From the NCBI GenBank assembly GCA_041690135.1, contig JAWLHY010000002.1, positions 448,001 to 512,000 of the forward strand: a DNA stretch of 64,000 nt, read 5' to 3'. The notes below the pieces were generated by a model that was not told the origin of the DNA, did no database searches, and saw only the letters and a program-made list of their open reading frames with translations. The position numbers were made by a program, and so were the translations under genes. Positions 1-64,000 of this stretch are shown here, piece by piece; within the stretch, counting starts at the first letter, position 1; the number at the start of each line of letters is the position of its first letter. The stretch is from Armatimonadota bacterium (GTDB lineage Bacteria > Armatimonadota > SYMT01).

Positions 1-1368
1 CGCTGAGCTTCCGCCCTTCTTACCGAAGCAGTAGAGCTTGTCCGTGGTGAGGACGTAGACCTTGCCGTTCCAGATCGCCGGCGCACCCAGGCTGCGGCCT
101 TCGAGCTGGACCTTGCAGAGCTCCTTGGCCCCCTGGTCGGAGGGCTGGATGATGAAGAACGTCCCGTTGTGCATCGGGATGTACAGCTTGCCGTCGGCGT
201 AGAGCGGAGAGGCGTGGAGCTGGTCCGGCGCCATCTTGTGCTCCCACAGGATCTTGCCGTTATCCGCGTTCACGGCGGCGAGGGAGCCCGTCTTCGTCAC
301 CTGGTAGATCCGGTTGCCCACGAGCACGGGAGAGCTCGAAATGGTTTCCAGGTGGTTTCGCCACACCTCCGCCGCGCGTTCCAGTACCGGTGCTCCCGCC
401 TCGCTTGGTTTCCCTTCCGCCATGGAATTGATCGCGATCTGGCGGCCGATCTCGGAGTTGTCCAGGTTCTCGTCGGCGTGGATGGCGATTACGCGGTCCT
501 TGTAGAGGAGGACTGAGGGGTTCACCCCGCCTGCGGAGAGCGGCAGGCGCCAGATCCCCTCGCCGGTGCGTGCGTTCACGCAGGCGACGTTGCCGCAGCC
601 GAGGCCGGTGTAGAAGACCCGCTTGCCGTTGCGCCAGGCAAAGACCGGCCGGGAGAAGACGTTGTCTTTCGGGCGGTCGCCGGGGCTGGAGGTCCACACC
701 AGGTCGCCCGTCTTCTTATCGAAGGCGTAGAAGCGGTCCTTCGCCGGGCCGTCCGCGCCCCAGTTGCTGGTGATGTAGCGGGTGATGACCAGCTCGTTCT
801 CGATGAACGGGGAGCCGTTGCGGCCGTTGGGGAAGGTGAGGCGGCCGAACTCGTCCATCATCGAGTGCTGCCACACGAGTTTCCCCTGCGGCGTGAAGGC
901 ACTGAACAGGCCCGCGGCGGTCACCACGTAGACGTTGCCGGTCTCGGGATCGATGCAGGGGCTGCCGATGGCGTACCGGTCATAGATGATGTCGCTGAGG
1001 AAGTCGCTGAAGCGGTGTTCCCACAGCTTCTTGCCCGTCTCCGCGTCGGCACAGAACAGCACTTCTTGGAGATCCGGGCCCTGGCCGGAATAACCGAGGG
1101 CGAACAGCTTCCCGTTGGCGATCACCGGCGACCCGGCGCCGCTGATCTTCATGGTCCAGAGCGCTGCATCCGGCGAGACGGTGGCGGGCAGCCCCTTCTC
1201 GGGGCTGGTCCCATCCTGGTTCGGCCCGCGCCAGTCCAGCCAGCCGCGCACCGGCGCCGACTTCGTGGCAGCCGCCTTGCCCGCTTGAGCCGAAGCGGCG
1301 CCCGTCACTCCCGCCAGCAGCAGGACGGCTCCCGCCGCTACCGGCAGCGGAGAAATCTTCCTCTTCAT
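1..1368 (-). CDS. PQQ-like beta-propeller repeat protein (BamB-like family), 3' end runs off the window
   Basis: Read manually from ATG at 1368: MKRKISPLPVAAGAVLLAG (signal peptide), WLDWRGPNQDG, SPVIANGKLF, CADAETGKKLW, HASPLYADGKLY, GAPAIWNGKVY. No stop before position 1. Confidence 0.85.
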   Translation of the reverse strand, partial: MKRKISPLPVAAGAVLLLAGVTGAASAQAGKAAATKSAPVRGWLDWRGPNQDGTSPEKGLPATVSPDAALWTMKISGAGSPVIANGKLFALGYSGQGPDLQEVLFCADAETGKKLWEHRFSDFLSDIIYDRYAIGSPCIDPETGNVYVVTAAGLFSAFTPQGKLVWQHSMMDEFGRLTFPNGRNGSPFIENELVITRYITSNWGADGPAKDRFYAFDKKTGDLVWTSSPGDRPKDNVFSRPVFAWRNGKRVFYTGLGCGNVACVNARTGEGIWRLPLSAGGVNPSVLLYKDRVIAIHADENLDNSEIGRQIAINSMAEGKPSEAGAPVLERAAEVWRNHLETISSSPVLVGNRIYQVTKTGSLAAVNADNGKILWEHKMAPDQLHASPLYADGKLYIPMHNGTFFIIQPSDQGAKELCKVQLEGRSLGAPAIWNGKVYVLTTDKLYCFGKKGGSSA

Positions 1369-1414
1369 CCTAAATAGCTCCATTACGACTACGGTTTTTC
1401 GGGAACGAGATCAC

Positions 1415-1580
1415 GGTTGGCAAGTCGGAAGGTTGAAAGTTGCAGGTTAGACTCCCGCTACCCCCACTTGTGACTACAGAGGCACCCTGAACTGGTACAA
1501 GGCTGGGAAGCCCGAAGACCGCGCTCTCAACCTTTCAATCCATAAACTTGCCAACTTTCAACTTTCAACCTTCAACTTGC
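1415..1580. repeat. Inverted 7/8-bp short tandem repeat arrays (AAGTTGA-like, then TTTCAAC-like) around a ~75-bp spacer
   Basis: 1415-1450 ggttggcaagtcggaaggttgaaagttgcaggttag; 1526-1580 ctcaacctttcaatc...ttgccaactttcaactttcaaccttcaacttgc. Confidence 0.8.
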
Positions 1581-1601
1581 ATCCACATCTGCCAAACTCG
1601 C

Positions 1602-2831
1602 CTACGTACTGCGCACATCAAGGCAAACGAGATCGCCTTCGTGGCTGCGACAGTAGATTCGGCCATTGGCCAGCACCGGATGGGTCCAGCACTGCCCGCG
1701 CAAAACGTTGGCTCGCGCCAGCTCGGAATAACGCTGCGGGGTGGCGGCAGCCAGGACGAGCTCGCCCCGGCCCGTCAGTACAATTAGCTTGCCGTCCGCC
1801 GCGATAAGTCCTCCCTTGTCCATCCCGCGGCTCTGCCAGCGCTCTTGTCCGGTGCGCGCATCGAGGCATTTCAGGCGGCCGTCGTCATTGCCGTACAGGT
1901 GCCCGCCTACCAGCACGCTTCCGTTGAAGTGGTTCCGCATGTTGCGGTTCTCCCACAACACACGCGGCCGGACTCCCTGTAGTTGCAGCATCGCGCAGCC
2001 GTGGTTATAGCCGGAGGAAATGAACACCTGGTCGCCGTTGAAGAGCGGGTCGGCGGCATTCACGTCGTACTCGGTCCGCCACGGGTGGTCCCAGATACGT
2101 CGCCCGTTCGCGGGGTTGATCCCGATCAGGGCCGTCGCGCCGAAGATGGCTACCGCCCACTCCTTGCCCCGGGCGAATGCCACGGGGGAGGCATAGCCGG
2201 CCGCCCCGCCGCCCGACTGCCAGAGGAGCCGGCCCGTCTTCTTATCCAGCGCCGTGCCGTGGGTCCCCACGTTGTAGATGACCCGGTCGCCGAACACCAG
2301 CGGTGACCCCGCGAAGCCCCAGCGTGGAACCGCGGCGCGTACCGCCCGTTGGAGGTCGTTCCGCCACACCACCTTGCCGGTGGCCGCGTTCAGGCAGAGG
2401 GCCAGCCCCTCCCGGCTGAGGGTGTAGACGTTGCCCCCCTCGACATCGGGTGTCGCGCGCGGACCCGAGTAGTCCCCCCCGCCGCACGGGTAGTTGGAGC
2501 GCCACAGCACCTTGCCGGTATCCGCGTTCAGGCAGAGGACGGAATCCTGTCCCCCGGTGTTGCCCAGGGTGTAGACCCGCCCGCCCGCCACGGCCACGGA
2601 AGAGTAGCCCTCTCCCACGCGCGCAGACCAGAGCCGCCGCGGCCCGGAAGCCGGCCAGCGAGCCAGCCAGCCCTTCTCATCGGAATGGCCGGTGCGCCGG
2701 GGGCCTCGCCACTGCGGCCAATCCGCGGCGAGAGCCGGAAGCTCGGAAAGCGCCGCCAGCGCACCTCCGGAGGCCAGGGCGAGCCCGCCCCGCAGGAGAT
2801 TTCGCCGGGAAACCTGTTCGCGTTCGTTCAT
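1602..2831 (-). CDS. Tat-exported PQQ-like beta-propeller repeat protein
   Basis: SRRNLL Tat motif, ADWPQWRGP, repeated CLNADTGKVLW-type blades, WTHPVLANGRIYCR. Confidence 0.88.
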   Translation of the reverse strand: MNEREQVSRRNLLRGGLALASGGALAALSELPALAADWPQWRGPRRTGHSDEKGWLARWPASGPRRLWSARVGEGYSSVAVAGGRVYTLGNTGGQDSVLCLNADTGKVLWRSNYPCGGGDYSGPRATPDVEGGNVYTLSREGLALCLNAATGKVVWRNDLQRAVRAAVPRWGFAGSPLVFGDRVIYNVGTHGTALDKKTGRLLWQSGGGAAGYASPVAFARGKEWAVAIFGATALIGINPANGRRIWDHPWRTEYDVNAADPLFNGDQVFISSGYNHGCAMLQLQGVRPRVLWENRNMRNHFNGSVLVGGHLYGNDDGRLKCLDARTGQERWQSRGMDKGGLIAADGKLIVLTGRGELVLAAATPQRYSELARANVLRGQCWTHPVLANGRIYCRSHEGDLVCLDVRST

Positions 2832-2993
2832 CAGCTACCTCTGAGACCCTCGTCCTCTATCTCATACGCGCCTGTAAGGGAGTACGTCAGGACCCGCCTC
2901 CGCGTTCGCGGTTTTTTCACTGAGAAGCCCGAGCCGGTCGTTGTCGCCATTGCCGAATGGGCAATCTCGCCGACAGCTCTGGTGACGGTCGTT

Positions 2994-3065
2994 CCCCTCT
3001 CCCGCAGCGTGGGACGGGCGCCCTTTGGGCAGGGGGTACCCCGTACGGGGTGGCAGGGGTGAGGG
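2994..3065. repeat. Divergent copy of the CCCCTCTC...GGGGTGAGG REP-like palindrome with an internal insertion
   Basis: cccctctcccgcagcgtggga...ggcaggggtgaggg shares its ends with the copies at 31255 and 41843. Confidence 0.5.
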
Positions 3066-3166
3066 CCGCTCCGTAGATTCGTCCGTTGCCGAATGGACCC
3101 GATCCTCCTCTGGTGACGATTGCAAGCTAAACCCAACAATTAATCCGGAGGACTTCAGGCCTAAAT

Positions 3167-3181
3167 CTTTTACGTATAAAG
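3167..3181. promoter_or_regulatory. Candidate MarR operator (imperfect AT-rich palindrome)
   Basis: CTTTTACGTATAAAG directly upstream of the marR ATG in an AT-rich patch of a high-GC genome. Confidence 0.35.
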
Positions 3182-3191
3182 TAATACTCCG

Positions 3192-3692
3192 ATGAGCGAT
3201 CTTCCTTCCGATACCCAACCTGGTCTTACTGAGCGCTTACTGGCCGAAGACCCGGCCTTCTCCTCCTGGTGGTTCCTGGCACGCGCCTACCACTCGTTCG
3301 CCGCGCGTACCAGCCGCTTCTTCGAGGAGCAGGGGATCACCGGTTCCCAGTATGGGGTACTGCGTTGTCTCCACGAAGCCGGGGAGGAAGGGTTGATGCT
3401 CAGTGAACTTTCCAAGCGGCTGATGGTCTCCTGTGGCAATACGACCGGGGTCGTCGACCGCCTGGAGCAAGCTGGATACTTGCGCCGCGAGCGCTGTATG
3501 GGCGACCGTCGCGTCGTGTGGGCTCGCCTCACCCCGGAGGGCGCGCAAGTCTACCTCCGGGTCATGCCCGCTTACATCCGGCTAATCCGTGAACTTTGCG
3601 CCGGGCTTTCCCGGCCGGAACAGGAAGCAATCACCGTCTGTTGCGAGAAGCTCCACCTCGCACTCGAAGAAAGCAAGCAAGAAGAGGAATGA
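3192..3692 (+). CDS. MarR family transcriptional regulator
   Basis: GITGSQYGVL, LSELSKRLMVSCGNTTGVVDRLEQAGYL, DRRVVWARLTPEG. Confidence 0.92.
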   Translation: MSDLPSDTQPGLTERLLAEDPAFSSWWFLARAYHSFAARTSRFFEEQGITGSQYGVLRCLHEAGEEGLMLSELSKRLMVSCGNTTGVVDRLEQAGYLRRERCMGDRRVVWARLTPEGAQVYLRVMPAYIRLIRELCAGLSRPEQEAITVCCEKLHLALEESKQEEE

Positions 3693-5149
3693 ACAGGTAC
3701 CGTTCCCAGGTGGGAGTTAGAGTGGGAGTCCCCAACCCGATCCGCGCCCTGCCGGTGGCCGCGCTTTCCCTGAGTGCGTGGACGGCTGCCGGGGCCCAAC
3801 CGCCTCAGCCAGTCGTGCCGCCGCCCGCTTCCGGAGCGGGGGAAGTCCGGCCGGCCATGCCGCCAGTTCCAGGCACACCGAACCCACCGGGTCTTCCGGG
3901 GATAGCTGGGGTAGAAGGACCGGCGTTAACGCTGGAAGAGGCGGTGGCGTTGGCAGTTCGGAACAACCCGCGCGTGGGCGAGGCGGCCGCACGGGTCCGC
4001 GAGGCCCGAGCGCGCATCACCCAGGCTCGAGCCCTGCGTTTGCCACAGGCCTCGCTCGACGCCAATGCGTTCCGCCAGGGGCCGGTCATTCCGGCGTTCC
4101 AACCGGGCGCGGACCCGGTGGTGCCCCCTTATCGCTGGACGGTCGGGGTCTTCCTGAACCAGATCCTGTTCGACTGGGGCCAGCGTTCGGCCCTCCAGCG
4201 GGCGGCGGAGCGGCGGACGGAGTCGCAGGAGTTTACCCTGGCGGAAACGCAGAACGACGTGCGCCTGGTAGTGGCGGTCGCTTACTACAACATCCTGCGC
4301 GCGCAGCAGTTACTGGAGGTCGCCCGGGAGCGACGAGAGGCGGCGGCCGAGCAACTCCGGGTGGCGCGCGCCCGCTTCGAGGCTGACATTGTGCCCCGTT
4401 TCGACGTAATTCGCAGCGAGGCGGAGTTGGCGAACGCGGAGCAGGATGTGATTGCGGCGCAGAACGAGATCGCCCTGGCGGAAGCGACCTTCAACACGGC
4501 CTTGGGCCGGGACGTGGTCACGCCGGTAGCCCTGGAGTACAAGCCCGAGCCTGCGGTGACCGTCTCGTTTGAGCAGGCACGGCGAATGGCCCTGGAGAAC
4601 CGGCCCCAGCTCGCCGCCATCCGGGAGGAGATCGAGGCCGGCCAGGCGGATGTGCGCTCCCGCCGGGCAGAGAACAAGCCGCAGATCGGCCTTTCCGCCG
4701 CTTACGACCGCCGCCAGGCGACCGGCTTCCAGGCGGGCTATACGTACAACGCCGGCCTGGTGATGACCTTCCCCTTCCTGGATAGCGGCCTCACGCGGGG
4801 CCGGGTGCGGGAGGCCCAGGCCCAGGTCGCCCAGGACCGGCAGCTCCTGGAGCAGGCCCGCCAGCAGCTGGAGCTCGATATCCGCCAGGCACAGCTCGAC
4901 ATGATCGAGGCCCGGAAGCGGGTGGAGACCGCCCAGCAGGAGCTGCGCGCGGCCCGGGAAGCGCTCCGCGTCGCGGAGGTGCGGTACCGCTCCGGCGTGG
5001 GCACCACCGTCGAGGTGACGGATGCACAACTGGCCCTGGCCCGCGCGGGACAAAACCTCGCGAACGCCGAATTCGATTATCAAACCGCCGTCTCCCGGAT
5101 CGAGTACGCGACCGGGGTCCCCGTCGAGCGCTTCAGCGAGACACGTTAG
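3689..5149 (+). CDS. TolC family outer membrane efflux protein
   Basis: LTLEEAVALAVRNNP, two OEP repeats (ARARFEAD..FDV; AEVRYRSGVGTTVEVTDAQ). ATG at 3689 overlaps the marR stop (ATGA). Confidence 0.9.
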   Translation: MNRYRSQVGVRVGVPNPIRALPVAALSLSAWTAAGAQPPQPVVPPPASGAGEVRPAMPPVPGTPNPPGLPGIAGVEGPALTLEEAVALAVRNNPRVGEAAARVREARARITQARALRLPQASLDANAFRQGPVIPAFQPGADPVVPPYRWTVGVFLNQILFDWGQRSALQRAAERRTESQEFTLAETQNDVRLVVAVAYYNILRAQQLLEVARERREAAAEQLRVARARFEADIVPRFDVIRSEAELANAEQDVIAAQNEIALAEATFNTALGRDVVTPVALEYKPEPAVTVSFEQARRMALENRPQLAAIREEIEAGQADVRSRRAENKPQIGLSAAYDRRQATGFQAGYTYNAGLVMTFPFLDSGLTRGRVREAQAQVAQDRQLLEQARQQLELDIRQAQLDMIEARKRVETAQQELRAAREALRVAEVRYRSGVGTTVEVTDAQLALARAGQNLANAEFDYQTAVSRIEYATGVPVERFSETR

Positions 5150-5184
5150 CGAACGTATTGTCTCTGACCCAGCGAAACCAGACC

Positions 5185-6915
5185 ATGAAACGCATTAGTG
5201 CAATCCTCGGAATGATCGTGACCCTGGTCGCCGCGTTCGTGCTGCTCGGCGGCAAGAAGGCGGAGGGCCCGGCCCAGGCCGGTGGCGTGATGAACGCTTC
5301 CGCCAAGGCGCCGGGCGGCGGCGGAGCCCCGAAAGGCCCGCAGGCGCTTCCCGTCCTGGCCTCTGGCGTGCTGCAGCGCGAGATGCGTCAGATTCTGGAG
5401 GTCACCGGCAGTCTTCGCACCGATGAAGATGTGGAGATCGGCAGCCGCATAGAAGGCAAGGTCGTGGCCGTGAATGCGAAGGAGGGCGACCGCGTCGCCG
5501 CCGGTCAGGTGCTGGTCCGCCTGGACGACCGGGAACTCCGCGCCCAGCTCGCACGGGCCCGAGCGATGCTCTCCGCTGCGGAAGCCCGGCTCTCCCTGGC
5601 GCACAACCAGGCCTCCTTCAAGGACACCACGGCCCAGTCCGACCATCAGAAGGCCCAGGCGGGCCTGACGGCGGCGAAGTCGCGGCTCCAGCAGGCGCAG
5701 ACGAACCTGAAGCTGATCGAGACCGAAACGCGCCTCCGGGTCGAAACGGCCCAATCGGGGGTCCGCGTCGCCCGCGAGCGGCTCTCCATCGCCAAGGAGC
5801 TCACCCGCACCCAGGAGTTGAAGCAGGCCCAACTTGCCGTGGACCAGATGAAGGCGCGGCTCGGGCAGGCGAAGGTGGACGTGGACAACGCCCGCCAGAT
5901 GTTCGAGCGCCGCCAGATGCTCTTCAAGCAGGATGCCATCGCCAAGGAAGAGGTCGATGAGGCCGAGCGCCGCTTCAAGTCGATGCAGGCGGAGCAGCGC
6001 GTGGCGGAGGCGGACGTCGCCGCCGCCGAGGCGAAGCTCGACCTGGCGAAGGAAGGCTCTCGCGGGGAGGAGATCCGGATCGCCGAGGGCCAGACCGTGG
6101 CCGCCGAGCGCGCCCTGGAGCAGGCCCTGAGCGACGAGCGGCGCAAGCAGGTCGCCCAGGACGAGGTGAACACCGCGAAAGCCAACCTCCTCCAGGCCGA
6201 GGCGGCCGTGAAGTCCGCGGAAGCCGGGCTGGTGCAGACCAAGATCTCCCAGGACGACATCAACAGCGCCCGCGCCAGCCGGGACCAGGCGAAGGCCGAC
6301 ATCGCCTTCTACATGACCCAACTCGAAGACCTGGTGATCCGGGCGCCTGTTTCCGGCGTGGTTTCCACCCGCACCGTGAACACGGGCGAGATGGTGACGA
6401 AGAGCAGCCGCCTGATGACCCTGGTGGCGCTCGATACGGTCTATTTCGAGGCCATGGTGCCCGAGCTGGACGTGAACCTGCTCCGCCCCGGCGCCACCTG
6501 CGACGTAACGGTGGATGCTCTCCCCGGCAAGCAGTTCAAGGGCACCGTCCGCGAAGTGATCCCGGTCGCCGACCGCACCAGCCGCTCTTTCCGGGTGCGG
6601 GTGGCCGTGCTGGGCAGCAAGAACCAGTTGCCGGCCAACGGTTATGCCCGCGCGCGGGTGTTCGTGGGCACGCGCCCCGGAGCCCTGGCGGTGACCAAGG
6701 ACGCCGTCTTCACCGAGTCCGGCGACAAGCTGGTGTGGCTCATTGCGGAGGGCGAAGACGGCGGCTATGTCGCCAAGCGGCAGCCCGTCTCCGTGGGCCT
6801 GGTGGATGACCGTTACGCCGAGATCACCTCCGGCCTGGAGGTGGGACAGCGCGTCATCGCCGCCGGCTCTCCGGCGATTATCGACGGCACCCCGATTTCG
6901 ATTGCTACCCGCTAA
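5185..6915 (+). CDS. RND efflux periplasmic adaptor (MFP) with very long alpha-helical hairpin
   Basis: N-terminal TM anchor, IGSRIEGKVVAVNAKEGDRV lipoyl half, IRAPVSGVV, C-terminal VGLVDDRYAEITSGLEVGQRVI. Confidence 0.9.
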   Translation: MKRISAILGMIVTLVAAFVLLGGKKAEGPAQAGGVMNASAKAPGGGGAPKGPQALPVLASGVLQREMRQILEVTGSLRTDEDVEIGSRIEGKVVAVNAKEGDRVAAGQVLVRLDDRELRAQLARARAMLSAAEARLSLAHNQASFKDTTAQSDHQKAQAGLTAAKSRLQQAQTNLKLIETETRLRVETAQSGVRVARERLSIAKELTRTQELKQAQLAVDQMKARLGQAKVDVDNARQMFERRQMLFKQDAIAKEEVDEAERRFKSMQAEQRVAEADVAAAEAKLDLAKEGSRGEEIRIAEGQTVAAERALEQALSDERRKQVAQDEVNTAKANLLQAEAAVKSAEAGLVQTKISQDDINSARASRDQAKADIAFYMTQLEDLVIRAPVSGVVSTRTVNTGEMVTKSSRLMTLVALDTVYFEAMVPELDVNLLRPGATCDVTVDALPGKQFKGTVREVIPVADRTSRSFRVRVAVLGSKNQLPANGYARARVFVGTRPGALAVTKDAVFTESGDKLVWLIAEGEDGGYVAKRQPVSVGLVDDRYAEITSGLEVGQRVIAAGSPAIIDGTPISIATR

Positions 6916-6939
6916 GCCCAGAACCAGGGAACTTTTGAA

Positions 6940-9900
6940 ATGTGGCTGACACGCCTTGCCATCCATCGACCGGTCTTCGTGATCGTGTTGATGTCTACTC
7001 TGGTCCTTCTGGGGCTCTTCTCCCGCTCGAAGATGCAGGTCGAGGAGCGCCCCCGCGTCGACATCCCCTACGTGACGGTGACCACCACCTACCCCGGCAC
7101 CGGCCCGGCGGAGATGGAGAGCCTGATCACGAAGCCGCTCGAAGACGCGGTGAGCTCCGTTAATGGGATCCGGAACATCACCTCCAGCTCCCAGTACGGC
7201 ATCTCCTTCGTCCAGCTCGAGTTCTACATCGGGACGAACTCCTACTTCGCGGCCCAGGAAGTGCGGCAGAAGGTGGAAGGCGTCCGGCGGCGGCTCCCGC
7301 GGGACATCGACCCGCCCGTGGTCGACCGGTTGGACATCAACGCCCAGCCGGTGCTTTACCTCGGCATGAAGGGGGACCGGTCGATCAAGCAGCTCCGCTT
7401 CCTGGCGGACACGCAGATCAAGTACCGGCTCGCCCAGGTGCCGGGTGTTGGCCAGGTGGACGTAACCGGCGGCGACGTCCGGGAGATCCGGGTCGCCGTG
7501 AACAAGCGCCGGCTGGAGGCGTGGAACCTCTCCATCAACGACGTGGTGAGCGCCATCTTCCGGGCGAACGCGAATATTCCCAGCGGCCACGTGACCGAAG
7601 GCGCGCGGGACTACGACGCCCGCCTGATCGGCGAGTTCGGGAGCGCCGAGCAGATCCAGGCGCTCGACCTTCCGGTCGGCACCGGCGCCAACGCCACGTC
7701 GCTCAAGCTGCGGGACGTGGCGACCGTGTCGGATACCGTGGCCGAGCGCCAGACGGTCACCCGGATCTGGATGCGCGACCACCCCGGCGAGGAGATGGTC
7801 GGCGCGGACAGCGTGGGGATCACCATCGGCAAGCTCTCCGAGGCGAACACCGTGGAAGTGGTGGACCGCGTCAAGGTCGAGCTCGCCAAGATGGAAAAAG
7901 ACATGCCGGGGAACATCCGGTTCCAGGTCACGCAGGACGAATCGCTGCGGGTCCGGTATGCCCTGGAAGACATCAACGTCAGCCTCATCCTCGGGGCGCT
8001 GCTGGCGTGTATGGTCGTCTTCCTCTTCCTCCACAACATGCGCGGGACCCTCATCTGCGCGATCGCCATCCCCACCTCGCTCATCGCTTCCTTCATCCCG
8101 ATGTACTTCCTCGGGCAGTCGCTCAACAGCATGACGATGCTGGGGCTGTCGCTGGTGGTCGGGATTCTGGTCGACGACTCGATCGTGGTGCTGGAGAACA
8201 TCTACCGGCACCTGTACAAGGGGGAGACACCCACGGAGGCGGCGCTGAACGGGCGCGGTGAAATCGGGAACGCGGCCGTCATCATCACCCTGGTGGACGT
8301 GGTGGTGTTCCTTCCGATGCTCTGGATGGGCGGCATCATCGGCCAGTTCTTCCGGGCGTTCGGTCTCACCGTCGCGGTGGCCACGCTGTTCTCGCTGCTC
8401 GTCTCCTTCACCATCACCCCGTGGCTGGCGTCGCGCTGGTATCGGCTGGGGGAAAACCTGGAGGAGAAGCGCGGCGCCTTCCTGCTGCTGGAGCGGGGCT
8501 TCCGCGCGGTTGAAATCGGCTACCGGCACTTCCTGGCGTGGTGTCTCGATGCGCCCCGCTGGTTTGTTATCACCGTCTGTGCGGGGCTGGCGCTCTGGCT
8601 GCTCCGGGCCGGCATCCCCGCCGACTCGGTGAACCTGACTTACTCGATCGCCCTGCTGGTCTGCCTGGTCGCCACCGTGATCTTCATCGGGGTGGGCTGG
8701 TGGCAAACCGCCTCCCGCATGGCGATCTTTGCCCTCGGCACCCTGTTCTTCGTCTTCACGATGCAGGTCTATGGGCCGCGGATGAAGATCGGTTACATCC
8801 CGGTCTACGACCAGAGTAAGCTGGGCCTCTTCCTCGAGCTGCCGGCCGGCGCCAGCCTGCAGGAAACGGACCGTATCACGAAGCAGATCGAGGAGATCGT
8901 TACCGGCGTGCCGGAAGTGGCCACCGTCTTCACTACCGTCGGCCAGATCCAGGGCGGCTTCCGCGCGGCGCCGGAAACGGGCCGGCAGTACGCCCAGCTC
9001 GCCATCCAGCTCTATGAAAAGCCGGACCTCCTGGAAACGATCAACCCGTGGACCCCGGAGCACAAGCGGATCATGGACTGGCGACAGCGGACCGACGCCG
9101 ACGTCGCCGGGGAGATCCGTAAAAAGATGGCGGCCGTGGCGGGAGCTAAAGCGGTAGTGGTGCCTCTCCGGGGCTTCGGGGGCCTCGCTGCCCCCGTGCA
9201 GGTGGAGTTGCTCGGCTTCAACCTCGATCAGATGAAAACGACGTCGGAAGAGATCCGCGGCAAGTTGGCCAAGATCCCCGGCGTCATCAATCCGGACATT
9301 TCGCTGCGGCCCGGTAAACCGGAAGCCCAGGTGACGGTGGACCGCGAGAAAGCCGCCCGCTACGGACTGGACGTCACCCAGATCGGTACCGCCCTGCGCA
9401 GCGCCTACGAAGGCAATATCGACGCCAAGTTCCGCGAGCAGGGCGAACAGTTCGATATCCGCGTCCAGTTCGCCGAGTTCGACCGGTCGCGCATCGACGA
9501 GGTCGGCAGCGTGGTCGTGGGCCGGGTCAACACGGAGTACGGTCCGCAGGCGATCCGCCTCAACCAGGTGGCCACGATCGCTATGGGCGAGGGCCCGAAC
9601 AAGATCGACCGCAAGAACCGTCTGCGGAAAGCCACGGTGAGCGCCTACGTGCTCCCCGGCGTGGTGGCGCTCAACGTGAACCAGGCGATCGAGGACGAGA
9701 TCTCAAAGATGCCGCTGGGGGAGATGAAGGTGACCGCCGGCGGCGACGCCGACCGGGCTCGCACGGAGTACCCGCACCTGGCGCTCTCCCTGGCAATGTC
9801 GTTCGTGCTGGTCTACCTCCTGATGGCGGTGCTCTTCGATAACCTGCTCCACCCGTTCACCATCCAGCTCTCCCTGCCGATGGCGCTCGTCGGCGCCGTG

Positions 9901-10344
9901 CTCGGGTTGGTCTACATGGACCAGCAGCTCTCGGTGATTTCCATCACCGGCTTCATCATGCTGGCGGGCCTGGTGCAGAAGAATGCGATCCTTCTCGTCG
10001 AGTACTCCAACACGCTGCGGGAACGCGGCTACGAGCGGGACGAGGCGATCAAGGAGGCGGGCGAAACGCGCCTGCGGCCGATCCTCATGACGACCCTCTC
10101 CACGGTGTTCGGCATGATCCCGATCGCCCTCGCGGTCGGACGCGGTAACGAGGCACGGGCGCCATTGGCCACCGCCGTGATCGGCGGCCTGATCATGTCG
10201 ACGATCCTCTCTCTGATCGTCATACCGTGCATCTACAGCGTGTTCGATGACGTGGTGGCCGCCATCGGCCGCGCCATGGGTAAGGGCCGCCGGAGTCGCC
10301 TCGTGGAGCATGCCCTGGCCGACGAGCCGGCGGGAGCAGAGTAG
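6940..10344 (+). CDS. RND efflux permease (AcrB/MdtC-like)
   Basis: LAIHRPV, GILVDDSIVVLENI, GLVQKNAILLVE, RLRPILMTT. Confidence 0.95.
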   Translation: MWLTRLAIHRPVFVIVLMSTLVLLGLFSRSKMQVEERPRVDIPYVTVTTTYPGTGPAEMESLITKPLEDAVSSVNGIRNITSSSQYGISFVQLEFYIGTNSYFAAQEVRQKVEGVRRRLPRDIDPPVVDRLDINAQPVLYLGMKGDRSIKQLRFLADTQIKYRLAQVPGVGQVDVTGGDVREIRVAVNKRRLEAWNLSINDVVSAIFRANANIPSGHVTEGARDYDARLIGEFGSAEQIQALDLPVGTGANATSLKLRDVATVSDTVAERQTVTRIWMRDHPGEEMVGADSVGITIGKLSEANTVEVVDRVKVELAKMEKDMPGNIRFQVTQDESLRVRYALEDINVSLILGALLACMVVFLFLHNMRGTLICAIAIPTSLIASFIPMYFLGQSLNSMTMLGLSLVVGILVDDSIVVLENIYRHLYKGETPTEAALNGRGEIGNAAVIITLVDVVVFLPMLWMGGIIGQFFRAFGLTVAVATLFSLLVSFTITPWLASRWYRLGENLEEKRGAFLLLERGFRAVEIGYRHFLAWCLDAPRWFVITVCAGLALWLLRAGIPADSVNLTYSIALLVCLVATVIFIGVGWWQTASRMAIFALGTLFFVFTMQVYGPRMKIGYIPVYDQSKLGLFLELPAGASLQETDRITKQIEEIVTGVPEVATVFTTVGQIQGGFRAAPETGRQYAQLAIQLYEKPDLLETINPWTPEHKRIMDWRQRTDADVAGEIRKKMAAVAGAKAVVVPLRGFGGLAAPVQVELLGFNLDQMKTTSEEIRGKLAKIPGVINPDISLRPGKPEAQVTVDREKAARYGLDVTQIGTALRSAYEGNIDAKFREQGEQFDIRVQFAEFDRSRIDEVGSVVVGRVNTEYGPQAIRLNQVATIAMGEGPNKIDRKNRLRKATVSAYVLPGVVALNVNQAIEDEISKMPLGEMKVTAGGDADRARTEYPHLALSLAMSFVLVYLLMAVLFDNLLHPFTIQLSLPMALVGAVLGLVYMDQQLSVISITGFIMLAGLVQKNAILLVEYSNTLRERGYERDEAIKEAGETRLRPILMTTLSTVFGMIPIALAVGRGNEARAPLATAVIGGLIMSTILSLIVIPCIYSVFDDVVAAIGRAMGKGRRSRLVEHALADEPAGAE

Positions 10345-10445
10345 GCAGTGGGCAGAAGGCAGAAGGCAGAAGGCAGGCGAACCGAACTCCCGCCGACTGC
10401 CGACTGCCTTCTGCCCACTGCCAACTGCCCACTGCCTTCTACCTC
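10344..10445. repeat. Inverted heptamer arrays (GGCAGNN x5, then CTGCCNN x6-7), left flank of the four-helix-bundle cassette
   Basis: ggcagtg ggcagaa ggcagaa ggcagaa ggcaggc ... ctgccga ctgcctt ctgccca ctgccaa ctgccca ctgcctt. Confidence 0.92.
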
Positions 10446-10821
10446 ATCGAGATCGGGGGGCGAACTTTTCGGGAGCAGCTATCATCGATCCAAGCATCCT
10501 GCCCACCTCTTCATAGCGCGCGACCAGACTGGCATGGTCAGCTTCGGAAAGGTATTCGCAGTCGAGGGCGAAGTCGAGCCAGACAAGAGTTTCACTGGCT
10601 TCGGCATCCGCATCGGAGAGCTTGTTCACGAACGCATTCGGGTAACGACGCTTGCGATAAGCCTCGGCCAAATTGGCGCAGATACTCCGTGAAGAGCGGC
10701 GCACCTGGTCCGTGAGCGAGAAGCGTTCATCCGCGGGAAAGCGCTTCGACAGGCGAAAGATCTCCATCGCAAGAGCATGTCCGAGCTGGTAAACCTTAAG
10801 ATCGCGATGACCACGCAACAT
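10444..10821 (-). CDS. Four helix bundle protein (TIGR02436 / '23S rRNA IVS protein' family)
   Basis: HRDLKVYQ, FPADERFSLTDQVRRSSRSICANLAEAY, EASET..WLDFA..C.YL; SD GAGGAGG upstream of ATG 10821. Confidence 0.92.
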   Translation of the reverse strand: MLRGHRDLKVYQLGHALAMEIFRLSKRFPADERFSLTDQVRRSSRSICANLAEAYRKRRYPNAFVNKLSDADAEASETLVWLDFALDCEYLSEADHASLVARYEEVGRMLGSMIAAPEKFAPRSR

Positions 10822-10897
10822 GGAAGCCTCCTCTTCGGGCGAGTTCAACTGGCGCTGAAATGTTCATTGCCATACGCCAGATCGCCTGCTTCGAGAA

Positions 10898-10980
10898 CTG
10901 CCACCGCCTTCTGCCGACTGCCTTCTGCCGATTGCCTTCTGCCGACTGCCCACTGCCCACTGCCGACCGATTACTGAACC
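10898..10980. repeat. CTGCCNN heptamer array (~10 units), right flank of the four-helix-bundle cassette
   Basis: ccgcctt ctgccga ctgcctt ctgccga ttgcctt ctgccga ctgccca ctgccca ctgccga, ending just before ATG 10981. Confidence 0.92.
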
Positions 10981-11271
10981 ATGAAGCTTCTGACTATCAT
11001 CTATGACAGCTCCATCGAGGCCTCCATGGCCGAGCTCCTCGACGCCCTGGAGGTGCCGGGCATCACGAAGATCACCGACATTCTCGGGCGGGGCGGGCGG
11101 GGGCCCAAGATGAACAACCCCGTCTTCCCTGGTACCAACAACATCGCTTACGTGGCGCTGCCGGACGAGGACGTGGAGCGGGTCCGCCGCTCCATCCGGC
11201 GCCTGCAGCACAGCTTCCGCCTCAAGCCCGGGGTCATGATTCTCTGCCAGGACGCCGAAGAACTGCCCTGA
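10981..11271 (+). CDS. P-II-like transporter-associated small protein (PG0541-like family)
   Basis: 96 aa, MKLLTIIYD...GITKITDILGRGGRGPKMNNPVFPGTNN; this family typically follows RND permeases. Confidence 0.7.
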   Translation: MKLLTIIYDSSIEASMAELLDALEVPGITKITDILGRGGRGPKMNNPVFPGTNNIAYVALPDEDVERVRRSIRRLQHSFRLKPGVMILCQDAEELP

Positions 11272-11308
11272 TCACCTTTGAAAGAAACTCGTTCGATGGC
11301 CGGGTTGA

Positions 11309-11348
11309 GACCCGCCGCAGTCCAACTGCGGCGGGTCCTTCCTTTGCA
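11309..11348 (+). terminator. Hairpin with GCAG-TCCAA-CTGC core followed by a pyrimidine tract; probable terminator of the efflux operon
   Basis: gacccgccgcag tccaa ctgcggcgggtc cttcctttg; perfect 12-bp stem. Confidence 0.6.
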
Positions 11349-11482
11349 AGATGTAGTCGGCCGGCTTGCTTCCCCGCGAAAGGCAACGTCGAGTGGCTGT
11401 TTAGATGCACTGGTCACCGCTTGAAGCCTGAGAGAGAACTATTAGAGCGTCAGGTAGATTGCTTATGCGGAAGGGGGTTCGG

Positions 11483-12142
11483 ATGCGACGATGGCCTTGG
11501 TTGGGAGTGTTCGCCCTTGCCGTAGGACTAGGGGGCGGTGTGCGGCCGGCGGAGGCCCAAACCCTGGGGCCGGTGGTCTTTGGCGACGGAGTGTCCGGGG
11601 CGAATGCTGTTGGCGCAATCATCAGCGACTTTTCTCATCCCCGACAACTAGGGAGTATGTTTACCCTGCCGTCGAATACCACAATCGCGGGCGCCCGCTG
11701 GTGGGGGGTCACCACCGCCCCCGGCGTAGCGAACTTCACCGTGAGGATCTTTTCGACATCCGGGGGTGTCCCGGCGACAACGCCTCTTTACAACTTTGCC
11801 ATCGGTGGCGCGGTGGGCTGGACAGCGGCCGAACCGATCGGTGGCACTCCACAGTACCGGTATGATGCTACCCTGCCGACCACGGACCTTGGCTCCGGCA
11901 CCTACCTCATGTCGATTGTCAACGATACCGGTGCCGCGGCCGACTGGGCTTGGAGTTACGGCAGCGGCAATGCTTTGCGCTTCCGAAACTCGGATGCTGC
12001 AACCTGGAACTCCTTTGGAGGCGCCCCCCTCTTTCAACTCACGGGAGAGGTGGATGCAGCGGCCGTGCCCGAGCCGGGCGCCGCGCTGTTGTTCCTTCCC
12101 GCTCTCGGGGTAGTGGCGCTGGCGAGACGTCGCCGGTCGTAA
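11483..12142 (+). CDS. PEP-CTERM exosortase-target surface protein
   Basis: Signal peptide ending AEA-Q; C-terminal VPEPG + TM + RRRRS. Start could also be 11459 or 11465. Confidence 0.88.
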   Translation: MRRWPWLGVFALAVGLGGGVRPAEAQTLGPVVFGDGVSGANAVGAIISDFSHPRQLGSMFTLPSNTTIAGARWWGVTTAPGVANFTVRIFSTSGGVPATTPLYNFAIGGAVGWTAAEPIGGTPQYRYDATLPTTDLGSGTYLMSIVNDTGAAADWAWSYGSGNALRFRNSDAATWNSFGGAPLFQLTGEVDAAAVPEPGAALLFLPALGVVALARRRRS

Positions 12143-12598
12143 CCCCTCCTTCGCAATCGTCTACACCCTGGCCGGGCTCGCTCTTCGGGGCGGGCCTGCG
12201 CTGCATTTTGGGCGGCGCCCAAGGCCTCCCGAGTCGCGTCGGCCGTCGCCGTCCGCGACATCCGCACTTCAGCCTAGCCCACGGGAGAGGACCCGGGTAT
12301 TGCCGCGCCGAAGACCGCCGACAACGACACTTTCACCGAAAGTTCATCGCCGGGATATGCTCCGTTAATCGCGCGTTAACGCTGGAGAGGTACGCTAACC
12401 CTGCAAGAACCAAGACGTCCCCCCGCCGGGAAGGCATGGGGACGGGGCACTCCACTGGCGGAGAACCTGGGACCCCGGAGCAACCGGTGTCCGTAGGCTC
12501 CGCCATGTTTGTGACCGGACCGACGCCCGCCGGCGTCGCGGGAGGCGCGGAAACGTGCCCGCGGCGATCGGCGGCGGGGTCCAAAGGAGCTTCTGCAG

Positions 12599-13216
12599 AT
12601 GCAGTGGTTAACGACGAACTTACTCGGCGCCCCGCGCCCGGCCGACCTGCGCGCCCGGATCTCGCGGCTGGCGTTGTGCGGAACCGCGGCCATTTCCGCG
12701 GCGGTCTTCTCTCCCGTCCGCCTGGGCATCGTCTCCGGCGAATCGATGTCGCCGACTCTCGAGTCGGGCTGCCCGTTCGTCTACGTGCCACACGCGGAGA
12801 AAGACGGCCCCCTGAAGGTGGGGGATGTGGTGGTCTGTCGTCTCGGAGGCCAGGTCTGCATCAAACGGATTTACCAGATGGGCGGGGATTGGTTCTGGAC
12901 GGCCGCCGTGAGCCGGACCGGCCCGCCGGACATGCGGCCGTTGGCGCCCGGAGTCTCGATCGAGGCGTGGCGGGAGCGCTATCCCCGCTTCCGGTTCTTC
13001 CGGTATACGGTGCCCCCCGATACCCTTTTCGTGCTCGGGGACGGCGCCTGGTCGCATGACAGCCGCCACCTGGGTCCCATCCCCTCGACCGAGGTGCTGG
13101 GCCGGGTCGTGTGGCCGCGGACTCCCCTGCCGGAGATCAACCAGTACTTGAGCTGGACGGCTGCCCCTCGCCCCCGCGTACAACGGAATGTCAGGCGAGC
13201 CTCCACCGATGCGTAA
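12599..13216 (+). CDS. Signal peptidase I (S26)-like protein
   Basis: VSGESMSPTL (Ser box), CIKRI (Lys), LFVLGDGAWSHDSRHLGPI. Confidence 0.85.
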   Translation: MQWLTTNLLGAPRPADLRARISRLALCGTAAISAAVFSPVRLGIVSGESMSPTLESGCPFVYVPHAEKDGPLKVGDVVVCRLGGQVCIKRIYQMGGDWFWTAAVSRTGPPDMRPLAPGVSIEAWRERYPRFRFFRYTVPPDTLFVLGDGAWSHDSRHLGPIPSTEVLGRVVWPRTPLPEINQYLSWTAAPRPRVQRNVRRASTDA

Positions 13217-13421
13217 CTCCGGGAACGCCTATCTGAATATGGGAGCGGCCCTGGTGACGGCCTTCGCGCTCTTCTGCATGGCCCTCTTCTCCGCGGCCGC
13301 CTGGCACCTGGGGGTGCGGGAGCCGCGGAACCGCCAGGCAGTCTCCGGCGCTGGTCGCCCCCGCCCGACCTCCGGAGAGCCTGCCATGGTCGCGGTTCCC
13401 GGAGGGCAACGTCCGCGGTAG
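13209..13421 (+). CDS. Small single-TM hypothetical protein
   Basis: Overlaps the S26 stop; hydrophobic GAALVTAFALFCMALFSAAAW followed by a polar tail. Confidence 0.45.
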   Translation: MRNSGNAYLNMGAALVTAFALFCMALFSAAAWHLGVREPRNRQAVSGAGRPRPTSGEPAMVAVPGGQRPR

Positions 13422-13812
13422 AGTTCTTGGCCGATAGGGAAGAGCGGATAGCCGGCCCCCACCAGGAGCTGTTGGTAGGCAGTTGTGTCGATGCGCCGGC
13501 GCAGTATCAGGGTATGGAAAACCCCCGCTGGCGAGCTTCCCTAAAGCACCCAGGATTTACCAATCTGCGCCCTGGGAGGCCCGGACCGTAGGGATGTGAC
13601 GCCGTTGCATTCCGCAGTAGGTGAAGCTGATCCTGTCGCGCTAAACCGAACCGGACCGAGCCTAGGCATTCGCGGGTTGGCAGGCCGGGATCAGCCCCAG
13701 GTTGGCGGATCACTGCGGCGAGACGTTCCCTACAAGTGCGGCATCCGAAGGTTCGGAAAATCTCCCGTCGCCGTGCAAATCTGGTTACCACCTACTTCAT
13801 ACACTGCTTTGA

Positions 13813-14517
13813 TCAGAGCCGGAAGAACTTTTCCTCGACTCCGGTGTTGAGCTCGATCTCCCGGAACTGGATGTGGTCCACGCGCTCACCGTTCTCCCAC
13901 AACTCGGCCTCCAGCAGCACCCACAGCTTGGGGTCCACGTGGTAGTGCTCGCGGAACTGCTTGCCGTTCTGCGTCCAGCTCACCACCACCTGGTGCGGGG
14001 CATCTGGAGTGGGGCGCGGGGCCACGGTGACGCGGGCGCCGGGCTGGGCGGCGTTCTGGCGCCAGCGCCGGAAGAAGGCATCCCAGGTGATCTCCACGAT
14101 GGAGATGTCACGGATACTCAGGAGCCGTTCGTCGTTCGGCTTGAGCCGGACGACGAACGGCTTCAGCAGTCCCCCCCGCCGGGCGCGGACCTGCCCCCGG
14201 GCGTCCACCGTGATCTCGCAGCCCCTGCTGCGCCCCTTCACGACCTTGATGCGCGCGAGCCGCGGCTGCCGGAACCAGACCTGGTAGGTCCCGCCCTCCG
14301 TCTTCTTCCCGTTCGTGGCGTTTCCTTCCGCCAGGCAATGGTAATCGGTCAGGCTGCGGAACCGCTCTTCGGCGCGGGAGAGGATCGCCGCGGGGGCCAG
14401 GGTTTCGGCGCCGCGGGCCGGTGACAGGGGAACGGCGAAGAGCAGGCCGGCGGAAGCGGTGGCAACTGTCAGAACGGCGAAAAGACGACGGCAAGGAGAG
14501 GGACGACTGCTAACCAT
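13813..14517 (-). CDS. Secreted LolA-fold / DUF1571-like protein
   Basis: Signal peptide, AILSRAEERFRSLTDY, VWFRQPRLARI, C-terminal IELNTGVEEKFFRL typical of LolA-like folds. Confidence 0.65.
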   Translation of the reverse strand: MVSSRPSPCRRLFAVLTVATASAGLLFAVPLSPARGAETLAPAAILSRAEERFRSLTDYHCLAEGNATNGKKTEGGTYQVWFRQPRLARIKVVKGRSRGCEITVDARGQVRARRGGLLKPFVVRLKPNDERLLSIRDISIVEITWDAFFRRWRQNAAQPGARVTVAPRPTPDAPHQVVVSWTQNGKQFREHYHVDPKLWVLLEAELWENGERVDHIQFREIELNTGVEEKFFRL

Positions 14518-14760
14518 GCACACCTCGGTTCTGTCCCGGAACGGGCTCGGACAGGGGGATAGGCGCGGGACGGGAACGGCGGCGGTCGGCGGATGCGCGC
14601 AAGCCTCCCCCAGGTAAAAGTGCCATCCATGCAACCCGGTGCAGGATCGCCGCCCCTCCTTTATAGACGGTCGGACGAAGAAAACGAGTGCCCGGCTCCG
14701 TGTCCCTTCTTGTGCCCTCTTGTGTCCCTCTGTGTCGAAAACTCTTCCGGTATCCTGAAG

Positions 14761-16113
14761 TCAGATGGAGAGGTAAGGGAGCTGGCCCGTGCTGTCGCCG
14801 ATGGACTCCGGCTTCACCCCTACCCGGTCCAGGAGAGTGAGATAGAGGTTCGTGATGGGGGTTCCGTCGGGATAGACCAGGTGCCGGCCCGGCTTCAAGT
14901 TGCCGCCGCCGCGGCCAGCCAGCAGCACCGGGAGATCCTCGTGCGTGTGGGCGTTGCCGTCGCTTAGGCCGCTGCCGTACACGATGAGGGAGTGATCCAG
15001 CAGGGTGCCGTCGCCGTCCGGCGTGGACTGCAGCTTGCGCAGGAAGTAGGCGAACAGCTCCGTATGGAGCGTGTTGATCCGCACTACCTTCTCGATCCAG
15101 TCCGGGTTGTCCCGGTGATGGGTGAGCGGGTGGTGCGGGTCGGGGATCCCGATCTCTGGGTAGACGCGCAGGCTGCCCTCGCGGCCGACCATCAGCGTGG
15201 AGACGCGGGTCACGTCCGCCTGAAACGCCACCACCTGCAAGTCGTACATCAGCTTCAGGTAGTCCGGGAACACGATGGGGATGCCGGCCGGCTTCTCGAT
15301 CTCCGGCAGCAACTCCCGGTTGTCGCTCTCGGCGCTCTGGATGCGGCGCTCCAGCTCGCGGACGGCGGTGAGATACTCGTCGATCTTGCGGCGGTCGGCC
15401 GGGCCCAGGGTGCCGGCCAGGGCGCGAGTGTCTTCGCGGACCAGGTCCAGGATGCTCTTCCGGTACTCCGCGCGGCGGGCGCGGGTCTCCGGGTCGAGGC
15501 TGGTGTCGATGGTCCCGAACAGCCGCTCGAACACCAGGCGCGGGTTCATCTCCGGCGGCATCGGCGTGGTGGGGCTGCGCCAGGAGATGCTGTTGGTGTA
15601 AGCGCAGCTATAGCCGGAGTCGCAGTTCCCCACGGTGCGGGAGTCTTCGCAGCCCAGTTCCAGGGAGGGCAGGCGGGTCTGCCCGGCGAGGTGCTTCGCC
15701 GCGATCTGGTCCGCCGAGATCCCGGCCCGGATGTCGGCCCCCTGGGTCTTCTTGCAATGGACCCCCGTGAGATAGGAGGCTCCGGCGCGGGCATGGTCGC
15801 CGGGGCCGTCGCCCAGGGCGTTGCCGTTGTGGTCGTTGAGGCCGGAGAGGACGAAAAGCTCTTCCCGCAGCGCTTCCAGGGGCTTAAGGATGCGGGTCGT
15901 CTCCCACTGCGGACCGGTCCCCTTCGGAGTCCATTGCTCCTTGATGATCCCGTTGGGGACGTAGACGAAGGAGAGCCGGACCGGCGGGCGCTGACCGCGG
16001 GCGGGTGCGGCGAGAGCGGGGGTCATCGCGTCCAGCAGCGGCAGCGCGACGGCGGCGCCGAGGCCGCGCAGCACCGTGCGGCGGGGTAGGGCCTTGCGGG
16101 TGATGATCCTCAT
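14761..16113 (-). CDS. DUF1552 domain protein (Tat-like leader)
   Basis: LPRRTVLRGLGAAVALPLLDAM, FVYVPNG, GYSCAYTNSISW, DGDGTLLDHS, GNAHTHEDLP; ATG 16113 overlaps the upstream stop. Confidence 0.9.
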   Translation of the reverse strand: MRIITRKALPRRTVLRGLGAAVALPLLDAMTPALAAPARGQRPPVRLSFVYVPNGIIKEQWTPKGTGPQWETTRILKPLEALREELFVLSGLNDHNGNALGDGPGDHARAGASYLTGVHCKKTQGADIRAGISADQIAAKHLAGQTRLPSLELGCEDSRTVGNCDSGYSCAYTNSISWRSPTTPMPPEMNPRLVFERLFGTIDTSLDPETRARRAEYRKSILDLVREDTRALAGTLGPADRRKIDEYLTAVRELERRIQSAESDNRELLPEIEKPAGIPIVFPDYLKLMYDLQVVAFQADVTRVSTLMVGREGSLRVYPEIGIPDPHHPLTHHRDNPDWIEKVVRINTLHTELFAYFLRKLQSTPDGDGTLLDHSLIVYGSGLSDGNAHTHEDLPVLLAGRGGGNLKPGRHLVYPDGTPITNLYLTLLDRVGVKPESIGDSTGQLPYLSI

Positions 16114-18680
16114 TTCGTTCCCTCCACTCTCGTCATGCGGAACGGCATGCTGTTCGCGATCTCCAGCACCAGGGCGGAGAAGCGGTGGTCCTGCGCGGCA
16201 ACTTTCGCGGCGATGGCCTTCACCGTCCGCCGGTCGCTCCGCTCCAGGCCGCGGCCCAGCGCGTAGGTGAGCAGCTTCTCGGTAAGGCACTCGGTGAACG
16301 CGCCGCGGTCCGTCTTCAACATATTCCTCAGTTCACCCGGACCGCTAAACGACCGTCCGTCCGGGAGCTTTCCCGAGGCATCCACGGGAAATTTACCATC
16401 CTTCACGCGCCAGGCGCCAATGGCATCGAAGTTCTCCAGGCCGAACCCCAGCGGGTCGATGCGGGCGTGGCAGGAGGCGCAGGCCGGATTCTTGCGGTGG
16501 GCCTCCAGTTGCTGCCGGAGAGAGGCCGTTTCGCCGACCTGGCTCTCCTCCAGATTGGGCACGCCGGGCGGCGGCGGGGGCGGCGGCGCGTTCAGGAGGT
16601 TCTCCAGGATCCAGCGCCCGCGAAGCACCGGCGAGGTGCGCGTGGAGTAGGAGGATACCGTGAGGACACTCGCCTGCGTGAGGATCCCGCCGCGCGGCGT
16701 CCCGCGGAGATCGACCCGGCGGAACTCCGTCCCCTTCACCCCGGGCACCCCATAGAACCCGGCCAGCTTTTCGTTCAGGAAGGTGTAGTGGCCGTCCAGG
16801 AAGTCGAGGAGGCTGCGGTCCTCCCGCATCACGTGCTGGAAGAACAGCTCCGTTTCACGCCGCATGGAGAGCCGGAGGTACTCGTCCCAATCCGGATAAC
16901 GCTCGGTGTCCGGCTTGTGCGCCTCCAGCTTCCGCAGTTCCAGCCACTGGCCCGCGAAGTTCTCCGCCAGCGTGTTCGCCTTCGGGTCTCGCAGCATCCG
17001 CCGGACCTGCGCGGCCAGCACCTCGGGACGCGAGAGGGTACCGCGGTCGGCCAGCCGCAGCAGTTCCTCGTCCGGCATGGTGCTCCAGAGGAAGTAGGAG
17101 AGGCGCGACGCCAGCGCGTGGGGACCGATCGGCCGCGACTCGCCCGGTTTCGCCGCGGCGGGGTCGCGCTCGATCCGGAAGAGGAAGTGGGGCGAGACCA
17201 ATATCGCCTGCAGGGAGAGGCAGATCCCCTCCTCGAACGGGTCTCCCTGTTTCCGCGCTAGCTCAACGAGCCGGAGGTACGGGTCGAGCTCGCCGGGGCG
17301 GAGCGGGCGCCGGAAAGCGCGGCGGGCGAAGTCTCCCAGGATCTTGCGCTCGCAGCCCGGCTGGTGGCCGCCCCGCGGGTGGCCGCAGGTGTAGACCCGC
17401 CGCAAACTCTCGGGGGAGGGGCCCTTCTCCTGGGTGTAAGGACCGGCGATTTCCAGGACCCGGACCTTCGCCTGGTTCACCGCCTTCTTCTCGCGCCGCT
17501 TCGCCTTCCATGCCGCGATCCGGCGGCGGAACTCCGCGGCCTCCTCGGGCGTGGCGTCGGCGGGCGGCTCCGGGTCGGGCCGCGGCGGAAGCGCGGGGCG
17601 CTGCGACGGTTTCGGCCCGCCGTATTCCGCCGGAAGACCTTCGTACACGTACAGCAGCGAAGCAGCCATCCAGCGGTCGCCCGCCGTCAGCTTCACCCGG
17701 ACCTCGTTGCCCTTCCCCGAGAAATTCTGCTCGGTGTCCGTGAAGGAAGCCCCTTCCTCCGGGTCGACCGACGTCTCCCCGGCCAGGTTGCCGTCGACCC
17801 AGACCCCGACGCGGGCCGGTTCGGAACGCAGCGGACGACTGCCGCCCAGCACGACGCGGACCACATACTCGCCGGTGGCGGGAATGCGGAACGTGCCGTG
17901 GAGCGCTCCGGGCAGGCTGAGGCCGGTGGTGTCGTATTCGGTGGGTGGCGTGGTGATCGGCGCGTGGGAACGATCTGGCGGATGGACCTTCTGCAGGGTG
18001 GGCTTCATCGCCGGGGGACCGAAGAGCGCCGTGCGGGTCACCTTCTCGGCCGCCTGGAGGTAGCGCTCCATCAGCACCGGCGACAGGGTGAGCACGTCGC
18101 CGATGTTGTCGAAGCCGTAGCCGGAGTCGTCCTGCGGGAAGTCGTCCGCCGGTCGGAGGTCGATCCCCAGCAGGTCCCGCATCGTGTTGTTGTACTCGGC
18201 CCGGTTCAGCCGCCGGGCGGTCACCCGGCCCGGGTCCGGCCTGGCTTCCCGGTCCAGGCGCGCGAACTCCCCTTCGATCCACGCGGTGACGGTCTTCACG
18301 GCGGCGGCGGCCGGCTTCGGGGATCCCTCCGGCGGCATCTCCCCGCTGCGCAGCTTCTGGACGACCTTCTCCCACGTGTGGGGGTCCTTCCCGACCGAGG
18401 CCGCGGTGCGGAACACCTGCAGATTCACGTCCGCCGTGTTGCTCTTATCCCCATGACAGGAGACGCAGTACTTCGCCACGAACGGCCGCACGCTCTTCTC
18501 GAAGACGTCGCTGGCGGGGGCCGCCGCCTTCGCCGGCGTCGCGGGTTTCGTCCGCGCCGCGCCCGCCGCGGGCTTCCCCGCCGCCTGGCCCGGCGCCGCC
18601 ACCGCCAGCCGGGCCAGCGGCAGCGCCAGCCCGGCTAGGGGAACCATCACCAGCAGATACCGTACCGCGTCTTTGCGCAC
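16110..18680 (-). CDS. DUF1592/DUF1588/DUF1587/DUF1595/DUF1585 protein with c-type heme motifs
   Basis: CVSCH and CASCH, RRLNRAEYNNT, GYGFDN, LASRLSYFLWSTMPD, RTSPVLRG, GFGLENFDAIG. Confidence 0.92.
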   Translation of the reverse strand: MRKDAVRYLLVMVPLAGLALPLARLAVAAPGQAAGKPAAGAARTKPATPAKAAAPASDVFEKSVRPFVAKYCVSCHGDKSNTADVNLQVFRTAASVGKDPHTWEKVVQKLRSGEMPPEGSPKPAAAAVKTVTAWIEGEFARLDREARPDPGRVTARRLNRAEYNNTMRDLLGIDLRPADDFPQDDSGYGFDNIGDVLTLSPVLMERYLQAAEKVTRTALFGPPAMKPTLQKVHPPDRSHAPITTPPTEYDTTGLSLPGALHGTFRIPATGEYVVRVVLGGSRPLRSEPARVGVWVDGNLAGETSVDPEEGASFTDTEQNFSGKGNEVRVKLTAGDRWMAASLLYVYEGLPAEYGGPKPSQRPALPPRPDPEPPADATPEEAAEFRRRIAAWKAKRREKKAVNQAKVRVLEIAGPYTQEKGPSPESLRRVYTCGHPRGGHQPGCERKILGDFARRAFRRPLRPGELDPYLRLVELARKQGDPFEEGICLSLQAILVSPHFLFRIERDPAAAKPGESRPIGPHALASRLSYFLWSTMPDEELLRLADRGTLSRPEVLAAQVRRMLRDPKANTLAENFAGQWLELRKLEAHKPDTERYPDWDEYLRLSMRRETELFFQHVMREDRSLLDFLDGHYTFLNEKLAGFYGVPGVKGTEFRRVDLRGTPRGGILTQASVLTVSSYSTRTSPVLRGRWILENLLNAPPPPPPPGVPNLEESQVGETASLRQQLEAHRKNPACASCHARIDPLGFGLENFDAIGAWRVKDGKFPVDASGKLPDGRSFSGPGELRNMLKTDRGAFTECLTEKLLTYALGRGLERSDRRTVKAIAAKVAAQDHRFSALVLEIANSMPFRMTRVEGTK

Positions 18681-18830
18681 CTGGGTCCTTCGCCTCCACC
18701 CTATCAGTTAGGGGCGCACCCCGCGATCACCTGCACTATGCCTTGTGTAAACGTTACTCGATGGGCGTTGGGCGACGCCAAAGGGTACAATAGATGAAGA
18801 TCACCAGTCATGTGGAAAGGGTGAACGTAG

Positions 18831-19097
18831 ATGCCAACTCACGAGAGAGTAACCCTGGACCGCCTGCTCGAGCCAGTCAGTCGTTGTCTGACGCCCGAAG
18901 CAGCCAGGGAGTTGGTATCCTTACGGGCTGATCCCGAACTCCAGGCCCGCGTCGATCTCCTCGCAGAGAAGAGTAACGAGGGTGAGCTCACTCCTGAAGA
19001 GCGAGATGAGTACGAGACCTACGTACGAACGAGTCGCTTCATCGCCTTTCTTCAAGCGAAAGCGCGTAAGCTACTACTTCAGCAGACAACGAGCTGA
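18831..19097 (+). CDS. Small antitoxin-like protein of the type usually found directly upstream of HNH endonucleases
   Basis: LDRLLEP..CLTPEAA.ELV.LRADPELQAR.D.LAEK.NEG.LTPEE..EY pattern; lower GC than flanks. Confidence 0.65.
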   Translation: MPTHERVTLDRLLEPVSRCLTPEAARELVSLRADPELQARVDLLAEKSNEGELTPEERDEYETYVRTSRFIAFLQAKARKLLLQQTTS

Positions 19098-19228
19098 TGG
19101 ATGAGGGGATCCGCAGGGAAGTTCGCTCTCGAATTCGGACAATCAGCGACAACTCCGTGCAGAGTGGTCCGCGGAGTCTTGATGCTTTCATGTGCGGTTG
19201 GAAGTTCTGGTGGGAGGCCACTGCGTGA
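19097..19228 (+). pseudogene. Probable truncated HNH endonuclease remnant
   Basis: TGATG-coupled ORF MDEGIRREVRSR... resembles HNH N-termini but lacks the following CEYC/HNH region; its stop overlaps the GTG at 19225. Confidence 0.4.
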
Positions 19229-20445
19229 CTGAGAACCTATCCGTACCCTGGGGCGCCTGGTTCGGTGACGAGGAGCGGGAACTGACCTTCCCCGCGGACT
19301 GGGAAGCCTGCCTGTTTCCCCCGGCCGATGCCCCCAACCTCGACGAGGCCGCCGTGCGGCGGGCCTTCGCGGCACCCTACGGCACGCCCCCGCTGCGGGA
19401 GCTGGCTCGCGGGCGGCGGGATGCGGTGATCGTGATCGATGACCTCTCCCGGCCCACGCCGGCGGAGCGCCTCCTGCCGATCCTGCTGGAAGAGCTCGCC
19501 GCCGGGGGCCTGGAGCCCGAGCGCATCCGCGTGATCGTGGGCGTGGCGGGCCACCGTCCGTTGATGCGCCAGGACCTGGTCCGCAAGCTCGGCGCGGCGA
19601 TGGTGGACCTCCTGGAAGTCAAGAACCACCACCCGCACGAGAACCTGGTGCAGGTGGGGACCACCTCCTTCGGCACCCCGGTGTGGCTGAACCGCGACTT
19701 CGTGGAGGCGGACCTCAAGCTCTGCCTCGGCAGCATCAACCCGCATGGCGGGCCCGGCTTCGGCGGCGGAGCCAAGCTGGTGCTGCCCGGAGTGGCCGGA
19801 ATCGAGACGCTTTACCACAACCATCGCCAGGACAACGGCCTGAAGCGCGGGCTGAACGACGTGGAGACGAACCAGCAGCGCGCGGACATGGAAGAGGCGG
19901 CGCGGATGGGCGGCCTGGACGCCGTGGTGAACGTAGTGGTCAACTCCCGCCGCGGCATCGCCGGAGTGTTCGTGGGCGACATGGTGGAAGCGCACCGGGC
20001 GGGGGTGGAGCTGGCCCGCCGTGTCTTCGCCACGCAGGTCCCGACCGGTTGGGATGTGGGGGTGTTCAACGCATATCCCAAGGACAACGAGTTCATCCAG
20101 GCAGGCATGGCGTTCAACATCTGGAACTCCGCGCGGGAGCCGATCGTGCACGAAGGGGGGACGGTGGTGCTCTGCTCCGCCGCCAGCGAGGGGCCGGGGT
20201 TCCACTCCCTCCACGGACCCGGAATGCGCCTTCCCAACACCGGCAGCCTGCGCGCCCGCTTCGCCCCGCGCGAGCTGGTGATCTTCTCCCCCGGCATCAA
20301 CGCCCGCGACCTCAACGCCGCCACCCGGGCGGACACCACCTACTGCCGTACCTGGGAAGAGGTGATGGCCGTCCTCCAGCGCCGGCACGGCCCCGGCACC
20401 CGCGCCGCCGTCTTCCCCTGCGCCGCCATCCAATTGGCCTGCTGA
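19225..20445 (+). CDS. Lactate racemase (LarA/DUF2088) family protein
   Basis: IDDLSRPTP, GVAGHRP, VKNHH, GTTSFGTPVWLN, PHGGPGFGGGAKLVLPGVAG; SD GGAGG before GTG 19225. Confidence 0.85.
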   Translation: MTENLSVPWGAWFGDEERELTFPADWEACLFPPADAPNLDEAAVRRAFAAPYGTPPLRELARGRRDAVIVIDDLSRPTPAERLLPILLEELAAGGLEPERIRVIVGVAGHRPLMRQDLVRKLGAAMVDLLEVKNHHPHENLVQVGTTSFGTPVWLNRDFVEADLKLCLGSINPHGGPGFGGGAKLVLPGVAGIETLYHNHRQDNGLKRGLNDVETNQQRADMEEAARMGGLDAVVNVVVNSRRGIAGVFVGDMVEAHRAGVELARRVFATQVPTGWDVGVFNAYPKDNEFIQAGMAFNIWNSAREPIVHEGGTVVLCSAASEGPGFHSLHGPGMRLPNTGSLRARFAPRELVIFSPGINARDLNAATRADTTYCRTWEEVMAVLQRRHGPGTRAAVFPCAAIQLAC

Positions 20446-20446
20446 T

Positions 20447-21781
20447 TCAGAACTGCATCCGCAAAGTCATTTCAAGCTTGGAGGCAAGATCCTGTGGGTC
20501 TTGGAAGAACTGCACGACGTTCTCCTTCAGCACGCGGCCCCGGAACTCCAGCAGCTTGCGGTACCGGTCGGCGTCCGTGTCGATCATAGCGAGCGGGATC
20601 TGCGCGCGGTCGCTCATCACGAAGAGGCAGCGGCGCTTCCCGCTGGCCACGGCCTGCCGGTATTCCAGTTCCGTCATGGAGAAGCCGAGGGCCGGGTCGA
20701 CGAACCCATACCGCATGCCGAGCACGCCCACGTACAGCTCGGCCCGGGTCACCTCGCGGCGGATGAAGTCCACGGGCGCGGTGCCGGATGGGGGAAACTC
20801 CTCCATCCCGATAAAGGTCAATTCCAGACCTTCGATCACCCCGCGCGCGGCCCGGCGGTACTCCTGGAGGTCCTCCCAGGTAGAGCTGAGGAAGACGGAG
20901 CGCGGCGCCTGGGCGGCGAGGTCGTGCTTTAGGGTGAGCTCGGTCTCGTAGATCCCGCGCAGGTGGGTGACCGCGTCCAACTGGCGGGTCAGCAGCTCCA
21001 ACTGCTCGGTCACGCCGGGGCCCTCCGCCCCGAGCGCTTCGAGGACGGCGCCGTCCAGCTCCGCGCGCCGGGCATCCAGCCTCCGCAGCATGCCGTAAAT
21101 GTCGAACTGGCGCTGCCGCTCCCGGTCCGCGCCGGGCGCACCGGGATCGTGAGGAGGGACCAGTTGCCACTCGCCGTCCTTCTCCAGGAGGCCTACCGCC
21201 AGGGTCCGTTCGAGGAAGCGGTCGAACGACTCGTAGAAGGCCTGCGCGGAGCCAAAGTTGAACGGCCGGTCGAACAGCCAGAGCTCCACTTCGAACCGCT
21301 CGTCCGTCTCGAGCAGACAGCGAGCCAGCACGGCGGCCATCTGTTCGGCCGTAACGATCGGGTCGAACCCAGCATACCCGGTGCCGATGGAGGGAAACGC
21401 CACCGACCGGCAGCCCAGCATGGGCAGCAGCGTCATCACCCCGTGGCACGCCCGCCGCACGACGGCATCCGCGGGGAGCGGGTGCCCATCGGGGTCACGG
21501 GTGATCGCATGCAGCACGTAAGTAGCGGATAGCTCCCCGGCGGGAGTAACGAGGACATCTCCCGGCTGCACCCGTCCGCGCTGTTGGCGCATCGCCAGGA
21601 TCTTCCGGCACGCGTCGCGATAGGCGATCCCGGCGGCGTTCTGGAGCGCGCGCGAAACACCCCCGCCCATTAGCAGGCGGGTATCATCCGAGCTGACCAG
21701 CACCTCCGCCCGGGAGCCGCGGATGTCCCCCAGGTGGAGCGAAATGGTCGAGCCGCCGACGTGGTAAGTCCGGGGATGCAT
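20447..21781 (-). CDS. Macro domain - DUF4062 fusion protein
   Basis: N-terminal GDI...VSSDD..LMGGGVSRAL, YVLHA, SVAFPSIGTGYAG; C-terminal VFLSSTWEDL, FIGME, G.RYG, SMTELEY. Confidence 0.85.
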   Translation of the reverse strand: MHPRTYHVGGSTISLHLGDIRGSRAEVLVSSDDTRLLMGGGVSRALQNAAGIAYRDACRKILAMRQQRGRVQPGDVLVTPAGELSATYVLHAITRDPDGHPLPADAVVRRACHGVMTLLPMLGCRSVAFPSIGTGYAGFDPIVTAEQMAAVLARCLLETDERFEVELWLFDRPFNFGSAQAFYESFDRFLERTLAVGLLEKDGEWQLVPPHDPGAPGADRERQRQFDIYGMLRRLDARRAELDGAVLEALGAEGPGVTEQLELLTRQLDAVTHLRGIYETELTLKHDLAAQAPRSVFLSSTWEDLQEYRRAARGVIEGLELTFIGMEEFPPSGTAPVDFIRREVTRAELYVGVLGMRYGFVDPALGFSMTELEYRQAVASGKRRCLFVMSDRAQIPLAMIDTDADRYRKLLEFRGRVLKENVVQFFQDPQDLASKLEMTLRMQF

Positions 21782-21791
21782 GGTAACACGG

Positions 21792-21821
21792 AGTATAAAC
21801 GCCGTGCCCCCGAACCCTCAA
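21792..21821 (-). promoter_or_regulatory. Sigma70-like promoter for the Macro-DUF4062 gene (near-leaderless)
   Basis: TTGAGG-18 nt-TATACT on the minus strand, 10 nt before the ATG, no SD. Confidence 0.5.
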
Positions 21822-22180
21822 GGGGATTGAGAGAGGCCTACGTCGTGAACCGAAGAAGGGCCGGTGAGCTTGCTTCTCACCGGCCCTGAAAGTTCATTCG
21901 AAATGCGGCACAGCACCACGCAGGAATCCGGGCCGGCGTAACTTGAGCATTGAGTGGAAGTCGGAGGTGGGTCACCGCGGTCGCGATCACTGCAACCTAA
22001 CGGGCGCGGTCCGTGACCAACAGCATAGACGAGTTGCACACCAAGCATGTGCCGTGACCAACGGGGACAAGCCCCTCTGCTACCTTCCGTTTCCCATTTC
22101 TTTCCGTGTCTCGATTACCCGCTCGCGGGTAATCTCTATTCTTTCCAATCTGTGAAATCTGTGGCTCCCCGGGCCCGGAG

Positions 22181-23011
22181 TTAATCCTCCACGAACTCGA
22201 TCGGCGGGAGTTGCTCAATCACGCCCGCCTCGTGGCCGCGGGTGAGGAAGAGGCGGATGCTCTCGCGGCCGGCCTCGCCCATGTCGAGCGTCCAATCGTT
22301 GACGTACATCCCCACGAACTGGTCGGCCAACTCGCGCTTCATGCCGCGGGCGAACTCCAGGGCGTAGTCCAGCGCTTCCTTCCGGTTCTCCAGCCCGTGC
22401 GCGATGCTGGCGTGGAGGATGCGCGAGATCTGGCGCATCCGTTCCGCGCCGAGGTCCTTTCGGATCACGTTCACGCCCAGGGGCAGCGGCAGTCCGGTCT
22501 CACCCTTCCACCACTGGCCCAGGTCGACCACGGTCTTCAGGCCCAGCTCGGGGTGCATGAGCTGCCCTTCATGGATCAGGAGCCCTGCGGCGTACTTTCC
22601 TTCGGCCACGCCTTCCATGATCTCGTCGAACGGCACCACCTCGTAGGCAAACTCGCCCAGCCAGAGGCGCAGGGCCAGGAAGGCGCTGGTGAGGGTGCCG
22701 GGGATGGCGATCTTCAGCTCCTTGAGCGCCTGCCGGGAGAGATTCTCGCGCGCCACGATCATCGGGCCGTAGTTATCACCCATGCTCGCGCCGTGGGGCA
22801 GGATGGCGTAGTTGTCGGCGATGTAAGCATAGCCGTGGACGGAGACGGCCGTGATGTGGAGGCGAGACTCCAGCGCCCAGCGGTTCAGCGTCTCGATGTC
22901 GCGCAGGATGTGCTCGAACTCGTAACCTTCTTCCTCGACCTTGTGCCGGGCGAGGCCGTAGAACATGAAGGCGTCGTCGGAGTCCGGGCTGTGTCCTAGT
23001 GTGATCTTCAC
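22181..23011 (-). CDS. mqnD: 1,4-dihydroxy-6-naphthoate synthase (futalosine menaquinone pathway)
   Basis: ITLGHSPDSDDAFMFY, DIETLN, GASMGDNYGP, GLLIHEGQL, TGLPLPLG, FVGMYVN; GTG 23011 overlaps the map stop. Confidence 0.88.
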   Translation of the reverse strand: MKITLGHSPDSDDAFMFYGLARHKVEEEGYEFEHILRDIETLNRWALESRLHITAVSVHGYAYIADNYAILPHGASMGDNYGPMIVARENLSRQALKELKIAIPGTLTSAFLALRLWLGEFAYEVVPFDEIMEGVAEGKYAAGLLIHEGQLMHPELGLKTVVDLGQWWKGETGLPLPLGVNVIRKDLGAERMRQISRILHASIAHGLENRKEALDYALEFARGMKRELADQFVGMYVNDWTLDMGEAGRESIRLFLTRGHEAGVIEQLPPIEFVED

Positions 23012-23835
23012 GTGCGTGGTCCCTTTGCGGCCGCCCGGTCCTTGCTGAGGTCTACGGGGTCGTGCGGCCCGAGTGTGAGAATCTCGTAACCGTGCCGGGT
23101 GATGGCCACGGTGTGTTCGAAATGGGCGCTGGGGCGGTTGTCGGCGGAGACGATGGTCCACCCGTCTTCCAGGCATTCCACGTCCGGCGTGCCGGCGTTC
23201 ACCATCGGCTCGATGGCGATGGTCAGCCCTTCCAGCATCAGGGGGTTGGGGCGGTCGGAGGCGACGTAGTTGTAGATCTCCGGCTCCTCCCACAGGTTCT
23301 TGCCGATCCCATGGCCGGTAAGCGCCTCCACCACGGTAAAGCCGTTGCTCTCCACCACCTCCTGCACGGCCCGGCCGATATCCTGGATCCGGCCGCGCGG
23401 GCGGATCGCGCGGATGCCGGCCCACAGCGATTCGCGGGTGACGTCGATCAGCTTCTGCTTCTCTTCCGAGATCTGGCCGATCGGCACGGTGATCGCGCTG
23501 TCGCCGTGGTACCCCCGCAGCTTCACGCCCACGTCGATGGAGAGGATCTGCCCCTCTACCAGCTTCCGTTCCGCGCGCGGGATGCCGTGGACCACCTCCT
23601 CGTCCACGGAGGCGCAGATGCTCCAGTGGTAAACCTCGTCCCCGGCGCGGTGGTTGAGGAACGAGGGCGTGCCGCCGTGCTTCGCGATGAGGTCGTAGGC
23701 GAGCTTATCCAGCTCCAGCGTGGAGACCCCCGGCTGCGCCGCCTCGCGCAGCGCCGCCAGCACCACGGAGACGACGTATCCCGCCTCCCGCATCCGCTCG
23801 ATCTCTTTCGCCGACTTGTAACTGATCCGTCCCAA
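23008..23835 (-). CDS. map: Methionine aminopeptidase type I
   Basis: CASVDEEVVHGIP, SIDVG, GYHGDSA, GHGIG, IAIEPMVN, SAHFEHT. Confidence 0.95.
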   Translation of the reverse strand: MGRISYKSAKEIERMREAGYVVSVVLAALREAAQPGVSTLELDKLAYDLIAKHGGTPSFLNHRAGDEVYHWSICASVDEEVVHGIPRAERKLVEGQILSIDVGVKLRGYHGDSAITVPIGQISEEKQKLIDVTRESLWAGIRAIRPRGRIQDIGRAVQEVVESNGFTVVEALTGHGIGKNLWEEPEIYNYVASDRPNPLMLEGLTIAIEPMVNAGTPDVECLEDGWTIVSADNRPSAHFEHTVAITRHGYEILTLGPHDPVDLSKDRAAAKGPRT

Positions 23836-23846
23836 AGTTAAATCCT

Positions 23847-24482
23847 CTACCGGAGCCCCTCATCCAGCACACGTACTAACCAGTCGCTTTCGGCCGCGAT
23901 GGTCGTGTCCGGCCCGTGGCCGGGGTAGACGCGCGTCTCCGGGGGCAGTTGCAGCGCCCGGGAGAGGCTCGCCGCCATGTGGGCCGCGTTGCAGCCGGGT
24001 AGGTCGATGCGCCCGTAGCCGCCCTGAAAGAGCAGGTCTCCCCCCAGCACCTCCGCCCGCTCCCGGCAGTAGAGCAGGATGTGCCCCGGAGAGTGGCCGG
24101 GGACATGCCACACTTCCCACTCGGTGTCGCCCAGCGGCAGGGTCATCCCCTCCGACAGCGCCTCGTCAATCTGCACCCGCGGCATCTCGTAGGGGAGGCC
24201 GAACAGGGCGGTCTGCGGAGCGTGAAGCAGCGGCGTCTCCACCGGGTTCACCGCCACTGGAATGCCCGCCTGCTGGTAGGCCGCCACATCCAGAATGTGG
24301 TCGAAGTGCCCGTGCGTCAAGATGGCGCGCGTGAGGCGGAGGCCGCGGTCGGCCACGTGCCGCAGCACCCGGTCGGCCGTCTCCAGCGGGGCGTCGATCA
24401 CCCAGGCTTCACCGCTTTTCGGGTCCGCCACCAGGTACGTGTGTGTCTCTACCGGCGGACCGGTCCATCGCTCAATGACCAC
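23847..24482 (-). CDS. MBL-fold metallo-hydrolase (glyoxalase II / YcbL-like)
   Basis: THGHFDH, PGHSPGH, GDLLFQGGYGRIDLPG, YPGHGPDTTI. Confidence 0.9.
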   Translation of the reverse strand: MVIERWTGPPVETHTYLVADPKSGEAWVIDAPLETADRVLRHVADRGLRLTRAILTHGHFDHILDVAAYQQAGIPVAVNPVETPLLHAPQTALFGLPYEMPRVQIDEALSEGMTLPLGDTEWEVWHVPGHSPGHILLYCRERAEVLGGDLLFQGGYGRIDLPGCNAAHMAASLSRALQLPPETRVYPGHGPDTTIAAESDWLVRVLDEGLR

Positions 24483-24672
24483 GCTGGAGTGTTTCCCTTC
24501 CCCTTCAGCCCAGAAACCCTCCTCATTCTATCACGCGGCCTGCGAACTCCTCGCCGTCCCGGAGACGCTGTTTGGGACCTCCTCGCTGCGCGGTAAATGC
24601 TCTGGGCGTCGCGCCTGAGGTGCCGGCAACCGGACCGGAAGATCGCACGAGCCATGGAGACGGTTCCCGAAG

Positions 24673-26760
24673 ATGAGTGCAAACACCCCCGCAGAAACTC
24701 CGTACCCGCCCCGGGAAGCGCTCCGGGTCCCGGAGCTTCCCACTCCGAGCTGGGGGCTGGGGGGCTGGCTGTACCGCGGGGGCTCGCCGGAGCATGCCGC
24801 CCACGTGGATGATCAGGCGCGGCCGTGGTACCTCGTCCTGTGGCTCACCGGAGTCGACTACTTCTCCACCCTGGGTTACCAGCCGGGGATCGCGCTGCTC
24901 GCGGCGGGCGCGCTCTCTCCCGTGGCCACCCTCATCCTGATCCTGGTGACGCTCTTCGGCGCGCTGCCGGTCTACGCCCAGGTGGCCCGCCATTCCTACA
25001 GCGGCCAGGGGTCCATCGCCATGCTGGAGCGACTCCTCTCCGGCTGGCGGAGCAAGCTCTTCGTGCTGGTGCTCCTCGGTTTTGCCGCGACCGATTTCGT
25101 TATCACCATGACCCTCTCCGCGGCCGACGCCGCCGTGCACCTGGTGGAGAACCCGCTGGTGGCGGAGTACCTGCACGGTGGTCAGTTGTGGATCACGCTG
25201 GCGCTCCTCGCCCTACTCGCGGGAGTTTTCTTGAAGGGGTTCCGGGAGGCGATCGGCCTGGCCGCCCTGATCGGCATCCCTTACATCCTGTTGAACCTGC
25301 TGGTGGTCATCCGTGGCGGCATCGAGATTGCCCGGCACCCGGAGTACCTCCAGGCCTGGACCTCCGCCCTCGCGGTGCAGGGGGATTGGAGCGCCGTGGT
25401 GCTGGTGGCGGCCCTGGTGTTTCCCAAGCTGGCACTGGGGCTCAGCGGGTTCGAGACCGGCGTGGCCGTTATGCCGCTGGTAAAGGGGGACCCAGACGAC
25501 CGCCGCTGGCCCTTGCCGGTGGGGCGGATCCAGAGCAGCCGGAAGTTGCTGGCCGCCGCCGCGCTGATCATGAGCGTGATGCTGCTGACGACCAGCCTCG
25601 TCACCACGCTGCTGGTGCCGGAAACGGCCTATCGAGAAGGGGGGCCCGCGGCGGGTCGAGTGATGGCGTACGTCGCCCACCGGCTGATGGGTGACTTCGT
25701 TGGTACCATCTACGACATCTCCACGATCCTGATTCTCTGGTTCGCGGGCGCTTCGGCGATGGCGGGGCTGTTGAACCTCGTTCCCCGGTACCTGCCGCGC
25801 CTGGGAATGGCTCCCCGCTGGGTAGCCTACGTGCGGCCGCTGGTGTTGATTCTCTTTGCCATCAACGTGATCGTGACGCTCGTCTTCCGGGCGGAGGTGG
25901 AAGCGCAGGCGGGGGCCTACGCGACCGGGGTGTTGTTCCTGATCTTTTCGGCGTCCGTCGCCGTGACACTGGCGCTCTGGCGCGAGGCCCGTGAGGGCCC
26001 TTCCGCCGCCGTGACGCCGGCTCTGGCGGTGAAGGGGCTGGCGGAGCCGGAAGACCCAACCGGCATCCGCCCACGACGGTTCCCATGGGGAGCCATCTAC
26101 TTCGGCGGCATCAGCCTGGTGTTCTTTTACACCCTGGCCCAGAACATTCACGAGCGTCCGGACGGCATCATCATTGCCTCGGTCTTCATTGCCGGCATCA
26201 TTCTCCTCAGCCTGATCTCCCGGTACCGCCGGTCCACGGAACTGCGGGTCGAGCGGATCGACCTCGCCGATGCGGAGTCGTGCCGGCTGTGGGAGTCCAT
26301 GCTGGGCAAGAAGGTCAACCTGGTTCCGATCAAGCACTGTACGGCCGAGGGAATCCGGAGCAAGACCGAGGAGATCCGCAATTACTACCGGGTCGAGGGA
26401 CCGCTTGCCCTCCTCCACGTGCGGCTCCGTGACGACCGGAGCGACTTCTCCGGCGAGTTGTCCGTTGCGGTCACGCGTGTGGGCGACGACTATCTCATCC
26501 TGGTGGATGGCGCCGTCGCCATCGCCAACACCATCGCCTACCTCAGTGAACTGCTCGACCCCATCAGTGTCTTCCTGGGGTTGACGCGCCAGAATACGGT
26601 GGCGCAGGCGATCCGCTTTCTCCTCTGGGGCGAGGGAGAGACCGGCATCCGGGTCTATGAGGTCCTCCTGCGACACTGGGAGGAGACCCCCGAGGACGAC
26701 GTACGCCCGCGCATCTTCCTGATCAGTGACGGCTCCGAACCGGCAACGACCGGCGCTTAG
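24673..26760 (+). CDS. APC superfamily transporter with C-terminal soluble domain
   Basis: WLTGVDYFSTLGYQPG, FPKLALGLSGFETGV, AGAYATGVL; multiple TM helices. Confidence 0.85.
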   Translation: MSANTPAETPYPPREALRVPELPTPSWGLGGWLYRGGSPEHAAHVDDQARPWYLVLWLTGVDYFSTLGYQPGIALLAAGALSPVATLILILVTLFGALPVYAQVARHSYSGQGSIAMLERLLSGWRSKLFVLVLLGFAATDFVITMTLSAADAAVHLVENPLVAEYLHGGQLWITLALLALLAGVFLKGFREAIGLAALIGIPYILLNLLVVIRGGIEIARHPEYLQAWTSALAVQGDWSAVVLVAALVFPKLALGLSGFETGVAVMPLVKGDPDDRRWPLPVGRIQSSRKLLAAAALIMSVMLLTTSLVTTLLVPETAYREGGPAAGRVMAYVAHRLMGDFVGTIYDISTILILWFAGASAMAGLLNLVPRYLPRLGMAPRWVAYVRPLVLILFAINVIVTLVFRAEVEAQAGAYATGVLFLIFSASVAVTLALWREAREGPSAAVTPALAVKGLAEPEDPTGIRPRRFPWGAIYFGGISLVFFYTLAQNIHERPDGIIIASVFIAGIILLSLISRYRRSTELRVERIDLADAESCRLWESMLGKKVNLVPIKHCTAEGIRSKTEEIRNYYRVEGPLALLHVRLRDDRSDFSGELSVAVTRVGDDYLILVDGAVAIANTIAYLSELLDPISVFLGLTRQNTVAQAIRFLLWGEGETGIRVYEVLLRHWEETPEDDVRPRIFLISDGSEPATTGA

Positions 26761-27023
26761 GGTCTGTCAAGAAATTACCGTTTCGTTACGCCCAGCCGAC
26801 GAAGGTTTACGCCCCGAGGGGGTGTCGGCTTCGCCATTTGTAGGCGTGAGTTTACTCGCCCAACTGTAGCGCCTGTTTTATGGCAGCCCCGTAGCGGGCG
26901 ATTTCTTCCCGAATCGCCCGTAACCCTTTCCCCGGTTCGCCGGTCACAGGAGATAGCTAACGCAATCGGTGCAATGGATGCGGCATCCGGCATGCCGGCG
27001 CGACATGGGTTGGAGGGGGACTG

Positions 27024-29894
27024 GTGAAGTATCGAAGCGCGTCAGTTCTTACGGGAGCGATCGCAGCCTCCGGGCTGCTCTCGGCGGCTCTGCCCGCGTC
27101 GGCAGCCCCGCGGCGCGTCTCCTCCAGCGCACGCAAGGCGCCGGCAAGCCCCCGCAACTCCAAAGCGACAGCGCGGAAACCGGTGTCCCGGAAGCCCGCG
27201 CCTCGCAAGCGCACTCCACTGGCCATGCCGGCGGGGCCGGTACTGGAGGCGCTCCAGATCCAACCAGCAACCGTGACCCTGGAGGGCCGCCGTGCCCAGC
27301 AACTGCTGGTGGTCACCGGCCGGTACTCCGACGGCTCCCTTCGGGACCTTTCCACGCAGGTGAAGTACGCCACGGACCAGGCGCGGGTGGCCGCCATCTC
27401 AGCCACGGGTCTCGTCAAACCCGTGGCGGACGGGGAGACGGTGGTCAAGGCCTACTTGGGGAAGATCGGCGCCAAGGTTCCGGTAACGGTGGCCGCGGCG
27501 GCCGACTCGGCGCCTCCCAGCTTCATGCGGGACGTGGTGCCGGTGTTGACCCAGGCCGGCTGCAACTCGCTCTCCTGCCACGGCTCGCCGGTGGGGAAGG
27601 CCGGGTTCAAGCTCTCGATGTACGGCTTCGAGCCGAACCTCGACTTCGAGGCGATCGTGAAGCAGGAGCGGTCCGTGCCGGAGAAGGGGAAGCGGATCGA
27701 CCTCGCCGCGGCGAACCGCAGCTTGTTCCTGATCAAGCCGACCATGCAGACGCCCCACCAGGGCGGCATGCGGTTCAAGATCGGCTCCCCGGAGTACCGC
27801 ACCCTGGAAGCCTGGCTGAAGTCCGGCGCGCCGATGGACCCGCTCGACCCGCTGCCGGTCGTCACTCGCGTGGAAGTGCTGCCGGCGGAGCGGGTGCTGC
27901 CGAAGGCCGGCGCGAAGCAGCGCCTGGTGGTGATGGCGCATTACTCGGACGGCACGGCTGAGGACGTGACCCACAAGGCGATCTACGCCAGTAACGACGA
28001 CTCGGTGGCGACTCCCGACCCGGAAGGCGTCACCGCGGCCGGAGTGGGGGAGACGATCGTCCTCGCCCGCTACCTGGGGCGGGTCGGCACGGCGCAGTTC
28101 CTCATCCCCCAGCCGGATCCGGTGACGGACCGCGACTACACGGGTTTCCAGCCGGTCAACTTCATCGACCAGTTGACGCTGGCGAAGTGGAAGAAGATGC
28201 GGTTCGTCCCCTCCGAGCCCGCCACGGACGCCGAGTTCCTCCGCCGCGTCTCCCTGGACCTCACCGGCACCCTGCCCACCGCCGACGAGACGCGCGCGTT
28301 CCTGGCAGCGTGTGATGCGGAACGCCGGGTTGGTGCCTCGAGCAAAGCGCACGGGAGCAGTGGGGCCGGGGGGCCTGGTGAACAGAACAGGTACGGGTTG
28401 ACAGAACGCAGGGGGGTAGGGGGGCAGAGAGCGGGGGAGAGACAGGCTCTGCGCACCGCAGCAGCCCGTGATCCCCAGGGTTCCCCTTACGCAATACGCA
28501 ATACGCAATACGCAGCGGGTTCCCAATACGCAATACGTAACACGCAGTACGCAGACCCCGGAACCACCGCGCCCGCCCTGAAGACGCGTGCCAAGCTGGT
28601 CGAAGAACTCCTGAACCGCCCCGAATACGCCGACTGGTGGACCCTCTTCTGGGGCGACAACCTGCGGAACAACAGCCGCCTGATCCAGGCCAACGGCGCG
28701 AAAGCCTACCGGGACTGGATCCACAAGAACGTGGCGGAGAACCGGCCCTACAACGAGTTCGTCCGCGAACTGGTGACCGCCCGCGGCAAGAACTTCAGCA
28801 ACGGCGCCGTGAACTTCTTCCGCGTGGCGCGCAACGCCCAGGAGCAGGCCGAGCAGACGGCGCAGGTCTTCCTGGGGGTCCGTCTCCAGTGCGCCAACTG
28901 CCACAACCACCCTTCGGAGAAGTGGACCCGCACGAGCTACCACCGGTTCGCGGCCCTGTTCTCGAAGACGACTTCGAAGAACGTCGGCAAGGGGGAGGTC
29001 GAGATCCTGGCCAACCCCAAGGGGTCCTACCGCAGCCCCATCACCAACCGTCCCCTGGAGCCGGCCGTGCTGGAGGACAGCCCGCCCGACATGCCGGAAG
29101 ACCGGGACTACCGCGAGGTCCTGGGCGAATGGCTGGTAAGCCCCGAGAACCCGCTCTTCGCCCGCAACCTGGTGAACCGCGTCTGGGCGCAGCTCTTCGG
29201 GAAGGGGATCATCGACCCCGTCGACGACGTCCGCGTCACCAACCCGCCGGTAAACGAGGCGCTCCTCGACGCGCTGGCCCGCGATTTCGTGGCGCACAAC
29301 TACGACGTGAAGCACCTGCTGCGGACCATCGTCAGCTCGCGCACCTACCAGCTATCCGTCCGGGCCAACCGGTGGAATGGGAAGGACCGCCAGAATTTCT
29401 CACGGGCCTACCACCGCCGGCTCAAGGCGGAAGCCCTGCTGGATGCGTACTGCCAGGTAACGGACCAGCCGGAGAGCTACCGCGGCCACCCGGCCGGAAC
29501 CCGCGCCATCCAGTTGGTCGACAACCGGGTCGCCAGTTACTTCATGGACATCTTCGGCCGGCCCCGGCGCGAGGTGGTCTGCGCCTGCGAGCGAGAGGAG
29601 ACGGCCACCCTGACCCAGGCCCTCCACCTGATCAACGGCGACACGCTCAACCGGAAGATCGCCGCCTCGAAAGGGAGAGTCGCGAGCCTGCTGGACCCCG
29701 CCGCCAACCCGCCGTGGTCCGATGCAGCCGTGGTCGAGGAGCTGTACCTTGGGTCGCTCAACCGGTTCCCTACGCCGGAGGAGAGTGCGGAGGCGGTCCG
29801 GCAGATCGAGGCCGCCGGCAAGGAGCGCCGCGCCGCTGTTGAGGACCTGCTCTGGGTCCTGCTCAATTCCACGGAATTCCAGTTCAATCACTGA
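27024..29894 (+). CDS. DUF1549/DUF1553 protein with two Ig-like (Big_2) domains; carries a ~90-aa in-frame insertion
   Basis: [47 protein letters not shown]-terminal EFQFNH. Confidence 0.9.
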   Translation: MKYRSASVLTGAIAASGLLSAALPASAAPRRVSSSARKAPASPRNSKATARKPVSRKPAPRKRTPLAMPAGPVLEALQIQPATVTLEGRRAQQLLVVTGRYSDGSLRDLSTQVKYATDQARVAAISATGLVKPVADGETVVKAYLGKIGAKVPVTVAAAADSAPPSFMRDVVPVLTQAGCNSLSCHGSPVGKAGFKLSMYGFEPNLDFEAIVKQERSVPEKGKRIDLAAANRSLFLIKPTMQTPHQGGMRFKIGSPEYRTLEAWLKSGAPMDPLDPLPVVTRVEVLPAERVLPKAGAKQRLVVMAHYSDGTAEDVTHKAIYASNDDSVATPDPEGVTAAGVGETIVLARYLGRVGTAQFLIPQPDPVTDRDYTGFQPVNFIDQLTLAKWKKMRFVPSEPATDAEFLRRVSLDLTGTLPTADETRAFLAACDAERRVGASSKAHGSSGAGGPGEQNRYGLTERRGVGGQRAGERQALRTAAARDPQGSPYAIRNTQYAAGSQYAIRNTQYADPGTTAPALKTRAKLVEELLNRPEYADWWTLFWGDNLRNNSRLIQANGAKAYRDWIHKNVAENRPYNEFVRELVTARGKNFSNGAVNFFRVARNAQEQAEQTAQVFLGVRLQCANCHNHPSEKWTRTSYHRFAALFSKTTSKNVGKGEVEILANPKGSYRSPITNRPLEPAVLEDSPPDMPEDRDYREVLGEWLVSPENPLFARNLVNRVWAQLFGKGIIDPVDDVRVTNPPVNEALLDALARDFVAHNYDVKHLLRTIVSSRTYQLSVRANRWNGKDRQNFSRAYHRRLKAEALLDAYCQVTDQPESYRGHPAGTRAIQLVDNRVASYFMDIFGRPRREVVCACEREETATLTQALHLINGDTLNRKIAASKGRVASLLDPAANPPWSDAAVVEELYLGSLNRFPTPEESAEAVRQIEAAGKERRAAVEDLLWVLLNSTEFQFNH
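28308..28580 (+). repeat. In-frame insertion element, copy 1, with TACGCAA heptamer arrays
   Basis: Interrupts the DUF1549 AFLA...RAKLV motif; tacgcaa-like x4 at 28488-28515 and x4 at 28527-28554; homologous to 34804-35127. Confidence 0.8.
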
Positions 29895-29906
29895 AGGACT
29901 TACCAC

Positions 29907-31226
29907 ATGAGAAACCTGGTTCTTAATCGCCGGGCTTCGGCGAACTGCGAGGGAGTGAGTCGCCGGGACCTGCTGCGGGTCGGCACGCTGGGGGCATTCG
30001 GGCTGTCGCTGCCGGAATTCCTCCGGATGCGCCAGGCGGCCGCGGACAGCAAGAAGGCGGTCCGCGACCGCAATTGCATCCTGCTGTTCATGAACGGCGG
30101 CCCCTCGCACATCGATACCTGGGACCCCAAGCCCGACGCGCCCGCCGAGTACCGGGGCGAGTTCAATCCGATCTCCCCCAGCGGCGCGGAGTTCCAGATC
30201 AGCGAGCACCTGCCCCGGATGGCGGAGGTCGGCAACCGGTTCTCCGTGGTGCGGTCGCTCACCAGCCCGGAGGGAAGCCACGAGCGGGCCTGCCACTACA
30301 TGCTCACCGGCTACCGGATCCTGCCGACCCTGGAGTATCCCGCCTACGGCTCCGTGATCCTGAAGGAGAAGGGCTTCAAGTCGAGCCTGCCGCCGTACAT
30401 CGCCATCCCCTCCACCCTGCGCGGCGGCACTCCCGGCTACCTCGGCACGGTTTACCAGCCGTTCTCCGTCGGCAGCCCGAGCAGCAAGGATGGCTCGATC
30501 AGCGTCCGGGACGTGAATTCACCCGTGGGAGATGCCCGGATGCGTGCCCGCGCCGAGCTTCTCCGCCGCCGCGACGCCGCCTTCCGGAACGAGGACCCGG
30601 ACGGCACCCTGGCCACGCTGGACGAGTACTACCAGCGCGCCTACGACCTGGTGAACTCTTCGGCCGCGAAGAAGGCGTTCGACCTCTCAACCGAGCCGGA
30701 CGCGCTGAAGGACCGCTACGGCCGGCACAGCTTCGGGATGGGATGCCTGCTGGCCCGCCGCCTGATCGAGGCGGGGACCCGCTTCGTCACGATCTCGCTC
30801 GGCGGCTGGGACACTCACAGCAAGAACTTCCCGAACCTGCGCGATAAGCAGTTGCCGCCGCTCGACGCCGGCTTCGCCTCCCTGATCGAGGACCTTTCCG
30901 ACCGCGGCCTGCTGGACGACACGCTGGTCGTCTGGATGGGCGAGTTCGGCCGGACCCCCAAGATCAACAAGAACGCCGGCCGCGACCACTACCCCAAGTG
31001 CCAGAGCGTGGTCTTCGCCGGCGGCGGCACCCCGGGCGGCCAGGCCATCGGCCGGAGCGACAAAACGGCGAGTCTCCCCGAGGAGCGCCCCGTCACCCCG
31101 GAAGACATGGCCGCCACGATCTACAGCATCCTCGGCATCGACGGCCACAAGACCTACACCACCTCCACCGGCCGTCCCATCCGTATTGCGGAGAAAGGTG
31201 AAGTTATCAACGAGTTGACAGGCTAA
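29907..31226 (+). CDS. DUF1501 domain protein
   Basis: SRRDLL, GGPSHIDTWDPKP, CLLARRLIEAG, GWDTH, GEFGRTP, GRDH. Confidence 0.92.
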   Translation: MRNLVLNRRASANCEGVSRRDLLRVGTLGAFGLSLPEFLRMRQAAADSKKAVRDRNCILLFMNGGPSHIDTWDPKPDAPAEYRGEFNPISPSGAEFQISEHLPRMAEVGNRFSVVRSLTSPEGSHERACHYMLTGYRILPTLEYPAYGSVILKEKGFKSSLPPYIAIPSTLRGGTPGYLGTVYQPFSVGSPSSKDGSISVRDVNSPVGDARMRARAELLRRRDAAFRNEDPDGTLATLDEYYQRAYDLVNSSAAKKAFDLSTEPDALKDRYGRHSFGMGCLLARRLIEAGTRFVTISLGGWDTHSKNFPNLRDKQLPPLDAGFASLIEDLSDRGLLDDTLVVWMGEFGRTPKINKNAGRDHYPKCQSVVFAGGGTPGGQAIGRSDKTASLPEERPVTPEDMAATIYSILGIDGHKTYTTSTGRPIRIAEKGEVINELTG

Positions 31227-31254
31227 CCGTACTCCTAACTGCGTTTCGCCCGTG

Positions 31255-31300
31255 GGCTCCCCCTCTCTGCGTCGGAGAGGGGGCGGGGGGTGAGGTTACT
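31255..31300. repeat. REP-like palindrome (CCCCTCTC-tgcgtc-GGAGAGGGG...GGGGTGAGG)
   Basis: Identical to 41843-41889 except for a 1-nt indel. Confidence 0.85.
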
Positions 31301-31404
31301 TTGGTCACCGCAGCCGTTAAAGGTAAACCCCATTCCATCACTCGCCCATTCGCCCAGCCTCGGTCCCCATCAATTCGCGTCCATTCGTCCCATTCGCGGA
31401 TCGC

Positions 31405-32220
31405 TCAGGCCCGGAAACCCAGCAGCCGCGCGAGGTTGAGTCCCTTGACCTTGGCCCGGTCCGCTTCGGAGTACTCCGGCATGTGCGCGTCCACGATGCT
31501 CGGGCTACCGCTCCCCCACACCAGGCGGTCCGGCCCGAACTCCCGGATCACCCGCCGGGTGAAGGGCCGGGCGCTTGCGTAATGGGGGGCGTCGGTCGCG
31601 AAGTGGTTGAGGCCGGAGAGCTTCATATAAACGTTGGGGAGAGACGCCAGCTCGAGCACGTCCGCGTACTCCACCGCGTCCCCCATGTGCGGTTCGGCCA
31701 GGTGGTCGATCAGGACGGTGCACCCTGGAAACGCCCGGATCGCCTCCCCGGCTTGCCGGGCATAGTTCGGCCCGATGTGCAGCTCCACGATGAGGCCCAG
31801 GTCCACCGCCGTCCCCCAGAGCGCCCGCACGCCGGTGTCCGCGAAGCTGTGCAGGTACATCTCCTTGCCGCGGTGAGCGTGGAACCGCATGGCGACCATC
31901 CGCGGCTCCCGCGCCGCGAGATCCCGCAGCTTACGCGGGGCGTCCGGGTCGTCGGGGTAGTAGAGGAAGGTGCCGCGCAGGCGCTCCGGCTCACGTTCCA
32001 GGCATTCCAGAATCAGCCGGTGGTCGTCCCCGTAGGGCTCCGGGTGCACGATCACCGCCCGGTCGATCCCCTCCCGCTCCATCCGCTCCAGGTAGGCGCC
32101 CAGCGGGTCCGCGGGTTGCTCCGACACGTCCGGTCGGTACGCGGCACGAGGGTGGAATGGGTATCGCTCCAGGTCCGGGCTGAAGATGTGAGCATTCCAT
32201 TCGATGATCATCGAGCTCAT
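31405..32220 (-). CDS. Amidohydrolase family protein (Amidohydro_2)
   Basis: EWNAHIF, GIDRAVIVHP, LIDHLAEP, PNVYMKLSG, FGPDRLVWGS. Confidence 0.85.
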   Translation of the reverse strand: MSSMIIEWNAHIFSPDLERYPFHPRAAYRPDVSEQPADPLGAYLERMEREGIDRAVIVHPEPYGDDHRLILECLEREPERLRGTFLYYPDDPDAPRKLRDLAAREPRMVAMRFHAHRGKEMYLHSFADTGVRALWGTAVDLGLIVELHIGPNYARQAGEAIRAFPGCTVLIDHLAEPHMGDAVEYADVLELASLPNVYMKLSGLNHFATDAPHYASARPFTRRVIREFGPDRLVWGSGSPSIVDAHMPEYSEADRAKVKGLNLARLLGFRA

Positions 32221-32316
32221 AGACTACCTTTTGTTTCTCTCCGTTCGATCCAAACTCGCGCAACCGGTCGCACGACGGGGTGTCAGAAGCGCCGTCACTT
32301 CCTGGAGAGTGTTCCA

Positions 32317-35300
32317 ATGGCGGAGCGCGAAGGCACAACCTGGCGAACGGCCGCGGCGGCAGGCGTGATCCTGGTGCTTCCGGCCTCGCTGGCCCTGGTT
32401 TCGGGCGCCCGAGCCGCGGCCCCGGCGGTCTCTCCAAGCGCTTCTCCTTCGCAGCCGCGGACGGCGCCTGTTGCCCCGGTAGATTTCAACCGCGACGTTC
32501 GCCCGCTCCTCTCCGAAAACTGCTTCACCTGCCACGGCCCGGACGCGAACCAGCGACAGGGCAACCTGCGGCTTGACCTGCGCGAGGGGGCGCTCGCGGA
32601 CCTGGGTGGGCGCCGGGCCGTGGTTCCCGGCCAGCCGGCCCGAAGCGAGCTGCTGCGCCGGCTCCTGACCCACGACGCCGACCTGCGGATGCCGCCGGCC
32701 GCCACGGGAAAGCGCCTCACGACGGCCCAGGTGGAGACGCTCCGGCGCTGGATCGCGCAGGGAGCGAAGTGGCAGCAGCACTGGTCGCTGATCCCGCCGG
32801 TCCGGCCGCCGCTGCCCGCGGTGAAGCAGAAGAGTTGGCCCCGGAACGCCCTGGATACCTTCGTGCTGGCGCGCCTGGAGCGGGAGGGCTTGAAGCCGTC
32901 CCCGGAGGCGGACCGCGCCACGCTGATCCGGCGGGTGTCCCTGGACCTGACCGGTATCCCGCCCACGCCGCGGGAAGTGGACGCGTTCCTGGCCGACCGC
33001 TCCCCGGATGCCTATGAGAAGGTGGTCGGCCGCCTGCTGGCCTCACCCCGGTTCGGCGAGCGGATGGCGGCGCGGTGGCTGGATGCGGCGCGGTATGCGG
33101 ACACCAACGGTTACCAGAGCGACGGCGAGCGGCACATGTGGCGCTGGCGGGACTGGGTCATCGACGCCTACAACCAGGACATGCCGTACGATCGCTTTAC
33201 GGTGGAGCAGATCGCCGGGGACCTCCTGCCCAACGCCACCCTGGAGCAAAAGATCGCCAGCGGCTTCAACCGGAACCACCGGGGCAACGGCGAGGGCGGC
33301 ATCATCCCGGAAGAGTACCTGGTGGAGTACGCGGTGGACCGGGTGGAGACCACCAGCACCGTATTCCTGGGGCTCACCATGGGCTGCGCGCGCTGCCACG
33401 ACCACAAGTACGATCCGCTCACCCAGCGCGACTTTTACCGGTTCTACGCCTACTTCAACAACATCCCGGAGCGCGGGCGGGCGAACAAGTTCGGCAACTC
33501 GCCGCCGATGATCCCGGCCCCCACGCGCGAGCAACAGGCCGGCCTCACCCGGCTGGAGCAGCGGCTGGCGCGGGCGGAACAGCAGTTCCAGGAGCTCTCG
33601 AGCCAGCGCACGGCACAACAGCAGGCTTGGGAACGGACCCTGGCCGGAGCGGAGATCCTCGACTGGAGCCCGACCGATGAGCTGGAATGCCGGTTCGGTC
33701 TCGACGGTGACGCCCGACCCGAGGGGATTCCGCCGCAGCGTGGCCCGCTCCAGCCGCGCTTCGTGGATGGGGAGGCGGTGTTCGGTCCCGGTAGGGTCGG
33801 CCGGGCGCCGCAGTTCGATGGGCGCCGCTTCGTCGAGGCGGGTAACCTGGGGGACTTCGGCTTCTACGACCGGTTCACGCTGGCAGCCTGGTTCCGGGCC
33901 GACGACGCACAGGGGGGCACGATCCTCTCCCGGATGACCGATACGGCTCGGGCGGACGGCTACAGCGTGGTGCTGAAGGACGGCCGAATCCAGGTGAACC
34001 TGGTGAAGCGCTGGCTCGACGACGCTCTGCGATTGGAAACAGAGACCGCCGTGCGTCCGGGCGAGTGGCATCACGTGGCCGTGACCTACGACGGCACGCG
34101 CGTGGGGACGGGGGTGAAGGTCTACCTCGACGGGGTGCCGGTGAAGACGCGCCTCCTCCTCGACGAGTTGAACCAGTCGTTCAACAATCAGGAACCGCTG
34201 CGCATCGGGGCGGGCGGCGGGCCGAATGGGCGCTTCCGGGGCCAGATCGACGAAGTGCACGTCTACCGCCGCGTCCTCGACCCGGAAGAAGCGGCGATGC
34301 TGGCCGTCCCGGAGACGGTGACCGCCATTACCACCGTGCCGGCGCGGATGCGGAACCCCTCGCAGGTCGCCAAGATCGCCAACTGCTACCTGGAGCGATA
34401 CGCCCCCGAGCCGCTGCGCAAGAACCGCGAGGAAGTGATCCGGCTGCGCAAGGAGCGGGCCCGGATGATCGACTCCTTCCCGACCGTGATGGTGATGGAA
34501 GAGAAGCCGGTCCCGGCGGAGACGTTTGTCCTGATCCGCGGCCAGTACGACAGGCCGGGTGAAAAGGTCACGCGCGGGGTGCCGGCCAGCCTCCCTCCGC
34601 TGCCCGGAGCGGGCCGGAACGACCGCCTCGCCCTGGCGCGCTGGCTCGTCAGCCCCAACCACCCGCTCACCGCCCGCGTCGCCGTCAACCGCACCTGGCA
34701 GATGCTCTTCGGCGCCGGCCTGGTGAAAACCGCGGAAGACTTCGGCTCCCAGGGCGCCCTGCCCTCGCACCCGGAACTGCTGGATTATTTGGCAGTTCGC
34801 TTTGCCGGAGGCGCCGTGGAGGACAAGCCGGCTACGGTGACCCAAGCGCAAGGGGGTAAGGGTGCAGGGCGGAGGGGAGAGGGAGAGGCGGTTGCCCAGA
34901 ACCGGTACGGCTTGGCCGCACGCAAGGACCCAGGGGAGAAGGGAGGTAGGGGTAACCGAAATCTGCGAACCGCAGCTGCTTCTGACCCCAGAGGTTCGCA
35001 TTACCGGGTGCCCACTGGGCGACGCAATACGCAATACACGGCTGATTCGCGATCATCCTTCATCCTTCATCCTTCATCCTTCCGAACAGGCCCCCGATCC
35101 CCAGCCCCCAACCCCGGCGAAGGCCTGGGTTGGAGCACCAAGGCGCTCCTCCGCCTCATCGTCACCAGCGCCACCTATCGCCAGTCGTCGCGGGTGACGC
35201 CGGATCTGCTGGAGCGAGATCCCGAGAACCGGCTGCTGGCGCGGGGTCCCCGCTTCCGGTTACCAGCGGAGATGGTGCGGGACCAGGCGCTGACGGCGAG

Positions 35301-35874
35301 CGGGCTGCTGGTGGAGAAGGTGGGAGGCCCCTCCGTGAAGCCCTACCAGCCGCCGGGGATCTGGAAAGACCTGGCGGGCGGCGAGGACTACCAGCCCGGA
35401 ACCGGGGACGATCTCTATCGCCGCAGCCTCTACACCTTCTGGAAGCGGACCGCGCCGCCTCCCGCGCTCACGGCGTTCGACGCGGCGGGACGGGAAACAT
35501 GCGTGGTGCGGGAGTCCCGCACCAACACCCCGCTCCAGGCGCTCAACTTGATGAACGACGTGACCTATGTGGAAGCGGCGCGCGCCCTGGCCCAGCAGGT
35601 GTTGCGGGAGGGTCCCGCCACCGCGGAAGAGCGGTTGAGCCGGGTCTTTCGCCGCGTCCTGGTGCGCCGGCCGCGCCCGGATGAGCGCCGGGTCCTCCGG
35701 GAGGCGTTCGAGGCGCAGTTAAGCAGGTTCCGCAGCGATCGGAAGGCCGCGGCCGCCCTGGTCGCCGTGGGAGAGTCCCGGGCCGACCCGCGCCTCGATC
35801 CGGCCGAGCTGGCTGCCTACACCACCGTTGCGAGCCTGGTGTTCAACCTGGACGAAGCGGTCACCAAGGAATGA
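32317..35874 (+). CDS. Planctomycete cytochrome c / DUF1549 / LamG / DUF1553 protein; carries a ~108-aa in-frame insertion
   Basis: [34 protein letters not shown], Lam[29 protein letters not shown]. Confidence 0.92.
34804..35127 (+). repeat. In-frame insertion element, copy 2, with ACGCAAT and TTCATCC heptamers
   Basis: Interrupts the DUF1553 LLDYLAVRF...GWSTKALL motif; shares QNRYGL-x16-LRTAAAxDPxGS and RNTQY with copy 1. Confidence 0.8.
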
Positions 35875-37370
35875 GGAACACGCCGATGGAGGGGGATCCG
35901 CGTGCGGAGCTTGCAAGGCTCTTGAGCCGCCGGCAGTTGTTCGGCCAGGCAGGGTCCGGTGTCGGCCTGGCCGCGCTCGCCGCCTTACTCCAGAACGAGG
36001 GTCGCACGGCGCCGGCGCAACCGAAGGTCCAAGCTCAGACTGCCGCTGCTCCACCTGGTATGACGGCAGCCACCCACCCGGCGCGGGCCAAGCGGGTCAT
36101 CTACCTGTTCCAATCCGGCGCGCCCTCGCAGATGGACCTCTTCGACTACAAGCCGAAGCTCCGGGACCTGCGCGGGACCGAGCTGCCGGACTCCGTGCGC
36201 CAGGGCCAGCGGCTGACAGGGATGACCTCGCGCCAGGAAAGCTTTCCGGTGGCCCCCAGCCGCTTCGCCTTCGCGCAGCACGGCAAGAGTGGCGCCTGGA
36301 TCAGCGAGTTGATGCCGCACACGGCGCGGCTCGCGGACGAGCTGTGCTTCGTGAAGTCGATGCACACGGAGGCGATCAACCACGACCCGGCCGTCACCTT
36401 CTTCCAGACGGGAGCGCAACTGGCGGGGAGGCCCAGCATCGGCGCGTGGGTGGCGTACGGTCTCGGCAGCGAGAACCGCGACCTTCCCGCCTTCATCGTG
36501 CTGGTTTCGCAGGGCACCGGCAATCCCAACGACCAACCCCTCTACGACCGCCTGTGGGGGAGCGGCTTCCTTCCCACGCGCTACCAGGGGGTGAAGCTGC
36601 GGGCCGGGAACGAGCCGGTCCTGTACCTGTCGAACCCCGCGGGGCTGTCCGGCGCTGCCCGGCGGCGCTTCCTCGATGACCTCGCCCGGCTCAACCAGCT
36701 CAAGCTCAAGGAAGCCGGCGACCCCGAGATCCAGACGCGGATCGCCCAGTACGAGCTGGCGTTCCGCATGCAGGCCTCCGTGCCGGAGCTCACCGACGTC
36801 TCCCAGGAGCCGGAGCGGGTGTTCGAACGGTACGGACCGGAAGCCCGTAAGCCGGGCACCTTCGCCCGGAACTGCCTGCTGGCCCGGCGGCTGGCCGAAC
36901 GCGGCGTGCGGTTCATCGAGCTCTTCCATCGCGGCTGGGACCAGCACACCTCCCTGCCGAAGCAGATCGCCGGCCAGTGCCGCGACACGGACCAACCCTC
37001 GGCCGCCCTCCTCCTGGACCTCAAAGAGCGCGGGCTCCTCGACGACACGCTGGTCGTGTGGGGAGGCGAGTTCGGCCGCACGGTCTACTGCCAGGGCACG
37101 CTCACCGCGACCGACTACGGCCGGGACCATCACCCCCGCTGCTTCACCGTCTGGCTGGCGGGTGGAGGCGTGAAGCCGGGCATCTCCTACGGCGAGACCG
37201 ACGACTTCTCCTACAACATCGTGAAGGACCCGGTGCACGTCCACGACCTGCACGCCACGCTCCTCCACCTGCTGGGGGTGGAGCACACAAAGCTGACCTA
37301 CCGCTTCCAGGGCCGCGACTTCCGCCTCACGGATGTCCACGGAGAACTTGTACGCCCCATCCTGGCATGA
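35871..37370 (+). CDS. DUF1501 domain protein
   Basis: AKRVIYLFQSGAPSQMDLFDYKP, NCLLARRLAERGVRF, GWDQH, GEFGRT, GRDHH. Confidence 0.92.
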   Translation: MRNTPMEGDPRAELARLLSRRQLFGQAGSGVGLAALAALLQNEGRTAPAQPKVQAQTAAAPPGMTAATHPARAKRVIYLFQSGAPSQMDLFDYKPKLRDLRGTELPDSVRQGQRLTGMTSRQESFPVAPSRFAFAQHGKSGAWISELMPHTARLADELCFVKSMHTEAINHDPAVTFFQTGAQLAGRPSIGAWVAYGLGSENRDLPAFIVLVSQGTGNPNDQPLYDRLWGSGFLPTRYQGVKLRAGNEPVLYLSNPAGLSGAARRRFLDDLARLNQLKLKEAGDPEIQTRIAQYELAFRMQASVPELTDVSQEPERVFERYGPEARKPGTFARNCLLARRLAERGVRFIELFHRGWDQHTSLPKQIAGQCRDTDQPSAALLLDLKERGLLDDTLVVWGGEFGRTVYCQGTLTATDYGRDHHPRCFTVWLAGGGVKPGISYGETDDFSYNIVKDPVHVHDLHATLLHLLGVEHTKLTYRFQGRDFRLTDVHGELVRPILA

Positions 37371-37449
37371 GGCGGATCTGTCGGGAGAGGGGTGTGCGCT
37401 ATGCAAGTCCACCCTTCAGCGTAAGGCCCGCAGATCAGTCGTTCACTCT

Positions 37450-37925
37450 CCTGAACGTTCACCCCCACCGGAGGGCCTACATACCCAATGCCCGCATGTT
37501 TACCCCCACAGGGGGGCCGAACGCCTGCATGCCAAAGGCCTGACTACCTGAACACCTAACTGATGTTATTGGTAAATTCGATCGCGGGCAGTTGGACTGC
37601 CCGCGAAATTCTTCGTCCGCAGTTGCACTGCGGAAGCCTGTGGTCTCGCTGTCGTCGCGGCTTACCCGCATCGCCAATGCCGGCACCGGGTCGGGAGCGA
37701 CGCAGTGCAACTGCGCACGAAGTGTTCCGGCTGCAGTGCAACTGCAGCCGATCCTGGTGACGATCATGTTCAGGAGCTGGTTGCCTGAATGCCTGAACAC
37801 CCAACGTTTACCCCCCATAGGGGGGCCTGGACGCTTAGCCCCACAGGGAGCCCAACGTTTACCACCCGAGGGGTGGCCGAACACCTGAATACCGACCACC
37901 TGAACACCGAACACCTGAACACCTA
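37450..37925. repeat. Composite repeat region: CCTGAACA octamers, five ~24-bp AACGTTTACCCCCACAGGGGGGCC-like units, and an inverted pair of double-hairpin units
   Basis: Hairpins at 37582-37606, 37616-37634, 37701-37715, 37728-37750; octamers near 37540-37560, 37784-37800 and 37880-37925. Confidence 0.85.
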
Positions 37926-39281
37926 ATCCTTCCCCTTGAGACTCGCTATCGGGGTCAGCTCGTAGGCTACCCGGGCGAGCCCGGCCGCCACGACGGAATC
38001 GATCACCTGCGAGGAGTCCTTGTAGCAGCCCGGCGACTCGTCTATCGGCACGTCGCCGCCGGCGTTCACCAACACGTTCAACTCGCGCATCTGCTTGTTC
38101 ACGCCGTGCTGGCTGAAGTTGTCCTTCGCAGCCTTGCGGGAAAGGCGCCGGCCGCAGCCGTGGTTCACGCTGAACAGGCTCTGCTCCGCACCCGGCAGGG
38201 CGTACAGGATGTAGGAAGTGGTTCCCATGCTGCCGGGGATCAGGATCGGGTGGCCGGTCTCCTCCCAGCGGGTTCCCTGGAGCAGGGAGTGCCCCGGCGG
38301 GAGCGCGCGGGTAGCACCCTTCCGGTGGACCCAGCGGCACGAACCGTCCGGCTGCGGCTCCTCTTGCGCCAGGTTGTGGGAGATCTCGTACAGCAGCTCC
38401 GGCTCCTGCCCGAACACCCGGCGGAAAGCGCGCGAGACCTCCTCCATGATGATTAGGCGGTTGGCGATGGCGAAGTTCGCCCCTGCCGCCACGGCGTTCC
38501 GGTAGCCTTTCCAGTGCGGGTCGTCCGGCTCGAAGAACACGGCCTCCGCGGAGATCTTCTTCTCTCCCGTCTGGCGCTTCTTCGACATCAGGCGACGCCG
38601 GCCGATCTCGATAAAGTGGGAGGCCAGCCCGTGCCCAAAGCCCCGGCTGCCGGTGTGGATCATCACCACCAGCTTGCCGTGCTGGTCGTACTGCAGCTCG
38701 ATGAAGTGGTTTCCGCCGCCCAGGCTACCCAATTGACCGATGCCCCGGTTCTTCGGGTGATAGGGGATCTCCCAGTCATCGTCCACGGGCAGGTAGTCCC
38801 GCTCACTGTTGTTGCGGGAGTAGCCCATGGCCACCGCGCCTTCGCGGACGATCTCCTCGAACCGGTCCTCGGTCACGCGGTACCCGCTGCCTTTACCCGT
38901 GCCCATCCCTACCCGCGACATCACCTCTTCGGAAAACTTCCGGCGTAGGCGATCGTCGAGGCCCTTTTCCACCGGCACGTCCGAGAGCAGGGCGGCCATT
39001 CCGCACCCGATGTCGTAGCCCACGGGAGCCTGGCACAGAGTCCCCTCCGTGGCCATCACGCAGCCGACGGGCACCACGTAACCCGTATGCGCGTCCGGCG
39101 TGAGCACCACGTCCGTTACGCCCGGGAACTCCGTCGCGGTCTTCGCCTGCTGGAAGACCGCCTCCTCGCACTCCTCGAACAGCGTCGGGTTCATGAAGAT
39201 CTTGACGGGGACCTTTACCCCCTGCTGGAGCAGGTAGTAACCCTCGCCCTTGATCCGCTTGCATTCCTTCTTCAAACTCAT
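37923..39281 (-). CDS. rtcB: RtcB family RNA 3'-phosphate/5'-OH ligase
   Basis: PDAHTGY, VGYDIGCG, GSLGGGNHFIE, HTGSRGFGH, HRKGATR, IPGSMG, SVNHGCGR, DESPGCYKD. Confidence 0.93.
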   Translation of the reverse strand: MSLKKECKRIKGEGYYLLQQGVKVPVKIFMNPTLFEECEEAVFQQAKTATEFPGVTDVVLTPDAHTGYVVPVGCVMATEGTLCQAPVGYDIGCGMAALLSDVPVEKGLDDRLRRKFSEEVMSRVGMGTGKGSGYRVTEDRFEEIVREGAVAMGYSRNNSERDYLPVDDDWEIPYHPKNRGIGQLGSLGGGNHFIELQYDQHGKLVVMIHTGSRGFGHGLASHFIEIGRRRLMSKKRQTGEKKISAEAVFFEPDDPHWKGYRNAVAAGANFAIANRLIIMEEVSRAFRRVFGQEPELLYEISHNLAQEEPQPDGSCRWVHRKGATRALPPGHSLLQGTRWEETGHPILIPGSMGTTSYILYALPGAEQSLFSVNHGCGRRLSRKAAKDNFSQHGVNKQMRELNVLVNAGGDVPIDESPGCYKDSSQVIDSVVAAGLARVAYELTPIASLKGKD

Positions 39282-39725
39282 CGCTTGGTTTCCGCCCAGG
39301 TCCCATCCAGCGGCCCCGCTCGTACCGCCGACCGCCCCGTCCGCACACTATTCCGTTCCCCGCTCCCCCTTCTGCTAAATCGCTTCGCCCGAATCTGGAC
39401 GGGTGGGGGCAAGTGCGCGAGAGGGATTCGGACCTTTCGGGGTTGGGCGCGGGAAGTGGGGCCTCACGGTCATCCACCGGAAGGGGAACTCCGGCACCCA
39501 TGGCCGGCGGGGGGTGCCGGACGGGGGTGGTGTGCGCCGCCGGAGCAAATCCGGCGTAGGGAGAAGACGCCATGTGCGCGTGGAACGAGGCGCCTGAACG
39601 GATAGCGGAGCGATTGCGTGCGCGGAGATCAGGGAGATGCTGGCGCGGCCGCTCGCCGCAGAGGCGCCCGCTTGCCTTCCGAAAGAGCGTCACGGGAAAA
39701 CAACTCGCCGCGAACGCAACTCAGG

Positions 39726-39754
39726 TTGACGCGCCCTATCTGCCGACCTATACT
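39726..39754 (+). promoter_or_regulatory. Sigma70-like promoter of guaB
   Basis: TTGACG-17 nt-TATACT; SD AGGAGG before ATG 39804. Confidence 0.75.
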
Positions 39755-39803
39755 TCCTCAAATATCACGTAGCACCTGAGACGAGTGGTGCAGGAGGGCC
39801 CGC

Positions 39804-41324
39804 ATGAATACGCTGGTTGAAACCCAGCTCGACGGCCTCGACGCCGAATCGTTGTTTGACGCCGGTGTCGGCCTCACCTTTGACGACCTGATCATCCTGC
39901 CCGGTTATATCGACTTCCCCTATACGGATGTGCGCCTGGATACGCACCTCACGCGCAACATCCGCATCAAGCGCCCCCTCGTCAGTTCGCCGATGGACAC
40001 GGTCACCGAGACCTCCATGGCGATCACCCTTGCCCTCCTGGGCGGCATCGGCATTCTCCACTACAACAACACCGTCGAGCAGCAGGTGGAGATGGTCCGG
40101 AAAGTCAAGCGGTACGAAAACGGCTTCATCACCGACCCGGTAGCCTTGTCGCCGCAGCACCGCATTCGCCACGTGGATGAGATCAAGCAGCAGCACGGCT
40201 TCTCCGGGATTCCGATCACCGAAGACGGCACGCTGCAGAGCCGCCTGGTTGGGATCGTCACTAACCGCGACATTGACTTCGAGAAGGACCGCGAACGGCC
40301 CCTGAGTGAGGTGATGTCGACCGACCTGGTCACCGCGCCGAAGGGGATCACCCTCAGCCAGGCCAACCACATCCTCCGCTCCAAGAAGATCGGGAAGCTA
40401 CCCGTGGTGGACGATGAAGGCCGCCTGGTCGCCCTGGTGGCCCGGCGAGACCTGCTGAAGAACCTGAACTTCCCCGATTCCTCGAAAGACCAGCACAAGC
40501 AGCTCCTCTGCGGCGCCGCCGTCTCCACTCGCGACGAGGACCGGGAACGCGTGGACGCCCTGGTCGAAGCCGGCGTGAACGTGCTGGTGGTCGATGCGGC
40601 CCAGGGCCACTCCATCTACCAGCAGCGGATGCTCGGCTACATCAAGGGCCACTTCCCCCACGTGGATGTGATCGCGGGCAACGTGGTCACCCAGCAGCAA
40701 GCCGAAACGCTCATCCACAGCGGCGCCGACGCCCTCCGCATCGGCATGGGGCCGGGCTCCATCTGTATCACCCAGAACATGATGGCGTGCGGGCGCTCCC
40801 AGGCGACCGCCGTCTACAAGACGGCCGCGTTCGCCCGCCGCTACGGGATTCCGGTAATCGCGGACGGGGGCATCAACGGGATCGGCCCGATGGCCAAGGC
40901 GATCGCTCTCGGCGCTAATGCGGTGATGGTCGGCAACCTGCTGGCGGGTACCGCCGAGGCCCCCGGCGAGTACTTCTACGAGAACGGCGTGCGGGTGAAG
41001 CGCTACCGCGGCATGGCCAGCCTCGAAGCGATGGCAGCGGGCGGCGCCAAGCGGTACCTCACGGAGCGGACCGACCGCGTGAAAGTCCCGCAGGGGGTCT
41101 CCGGCACCGTGGTCGACAAGGGCTCCCTGGTCGATTACGTGCCTTACCTCATGAAGGGGCTCCAGCAGGCGCTCCAGGACATGGGCTTCCGGGACGTCCC
41201 CTCGCTGCACCACGCCCTGTGGGACGGCCGTCTCCGCCTGGAACGGCGCACCCCCAGTGCCACCGCCGAGGGAAGCGTCCACAGCCTGGTCAGCTACGAG
41301 ACTCCCCGCTTCGGCATTCGCTAA
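39804..41324 (+). CDS. guaB: IMP dehydrogenase with CBS pair (eukaryote-like sequence type)
   Basis: [20 protein letters not shown] (catalytic Cys), IADGGI, YRGMAS, QGVSG. Confidence 0.96.
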
Positions 41325-41504
41325 CGGGGTGCCCAACAGCACCCGAACGGGCCTCACCACAGAGACACGGAGACACGGAGTAGACCACGGAGAGGGAACG
41401 GGGAAAGGAAGGCAGGAAGGCCTCGCTACCCTGGGAATGATTGGCCACGGCCCACGCCTGAGGTGCCATTCGGCAAAACCTTCGGAGCCTGGCAGTTCAG
41501 GGGA

Positions 41505-41544
41505 AGACCGGACCTGGCGCTTGTGTGCGTCGGGTCCGGTTTTT
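41505..41544 (+). terminator. Intrinsic terminator downstream of guaB
   Basis: accggacctggcgc-ttgtgt-gcgtcgggtccggt followed by tttt. Confidence 0.7.
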
Positions 41545-41842
41545 CAATGCAGGTCGCACCCGCCCCTCTTGATCGTGCTTGGTTACCGGGTGCCGAGAGT
41601 GCGACGCCTACACTCCCTTCAAGTGCATCAACTTACCCCGATATGATCTCGGCGCCGCAGTTTGGGGTACAACAAGCACCCCGTGTTGAAGATGGATCGT
41701 CTTGGCGTCGGTGCTTCTGACGGTGATGCTCCTTACGCAAGGAGTCCCCCGTTTGGGGCCGGGGCATGCGCGTTAACTTTGTGGCTCTACAACCGCAGAT
41801 GCGTCGAACTCGATCTATATCTACTACCTCGGTTTGAGCGTC

Positions 41843-41889
41843 GGCTCCCCCTCTCTGCGTCGGAGAGGGGGCTGGGGGGTGAGGTTACT
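41843..41889. repeat. REP-like palindrome, near-identical to 31255-31300
   Basis: ggctccccctctctgcgtcggagagggggctggggggtgaggttact. Confidence 0.85.
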
Positions 41890-42019
41890 CTGTGCACCGG
41901 ACCCGCCAAGGTTTACGCACATGCCGTCCACCCTCCCGCTATCCACCTCATCCCTGCCTCACAGATGTAGGTCGTGATCCCCACTCTCCTAATCCCAATC
42001 CTAATCCGCGAAGCCCGGG

Positions 42020-42069
42020 AGTGAAATACGTCACAGGAGATTGCCCGGCCGCGCGCGTTAACTGATAAT
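42020..42069 (+). promoter_or_regulatory. CRP/FNR-like box adjacent to a sigma70-like promoter of the cyclase gene
   Basis: AGTGA-aatacg-TCACA (42020-42035), then TTGCCC-17 nt-GATAAT (42041-42069). Confidence 0.5.
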
Positions 42070-42078
42070 CACCGTAAG

Positions 42079-44004
42079 TTGCAACCCTGGGAAACGAGAC
42101 CGGCCGTGGAACCATCACCCTCTTCGACACCCGCCCGGCGACGCCTGGCCGCCATCGCCTTCATGGACGTGGTCGACTACACGAAGCGGGTCAGCCGCGA
42201 CGAGCTAGAGGGACTGGAGCGCCGCCGCCAGGTCGAGGACCTGGTGCGGTCCGCCGTGGCGGAGTATGACGGGCGCGTCGTCAAGACCCTGGGCGACGGC
42301 TTCATGCTGGAGTTCGCCAGCGCCGTGCAGGGGGTCCGCTGTGCGCTGGAGATCCAGGAGCGCGTCCGCGAGGTGAACCGGCAGTTGCCGGACCCGGCGG
42401 GGCTGCGGATGCGGATCGGGGTCCACGCTGGGGACGTGGTGGAGGACCGGGGCGACCTGTACGGTCACGCAGTGAACATCGCCTCCCGCCTGGAGAAGAT
42501 CGCCCAGCCCGGCGGCATCTGCATCAGCCGGGACGTGCATTCCCAGATCCGGGCGGCTCTTCCCATCGTTACCGTCCCCGTGGAGCCCGAGCGCCTCACC
42601 CGTCTCCCGGAGCCGCTGGAGGTGTTCGAAATCGAGCCGGTGGAGGGGAAAGAGCTACCGGCTACGGAGGAGCTTGCCTCCCTCGCTTCCCCGGCCCCAG
42701 TCGCGAAGCAGAAGGGGCGAAGCGACCGTGGCTGGCTGCGCCTGGCCGCCGGCTCCACGTCGCTCCTGGCCGCCGGCACCGGGGCCGGGTTGGGCTTTCT
42801 CCTCTTACGCGAAGTGAACCCCCCGGTGGCCCTCTTCACCTGGCTCTTCGCGGCCGAAGCGGCAAAGTCGGGGGTGCGGCAGGTCCAGCAAGCCTTCTGG
42901 GAGCGTCCGCAGGCGGCGGGGACAGAGGAGGAGAACGCAGCCGCCGAGGACACGGCGCTGGGCTGGCGCCGCCTGCTGTCCGGCGTGGTGCTGCTCCTGG
43001 CGGGCGGCGTGGCTGCCAGCCTGGGCGGGTGGCTCTTTCAGGATCAACAGTCCTTCACGATGCTCTCCTGGTTGTTCGGAGCCGGCACGGCGGTTAAGGG
43101 CCTCACCCTGGTGCGTGCCGCGCCCACCGGAGAAGTCGAGGAGGACGAGGAGGACGAGGTCGCCGAGACGGAGGCGGTGTCCGGGGCGCTGCGGCTGGAT
43201 GCGGAGCGGATCTCGCTGGCCGAGGCGCGGCGCGTGGGAGCCGAAACCCAACTGACGCTGCGGGAAGCGGCCTGGGTAGCGCTGATCGCCTTCGCAATTG
43301 CGGCGGCGCTGGGATTCGGGGGAACCGTGCCGCCCTGGACTGGCCTGCTCAATACCGTGCTCAAGCTGGTGAGCTGGGGCGGCGCCGGGCTAAGTGTCCT
43401 CATCGGTGGGTGGGCGCTTTACGATAGCGTCCAGAGCCACTTCCGTCTCGCGCCCCTGGACGCGGAGATCGTCGAGCAGTGCAAAGTTCTTGGAGAGACA
43501 CCGGAGACCGTGTCCGAACCGCTCGACCGTGCCCTGGGCGCCTACGGCCGGATCCGCCGGATGCTGGGGGAGGGGGTCTGGAAGGCGGCGAAGATGCCGG
43601 CCCGGAAGAACCACCAGGATGCGCGCCGGCAGTTGCTCACCATGCTGGAGCGCGCCGAGCAATTGCAACTCGTCCGGAAGACCCTGGAACAACTGCGCGA
43701 GCGCCATGCCGGTAGTGCCGAATACCGCCGGGTGGAGGCCCAGTACGACCGCCAGTGCCAGCGCCTGGCCGCCGCCGCTCTCCTCTTCGAGGAGCTGGAA
43801 GCCCGCATCGCTCGTGCCTACCTGGCCGTGACCACCCACCGCAGCCGTGCCGAAGCACCGGAGGCGGAGCCGCTGCGACAACTGCCGGTCGCCTTTGAAG
43901 CGCTTTCCGAGGTCCTCGAGACCCTGGACGACCCGGCCCTCCCGGAGATCGACCTGCCCCGCGCGGAGGAGCCCCAGATCATCCAGGCCGGCCGCAGGGG
44001 CTGA
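42079..44004 (+). CDS. Class III adenylate/guanylate cyclase domain protein with multiple TM helices and a C-terminal helical domain
   Basis: RRLAAIAFMDVVDYT, VKTLGDGFM, RIGVHAGDV, DLYGHAVNIASRLE; exact start uncertain. Confidence 0.85.
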   Translation: MQPWETRPAVEPSPSSTPARRRLAAIAFMDVVDYTKRVSRDELEGLERRRQVEDLVRSAVAEYDGRVVKTLGDGFMLEFASAVQGVRCALEIQERVREVNRQLPDPAGLRMRIGVHAGDVVEDRGDLYGHAVNIASRLEKIAQPGGICISRDVHSQIRAALPIVTVPVEPERLTRLPEPLEVFEIEPVEGKELPATEELASLASPAPVAKQKGRSDRGWLRLAAGSTSLLAAGTGAGLGFLLLREVNPPVALFTWLFAAEAAKSGVRQVQQAFWERPQAAGTEEENAAAEDTALGWRRLLSGVVLLLAGGVAASLGGWLFQDQQSFTMLSWLFGAGTAVKGLTLVRAAPTGEVEEDEEDEVAETEAVSGALRLDAERISLAEARRVGAETQLTLREAAWVALIAFAIAAALGFGGTVPPWTGLLNTVLKLVSWGGAGLSVLIGGWALYDSVQSHFRLAPLDAEIVEQCKVLGETPETVSEPLDRALGAYGRIRRMLGEGVWKAAKMPARKNHQDARRQLLTMLERAEQLQLVRKTLEQLRERHAGSAEYRRVEAQYDRQCQRLAAAALLFEELEARIARAYLAVTTHRSRAEAPEAEPLRQLPVAFEALSEVLETLDDPALPEIDLPRAEEPQIIQAGRRG

Positions 44005-44078
44005 CGGCAGGTTGCTGAAGCCGTGACCGCTCGTCCTGGCGTATGATATAGCTCGGGGGAGAAAGTCAGGAGGCAACG

Positions 44079-45188
44079 GTGAAGACGCGCGCAGCAGTTT
44101 TGTACGGCCGGAACGAGCCGTTCGTGGTGGAAGAGCTGGAGCTGGAGCCGCCGGGGCCGGGCGAGGTCCTGGTGGAGATGGCGGGGGGCGGGATCTGCCA
44201 CAGCGACTGGCACGTGGTCGAAGGGATCCTGCCCAAGCAGTTCCCCATCATCCTGGGGCACGAGGGCTCGGCACGGGTCCTGGAAGTCGGTCCCGGCGTG
44301 CGGCTGGTCCAGCCGGGAGATCCCGTGATCCTCTCCTGGATTCCGGACTGCGGCCACTGCCAGTACTGCACTGGCGGCCGGTCGAACCTCTGCGATGGGC
44401 GCGGCCCCTTTGTGGAAGGGACCCTGGAGGGCGGGGTCATCCGGTTCAAGAAAGATGGGATGCCGGTCCGCCACTTCAACGGGGTCTCCTCCTTCTCCCA
44501 GTACTCCGTGGTGCCGGAGCGCGGCTGCGTGCCGATCGACCCGCGGGTGCCGCTCGATAAGGCGGCCCTCATCGGCTGCGCCGTCAGCACGGGGGTGGGG
44601 GCCGTCCTGTTCACGGCGCGGGCCTGGCCAGGAGCGACCATTGCGGTCTTCGGGGCGGGAGGCGTCGGCCTCTGCGCCGTCCAGGGAGGGGAGATCGCCA
44701 ATGCCAGCCGGGTGATCGCGGTGGACGTGAACCCGCAGAAGCTGGAATACGCGGCGCAGTTCGGCGCGACGGACCTGGTCAACGCCCGCGAGGTCGACCC
44801 GGTCCAGGCGATCCTGGAATTAACGAAGGGCGAAGGGGTGGACATCGCCGTGGAGGCGGTCGGGCGTCCGGAGACCATCCGCCAGGCGTTCGAGTCGCTC
44901 CGCAAAGCGGGCACCGCGGTCGTGGTGGGGATCGCGCCGAAGGAAGACCTGATCTCCATTCCCCCGCAGCACCTCGTCTTCGGCGAGCGCCGGCTGGTGG
45001 GCAGCTTCTACGGCTCCACCCGCCCCCGCGCCGATTTCGCGAAGCTGGTCGATCTCTACCTCACCGGCAAGCTGAAGCTGGACCAGCTCGTTTCCCAGGA
45101 GTACCGCCTTGATGAGATCAACGAGGCGTTCCGGGCGCTGAACGCCGGCGAGCTGGCACGAGGGATCATCAACCGCTACACCGCCTGA
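44079..45188 (+). CDS. Zn-dependent medium-chain alcohol dehydrogenase (class III-like)
   Basis: GICHSD, GHEG, CGHCQYC..GRSNLC, GCAVSTG, GAGGVG. Confidence 0.92.
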   Translation: MKTRAAVLYGRNEPFVVEELELEPPGPGEVLVEMAGGGICHSDWHVVEGILPKQFPIILGHEGSARVLEVGPGVRLVQPGDPVILSWIPDCGHCQYCTGGRSNLCDGRGPFVEGTLEGGVIRFKKDGMPVRHFNGVSSFSQYSVVPERGCVPIDPRVPLDKAALIGCAVSTGVGAVLFTARAWPGATIAVFGAGGVGLCAVQGGEIANASRVIAVDVNPQKLEYAAQFGATDLVNAREVDPVQAILELTKGEGVDIAVEAVGRPETIRQAFESLRKAGTAVVVGIAPKEDLISIPPQHLVFGERRLVGSFYGSTRPRADFAKLVDLYLTGKLKLDQLVSQEYRLDEINEAFRALNAGELARGIINRYTA

Positions 45189-46586
45189 TCATTCCCCGGT
45201 ATACCGGCAGACGACCATCGTCAAATCGTCTGCCGGGTCCCCGGCCGCGTGGGCCGCGGTGTTGAGCGCCTCCAGGATCGCCTCCACGGGTTCTCCGGCG
45301 CAACTTTCGAGGATGCGGGTGATGCCGTCTTCCCCCAGCCAGCCACCGGCGGGCACCCGGGCCTCACTCAGGCCGTCGGAGTACAATAGCAGGACATCGC
45401 CGGGGTTTAGCTCCAGGTCCTGCGGGGTGGCCTCCCATGCCGAGAAGACCCCGAGCAGCAGGCCGTGCGCCTCTGCCGCGCGGACCCTCCCGTCCCGGCC
45501 GGACCAGTGCATCACGGCCGGGTGGCCCGCGCTCCAGATCCGCACGAAGGGGCTTTCCGGCGCGAGTTCCAGCATGCATAGGGTGGCGAACGCCCCGTCC
45601 GGGAGCCGTTCGCCGAGGTCCTGGTTCAGTTTTTCCAGGGCCGCCTGTGGATCGCGCAACGGATTGAGCCAGGGAAGGAGGTGCCCGATGCTCGTCGCGG
45701 CGAAGGCGGCCGGGAGTCCCTTCCCCGAAACGTCGCCCACCACGATCCCCTGGCGACGCTTGTCTTCCAGAAACAGGTAAAAGTCACCCCCGACCAGGTG
45801 TGCATAGTCGGTCCGCACCGCGACCTCCCAGCCCGGAATGCTGGGCGGAGCATCCGGCAGCGCCGCCATCTGCATGGAGCGTGCCAGGCTCATCTCCCGC
45901 CGGGCGCCCTCTTCCGCGACCTCGCGCCGGACCAGTTCCGCTTCGGCGGTCTGGGTCGCCTCGAACCAGTCTCGCAGGCGCTCCATCAAGGAGCCGGAGA
46001 AGATGCCCGCGATCAAGAAATACGGGACCAGGTTCCGCAGATCTTCTGCCGCGCCCGCGGGAAACTCCCGGGCAAGAAGCAGGGTCAGCAGCGCGGAAGC
46101 ACCTCCCGTTGCGTAGCCACCAACCGATCCGTATACCAGTGCGGCCGCGAAGATGATGAGGTAACACTGGCCCAGGAACGGGCTGCTCGAACCTCCGGTG
46201 TGGTAGCCGACGAGACCCACGAACAGCAGGTCGGCCGCCATCAAGGCGTACAGTGGGATGCGGTGGATGGGCACCCGGTAGATGAGAACGATGGAAGCCA
46301 GGTTGTAAACGGAGAGCAGTGCCAGAACCAGCAGCGTCCGGCTGCCCGGGTTCTGTGTCAGCAGCACGAGCATGCTTTCCACAGCCTCCGCCGCCACAAA
46401 CAGCCAGCGCCCGCCCGTTAGCCAGCCGCGGAAGGTAGTCAGTAGTTGTTGTCGCCCCGTCAGGCCTCCGTTGCTCACCTCCTTTCGATACCCGTAACCG
46501 GATAGCGTGCAATCCCGGCCGCCCCTGCCGTGATAGGAGGCATCGTCGGCTCGGACGGCGTAATGGCAGGGATAGAAGGTCGCCAC
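45189..46586 (-). CDS. Membrane-bound PP2C/SpoIIE-type Ser/Thr phosphatase
   Basis: VGGDFY, VGDVSGKG.PAA, SAGHP, LYSDGLSE, ADDLT; N-terminal TM helices. The true start is probably downstream of 46586. Confidence 0.88.
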   Translation of the reverse strand: MATFYPCHYAVRADDASYHGRGGRDCTLSGYGYRKEVSNGGLTGRQQLLTTFRGWLTGGRWLFVAAEAVESMLVLLTQNPGSRTLLVLALLSVYNLASIVLIYRVPIHRIPLYALMAADLLFVGLVGYHTGGSSSPFLGQCYLIIFAAALVYGSVGGYATGGASALLTLLLAREFPAGAAEDLRNLVPYFLIAGIFSGSLMERLRDWFEATQTAEAELVRREVAEEGARREMSLARSMQMAALPDAPPSIPGWEVAVRTDYAHLVGGDFYLFLEDKRRQGIVVGDVSGKGLPAAFAATSIGHLLPWLNPLRDPQAALEKLNQDLGERLPDGAFATLCMLELAPESPFVRIWSAGHPAVMHWSGRDGRVRAAEAHGLLLGVFSAWEATPQDLELNPGDVLLLYSDGLSEARVPAGGWLGEDGITRILESCAGEPVEAILEALNTAAHAAGDPADDLTMVVCRYTGE

Positions 46587-46626
46587 AGGGTCCGGAGTTT
46601 ACCAACCTTCGGGAGTCGTCGCGAGC

Positions 46627-49188
46627 ATGCCTGGTTCGTTCATCGTCAGTGAGGAGCGTTTTCGCGCGGTTATCGAGCACAGCCTCGATGGGCTCGTTCT
46701 CACGGATGAGAAGGGAACGGTGCTCTATGCCAGCCCGGCGACTCATCGCATCACGGGCCTTCCGGAGGAGACTTTTACGGGTCGCGACGTGTTCCTGGGG
46801 GTCCACCCGGAAGACCTGTCCGGAGTTACCGAGCGCTTCCAGCGACTTCTCCAGGGGCCGGGAGAACCCCTATCGGCTCGCTTCCGGCACCAGCATGCGG
46901 ACGGCTCTTGGCGTTGGATCGACGCCGTGGGGACGAACCTGCTGGCCCAGCCCGGCGTGCATGCGATCGTCGTGAGCTTCCGGGATGTTACCCAGGTGCA
47001 CGAGGCGGAAGCGGCCAGGAGTCGCCTGCTCCAGCAGACCAGAAGTGGGGAAGAGCGTTTGATGCTCCTGGCGGAGGCATCCAGCCGGCTCCTGCCTACG
47101 GATGAGCCGGAAGCCATTTTCGGCGAGTTGCTGGACCTGGCTCGTCGTCTCATTCCCGCGGATGCTTGCGCCGTCTGGCGGAAGGAACCGGACGGTGAAG
47201 CATGGAGCGTGGCTGCGGAAGTGGGCCTTCCTACCGAGTACGAGCGGAAGTTGCCTGCCGCGGAACACCGCCTTCCCGACCAGCCTCTTTGTGTCGAGAA
47301 TGTTGATCGGGTGCCGGCGGTCGCCTCCCGGCGGACGGCGTTTGCGCGGATCGGGATCCGGTCCCTGATGTTTGTCCCGCTGCGGATAGCAGATGAGGCG
47401 GCGGCCACGATTGCCTTCTACTACCGCGAGCCGCACGCTTTCCCCGAGTCGGAAGTGCGGGTCGCGACGGCGCTGGCAAACTTGGCGAGTGCCGCCCTGA
47501 CCACTGCCGAGCTGTACGCCCGGCAGCGCCGCGCCCACGAGGAAGCGGAACGCGCCTATTACCAGGCGCAGGACACGCTGGCCCGGCTGGCGGAGAGCGA
47601 GCGCGATCTCCGCTACGTGATGGAACACGCCAACTGCATTCTCTGGCACGCCGTTGTGCACGCGCCTTCGACGGATTCGCGGGGCTTCGTCTGGGACTTC
47701 ACCTACTTCGATGAACAGGCGGCGCAGCGTTTTCTGCCGCTGGAGTTACTGCCCGGTGAATCGTATGTCGAGGCGTTCTACCGCAATAAGCCGCAGGAAG
47801 ACCGGGCCTACTGTGATCGGCGGGCCCGGGAGGCGTTCCATGAGGGCAGGCCATTCTACAGCCACGAAACGCGCTGCCGCCGCTCGGACGGGAGTGTGAG
47901 GTGGTTGTACGAAGAAACGCAGGTAGAGGTGATTGGGCCCGGCCAGTGGCGTGCCGTCGGTTTCTGCACCGATATCACCGAGCGCAAGCGGCTCGAAGGG
48001 GAATTGCGGCGTCAGATGGAGGCGCTGGAGCAGGCGGACCGTCGGAAGGATCAGTTCCTGGCCATGCTGGCGCACGAACTGCGGAACCCACTCGGCGCCA
48101 TCAGCAACGCGCTGCACGTGCTCAGGTTGCCGCAAGCTAAGGAAGATATGCGCGCGCGCGCACTGGCGATCCTGGATCGGCAGGTGCGGCACCAGCGGCG
48201 GATGGTGGACGACCTCCTCGACGTTTCTCGCATCACCCGGGGGTTGATGGAAATCCGGCGCGCGCCCGTGGATCTCGTGCCGTTGGTTCGCGACACCGTC
48301 GAAGATATCCGCGGGGAACTGGATGTGCGGGGGATCGCGCTTCAAGTCGAGCTTCCCGAGAAGGGCTGCTGGGTTACCGGAGACGCCATCCGCCTCGGGC
48401 AGGTAGTGGGGAACTTGCTGCATAACGCCTGCAAGTTCACGGAAGCCGGCGGCGGCATCCGGGTGCGGGTGGAGGCGGAAGCGCTGCCGGGAATGAACTC
48501 ATCGGATGACGTGTCCAATCCTCCGCACCCCTCGCAGGCTGTGGTGTCCGTGCGCGATACCGGAGCCGGGATGGCGCCGGAGTTGCTCTCGCGTATCTTT
48601 GAGAGCTTCGTTCAGGGGGATCAGAACCTGGCGCGGGTGCACGGTGGGCTTGGGCTCGGCCTGGCGCTGGCGCGTGGTCTTATTGAGCTGCACGGAGGTA
48701 CGATTGAGGCGCGGAGTGACGGTCCCGGACATGGTTCCGAGGTCCGCTTCCACCTGCCATCAACGGCGGCTCCCCGGGAAGCGGAGGCCATCGCCGTTGG
48801 ATCTAGCCCGGCTGCCGGTCCGGTGAAGGTGCTGGTGGTGGAGGACAACCCGGACGTGGCGGAAAGCATGCGCGACCTCTTGGAGGCCTTTGGCTATCGG
48901 GTGAACCTGGCCTCCAGCGGGACCGGCGTGCTGGAGTTGTCCCGACGGGAGTTGCCCCAGGTGATCCTGTGTGATATTGGGCTTCCCGGCAAGGACGGCT
49001 ACGAGGTGGCAGCCGAGATTCGGGCCGATCCCTCCCTGGCCGGCATCCGCCTGGCCGCCGTGAGTGGCTACGGCACGGAGGACGACCTGCACCGGAGTCG
49101 GTCCGCCGGTTTCGAAGCCCACTTCACCAAGCCGGTCACTCCCGCGGACCTCCTGACCTGGCTGCGGGAAATAGCAAGCCGCACTTAA
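46627..49188 (+). CDS. Hybrid sensor histidine kinase (PAS-GAF-PAS-HisKA-HATPase-REC)
   Basis: FLAMLAHELRNPL, NLLHNACKFT, DTGAGM, GGLGLGL, REC VLVVEDN...ILCDIGLPGKDGY. Confidence 0.93.
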   Translation: MPGSFIVSEERFRAVIEHSLDGLVLTDEKGTVLYASPATHRITGLPEETFTGRDVFLGVHPEDLSGVTERFQRLLQGPGEPLSARFRHQHADGSWRWIDAVGTNLLAQPGVHAIVVSFRDVTQVHEAEAARSRLLQQTRSGEERLMLLAEASSRLLPTDEPEAIFGELLDLARRLIPADACAVWRKEPDGEAWSVAAEVGLPTEYERKLPAAEHRLPDQPLCVENVDRVPAVASRRTAFARIGIRSLMFVPLRIADEAAATIAFYYREPHAFPESEVRVATALANLASAALTTAELYARQRRAHEEAERAYYQAQDTLARLAESERDLRYVMEHANCILWHAVVHAPSTDSRGFVWDFTYFDEQAAQRFLPLELLPGESYVEAFYRNKPQEDRAYCDRRAREAFHEGRPFYSHETRCRRSDGSVRWLYEETQVEVIGPGQWRAVGFCTDITERKRLEGELRRQMEALEQADRRKDQFLAMLAHELRNPLGAISNALHVLRLPQAKEDMRARALAILDRQVRHQRRMVDDLLDVSRITRGLMEIRRAPVDLVPLVRDTVEDIRGELDVRGIALQVELPEKGCWVTGDAIRLGQVVGNLLHNACKFTEAGGGIRVRVEAEALPGMNSSDDVSNPPHPSQAVVSVRDTGAGMAPELLSRIFESFVQGDQNLARVHGGLGLGLALARGLIELHGGTIEARSDGPGHGSEVRFHLPSTAAPREAEAIAVGSSPAAGPVKVLVVEDNPDVAESMRDLLEAFGYRVNLASSGTGVLELSRRELPQVILCDIGLPGKDGYEVAAEIRADPSLAGIRLAAVSGYGTEDDLHRSRSAGFEAHFTKPVTPADLLTWLREIASRT

Positions 49189-49190
49189 GC

Positions 49191-50690
49191 TCAGAGCATC
49201 AGTTCGGGACGCGCTCGGCCGGTCCCGGCAATCGGCATGGGCCGGTTTTCCCGGTCCGGAACCATGGTCTCCGGATCGATGCCCAGGAGGTAGAAGGCGG
49301 TGGCCAGCAGGTCCTTGGGAGACACGGGGGTCTCCTCCACTTCCCCTCCGAGCCGATCCGTACTGCCGACTACCTTCCCGCTCGGCGCGCCGCCGCCGGC
49401 CAGGGTGACGGAGTAGGCGTTAGACCAGTGGTGCCGGCCCGCGCCCTTTGGCTTGGAGTCGATCTGCGGGGTGCGGCCGTGCTCGCTCATCCAGAGGACC
49501 AGGGTGTCGCCGAGTAGCCCGCGGTCTTCCAGGTCGCGAATCAGGGCGGAATACGCGAGGTCGAAGCCGGGCAGCAGGTACTCCTTCAGGCGCGGATAGT
49601 GGTTGGCGTGCGTGTCCCAGGCGCAGTTGGCGAACTGGCCGTAGCCGTCCCAGTAGACGCTGACAAACTTGCAGCCGGCCTCCACCAGGCGCCGCGCGGC
49701 GAGGCAGGACTGGCCGAACAGCGTCATGCCGTATTGCTCGCGCAGGGCCTGGGACTCCCGGCCGATGTCGAGCGCCTCCCGCATTCGCTCCGAGGTCAGG
49801 AGCGAAAACGCCCGCTCCTGAAAGCGGTCGTACGCCTGCACCTCGCTGGTGGCATCGATCCGTTTTCGGCCCTGGTCGAACTGCTCCAGCAGGGAGCGCC
49901 GGAGCTGCAGTCGCCGGGAGGAGACGTTCTCCGAAAGCTGGCCCGGAGGCGCCATCCGGAAGCGGCCCTCCGCCGTGGTGGCGGCAAACGGGTCCATGAA
50001 CTCCTTCGCCTGCCCGTCCGTGTACTTCGGCGCGACCTTCAGGCCGGGACCGTCGAATGAAGGCCAGACCGGGTCGTAGGCCTGCCCCAGGAAGGCGGCA
50101 TAGGTGCCCGCGCTCACATCGACGTCGGTCTTGGAGTTCAACAACCACGGCAGCCCGACGTTCCGGGGCATGGCGGGGTGCAGGTCCCCGGTGCGCCGCT
50201 CCTCCAGGTAGTCGACGATGGAACCGATAAACGGCCAGTGCTGGGCGTCGCGCGGACGGGTCTCCAGGGCCGGCGTATAAGTGGGGATCCCGGTGAGGGC
50301 GTACGCCACCCCATGGAGTGGGTAGGGGTGCGTAACGGAGCGGACCACCGTGACGCGATCCATGATCTTCGCGATCTTCGGCAGCCCCTCGCAGATCTGG
50401 AGTCCCGGCACGACCGTGCCGATCGCCTTCATTTCTCCCTGGATTTCCGCGGGTGCGTCGGGCTTGGGGTCGAAGGTCTCATGCTGCGGCGGGGAGCCGT
50501 ATGGAAACAGCAGGATGCACGCCTTCGCCCGGCCGAACGCGCGGGGCCGCGCTTCGGCGGCCTGGGCGTCCTGAAGGCGCAGGGCGTCCGCCATCCCCAC
50601 GCCGAAGACGCCGAGTCCGCCCACCTGGAGCAGGTCCCGGCGGGTGATCCCGTCGCAAAGCGTGGTTGGTGAGCCGAGGAGGCGGATCAT
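49191..50690 (-). CDS. DUF1501 domain protein
   Basis: TRRDLL, PPQHETFDPKP, CLAARRLVEAG, WDTH, SEHGRTP, GRHHW; start taken at ATG 50690. Confidence 0.9.
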   Translation of the reverse strand: MIRLLGSPTTLCDGITRRDLLQVGGLGVFGVGMADALRLQDAQAAEARPRAFGRAKACILLFPYGSPPQHETFDPKPDAPAEIQGEMKAIGTVVPGLQICEGLPKIAKIMDRVTVVRSVTHPYPLHGVAYALTGIPTYTPALETRPRDAQHWPFIGSIVDYLEERRTGDLHPAMPRNVGLPWLLNSKTDVDVSAGTYAAFLGQAYDPVWPSFDGPGLKVAPKYTDGQAKEFMDPFAATTAEGRFRMAPPGQLSENVSSRRLQLRRSLLEQFDQGRKRIDATSEVQAYDRFQERAFSLLTSERMREALDIGRESQALREQYGMTLFGQSCLAARRLVEAGCKFVSVYWDGYGQFANCAWDTHANHYPRLKEYLLPGFDLAYSALIRDLEDRGLLGDTLVLWMSEHGRTPQIDSKPKGAGRHHWSNAYSVTLAGGGAPSGKVVGSTDRLGGEVEETPVSPKDLLATAFYLLGIDPETMVPDRENRPMPIAGTGRARPELML

Positions 50691-50934
50691 GGTGTCTGCT
50701 GTCTGTTCCTTTTGCGGATGGACGGTACCCAGCAAGGTGGCGGCCCGCCGGCAGGGATTGCGTGATGCGTATTTCGCAATGCGTAACCCGAACCAACTGG
50801 ATCCAGGAGCAAGAACCGCTACACCGCGAAGGGGTGTCCGAGCTTCTCGATGCCCCAGCAGTTCAGAGAACATGACGGAGCGGAAGTTGCATTCGGAACG
50901 GCGGGGCGGGCCTGAATACGCGTACAATCTCCCC

Positions 50935-51369
50935 ATGGGTAACTGGCAAGAAGAGATCGCTCGGGTGCGACGGGCCACCGGTATCCGGTGCCGGCTCCTC
51001 GAGAAAAACACGTCTGACGTGGATACGGTCGCGCGGGAGTTCGGTCTTCAGCCCAGTGGCCGCCTGGAGCCGGTAGACGGATTGACGGCTACTGCCGTGC
51101 TGGAAGCCCTCCTGTGGAAGGATATGGCCTACCAGTACGAGATCATGCCGCGCGACCGGGCTCGCGAGTTGGCGCGGGAATTCGTCGGGACGTTTCCCGT
51201 CGGTGCCCGGTTCTTCGTCAATGCCCGATGGGACCTACGGGGGTCTGCGCCTTTCTCCTGGTCATCCTGCACCTCGGCCACATTCGATGGCGGGGTCATC
51301 GCCATAGCCTCGGACAAAAAAGGCGGCCAGTGGCTCGCCGGCTGTATCTGGCTGGAGGACGAAGATTGA
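50935..51369 (+). CDS. Conserved hypothetical protein (…ATFDGGV…GCIWLEDED)
   Basis: Coherent globular ORF from ATG 50935, preceded by TACAAT 6 nt upstream. Confidence 0.65.
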   Translation: MGNWQEEIARVRRATGIRCRLLEKNTSDVDTVAREFGLQPSGRLEPVDGLTATAVLEALLWKDMAYQYEIMPRDRARELAREFVGTFPVGARFFVNARWDLRGSAPFSWSSCTSATFDGGVIAIASDKKGGQWLAGCIWLEDED

Positions 51370-51715
51370 GTGGGTGCCGGTGCGGAGCTGCACGCGCGGA
51401 TAAGAAAGCTAAAGTACGCGGTCCCCTGAGCGTTTGCGTTGCAATCGCCCCGTCCGGCAGACTCGATCTGTAGGGGCATCGGCTCTGGTTGCCCCGTTCT
51501 GAATCAGATGAGCGCCGGCAAAACCGTAGTAGCCGTTGGAGCCGGAGCCGGCCGGCTGCAACCCCATATGCCAACCCCACCTCACCCACCTCCACGCTCG
51601 CTCCCGCAGCCATCGTAAAGTCAACAGCCAGGGAGTTTGCCCTGCAGGAACCCGGATGCGGAACAGACAACAGTGCTGCGGTGAAGCACTCCCCACTCTT
51701 CCAGAGGTTCCTACC

Positions 51716-53041
51716 ATGTTGCCTCGTCCCGCACTCCGGTGGCCCCTGCTTCTGTTACTGCTGGTCACCTCCGCCTTGCCGCTTGCCGGCCAGGAGGCGA
51801 CGGCTCCGCCCCCTCCCGGTGCAGTTTCCGCCCCGCCGGACCAGAAGCCGGTCGTCTTCCGTCTCCTGCTATTGATCAAGCCGGAGAGCCGGCTCGTCAC
51901 GAAGAAGGGCGCCTGCAATGGGAAGATGACCCTGGGAGACATCCAGGCCGTCTCCAAGGTCTTCCAGGAGACCTTCCCGCAGGCGGTTCGGCGCGCCACC
52001 CGTGGACGCGTCGAGATCCAGGCGGACGTCACCGTCTCCGACGCGCCCCTGACGAAGGTGACCGCGGTGGGGAAGGGGCAGTTCTGGCCTGCTCCGGGAA
52101 ATGTCCAGGCCGATCTCCAACGGTACACCCGTCCGGGGGAGTACGACGGGGTGGTCGTCTACTGGATGAACCGGGACGGCCAGCAGAAGAAGAGCCTTCC
52201 CGGCGGCCTCGGCTTCACCTGGCCGGGTCTCACCACCCACGGCATGGGCTACAGCGTGATGGTCTACCAGGGCCCGCGCTACTGGGCGGGGAAGGGACCG
52301 GCCACGGTGTTCGTCCACGAGTGGTGCCATCAACTGGAGTTCTTCTACCCGAAGTTGGGCGTGAAGCTGCCCCGCCAAGGCCTCCACGGGACGCACCTCT
52401 ACCCCGGCCAGGGCAAGAACTGGTATGCGCGCTTCCTGAATGGGGAGGTGGAGGAGCGGGACGGCTCCCGGCGCGGGCTGGGGGAAACGGCGTGGCGCCT
52501 CGGGACGATGCGGGAGCGGTATACCCCCGACTACCTCACTCCGGAGCGCAAGAGCCGCAACCTGCTCCGGAATGCCTCCTTCGAGGCGCCGCTGGCGGGT
52601 ACCTGGACTTACGGAGGCGTTCAACCCGCGGCGAATGCGGTCCGGGTGGTTTCCGGGGGAGCGCGGGACGGGGCTCACTCCCTGGTGCTGCAGTCGGCCG
52701 TACCCAACGAACTGCACGTCTACCAGGACGTAGCCGTGAAACCGAAGACGCGCTACCTCCTTTCGGGCTGGGTCGCCACCGAGCGCCTGCAGACCCGCTC
52801 CGGCAGCAACACCGGGGCTACCCTGGCCGTTTTCCGGCACCCCGAGCGGAGCCGCTCCCTGACGGGAGACAACGAGTGGACCTACGTCTTCCGCATGGTC
52901 GATACCGGCAAGCGGACGCAACTCCGGATCGGCGCGCAGTTCGGCGGCCTGAAGGTCCCCGCGGTCGGCCGGGCCGCCTACGACGACCTTTGCCTGATCG
53001 AGGTCGAGCGCGTCGATCCGGATGGGCATCCGGTGGATTGA
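51716..53041 (+). CDS. Secreted putative zinc metalloprotease (HExxH) with C-terminal CBM-like jelly-roll domain
   Basis: Signal peptide; VFVHEWCHQLE...GLH; NLLRNASFE, QDVAVKPKTRYLLSGWV, AAYDDLCLIEV. Confidence 0.65.
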   Translation: MLPRPALRWPLLLLLLVTSALPLAGQEATAPPPPGAVSAPPDQKPVVFRLLLLIKPESRLVTKKGACNGKMTLGDIQAVSKVFQETFPQAVRRATRGRVEIQADVTVSDAPLTKVTAVGKGQFWPAPGNVQADLQRYTRPGEYDGVVVYWMNRDGQQKKSLPGGLGFTWPGLTTHGMGYSVMVYQGPRYWAGKGPATVFVHEWCHQLEFFYPKLGVKLPRQGLHGTHLYPGQGKNWYARFLNGEVEERDGSRRGLGETAWRLGTMRERYTPDYLTPERKSRNLLRNASFEAPLAGTWTYGGVQPAANAVRVVSGGARDGAHSLVLQSAVPNELHVYQDVAVKPKTRYLLSGWVATERLQTRSGSNTGATLAVFRHPERSRSLTGDNEWTYVFRMVDTGKRTQLRIGAQFGGLKVPAVGRAAYDDLCLIEVERVDPDGHPVD

Positions 53042-53059
53042 GTTAAACCACCAGCCCGC

Positions 53060-54337
53060 TCAACGCCGCTTGCGGGGTGGGAAGACCTCCTTCACAGCTT
53101 CCAGATACTTCATCCCGGTGCGGGTGTCCGGCTCCAGGTAGCTGCCTTCCGTCCACTCGTTCCAGCAGTTCAGGTTGAAGATCCGCTCTTCGGGCGGGCG
53201 CTTCATCAAGAACTCTTTCACCCGCACCAGCGCATCGCGGAAAGCTTCCGGCGTGTTGCCGCTTAAGGTGGCCATGAACGGGTAGCCGCGGTTCTCGAAC
53301 GGGTCGGACTGCTGCGCCCGGGGGCTCGAGTCCCAGCCCATGGTCACGTTCGGGTAGTAGGGCACGCCGAACTGGTTGGTCACCGTCTCGGCATACCGGA
53401 AGTACTCGTCCATCACCTGCCGGTACGGGGTCTCCGGGAACTGCTTCAGCGGCACGTGGTGGATCCAGACGTAGGATGTTACGCTGTCCAGCCCCAGCTT
53501 CTCGGACATCTCCCGTACGTTGGCGACCGTCTTCTCGCCCGGAAGGATCTGCACGCCCCAGGTAACGCCGTTCACGTGCAGGTCGGGGAAACCGGCGGAC
53601 TTCGTCTTCGCGCGGAACCGGTCGAGGGCTTTGCGGGTCTCGTCCACGCTCCCGAAGCTCTGGACCAGCCGGTACAGCTCGTACACGGAGAAGTAGGGTT
53701 TCCCGTCGATCTTCCAGTAGGAGGGGTGGCGGAAGTACTCGCGGACGATGTAGTCGGTCATCTTCTCCCAGGTGGCCGGTTGGATGCGGCCGGGGTAGAG
53801 GAGCTTCGGCTGCACGCCCAGCTTGCGGGGGTGGATGTCGATCCAGTCGTGGTTCGCCCACATCAGGCTGAACTTGAGCCGGCGGTTGTTCCTGGCCTTG
53901 AGGAAGCCCTTCTCTAGCCCCCGTTCCAGGAACGGGCCGTCGTCGTACCAGTACCAGTCGAAGATGAAGGCGTCGATGCCGTGGTCCGCCGCCGCGTCGA
54001 TCTTCCGCGCCATCTCCTTCGGGTCGGACTCGTCCGTATAGCCCCAGGCCGGCACCTTCGGCTGCTGGTGGCCCGGAAACCGCGGCTTCGCCGTCTTCAC
54101 CAGTTCCCACTCCGCCCACCCCTTGCCATGGAACGCATCGTTGCGCGGATCGCCGGGATGATAGTTCGGGAAGTAGTAGCAGGCGACCGTTGGCCTCACC
54201 TCCCGGCTGGAACCCTTGACCTTCGCTGCGGCGGAATTGGTCGCTGGCAACGAGCCAGGCTGGGCTGCTTCCGTGGCGGTCAGGAGATTGGCGCCAAGAC
54301 CTGCGAGAGATGAGGTTAAGAAGGTACGGCGAAACAA
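53060..54337 (-). CDS. Tat-exported GH99-like / WbsX-family glycoside hydrolase domain protein
   Basis: RRTFL Tat motif; YYFPNYH, WAEWELVK, FDWYWY, LMWANHDW, GWDSSPR, NCWNEWTEGSYLEPD. Confidence 0.88.
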   Translation of the reverse strand: MFRRTFLTSSLAGLGANLLTATEAAQPGSLPATNSAAAKVKGSSREVRPTVACYYFPNYHPGDPRNDAFHGKGWAEWELVKTAKPRFPGHQQPKVPAWGYTDESDPKEMARKIDAAADHGIDAFIFDWYWYDDGPFLERGLEKGFLKARNNRRLKFSLMWANHDWIDIHPRKLGVQPKLLYPGRIQPATWEKMTDYIVREYFRHPSYWKIDGKPYFSVYELYRLVQSFGSVDETRKALDRFRAKTKSAGFPDLHVNGVTWGVQILPGEKTVANVREMSEKLGLDSVTSYVWIHHVPLKQFPETPYRQVMDEYFRYAETVTNQFGVPYYPNVTMGWDSSPRAQQSDPFENRGYPFMATLSGNTPEAFRDALVRVKEFLMKRPPEERIFNLNCWNEWTEGSYLEPDTRTGMKYLEAVKEVFPPRKRR

Positions 54338-54557
54338 GGCGAAGCCCCCTCTTCATTGGGTGGTAACCGGGCGACGCTCACGTTGGCGCATCTGATGGCA
54401 CGGGGAAGCACGTCGCGTCCGGTTGCCTATACTTGCTGGAATTGTTCGCTGCGAGAGACGGTTCTGTCCTGCTGACGAGGGTGGCGGGGCCTGAACGAGC
54501 TACCACCGGAAAGTATTGACATGCCGCGGTTCAGCGCAGCCTCCGACAATCATCCCC

Positions 54558-55457
54558 ATGGGCGATTACGATCGCAGCAGCAAATGGCTCATCCAGCATC
54601 ACGGCGACTCCCTGCTTCGTCTCGCCGGAATCGGTCCGATTTCACGATGGCGGGCGGTCCAACCAGAGGTGGTGCAACCCGGACAACTCCCGGATGGCTG
54701 CCTGGAAGTGTACGTTGGCGACGACGAGACTCCCGTCATTTTCGTGTTGGAGTTGGCAACCTACCCAGAGCAACGCGTTACCGAGCAACTCGTGCGCGAT
54801 ACGCTGCTGGTCCGGTTGGACCGTCGCTGCCTTCCCGAAGTGCTGGTGGTCGTCTTGCATCCAAAGGGCCGTCTGAACGTCCCACCGCACTTCCAGGAGC
54901 GCAGCCGGTTGGAGCACACAGAAATAGCGTTGCGCTGGAAAGTCGTAGAACTCTGGACCCTCGATGCGGAGAAACTGCTGGAAACGGGCGATCCCGGTGT
55001 GGCGCCCTGGGTTCCGCTCGCGCGGTACGACGGCCCGCCAGAACCTCTCCTCCGCAGGTGCCGGGAGGTGATCGACCGGGAGGCTCATCCGGAGGAGCGG
55101 ATCAACTTGCTTGCGGTCACACAGGTTCTGGCCCGTCTCCGGTATAATGATCTGGCTCTCTTTTCTTTACTCGGAGGGCGGCAAGTCATGATTGAGTCCC
55201 CGCTGATCCAGGAAATCGTTACCGAAGCCGAGGCCCGCGGAAAGGCAGAAGGCAAGGCAGAAGGCAAGGCAGAAGGCAAGGCGGAGGGGAAAGCGCAAGC
55301 GCTGCTGACGGTCCTGCACACCCGATTTGGCCCCCTCCCCCAAGAGTTGGTGGACGTAATATCCCGCATCGCCGATGAAAAGGTGCTGGACAGCCTCGTT
55401 GAGCACGCCACACGCTGCCGTACGCTCACGGGCTTTCGAGCGCGCATTCCATCTTGA
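54558..55457 (+). CDS. Rpn-like (recombination-promoting nuclease / Transposase_31-like) protein with (GKAE)n repeat and DUF4351-like tail
   Basis: YDRSSKWL, PD-x-E-type core (LPDGCL...VLELATYP), VVELWTLDAE, W.PLA, GKAEGKAEGKAE, VLHTRFG.LP. Confidence 0.7.
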   Translation: MGDYDRSSKWLIQHHGDSLLRLAGIGPISRWRAVQPEVVQPGQLPDGCLEVYVGDDETPVIFVLELATYPEQRVTEQLVRDTLLVRLDRRCLPEVLVVVLHPKGRLNVPPHFQERSRLEHTEIALRWKVVELWTLDAEKLLETGDPGVAPWVPLARYDGPPEPLLRRCREVIDREAHPEERINLLAVTQVLARLRYNDLALFSLLGGRQVMIESPLIQEIVTEAEARGKAEGKAEGKAEGKAEGKAQALLTVLHTRFGPLPQELVDVISRIADEKVLDSLVEHATRCRTLTGFRARIPS

Positions 55458-55765
55458 ACTCGACAAACGCGGCTCCTGCTTGTTGGAGGTCGTTTTACCG
55501 GGTAGGCACGGGTTCGGGTACCGGTTGCGAACCAGGAACGGGATTCGAAGGGAGGCCCAGAAGCCACGAAAGCCCATCTGGACGCCTCTACCGTAGCCGG
55601 GCGGTTACCAGGACGGCCCGCTACACAAAAGCACCGTATTGGACCACAGCGGGCACTGCTCCACACGGGCAATTTTCAGCTTACTCCTTGGCCGTCCATC
55701 GCCCGGCGGGAACGGGTCAACAGGCAGGGCAAGGAGTACCCGCGGCGCCCGGCGAACCGGCCCGT

Positions 55766-56959
55766 ATGAAGCTCATCCTTTCTCTTTCCCTATCGCTCCT
55801 GCTGGCCGGAAGCGCCTCTGCCCAGCAAGGTACCTCCCTCACTCCGAAGTCCCTCCAATCCGCGCTCCAGGGCAATCCAGCGGGCAGCGCCGCCGAGCAA
55901 TTGGCCGATCGCGTCCGCGCCTACTTCGGCAAGAACAACCTCGCCAAGGGGCCCGCGCCCAAGGTGGATGACCTCACCGCGGCCTGGGCTCTGGAGATGC
56001 CGACCGCCAAATCCGTCAGTGTGGTGTCCGAGGACGGCAAGTTCACCCTCCCGCTGAAGCGTCTGGGCGCCACCCCGGTGTATGCCGCGGCGGTCACCCT
56101 GCCGGAGGGCGAGGCGTTCCGCTGGAAGTACCGGGTCGACGACCGGGAGATGGGCGGCGGCCAGCTCGAGGTCTACACCACGCCGGCCGAAATGAAGGAG
56201 CAGCCCGGGGTGCCGAAGGGCAAGCTCACCCAGATGCCGCCGTGGGAGAGTAAGATCTTCGCCGGCACCACGCGCGACTGGTGGGTCTACGTTCCCGCGC
56301 AGTACAGGCCCGAAAACCCCGCCTGCCTCATGGTGTTCCAGGACGGCGGCGGAGCTAAGAACTACGTCCCCACCTGCTTCGATAACCTGATCCACAAGGG
56401 CGAGATGCCGGTCACCGTGGGCGTGTTCATCAACCCCGGCGTGTTCAAGGACGGCAGGCGCAACCGCAGCTATGAGTACGACCGCCTCTCGGACCAGTAT
56501 GTCCGCTTCCTCACCGAAGAGATCATCCCCGAAGTGGAGAAGATGGCGAAGCTGCGCCAGGACCCCAAGGCCCGCGCCATCTCCGGCAGCAGCAGCGGCG
56601 GCATCTGCGCCTTCACGGCGGCGTGGGAGCGGCCCGACTACTTCCACAAGGTGCTCTCGTGGGTCGGCAGTTTCACCAACATCCAGCACGGCCCCACCTT
56701 CAAGGAAGGGGGTCACAACTACGAGGCGATGATCCGCAAGGCGCCGAAGCGCGACATCCGGGTCTTTCTGCAGGACGGGGAGAATGACCTCGACAACGCC
56801 AACGGCAACTGGCCCCTGGCCAACCTGGCGATGGCGAAGTCGCTGGCCTATGCCAAGTACGACTATAAGTTCGTCTACGGCAAGGGCTTCCACAGCGGCA
56901 AGCACGGCCAGGCGATCCTCCCGGACAGCCTCCGCTGGCTCTGGCGCGACGTCCGCTAA
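55766..56959 (+). CDS. Secreted alpha/beta-hydrolase (enterochelin esterase-like)
   Basis: Signal peptide, RDWWVYVPAQY, MVFQDG, NRSYEYD, GSSSGG nucleophile elbow, GFHSGKHG. Confidence 0.88.
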   Translation: MKLILSLSLSLLLAGSASAQQGTSLTPKSLQSALQGNPAGSAAEQLADRVRAYFGKNNLAKGPAPKVDDLTAAWALEMPTAKSVSVVSEDGKFTLPLKRLGATPVYAAAVTLPEGEAFRWKYRVDDREMGGGQLEVYTTPAEMKEQPGVPKGKLTQMPPWESKIFAGTTRDWWVYVPAQYRPENPACLMVFQDGGGAKNYVPTCFDNLIHKGEMPVTVGVFINPGVFKDGRRNRSYEYDRLSDQYVRFLTEEIIPEVEKMAKLRQDPKARAISGSSSGGICAFTAAWERPDYFHKVLSWVGSFTNIQHGPTFKEGGHNYEAMIRKAPKRDIRVFLQDGENDLDNANGNWPLANLAMAKSLAYAKYDYKFVYGKGFHSGKHGQAILPDSLRWLWRDVR

Positions 56960-56968
56960 CCACACCGA

Positions 56969-58342
56969 TCAGAAGCCGAGCTCGGCGTGGAGGGCGGAGG
57001 CCAGGTCCGGATGCAGGAAGCGAAAGCCGGCCTCCTGGAGGCGTGCGGGCCGGACGCGGTTGCCCATCAGCACTGCGTGATCGGCCAGCTCGCCGAGGAC
57101 CAGGCGGACGGCGAAGGCGGGAACGGGGAACGGAGCCGGGCGGCGCAGCACCCGCGCCAGGGTGCGCGTGAACTCAAGGTTGGTCAGCGGTTCCGGCGCG
57201 GTGCCGTTCACCGGCCCGGTGATCCCGTCCGTGAAGAGCAGGAATTGGATCGCCCCGACCAGGTCGTCGAGGGCGATCCAACTCCAGTACTGCCGACCGC
57301 TGCCGACGGTGCCACCCAGGCCCAGGCGGAAAAGCGGGAGTAGCCGGGCCAGCGCCCCTTCGCGGGCGGAGAGGACCATCCCCACGCGCAGGTGCACCAC
57401 CCGGATCCCGGCCTCGCTGGCGGGCTGCGTCGCGGACTCCCAGTCGCGGCTCACGTCGGCCAGAAAACCGGTTCCCGGCGCGCTTGTTTCGGTCAGGACC
57501 TCGTCGCCGCGGTCCCCGTAATAGCCGATGGCCGAGGCGGAGATCAGCGCACGGGGCGGGTTCCGCATCCGGGCGAGGGCCTCACAGAGCCCGCGGGACC
57601 CCTGCACCCGGCTGTCGCGGATGCGGGCGCGGTGCTCCGCGGTCCAGCGCCGCGCCGCCACGTTCTCCCCCGCGAGATGCACCACGGCATCCACGCCTTC
57701 CAGCCCCGCAGTATCGACGCGGCCGCCTTCCGGGTCCCAGAACACCTCCCGGAACTCCGGACGGGGGGTGCGGCGGACCAGCCGGTCGATGCGGTGCCCG
57801 CCGGTCTCCATGAAGGCGCAGAAGGCGCGGCCTACCAGTCCGGAGGCGCCGGTTACGGCGATGCGCTGCGGACCGCACCCGGAGAAGGCATGGTGCCGCT
57901 CCAGGTCGGCGCGGGTGCGGAAATGCCGCCACGCGAACATCCGCTGCAGCTTCCGCTCCGTGAGCGCTCCGCCTGCCAGTTGACCCGCCATGCCCAACGG
58001 CAGCCGGTAATGAATCACGTCCTCCAGCCGGCTCCGCTCCGGGCTCTCGGGCTCAAAGCGGTGCGTGTGGACCCACTCCGTGAACGGCCCCCGCATTTGC
58101 ACGTCCTCGAACTGCCGGCCCTCGACACAGTTCCGGTGGAGGGCCTCCCAGGTCAGGGAGAGGGGTCCCTGCCGGATCTCGAACACCTTCCGCGCCCCGT
58201 CCGCAATGCCGCCTGTGTCCTCCCGGACGCAAATCGTCTCCCAGGGCGGGGTAAGTCGCTCGAACGCCCCCGGCCGTGCATGCCAGGCAAACAGCTCCTC
58301 CACCGGTACCGGAACCTGTGATGTCTGGGTAAACACCGGCAT
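56969..58342 (-). CDS. SRPBCC domain - TIGR01777 family NAD-dependent epimerase fusion
   Basis: LFAWHARPGAFERLTPPW; VTGASGLVG, HLAGENV, SASAIGYYG, GSGRQYWSWI, GFRFLHPDL. Confidence 0.9.
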   Translation of the reverse strand: MPVFTQTSQVPVPVEELFAWHARPGAFERLTPPWETICVREDTGGIADGARKVFEIRQGPLSLTWEALHRNCVEGRQFEDVQMRGPFTEWVHTHRFEPESPERSRLEDVIHYRLPLGMAGQLAGGALTERKLQRMFAWRHFRTRADLERHHAFSGCGPQRIAVTGASGLVGRAFCAFMETGGHRIDRLVRRTPRPEFREVFWDPEGGRVDTAGLEGVDAVVHLAGENVAARRWTAEHRARIRDSRVQGSRGLCEALARMRNPPRALISASAIGYYGDRGDEVLTETSAPGTGFLADVSRDWESATQPASEAGIRVVHLRVGMVLSAREGALARLLPLFRLGLGGTVGSGRQYWSWIALDDLVGAIQFLLFTDGITGPVNGTAPEPLTNLEFTRTLARVLRRPAPFPVPAFAVRLVLGELADHAVLMGNRVRPARLQEAGFRFLHPDLASALHAELGF

Positions 58343-58458
58343 CGGCTTCCCGTTCTCCCCATGCGGGTTGGAGATGATTCGCAACCCTCACGCTCATTCT
58401 CCGTTACCCAGTGTGAGAACGGTCCACGATCTCTCAGCTTCTTCGGGGCGCGAAGCAG

Positions 58459-58803
58459 ATGGACGAAGGCTGCCTGTTTTTCCTCCTGCACGCTGTAGGA
58501 AGCTTCCTGTTCGAGATTCTGGGTGCCGTCGTGCAAGGCGCCTGGGACTTCGGCGGCAAGTTGACGCGTTGGCTCTACCGCGAGGCGCCTGTGGCCGTGC
58601 GGATGGGTGCCCGTCTCGGCGCCCTGGGCGGCTGCCTCTGGGGCCTGGGCCTGGGACTACGCTACTGCCCGGCCTGGCTCTCCCCACCAGTCGCCGCCCT
58701 GGGCGTGGCGTTCATGATCGCACCCCTGCTCGGCCTGATAGGGGGTCTGGCCGGCTGGGGCTGCAGCGCTCGAGATTCCGGCAGAATAAGGGCGGGAGAA
58801 TAG
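58459..58803 (+). CDS. Small membrane hypothetical protein
   Basis: Hydrophobic, Gly-rich helices; fills the gap between flanking genes. Confidence 0.5.
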   Translation: MDEGCLFFLLHAVGSFLFEILGAVVQGAWDFGGKLTRWLYREAPVAVRMGARLGALGGCLWGLGLGLRYCPAWLSPPVAALGVAFMIAPLLGLIGGLAGWGCSARDSGRIRAGE

Positions 58804-58808
58804 GGATT

Positions 58809-59555
58809 CTATTCAATACTGAACGGACAATTATCATCCCCGCCGCCGATCGTGTTGCAGATTCGGCCCCCGATCTTCTGCCACTTCACGTGCCCGTCGC
58901 AGTAGAGGTAGTTGGCTCCGTCGTTGTGCCGAACGGCGCCGCGATTGAGGGGCCCGCTGCGCGACTCCGTGTGCGCGTTCGTTTGCACGATACCGCTGAA
59001 GTGGAAGGTGTCGTGGTCGAACAGCAGGTACGTGTCCGCCGGGTACTGGAACGTCGCGAGGGAGCGGGGCACGTTGCCGCCCGGCATCGGCGGCTGGGCG
59101 GTGTCCGGTGCGGTGAGGTCGAAATGGACCCGGTTGCACCCGTAGCCGCTTTCCCCGGTGTACTCCGCGGTCACCTGGGTAGGGTCGAAGTTCGGCTGCC
59201 ACGGGTTCGCGGGCCGGTAGCTGCTGCAGAAGAAGATGCCGGCGTTCTTCACGTACGGGTAGATCATCCACCGCCAGGTGTACATCCCCGGCTGGGGCGG
59301 ACCGATGGCGCCGGACCCCCGGTAGGCCGCCGGGAGCACCTCGTCGTAGTCGTCTGTGTACATCACGATCGCGTTGCCGAGCTGCTTCAGGTTGCTCTTG
59401 CACTGCGCGGCCCGGGCCGCCTCCCGGGCGCGGGCAAAGACGGGGAAGAGGATGGCGGCGAGGATGGCGATGATCGCTATCACCACGAGCAGCTCGATCA
59501 GGGTGAAAGCGTGCCGCAAGCGGTGGGTGGATGGAGCGGATGGAATGGGGCGCAC
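58809..59555 (-). CDS. DUF1559 / prepilin-type N-terminal cleavage-methylation protein with H-X9-DG motif
   Basis: [40 protein letters not shown]; [16 protein letters not shown]. Confidence 0.93.
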
Positions 59556-59722
59556 TCCCGACCTCCAGAATGGGGTTCGACCAGGACCGGCAAAGAGAGG
59601 AGTGGGTCCGGCCCGGCGGAGGCCGTCTCCTTGGTACCTATACGCTCGGAGTAGCCGGTGGTGTTTCCGGTTGGACGCCCAGCCGCATCCTGGAGTTGCA
59701 CCGCATCAGGTTGGAGACGCGG

Positions 59723-59774
59723 AAAAAGCCGGGATCCGAAATAGGAGGTTTGCACTCTTCTCTCGGATCCCGGC
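59723..59774 (-). terminator. Terminator-like hairpin downstream of the sigma-28 gene
   Basis: 12-bp stem gccgggatccga / tcggatcccggc with TTTTT following on the minus strand. Confidence 0.6.
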
Positions 59775-59798
59775 CCGCGTAGCCTGGGTGTAAGGAAT

Positions 59799-60578
59799 TC
59801 AGGCAGCGAGTTCCGCGACCAGTTCGTGGTGCCGGACCAGCTTGTGGCTCAGGCGGAGCATCGCCTTGGTGTGGATCTGCGACACCCGCTGTTCCGTCAC
59901 CCCCAGCACCCGGCCGATCTCCTTCAGGGTCAGGTCCTTCTCGTAGTAGAGGGACACGACCAGCTTCTCCCGCTCCGGCAGGGCCTGGATCGCCTCCACC
60001 AGCCGCCGCCGCGCCTCCGTCTTCTCCTGCTGCACGTACGGATCGAAGGCGTTCCCCGCCGGGGTCCGTTCGCCGCGGCTCGTCGAGTCCTCCGAGCCGG
60101 AAACGAGATCGTCCAGGCTAAGGACCGAGCTCCGCGAGATGTCGCTCACCAGGTGCTCGAGCTCGCTCGTCTCCAGGCCCAGCTCCCGGGCCACCTCGTC
60201 ATCAGAGGGGGTGCGGCCCAGCACGGCTTCCAGGTGCGCGTAGGCGCGTCGCAGCCGGTTCTCCTCCGCTCGCACGGACCGCGGCGCCCAATCCAGGCGG
60301 CGCAGCGCATCCAGGATCGCGCCGCGGATCCGCGGCATGGCGAAGCCCTCGAACGGAACTCCCATCTCCGGGTCGTACCGGTCCACGGCGTTGATCAGGC
60401 CGATGACCGCGTGGCTGACCAGGTCGTCGGTGCTCACACAACCCCAGGGGGTGAACTGCAGACGCTCGACAGCCCGGCGGGCGAGGATGGCGTACTCGCG
60501 GATGAGCTCTTCCCGGAGCCGGGGCGACCGGGTTCGCGCATACTCCTGCCACCGCGCCTGGGAATTGAAACTGATCAT
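59799..60578 (-). CDS. FliA/WhiG family RNA polymerase sigma-28 factor
   Basis: DDLVSHAVIGLINAVDRYDP, RIRGAILDALRRLDWAPRSVR, LPEREKLVVSLYY..LTLKEIG.VLGVTEQRVSQIH. Confidence 0.92.
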   Translation of the reverse strand: MISFNSQARWQEYARTRSPRLREELIREYAILARRAVERLQFTPWGCVSTDDLVSHAVIGLINAVDRYDPEMGVPFEGFAMPRIRGAILDALRRLDWAPRSVRAEENRLRRAYAHLEAVLGRTPSDDEVARELGLETSELEHLVSDISRSSVLSLDDLVSGSEDSTSRGERTPAGNAFDPYVQQEKTEARRRLVEAIQALPEREKLVVSLYYEKDLTLKEIGRVLGVTEQRVSQIHTKAMLRLSHKLVRHHELVAELAA

Positions 60579-60913
60579 TGCCGGATCCTCCGCTCGACTT
60601 GAACGCGTCGCTACGACCTTTGTGTGACGTTAGTATCGCCGGTGTCCGCCCAACGGTGTATCCGCCTCCTGGATAGAAATCGCATGTCCGGTTGGGTGTC
60701 TTTCGGTTATCCGGGCCGCAAGTGGACAACGACTGTCGCCTGCCGGACGGACGACCTCGGGCATGGAAAGCGGATTCGCAGGCGGCGCGAAAAGGGGGTG
60801 TCCGTCCGCATCGTGCCGGTGGGCCTGCCGCTGCTTCGCGCGTCGTTCGCGGAGTTTTGTGCGTGGAATAGGGCGGCGAGGATGGATTTCCGGCCCCCAG
60901 GGCGAAATCGGCC

Positions 60914-60940
60914 TAAAGTCGGATGGTGCGCGACCGATGT
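60914..60940 (+). promoter_or_regulatory. Candidate sigma-28 promoter upstream of the response regulator
   Basis: TAAA-15 nt-ACCGATGT versus consensus TAAA-N15-GCCGATAA. Confidence 0.55.
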
Positions 60941-61075
60941 ATTTGGATAATCCACACAAGGACGGAGGCCGATTGACCGTTGGTATTAGTCCGCACCCCT
61001 CCAGGTGGGGGTGGGTCGATCCCTCGACCGTCATCACCGGCTTGCCGGCTGTTCCCTCACGGATAATCCTCAAGA

Positions 61076-61744
61076 ATGAATGTTTCCGTAGTCATCGCCG
61101 AAGACGACGCCCTCCTCCGCAACCTGCTCACCACGCTGCTAGCCCAGGAAGAGGGGTTGGAGGTCGTGGGCAGCGCGGCCTCCGGTGCGGAGTGCCTCGA
61201 TACGGTCCGGCAACTGCGGCCGCGCGTGTTGCTCCTGGACCTCCACCTGCCGGGCATGTCCGGGCTCAAAGTGATGGAGGCGCTGGAACCCGGCGGCGAG
61301 GGTCCTCTCACGCTGGTGCTTAGCGGCTCGGAGGATGAGGAGACGCAGTTGCAGGCGGCCCGCAGCGGAGCACGGGGCTTCTTGCCCAAGTCGCAGGCCG
61401 CCACGGTGCTGGCCCGCGCCATTCGCTCCGTAGCGGAAGGGGAGGTCTGGTTCTCCCGGAGAGTATCGGAGCGGATCTTCCAGGAGTACCACCAACTCGC
61501 CCGCCGCACCCGGGAGCAGGATAAGCCGCTCAATCAGCTGTCGGAGCGGGAGCGGGAGGTGTTGATCTGCGTCGCGCGCGGCATGACCAACAGCCAGATC
61601 GCCGCGGACCTTTACATGAGCGTCCACACCGTCAAGGTCCATATCCAGAGCATTTTGCGCAAGCTCAACCTGCCGAACCGGGTCGAGGCCGCCGTGTACG
61701 CGGTGCGCGAGGGGCTGGTGGCCGCCGAAGACTCCGCCTCCTGA
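61076..61744 (+). CDS. NarL/LuxR family response regulator
   Basis: IAEDD, LLLDLHLPGMSG, GFLPKS, LSEREREVL...GMTNSQIA..L.MS..TVKVH. Confidence 0.93.
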   Translation: MNVSVVIAEDDALLRNLLTTLLAQEEGLEVVGSAASGAECLDTVRQLRPRVLLLDLHLPGMSGLKVMEALEPGGEGPLTLVLSGSEDEETQLQAARSGARGFLPKSQAATVLARAIRSVAEGEVWFSRRVSERIFQEYHQLARRTREQDKPLNQLSEREREVLICVARGMTNSQIAADLYMSVHTVKVHIQSILRKLNLPNRVEAAVYAVREGLVAAEDSAS

Positions 61745-61845
61745 AGCCGGTTCACCGCGCCTGCCGTCCAACTTCGCATAAACGGGACTTTAGACCCTGC
61801 CTGGTCGCGACGAAATGGAAGTTGCGAAGCGGGGGGACGAAGACG

Positions 61846-62097
61846 ATGGCAGGCTCCAAAAAAAACGAGTTCATAGGCGGCGAGGAATTCTGTGGCGTGA
61901 GCCCACGCGAGATGGGTACCGGTGAGGGTGCATTGTCCTTTTTGGCGTTGGCGGAAGACTGGCTGACCGCGCAGGACGCGCTTCTCTACCACCGGGACGA
62001 GGCGCGAGAAGCGGAGATCGAAGAGCTCCGGCGCCAATGGGACCACGGCACCCTGGTGGTCGACGCCGAAGCATTGGCGGACCGTTTCCTTCGTTAA
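61846..62097 (+). CDS. FlgM-like anti-sigma-28 candidate
   Basis: C-terminal REAEIEELRRQWDHGTLVVDAEALADRFL resembles the FlgM motif R..KV..LK..I..G.Y.VD...IA. Confidence 0.5.
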   Translation: MAGSKKNEFIGGEEFCGVSPREMGTGEGALSFLALAEDWLTAQDALLYHRDEAREAEIEELRRQWDHGTLVVDAEALADRFLR

Positions 62098-62267
62098 CTC
62101 CTTCCCGCATCCCAACAGAACCGCCTTACCCAGTCACCGGATCGAGGCGAAACATCCGGAGACGGGCCGCGTCTAACCGTTGAACACGCAGGCACACCCC
62201 TGGCGCCCGAGAGGGCGCCTTTCTCCTGGGGAGATCTACTAGGGGGGCAGTACTTGCGGGGATCACG

Positions 62268-62681
62268 GTGAGCGGCATGGACAACTACTCCGATATCGGC
62301 TCCCTTCAGATCCGCGTCCTCCGCATCCTCTGGCAGCGCGGGGATGGGACGGTTCACGAGGTACTGGAAGCCTTTGCGCCCGGCGAGCGGCCGGCCTATA
62401 CCACCATTCTCCACGTGCTGCGCACGCTGGAGCGACGCGGTCTGGTGGAGCACACCAAGGAGCAACGCCAGCATCGTTACCATCCCCTGGTCCAGGCGGA
62501 TGAGGTCGAGCTCGGAGTTGTCCACTCGCTGCTCTCCCGCATCTTTTCCGGTTCGGCCGAACGCCTCGTGGCCCGTCTTCTGGAGGCCACCCCGCTGGAC
62601 CGGAAGGAGCTGGAGGGAATCCGGCAACTGATCGCCGTGCATGAGCAGGATGGCCGGACCACGAACGGGGGGAACGGCTGA
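62268..62681 (+). CDS. BlaI/MecI/CopY family repressor
   Basis: LQIRVLRILW..G.GTV.EV, PAYTTILHVLRTLERRGLV, LLSRIFSGS. Confidence 0.9.
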   Translation: MSGMDNYSDIGSLQIRVLRILWQRGDGTVHEVLEAFAPGERPAYTTILHVLRTLERRGLVEHTKEQRQHRYHPLVQADEVELGVVHSLLSRIFSGSAERLVARLLEATPLDRKELEGIRQLIAVHEQDGRTTNGGNG

Positions 62682-64000
62682 TGGGGATCGGCATCACCCC
62701 CCCGGAGTTGGCCGCATGGGAAGCGGTGGCGCGCTACTTGCTTTCCTCCTGGCTCGTGCAGGCCACCCTGCTTCTCGGCGCCGGCCTGCTTCTGGCACGG
62801 CTCCCTCGCCTGGGCCCCGCCCAGCGGCATGGTGTGCTGGCGACGGCGCTTTTCCTGGCGACCCTCTCCCCGGTGGCGCTGCTACTTCCGCTGCCGTACC
62901 GCGCTACGGTCCCGGCGCCGCGGGAGCTTCGCGTCGTTGGTAGGCCGTTACGTGCAGCCGGATCTCGTCCGGCCCTGGGAGTACGGACGGCCGCGGGGGC
63001 TACGACTCTTCGGCCCGGGAAAGCTCGTCTTCCTGTCGCACCCGCCTTGGCCCCGGCCCTCGCGTGGCTCCAGCAGTATCCCGCCCTGGCGCTCGCGGCG
63101 GGCTGGCTGCTCCTCGTGGCGCTGAAGGGCGCGCTCTTGGGTGTTTCCGCACTCCAGGTAAGCACCTGGCGGAGGGGCGGACGTCCCCTCGACCGCGACC
63201 GCCTCTACCGCGCCTGCGGGTACCGGTTGGCGGACATCCCCATCCTGGAGACGCGGGGAGTGGGGGTGCCGAGTGTGATCGGAGTCCGGCGGCCCACGAT
63301 CCTCCTGCCGGCGGATCTGGCGGGAGAGGTCGACGACGCCACCCTGGGCCAGATTCTCCTCCATGAGGAAGGGCACGTCCGCCGGCGGGATCCGCTCCTC
63401 CGGCTGCTGGCGGCCCTGGCGGGCTTGCTCCTTTTCTGGCATCCGCTGGCGGCGTGGGTGCGGCGCCGGATGGAACAGGCCGCGGAAGACGCCTGCGACC
63501 TCCACGTGCTCCGGCGGGGAACGGATCGCGCCGCCTATGCCCGGACACTGCTCTCCGTCCTGGAGTTGGCCCTTACCGGCCGGTCTCGCGGGCTGGCCTG
63601 CCGGCTCGGCCGCACGGGCGGCGAGCTGCGCCGGCGGGTGAGCCACATCCTCACGCATCCGACCACCGCTTCTCCGGCCATGACCGGTCTCGCGGCACTC
63701 GCGGCGGTACCCGTCGTCGGCGCCGCCCTTCTTCTGGACGCCGGCCCACGCCCCACCTTCCGGTATACCGCCCGGTCCGCCTCAAACTCTCCCGTCTCTA
63801 CCCTTCATCGCCGCACCTCCACTCTTCACTCCCTCCCCGCCGCCCTCCCATCATCCACCCTCCACGCTCCCCCCTCCACCCTCCCGCCTCCACGCTCCCC
63901 CCTCCACTCTCCGCCCAACCCCCTCCCCCCTCCTCTCCCGATCCTGGGCGGGCGAGAACCGGTAGCCGTGCTCGCCGCGCCGCGCGCCAGCGAACCGCGG
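62681..64000 (+). CDS. BlaR1-like M56 metallopeptidase, 3' end runs off the window
   Basis: Read manually from ATG 62681 (TGATG overlap): WLVQATLLL, VPSVIGVRRPTILLP, ILLHEEGHVRRRD, FWHPLA, EDACD. Confidence 0.88.
   Translation, partial: MGIGITPPELAAWEAVARYLLSSWLVQATLLLGAGLLLARLPRLGPAQRHGVLATALFLATLSPVALLLPLPYRATVPAPRELRVVGRPLRAAGSRPALGVRTAAGATTLRPGKARLPVAPALAPALAWLQQYPALALAAGWLLLVALKGALLGVSALQVSTWRRGGRPLDRDRLYRACGYRLADIPILETRGVGVPSVIGVRRPTILLPADLAGEVDDATLGQILLHEEGHVRRRDPLLRLLAALAGLLLFWHPLAAWVRRRMEQAAEDACDLHVLRRGTDRAAYARTLLSVLELALTGRSRGLACRLGRTGGELRRRVSHILTHPTTASPAMTGLAALAAVPVVGAALLLDAGPRPTFRYTARSASNSPVSTLHRRTSTLHSLPAALPSSTLHAPPSTLPPPRSPLHSPPNPLPPPLPILGGREPVAVLAAPRASEPR
63853..63915 (+). repeat. 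In-frame CTCCNNN heptamer array (9 units) within the M56 gene
   Basis: atccacc ctccacg ctccccc ctccacc ctcccgc ctccacg ctccccc ctccact ctccgcc. Confidence 0.75.

Follow-up and report, generated by a model that had tools for sequence, protein, structure and literature searches.

Translated repeat cassettes at two helical turns of a PSCyt2/PSD1 protein family in an Armatimonadota bacterium

Introduction

Two PSCyt2/PSD1 (DUF1549/DUF1553) genes within a 64,000-nucleotide stretch of an Armatimonadota genome (the window) carry related in-frame peptide insertions at two different sites. The locus raises the question of what these insertions are, how related sequence came to lie at both sites, and whether the peptide or the DNA accounts for their presence. 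The original prediction proposed a mobile in-frame module whose peptide is under selection, as opposed to a neutral DNA repeat.

Results and discussion

The two host genes and their inserts

Host gene 1 (27024..29894, forward strand) encodes an exported protein of 956 aa with Big_2, PSCyt2 and PSD1 domains and an intact CxxCH motif. Its site A, in PSCyt2, is filled and its site B, in PSD1, is empty. Insert 1 (28308..28580, forward strand, limits as originally predicted; 91 codons) lies at PSCyt2 model position ~52, and the translation of the ORF is stop-free across it. The Pfam match to PSCyt2 is broken at model positions ~52/54, and the same alignment span covers 126 aa in host gene 1 versus 39 aa in insert-free paralogues. 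The insert consists, in this order, of a site-A-specific left part (CDAERRVGASSKAH), the shared core (28364..28500, forward strand, C2:476364-476500; nhmmer E 9.6e-28, peptide profile E 9e-25) and two heptamer tracts. The first tract is a perfect (ACGCAAT)x3 array (28488..28508, forward strand) that follows GGTTCC and reads YAIRNTQ; the second, downstream of it, is degenerate and reaches to about 28556. The DUF1501 partner gene of host gene 1 is located at 29907..31226 (forward strand, E 7e-110).

Host gene 2 (32317..35874, forward strand) encodes 1185 aa from the ATG at 32317, with PSCyt1, PSCyt2, Laminin_G_3 and PSD1 domains; its frame is open from 31483 and stop-free across insert 2. Here site A is empty and site B is filled by insert 2 (34804..35127, forward strand, about 105-108 codons) at PSD1 model position 62/65, where the Pfam match is broken and 105 aa are extra at PSD1 column 64. 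The shared core of this insert (34881..35033, forward strand, C2:482881-483033; nhmmer E 3.8e-24) contains an additional 12-nt piece within the first heptamer, which is also present in C3:800111. It also contains a perfect (CATCCTT)x4 array (35053..35080, forward strand), reading SSFILHP, and a C-rich right arm (35090..35117, forward strand), reading PRSPAPNP. As read off the sequence, the arm mirrors in inverted form the G-rich heptamer runs left of many loops, arm pairing being demonstrated for shorter loops only. The DUF1501 partner gene is located at 35871..37370 (forward strand, E 6e-160). A sequence search of the PDB with host gene 2 returned a single weak match, of residues 491-663 to the S-layer domain-containing chain 4qvs_A, and a fold search of the PDB with the host protein gave no match at E 1e-3.

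As originally predicted, the two inserts exist, keep the reading frame and share ancestry. BLASTP aligned them with 41% identity over 82 aa (E 4e-12, with composition adjustment), the pattern QNRYGL-x16-LRTAAAxDPxGS...RNTQY occurs in both with identical 16-residue spacing, and the family DNA profile matches both (E 1e-27 and 4e-24). When the two inserts were run against the genome with blastn, neither recovered the other at E 1e-3, and their homology is therefore based on the profiles and BLASTP. Two further predicted traits were recovered, namely a host-unlike codon usage (GC3 of 0.63 and 0.61 in the inserts versus 0.91 and 0.88 in the remainder of the genes) and 7-bp repeats toward the 3' side of each insert, the (ACGCAAT)n and (CATCCTT)n arrays located above.

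Copies of the module within the genome

The search for further copies that had been suggested revealed that the inserts are not a mere pair: the core of ~137 nt has about 25 copies in the genome, each within a PSCyt2/PSD1 paralogue and on the coding strand. With the family DNA profile as query, nhmmer yielded 27 long matches in 25 ORFs and 50 matches altogether at E 1e-3. All 25 host ORFs (799-1515 aa) are PSCyt2/PSD1 paralogues, and the nhmmer matches included neither a core outside this family nor a noncoding full copy. Among the 77 paralogues, 38 bear 15 or more inserted aa at PSD1 position 64, and in 13 the PSCyt2 domain is split at position ~52. Stops in the host frame are absent from all 38 site-B loops and from 17 of 17 cores. 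None of the 25 core copies is reversed, though in 15 of 17 copies the antisense frame -2 is free of stops. The core occurs at the two sites with unrelated flanks and in the same reading frame, and both sites come after an (F/Y/W)LA helix end. The predicted likeness to Rickettsia elements holds for an in-frame multi-copy repeat and fails on distribution, all 27 long matches (25 ORFs) belonging to one family in one orientation.

Repeat composition and folding

The cassettes are assembled from short-tandem-repeat and hairpin elements of the genome. Their pieces are G-rich heptamer runs, the core, a GGTTCG leader with a heptamer array, and a C-rich run; some loops bear both G-rich and C-rich arms. 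The genome contains 127 heptamer loci with at least three perfect units, a number well in excess of chance; they are of many families, mostly intergenic and near ORF ends (a crude rule, which mislabels some PSD1 loops, placed 94 of them in the noncoding or unclear class). The PSCyt2/PSD1 family, 2.55% of the genome, holds 29 of these loci, a ~9-fold enrichment. Related GGTTCG plus heptamer elements are scattered in intergenic DNA and include the kind of element that forms the 3' part of insert 1, which counts against the view of the peptide as something other than a neutral DNA repeat.

When compared with mononucleotide shuffles, five of the 38 loops folded with z < -2 (median z 0.29), and core-bearing loops were not among the five. 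Examples of the strong hairpins are those built by (GGGGTCA)n...(TGACCCC)n and by CAATTGT arrays in inverted orientation; nesting is apparent in some. Terminal inverted repeats are lacking in the core itself, which shows no better folding than its shuffled versions. Eight filled/empty comparisons revealed no target-site duplication, though diverged flanks may mask short ones. Nine Y1_Tnp matches were found in the genome; a RAYT/REPIN relationship was set aside on finding no heptamer array beside the best three of the nine genes. An RNA element was rejected, with no Rfam family and, for RNAalifold on 16 copies, neither covariation nor conserved structure.

Distribution among relatives

The core peptide profile matched one of 41 related genomes, the present one, and none of the six within the same family. 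A search of 5.8e9 proteins with the core returned two proteins, both from this genome, and a scan of genome and metagenome collections for the core pattern gave no matches. The GGTTC plus heptamer pattern was dismissed as a link to unrelated MAGs, its 6 and 4 single matches being near chance for 596 Gb.

Empty sites could be defined by orthologue alignment, since the sister-genus orthologues lack either insert. Insert 1 is missing from the orthologues of host gene 1 in four sister-genus genomes, and in the orthologues of host gene 2 in G001, G002 and G005 GW immediately follows the preceding helix. Overall, the best foreign match is empty for 24 of the 38 filled genes, with clean empty sites. 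The PSD1 tree (172 sequences) is made up mostly of orthologous trios. In the sister genus G005 the PSD1 site is likewise occupied, by 19 loops, which belong to a cassette family particular to that genus even in orthologous pairs, and split PSD1 matches at this position also occur in G002, G006 and G004. About seven orthologous pairs are filled in both the present genome (G000) and G005; the core peptide profile matched 37 places in G000 versus none in G005. The G005 cassette again contains the motifs RTAA and GS.FI.HPSSF. Motifs common to both genera are also shared as DNA (GGGTTCG plus CATCCYT arrays, ACCGC core) and are present in noncoding DNA. The occurrence of the same loops in orthologues, which the original prediction took as the sign of an ancestral feature, thus applies to the position, a hot spot in several genera, and not to the loop sequences, which differ.

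Selection on the peptide and structural context

Among 17 copies, divergence at codon positions 1, 2 and 3 is 0.28, 0.29 and 0.32, and dN/dS is ~0.66 (NG86). The GC content of the module hardly varies between codon positions (0.63/0.62/0.58) and lies close to the intergenic proxy of 0.61. Six residues are invariant in 16 copies (G12, L13, T32, Y43, N47 and Y50), and seven more columns are nearly invariant. Filled copies in both genera have the flank residues Y56, S59, V60, F61, S67, L71 and L74 in common, so that structural co-adaptation, and hence some loop function, is possible.

An AF2 model of residues 373-949 of host gene 1 (pLDDT 87.1) shows insert 1 as a loop of low confidence that connects helices 48-71 and 147-158, with pLDDT <50 inside the insert at model residues 73-91 and 106-140, and site B at the turn between helices 373-385 and 390-398. 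The cassettes occupy two tight helix-turn-helix hairpins (PSCyt2 ~52 and PSD1 64) of exported haem-motif proteins. In the model the position of the insert appears compatible with the fold and surface-exposed, and the insert is predicted to be disordered. Judged from the sequences, selection on the peptide is probably weak. The proposal of a peptide under selection is not supported, in view of the equal divergence of codon positions, a dN/dS of ~0.66, the lack of GC3 adaptation and the predicted disorder.

Spread between paralogues

Given an identical residue, the codon is identical at a rate of 0.74 in the module versus 0.47 in the flanks. Module and host divergence are uncoupled (Mantel rho 0.09, p 0.22). 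The closest copy pairs, at 11.6% and 15.6% nucleotide distance, reside in genes 10 and 25 kb apart, and the PSD1 domains of their hosts differ in 59-64% of residues. Paralogous loops in this genome share 70-88% nucleotide identity, with profile E down to 1e-25. That the copies are younger than their hosts, diverge independently of them and are closest in neighbouring genes argues for spread between paralogues, mainly by gene conversion. Confinement to one family and one orientation, despite the open antisense frame, is also more readily explained by copying between paralogues than by transposition at random. What remains of the original prediction is hence a multi-copy in-frame module at two sites, missing in orthologues, whose spread within the genome did not track the phylogeny of the host genes.

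Four pairs were examined for conversion tracts, with one or two clear tracts as the outcome. In the pair C11 the tract is clear, nucleotide identity being 0.79-0.88 at columns 49-72 and 0.42-0.46 after column 73; in C23/C14 it is partial. The 16-20 columns flanking the loops of filled paralogues showed no excess sharing of synonymous codons (0.47), which suggests that most conversion tracts stop at the loop borders or are old; family-wide co-conversion of the flanks was rejected on these synonymous sites. Separate origins of the four site-A cores were not adopted: a free tree scatters them, and their grouping was not rejected (AU p 0.08). One or more transfers of the core between site A and site B probably took place, as suggested by its sequence at both.

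Origin of the cassettes

Taken together, we consider it probable that the inserts are genus-specific translated repeat cassettes which spread from paralogue to paralogue and whose loop is selfish or neutral and tolerated. After the genera split, the cassettes would have been copied among paralogues mainly by ectopic recombination or gene conversion via the conserved flanks; such copying leaves orientation and frame unchanged as a matter of course and works best between neighbouring genes. By non-homologous transfer, the core would have passed at least once between the PSD1 and the PSCyt2 site. The encoded loop would be disordered and weakly constrained, its DNA being tolerated at permissive surface turns, and its frame would be held open by selection on the host protein and not by selection of a recognition or cleavage tag. 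Against this explanation count the jump between sites A and B, which is beyond the reach of homologous exchange, the invariant residues together with a dN/dS below 1, the loop-linked flank residues, and the PSD1 tree, which does not polarise gain versus loss (three-genus branching order).

The jump between sites with unrelated flanks would be natural for a non-autonomous mobile element (MITE, REP or RPE-like), with an enzyme in trans recognising a DNA motif or hairpin at both sites and host selection retaining in-frame, stop-free insertions only. The helix end before both sites, the strong hairpins that inverted heptamer arrays form in parts of some loops, the dispersed intergenic relatives, the heptamer enrichment in the family and the nine Y1-transposase-like genes all agree with such an element. 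We nevertheless regard it as unlikely: the core lacks terminal inverted repeats and special folding, the filled/empty comparisons revealed no target-site duplication, the core is absent outside the family and never reversed despite its open reverse frame, and the three best Y1 transposase genes have no arrays beside them. Moreover, with even the closest copies 11.6% apart, current activity is not evident. It is doubtful that a dedicated family-targeted process is at work, in which hairpins direct the insertion, or a template is copied, at two turns of equivalent structure, with in-ORF heptamer arrays as contingency switches and a cassette 'dialect' per genus. If it were true, adding or losing a single unit, whose length of 7 is not divisible by 3, would switch PSD1 off or on in single members of the exported family of 77 genes.

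Selection of the peptide itself, as an interaction, cleavage or modification loop on exported proteins, would explain both spread and retention, and it draws on the open frame of 38 of 38 loops, the frame identity at both sites, the invariant and near-invariant columns, the dN/dS of 0.66, the co-variation of flank residues with loop presence in two genera and the motifs recurring in the sister-genus cassette. These motifs are, however, shared as DNA too and found in noncoding DNA, codon positions diverge equally, and module GC is flat and near the intergenic proxy. Given in addition the predicted disorder, the wholesale replacement of content between genera and orthologues that manage without the loop, we hold this reading to be distinctly improbable. 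Disfavoured most strongly, and very improbable in our view, is an ancestral PSD1-subfamily loop that was inherited vertically and lost many times with no spread. The filling of the same PSD1 position in several genera, including the orthologous pairs filled in both G000 and G005, would follow from it, but paralogous loops in G000 resemble one another far more closely than orthologous loops of G000 and G005 do, and the G000 profile has no match in G005. Neither the uncoupling of module from host distance, nor the far higher codon sharing in the module than in the flanks, nor the core at a second, unrelated site accords with such descent. Spread between paralogues thus remains the explanation that we favour.

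Implications

Selfish DNA that lies in frame within protein genes tends to be seen as a peculiarity of Rickettsia; the present case comes from a free-living bacterium with a large genome. Half of a 77-member exported family bears translated repeat DNA at the same helical turn, with cassettes particular to each genus and clean empty orthologues. The insertions naturally mark out two turns of the uncharacterised PSCyt2/PSD1 fold that tolerate added sequence, and they offer a system to study the conversion of non-coding-like repeat DNA into protein sequence, and a case of concerted evolution limited to an inserted segment. They also call for caution in annotation, low-complexity loops in PSCyt2/PSD1 proteins being repeat DNA and not family features.

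Comparison with known systems

The cyanobacterial STRR heptamers are a heptameric repeat family, and intergenic TAACTGA repeats are reportedly present in Beggiatoaceae. Heptameric simple-sequence repeats are described as over-represented in Xanthomonas and Nostoc (PMC4692102). As in these organisms, the heptamers found here form many tandem families, mostly intergenic and near ORF ends. In contrast to their under-representation in coding DNA in that account, 29 of 127 loci lie in frame in one protein family here.

Rickettsia palindromic elements (RPEs) are selfish repeats in frame in protein genes (Ogata et al. 2000, 2002, as covered by the review PMC10969869). The present module resembles them, as summarised in that review, in being a dispersed repeat of ~150 nt that is translated in frame, leaves the host ORFs intact, is missing from orthologues and sits at positions compatible with the fold. 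RPEs occur in many unrelated genes, whereas 25 of 25 core hosts are from one paralogue family, with two fixed positions and one orientation. Further differences from RPEs as reviewed are that no palindrome was evident in the core, that the cassettes are mosaics with heptamer arrays and that copying between paralogues is favoured over transposition. With the intragenic MITEs, ERIC and BOX elements outlined in the same review (PMC10969869), the module shares the character of a small non-autonomous repeat readable as part of the host ORF. Unlike those elements as described there, the core has no terminal inverted repeats; the eight filled/empty comparisons gave no target duplication for it, and the three best Y1 transposase genes, lacking arrays beside them, gave no related IS.

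The hosts themselves have the architecture of the DUF1501 plus PSCyt1/PSCyt2/PSD1 gene pairs reported from PVC bacteria (Kamneva et al. 2012, PMC3542564), with the DUF1501 gene next downstream in both cases; the accessible part of that paper makes no mention of loop insertions in these pairs.

The closest parallel in process is the concerted evolution of paralogues, with which the module shares a similarity higher within the genome than between orthologues, an effect of proximity, the preservation of orientation and frame, and at least one sharp-ended tract. Gene conversion leading to concerted evolution of paralogue segments is a general mechanism. Unlike in its usual form, a jump to a second site needs a further step here, and homogenisation acts on an inserted, non-coding-like cassette instead of on the body of the gene.

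Host genes and their inserts

Both host genes, given here with their predicted starts, lie on the forward strand of the window. Gene 1 (27024-29894) encodes Big_2, PSCyt2 (DUF1549) and PSD1 (DUF1553) domains, its PSCyt2 match being split at model positions ~52/54 by an insert at 28308-28580. Gene 2 (32317-35874) encodes PSCyt1, PSCyt2, Laminin_G_3 and PSD1 domains, with the PSD1 match split at 62/65 (insert 34804-35127). A DUF1501 gene is located downstream of each; DUF1501 and PSCyt/PSD1 are described as a known PVC gene pair (PMC3542564). The 695-aa ORF upstream of gene 1 (24673-26760) matched no Pfam family at E 1e-3.

The inserts are homologous and in frame, as originally predicted: both reading frames are open across them in translation, the motif QNRYGL-x16-LRTAAA.DP.GS...RNTQY is common to both, and they share 41% identity over 82 aa (BLASTP, E 4e-12). 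Their GC3 is 0.63 and 0.61, compared with 0.91 and 0.88 for the remainder of the respective genes. One insert ends in an (ACGCAAT)n array, the other in a (CATCCTT)n array. The original prediction implied empty sites, and the orthologues of both hosts, assigned as best hits in draft genomes, are indeed uninterrupted: those of gene 1 (62-66% identity downstream of the insert) join FLA directly to D..DKRAK, and those of gene 2 in genomes G001, G002 and G005 join LDWLA..F.. directly to GWD.K.

Copy number, sites and loop architecture

Iterated nhmmer searches with the ~137-nt core shared by the inserts yielded 50 matches in the 9.1-Mb source genome. All 27 matches covering at least 85 model positions lie on the coding strand inside 25 long ORFs, and every host ORF of the core is one of the 77 PSCyt2/PSD1 paralogues of this genome. 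At PSD1 column 64 (site B), 38 of the 77 carry 15 or more additional residues (maximum 129 aa); at PSCyt2 position ~52 (site A), 13 are split, four of them by a full core. Within the one bacterial family covered by the hot-spot tests, the cassettes occur only at two permissive turns in a single set of paralogues. A third PSD1 position (model column 144) bears inserts of ≥15 aa in four paralogues. Three clade-2 paralogues (L206, C3:784642-786765; L201, C7:94356-96338; L212, C3:631989-634238; C denotes contigs of the source genome) bear a different site-A cassette, FL.EC...PRVET...GTRNF(D/N)..., encoded in part by AAGGCAG heptamers, and five contain in-frame heptamer arrays, mostly AACGCCC, N-terminal to PSCyt2 (e.g. 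C9:329383-329403 and C11:145321-145348).

The loops are mosaics of ordered pieces. From left to right these are a G-rich piece (TQGSKGAG or ARGQGPG), one to three YGLAERRGA...GAGE units, an 11-residue segment, a heptamer-coded piece (YAIRNTQ from ACGCAAT, SSFILHP from CATCCTT or QLSIVNS from CAATTGT) and a C-rich piece (PSPQPPTPGPAEGL).

Perfect tandem arrays with a period of 6-8 and at least three units number 278 in the genome, 127 of them heptameric; the commonest are AACCTTC (28), AACACCCG (25), ACTCCT (18) and AATACGC (14). By a crude coding/noncoding rule they are mostly intergenic, often tens of bases from a gene start or stop (e.g. C1:332859-332879, C12:65543-65577 and C6:194797-194817). 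The core has as its 3' part GGTTCG-N3-4-(TACGCAA)n, a combination that elsewhere adjoins gene starts and ends. PSCyt2/PSD1 ORFs, 2.55% of the genome, hold 29 of the 127 heptamer loci, the majority within the PSD1 span and a few in PSCyt2 or the N-terminal region. Inverted arrays form strong DNA hairpins in 5 of 38 loops (z < -2, mononucleotide shuffles), and some hairpin loops appear nested. Matches resembling (ACGCAAT)n lie at the extreme ends of two contigs (C14:146-288 and C15:147-295), and arrays of this kind are probable break points of the assembly. At C11:11600-17800, several ORFs or spacers not belonging to a PSD1 gene contain repeated ...GFTAE..LRTLSPAERD...GS.YALRNTHY units and many heptamer arrays; this could be a further locus that has been colonised, or intergenic DNA rich in repeats. 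On C1 (~629.5 kb; L214:3207-3318), a 36-nt unit is repeated 3.1 times in tandem, ~1.4 kb away from a gene resembling Y1 transposases.

Distribution among relatives

The further copies anticipated by the original prediction are numerous in the source genome, where a 16-peptide core profile matched 37 places, and none was detected with it in 40 other genomes, six of the same family among them. Among 5.8e9 proteins, a word-indexed search retrieved just the host and one paralogue, both from the source genome, and a DNA pattern matching 10 of its copies had no match in genome or metagenome collections. The sister-genus genome G005 contains 19 loops of 47-65 aa at PSD1 column 64 with an unlike cassette, ordered as (GAGAGACR)n, VRTAA and then GGGTTCG with (CATCCYT)n or inverted GTCTCTC arrays; these loops keep their own cassette even opposite filled (insert-bearing) orthologues of the source genome. 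In sister-genus genome G001 there is a single loop (23 aa) among 49, and some matches in G002, G006 and G004 are split. The cassette sequence is genus-specific. At site B of the gene 2 orthologue in G006 (L056, G006:C361) lies a different ~45-aa insert with a TGNQKPE tandem repeat.

Selection and predicted structure

The original prediction held that the inserted peptide is under selection, citing the different codons used for identical residues. The codon differences are real; they stem from general divergence rather than purifying selection, since 17 cores differ almost equally at codon positions 1, 2 and 3 (mean pairwise 0.28, 0.29 and 0.32), NG86 dN/dS, resting on 49 codons, is ~0.66, the GC of the cores by codon position is flat (0.63/0.62/0.58; PSD1 domain, 0.66/0.49/0.88), no conserved RNA structure was found in the module, and insert 1 is modelled by AlphaFold2 as a loop of pLDDT <50 between two confident helices. 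The 38 loops pooled (0.65/0.65/0.63) lie near the intergenic proxy of 0.61. The constraint that remains, six invariant columns and a host frame open in all 38 loops, would fit a selected peptide, which against this evidence is an improbable explanation of the inserts.

The model covers the PSCyt2-PSD1 part of gene 1 (28140-29870; 41-row alignment, pLDDT 87.1, pTM 0.86) and places site B at a tight turn joining helices. Foldseek found no PDB fold match to it at E 1e-3, and no sequence relative of the two domains was found in the PDB; the fold is structurally uncharacterised.

Probable spread between paralogues

In a tree of PSD1 domains (172 sequences, three genera; FastTree, 246 columns) orthologous trios predominate, hence the paralogues are older than the genera. 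Filled genes are dispersed across it, and the best foreign match is empty for 24 of 38. Codons at identical residues are themselves identical in 74% of cases within the module versus 47% in flanking PSD1 columns, and distances between modules show no correlation with those between hosts (Mantel rho 0.09, p 0.22), which makes vertical inheritance alone very improbable. These comparisons and those that follow indicate copies more recent than the host genes and independent of host divergence. For the two closest module pairs, the host genes are separated by 10 and 25 kb, and their PSD1 domains disagree at 59-64% of residues; the closest pair shows elevated nucleotide identity over columns ~29-72, with a sharp drop beyond. 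No reversed copies occur, and one antisense frame (-2) is stop-free in 15 of 17 cores.

Taken together, the shared codons, the uncoupled distances, the neighbouring pairs, the identity tract and the lack of reversal point to copying between paralogues, which is the best and a reasonably probable mechanism. Cassettes would be copied from paralogue to paralogue via recombination in conserved flanks, keeping strand and frame. Site-A copies would require at least one non-homologous transfer, and their single origin is not rejected (AU p 0.08). Simple conversion is opposed by the lack of a family-wide excess of shared codons beside the loop and by particular flank residues that filled copies in both genera have in common; around the site, filled genes are closer to other filled paralogues than to their own orthologue. 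Co-conversion long ago, or co-adaptation of structure, may underlie these resemblances. The cassette family evolves in concert. Of the mobile in-frame module originally proposed, the multi-copy, translated element absent from orthologues stands; exchange between paralogues is favoured over true transposition, which seems unlikely.

A Planctomycetes-oriented search of articles without their supplements found no literature on insertions in DUF1549/DUF1553 proteins. Intergenic DNA enriched in heptameric repeats is described for Xanthomonas and Nostoc (PMC4692102), and in-frame repeats for Rickettsia and some MITEs (PMC10969869). The cassette, a real, multi-copy and translated repeat, represents a new form of this known theme of selfish DNA within protein genes.
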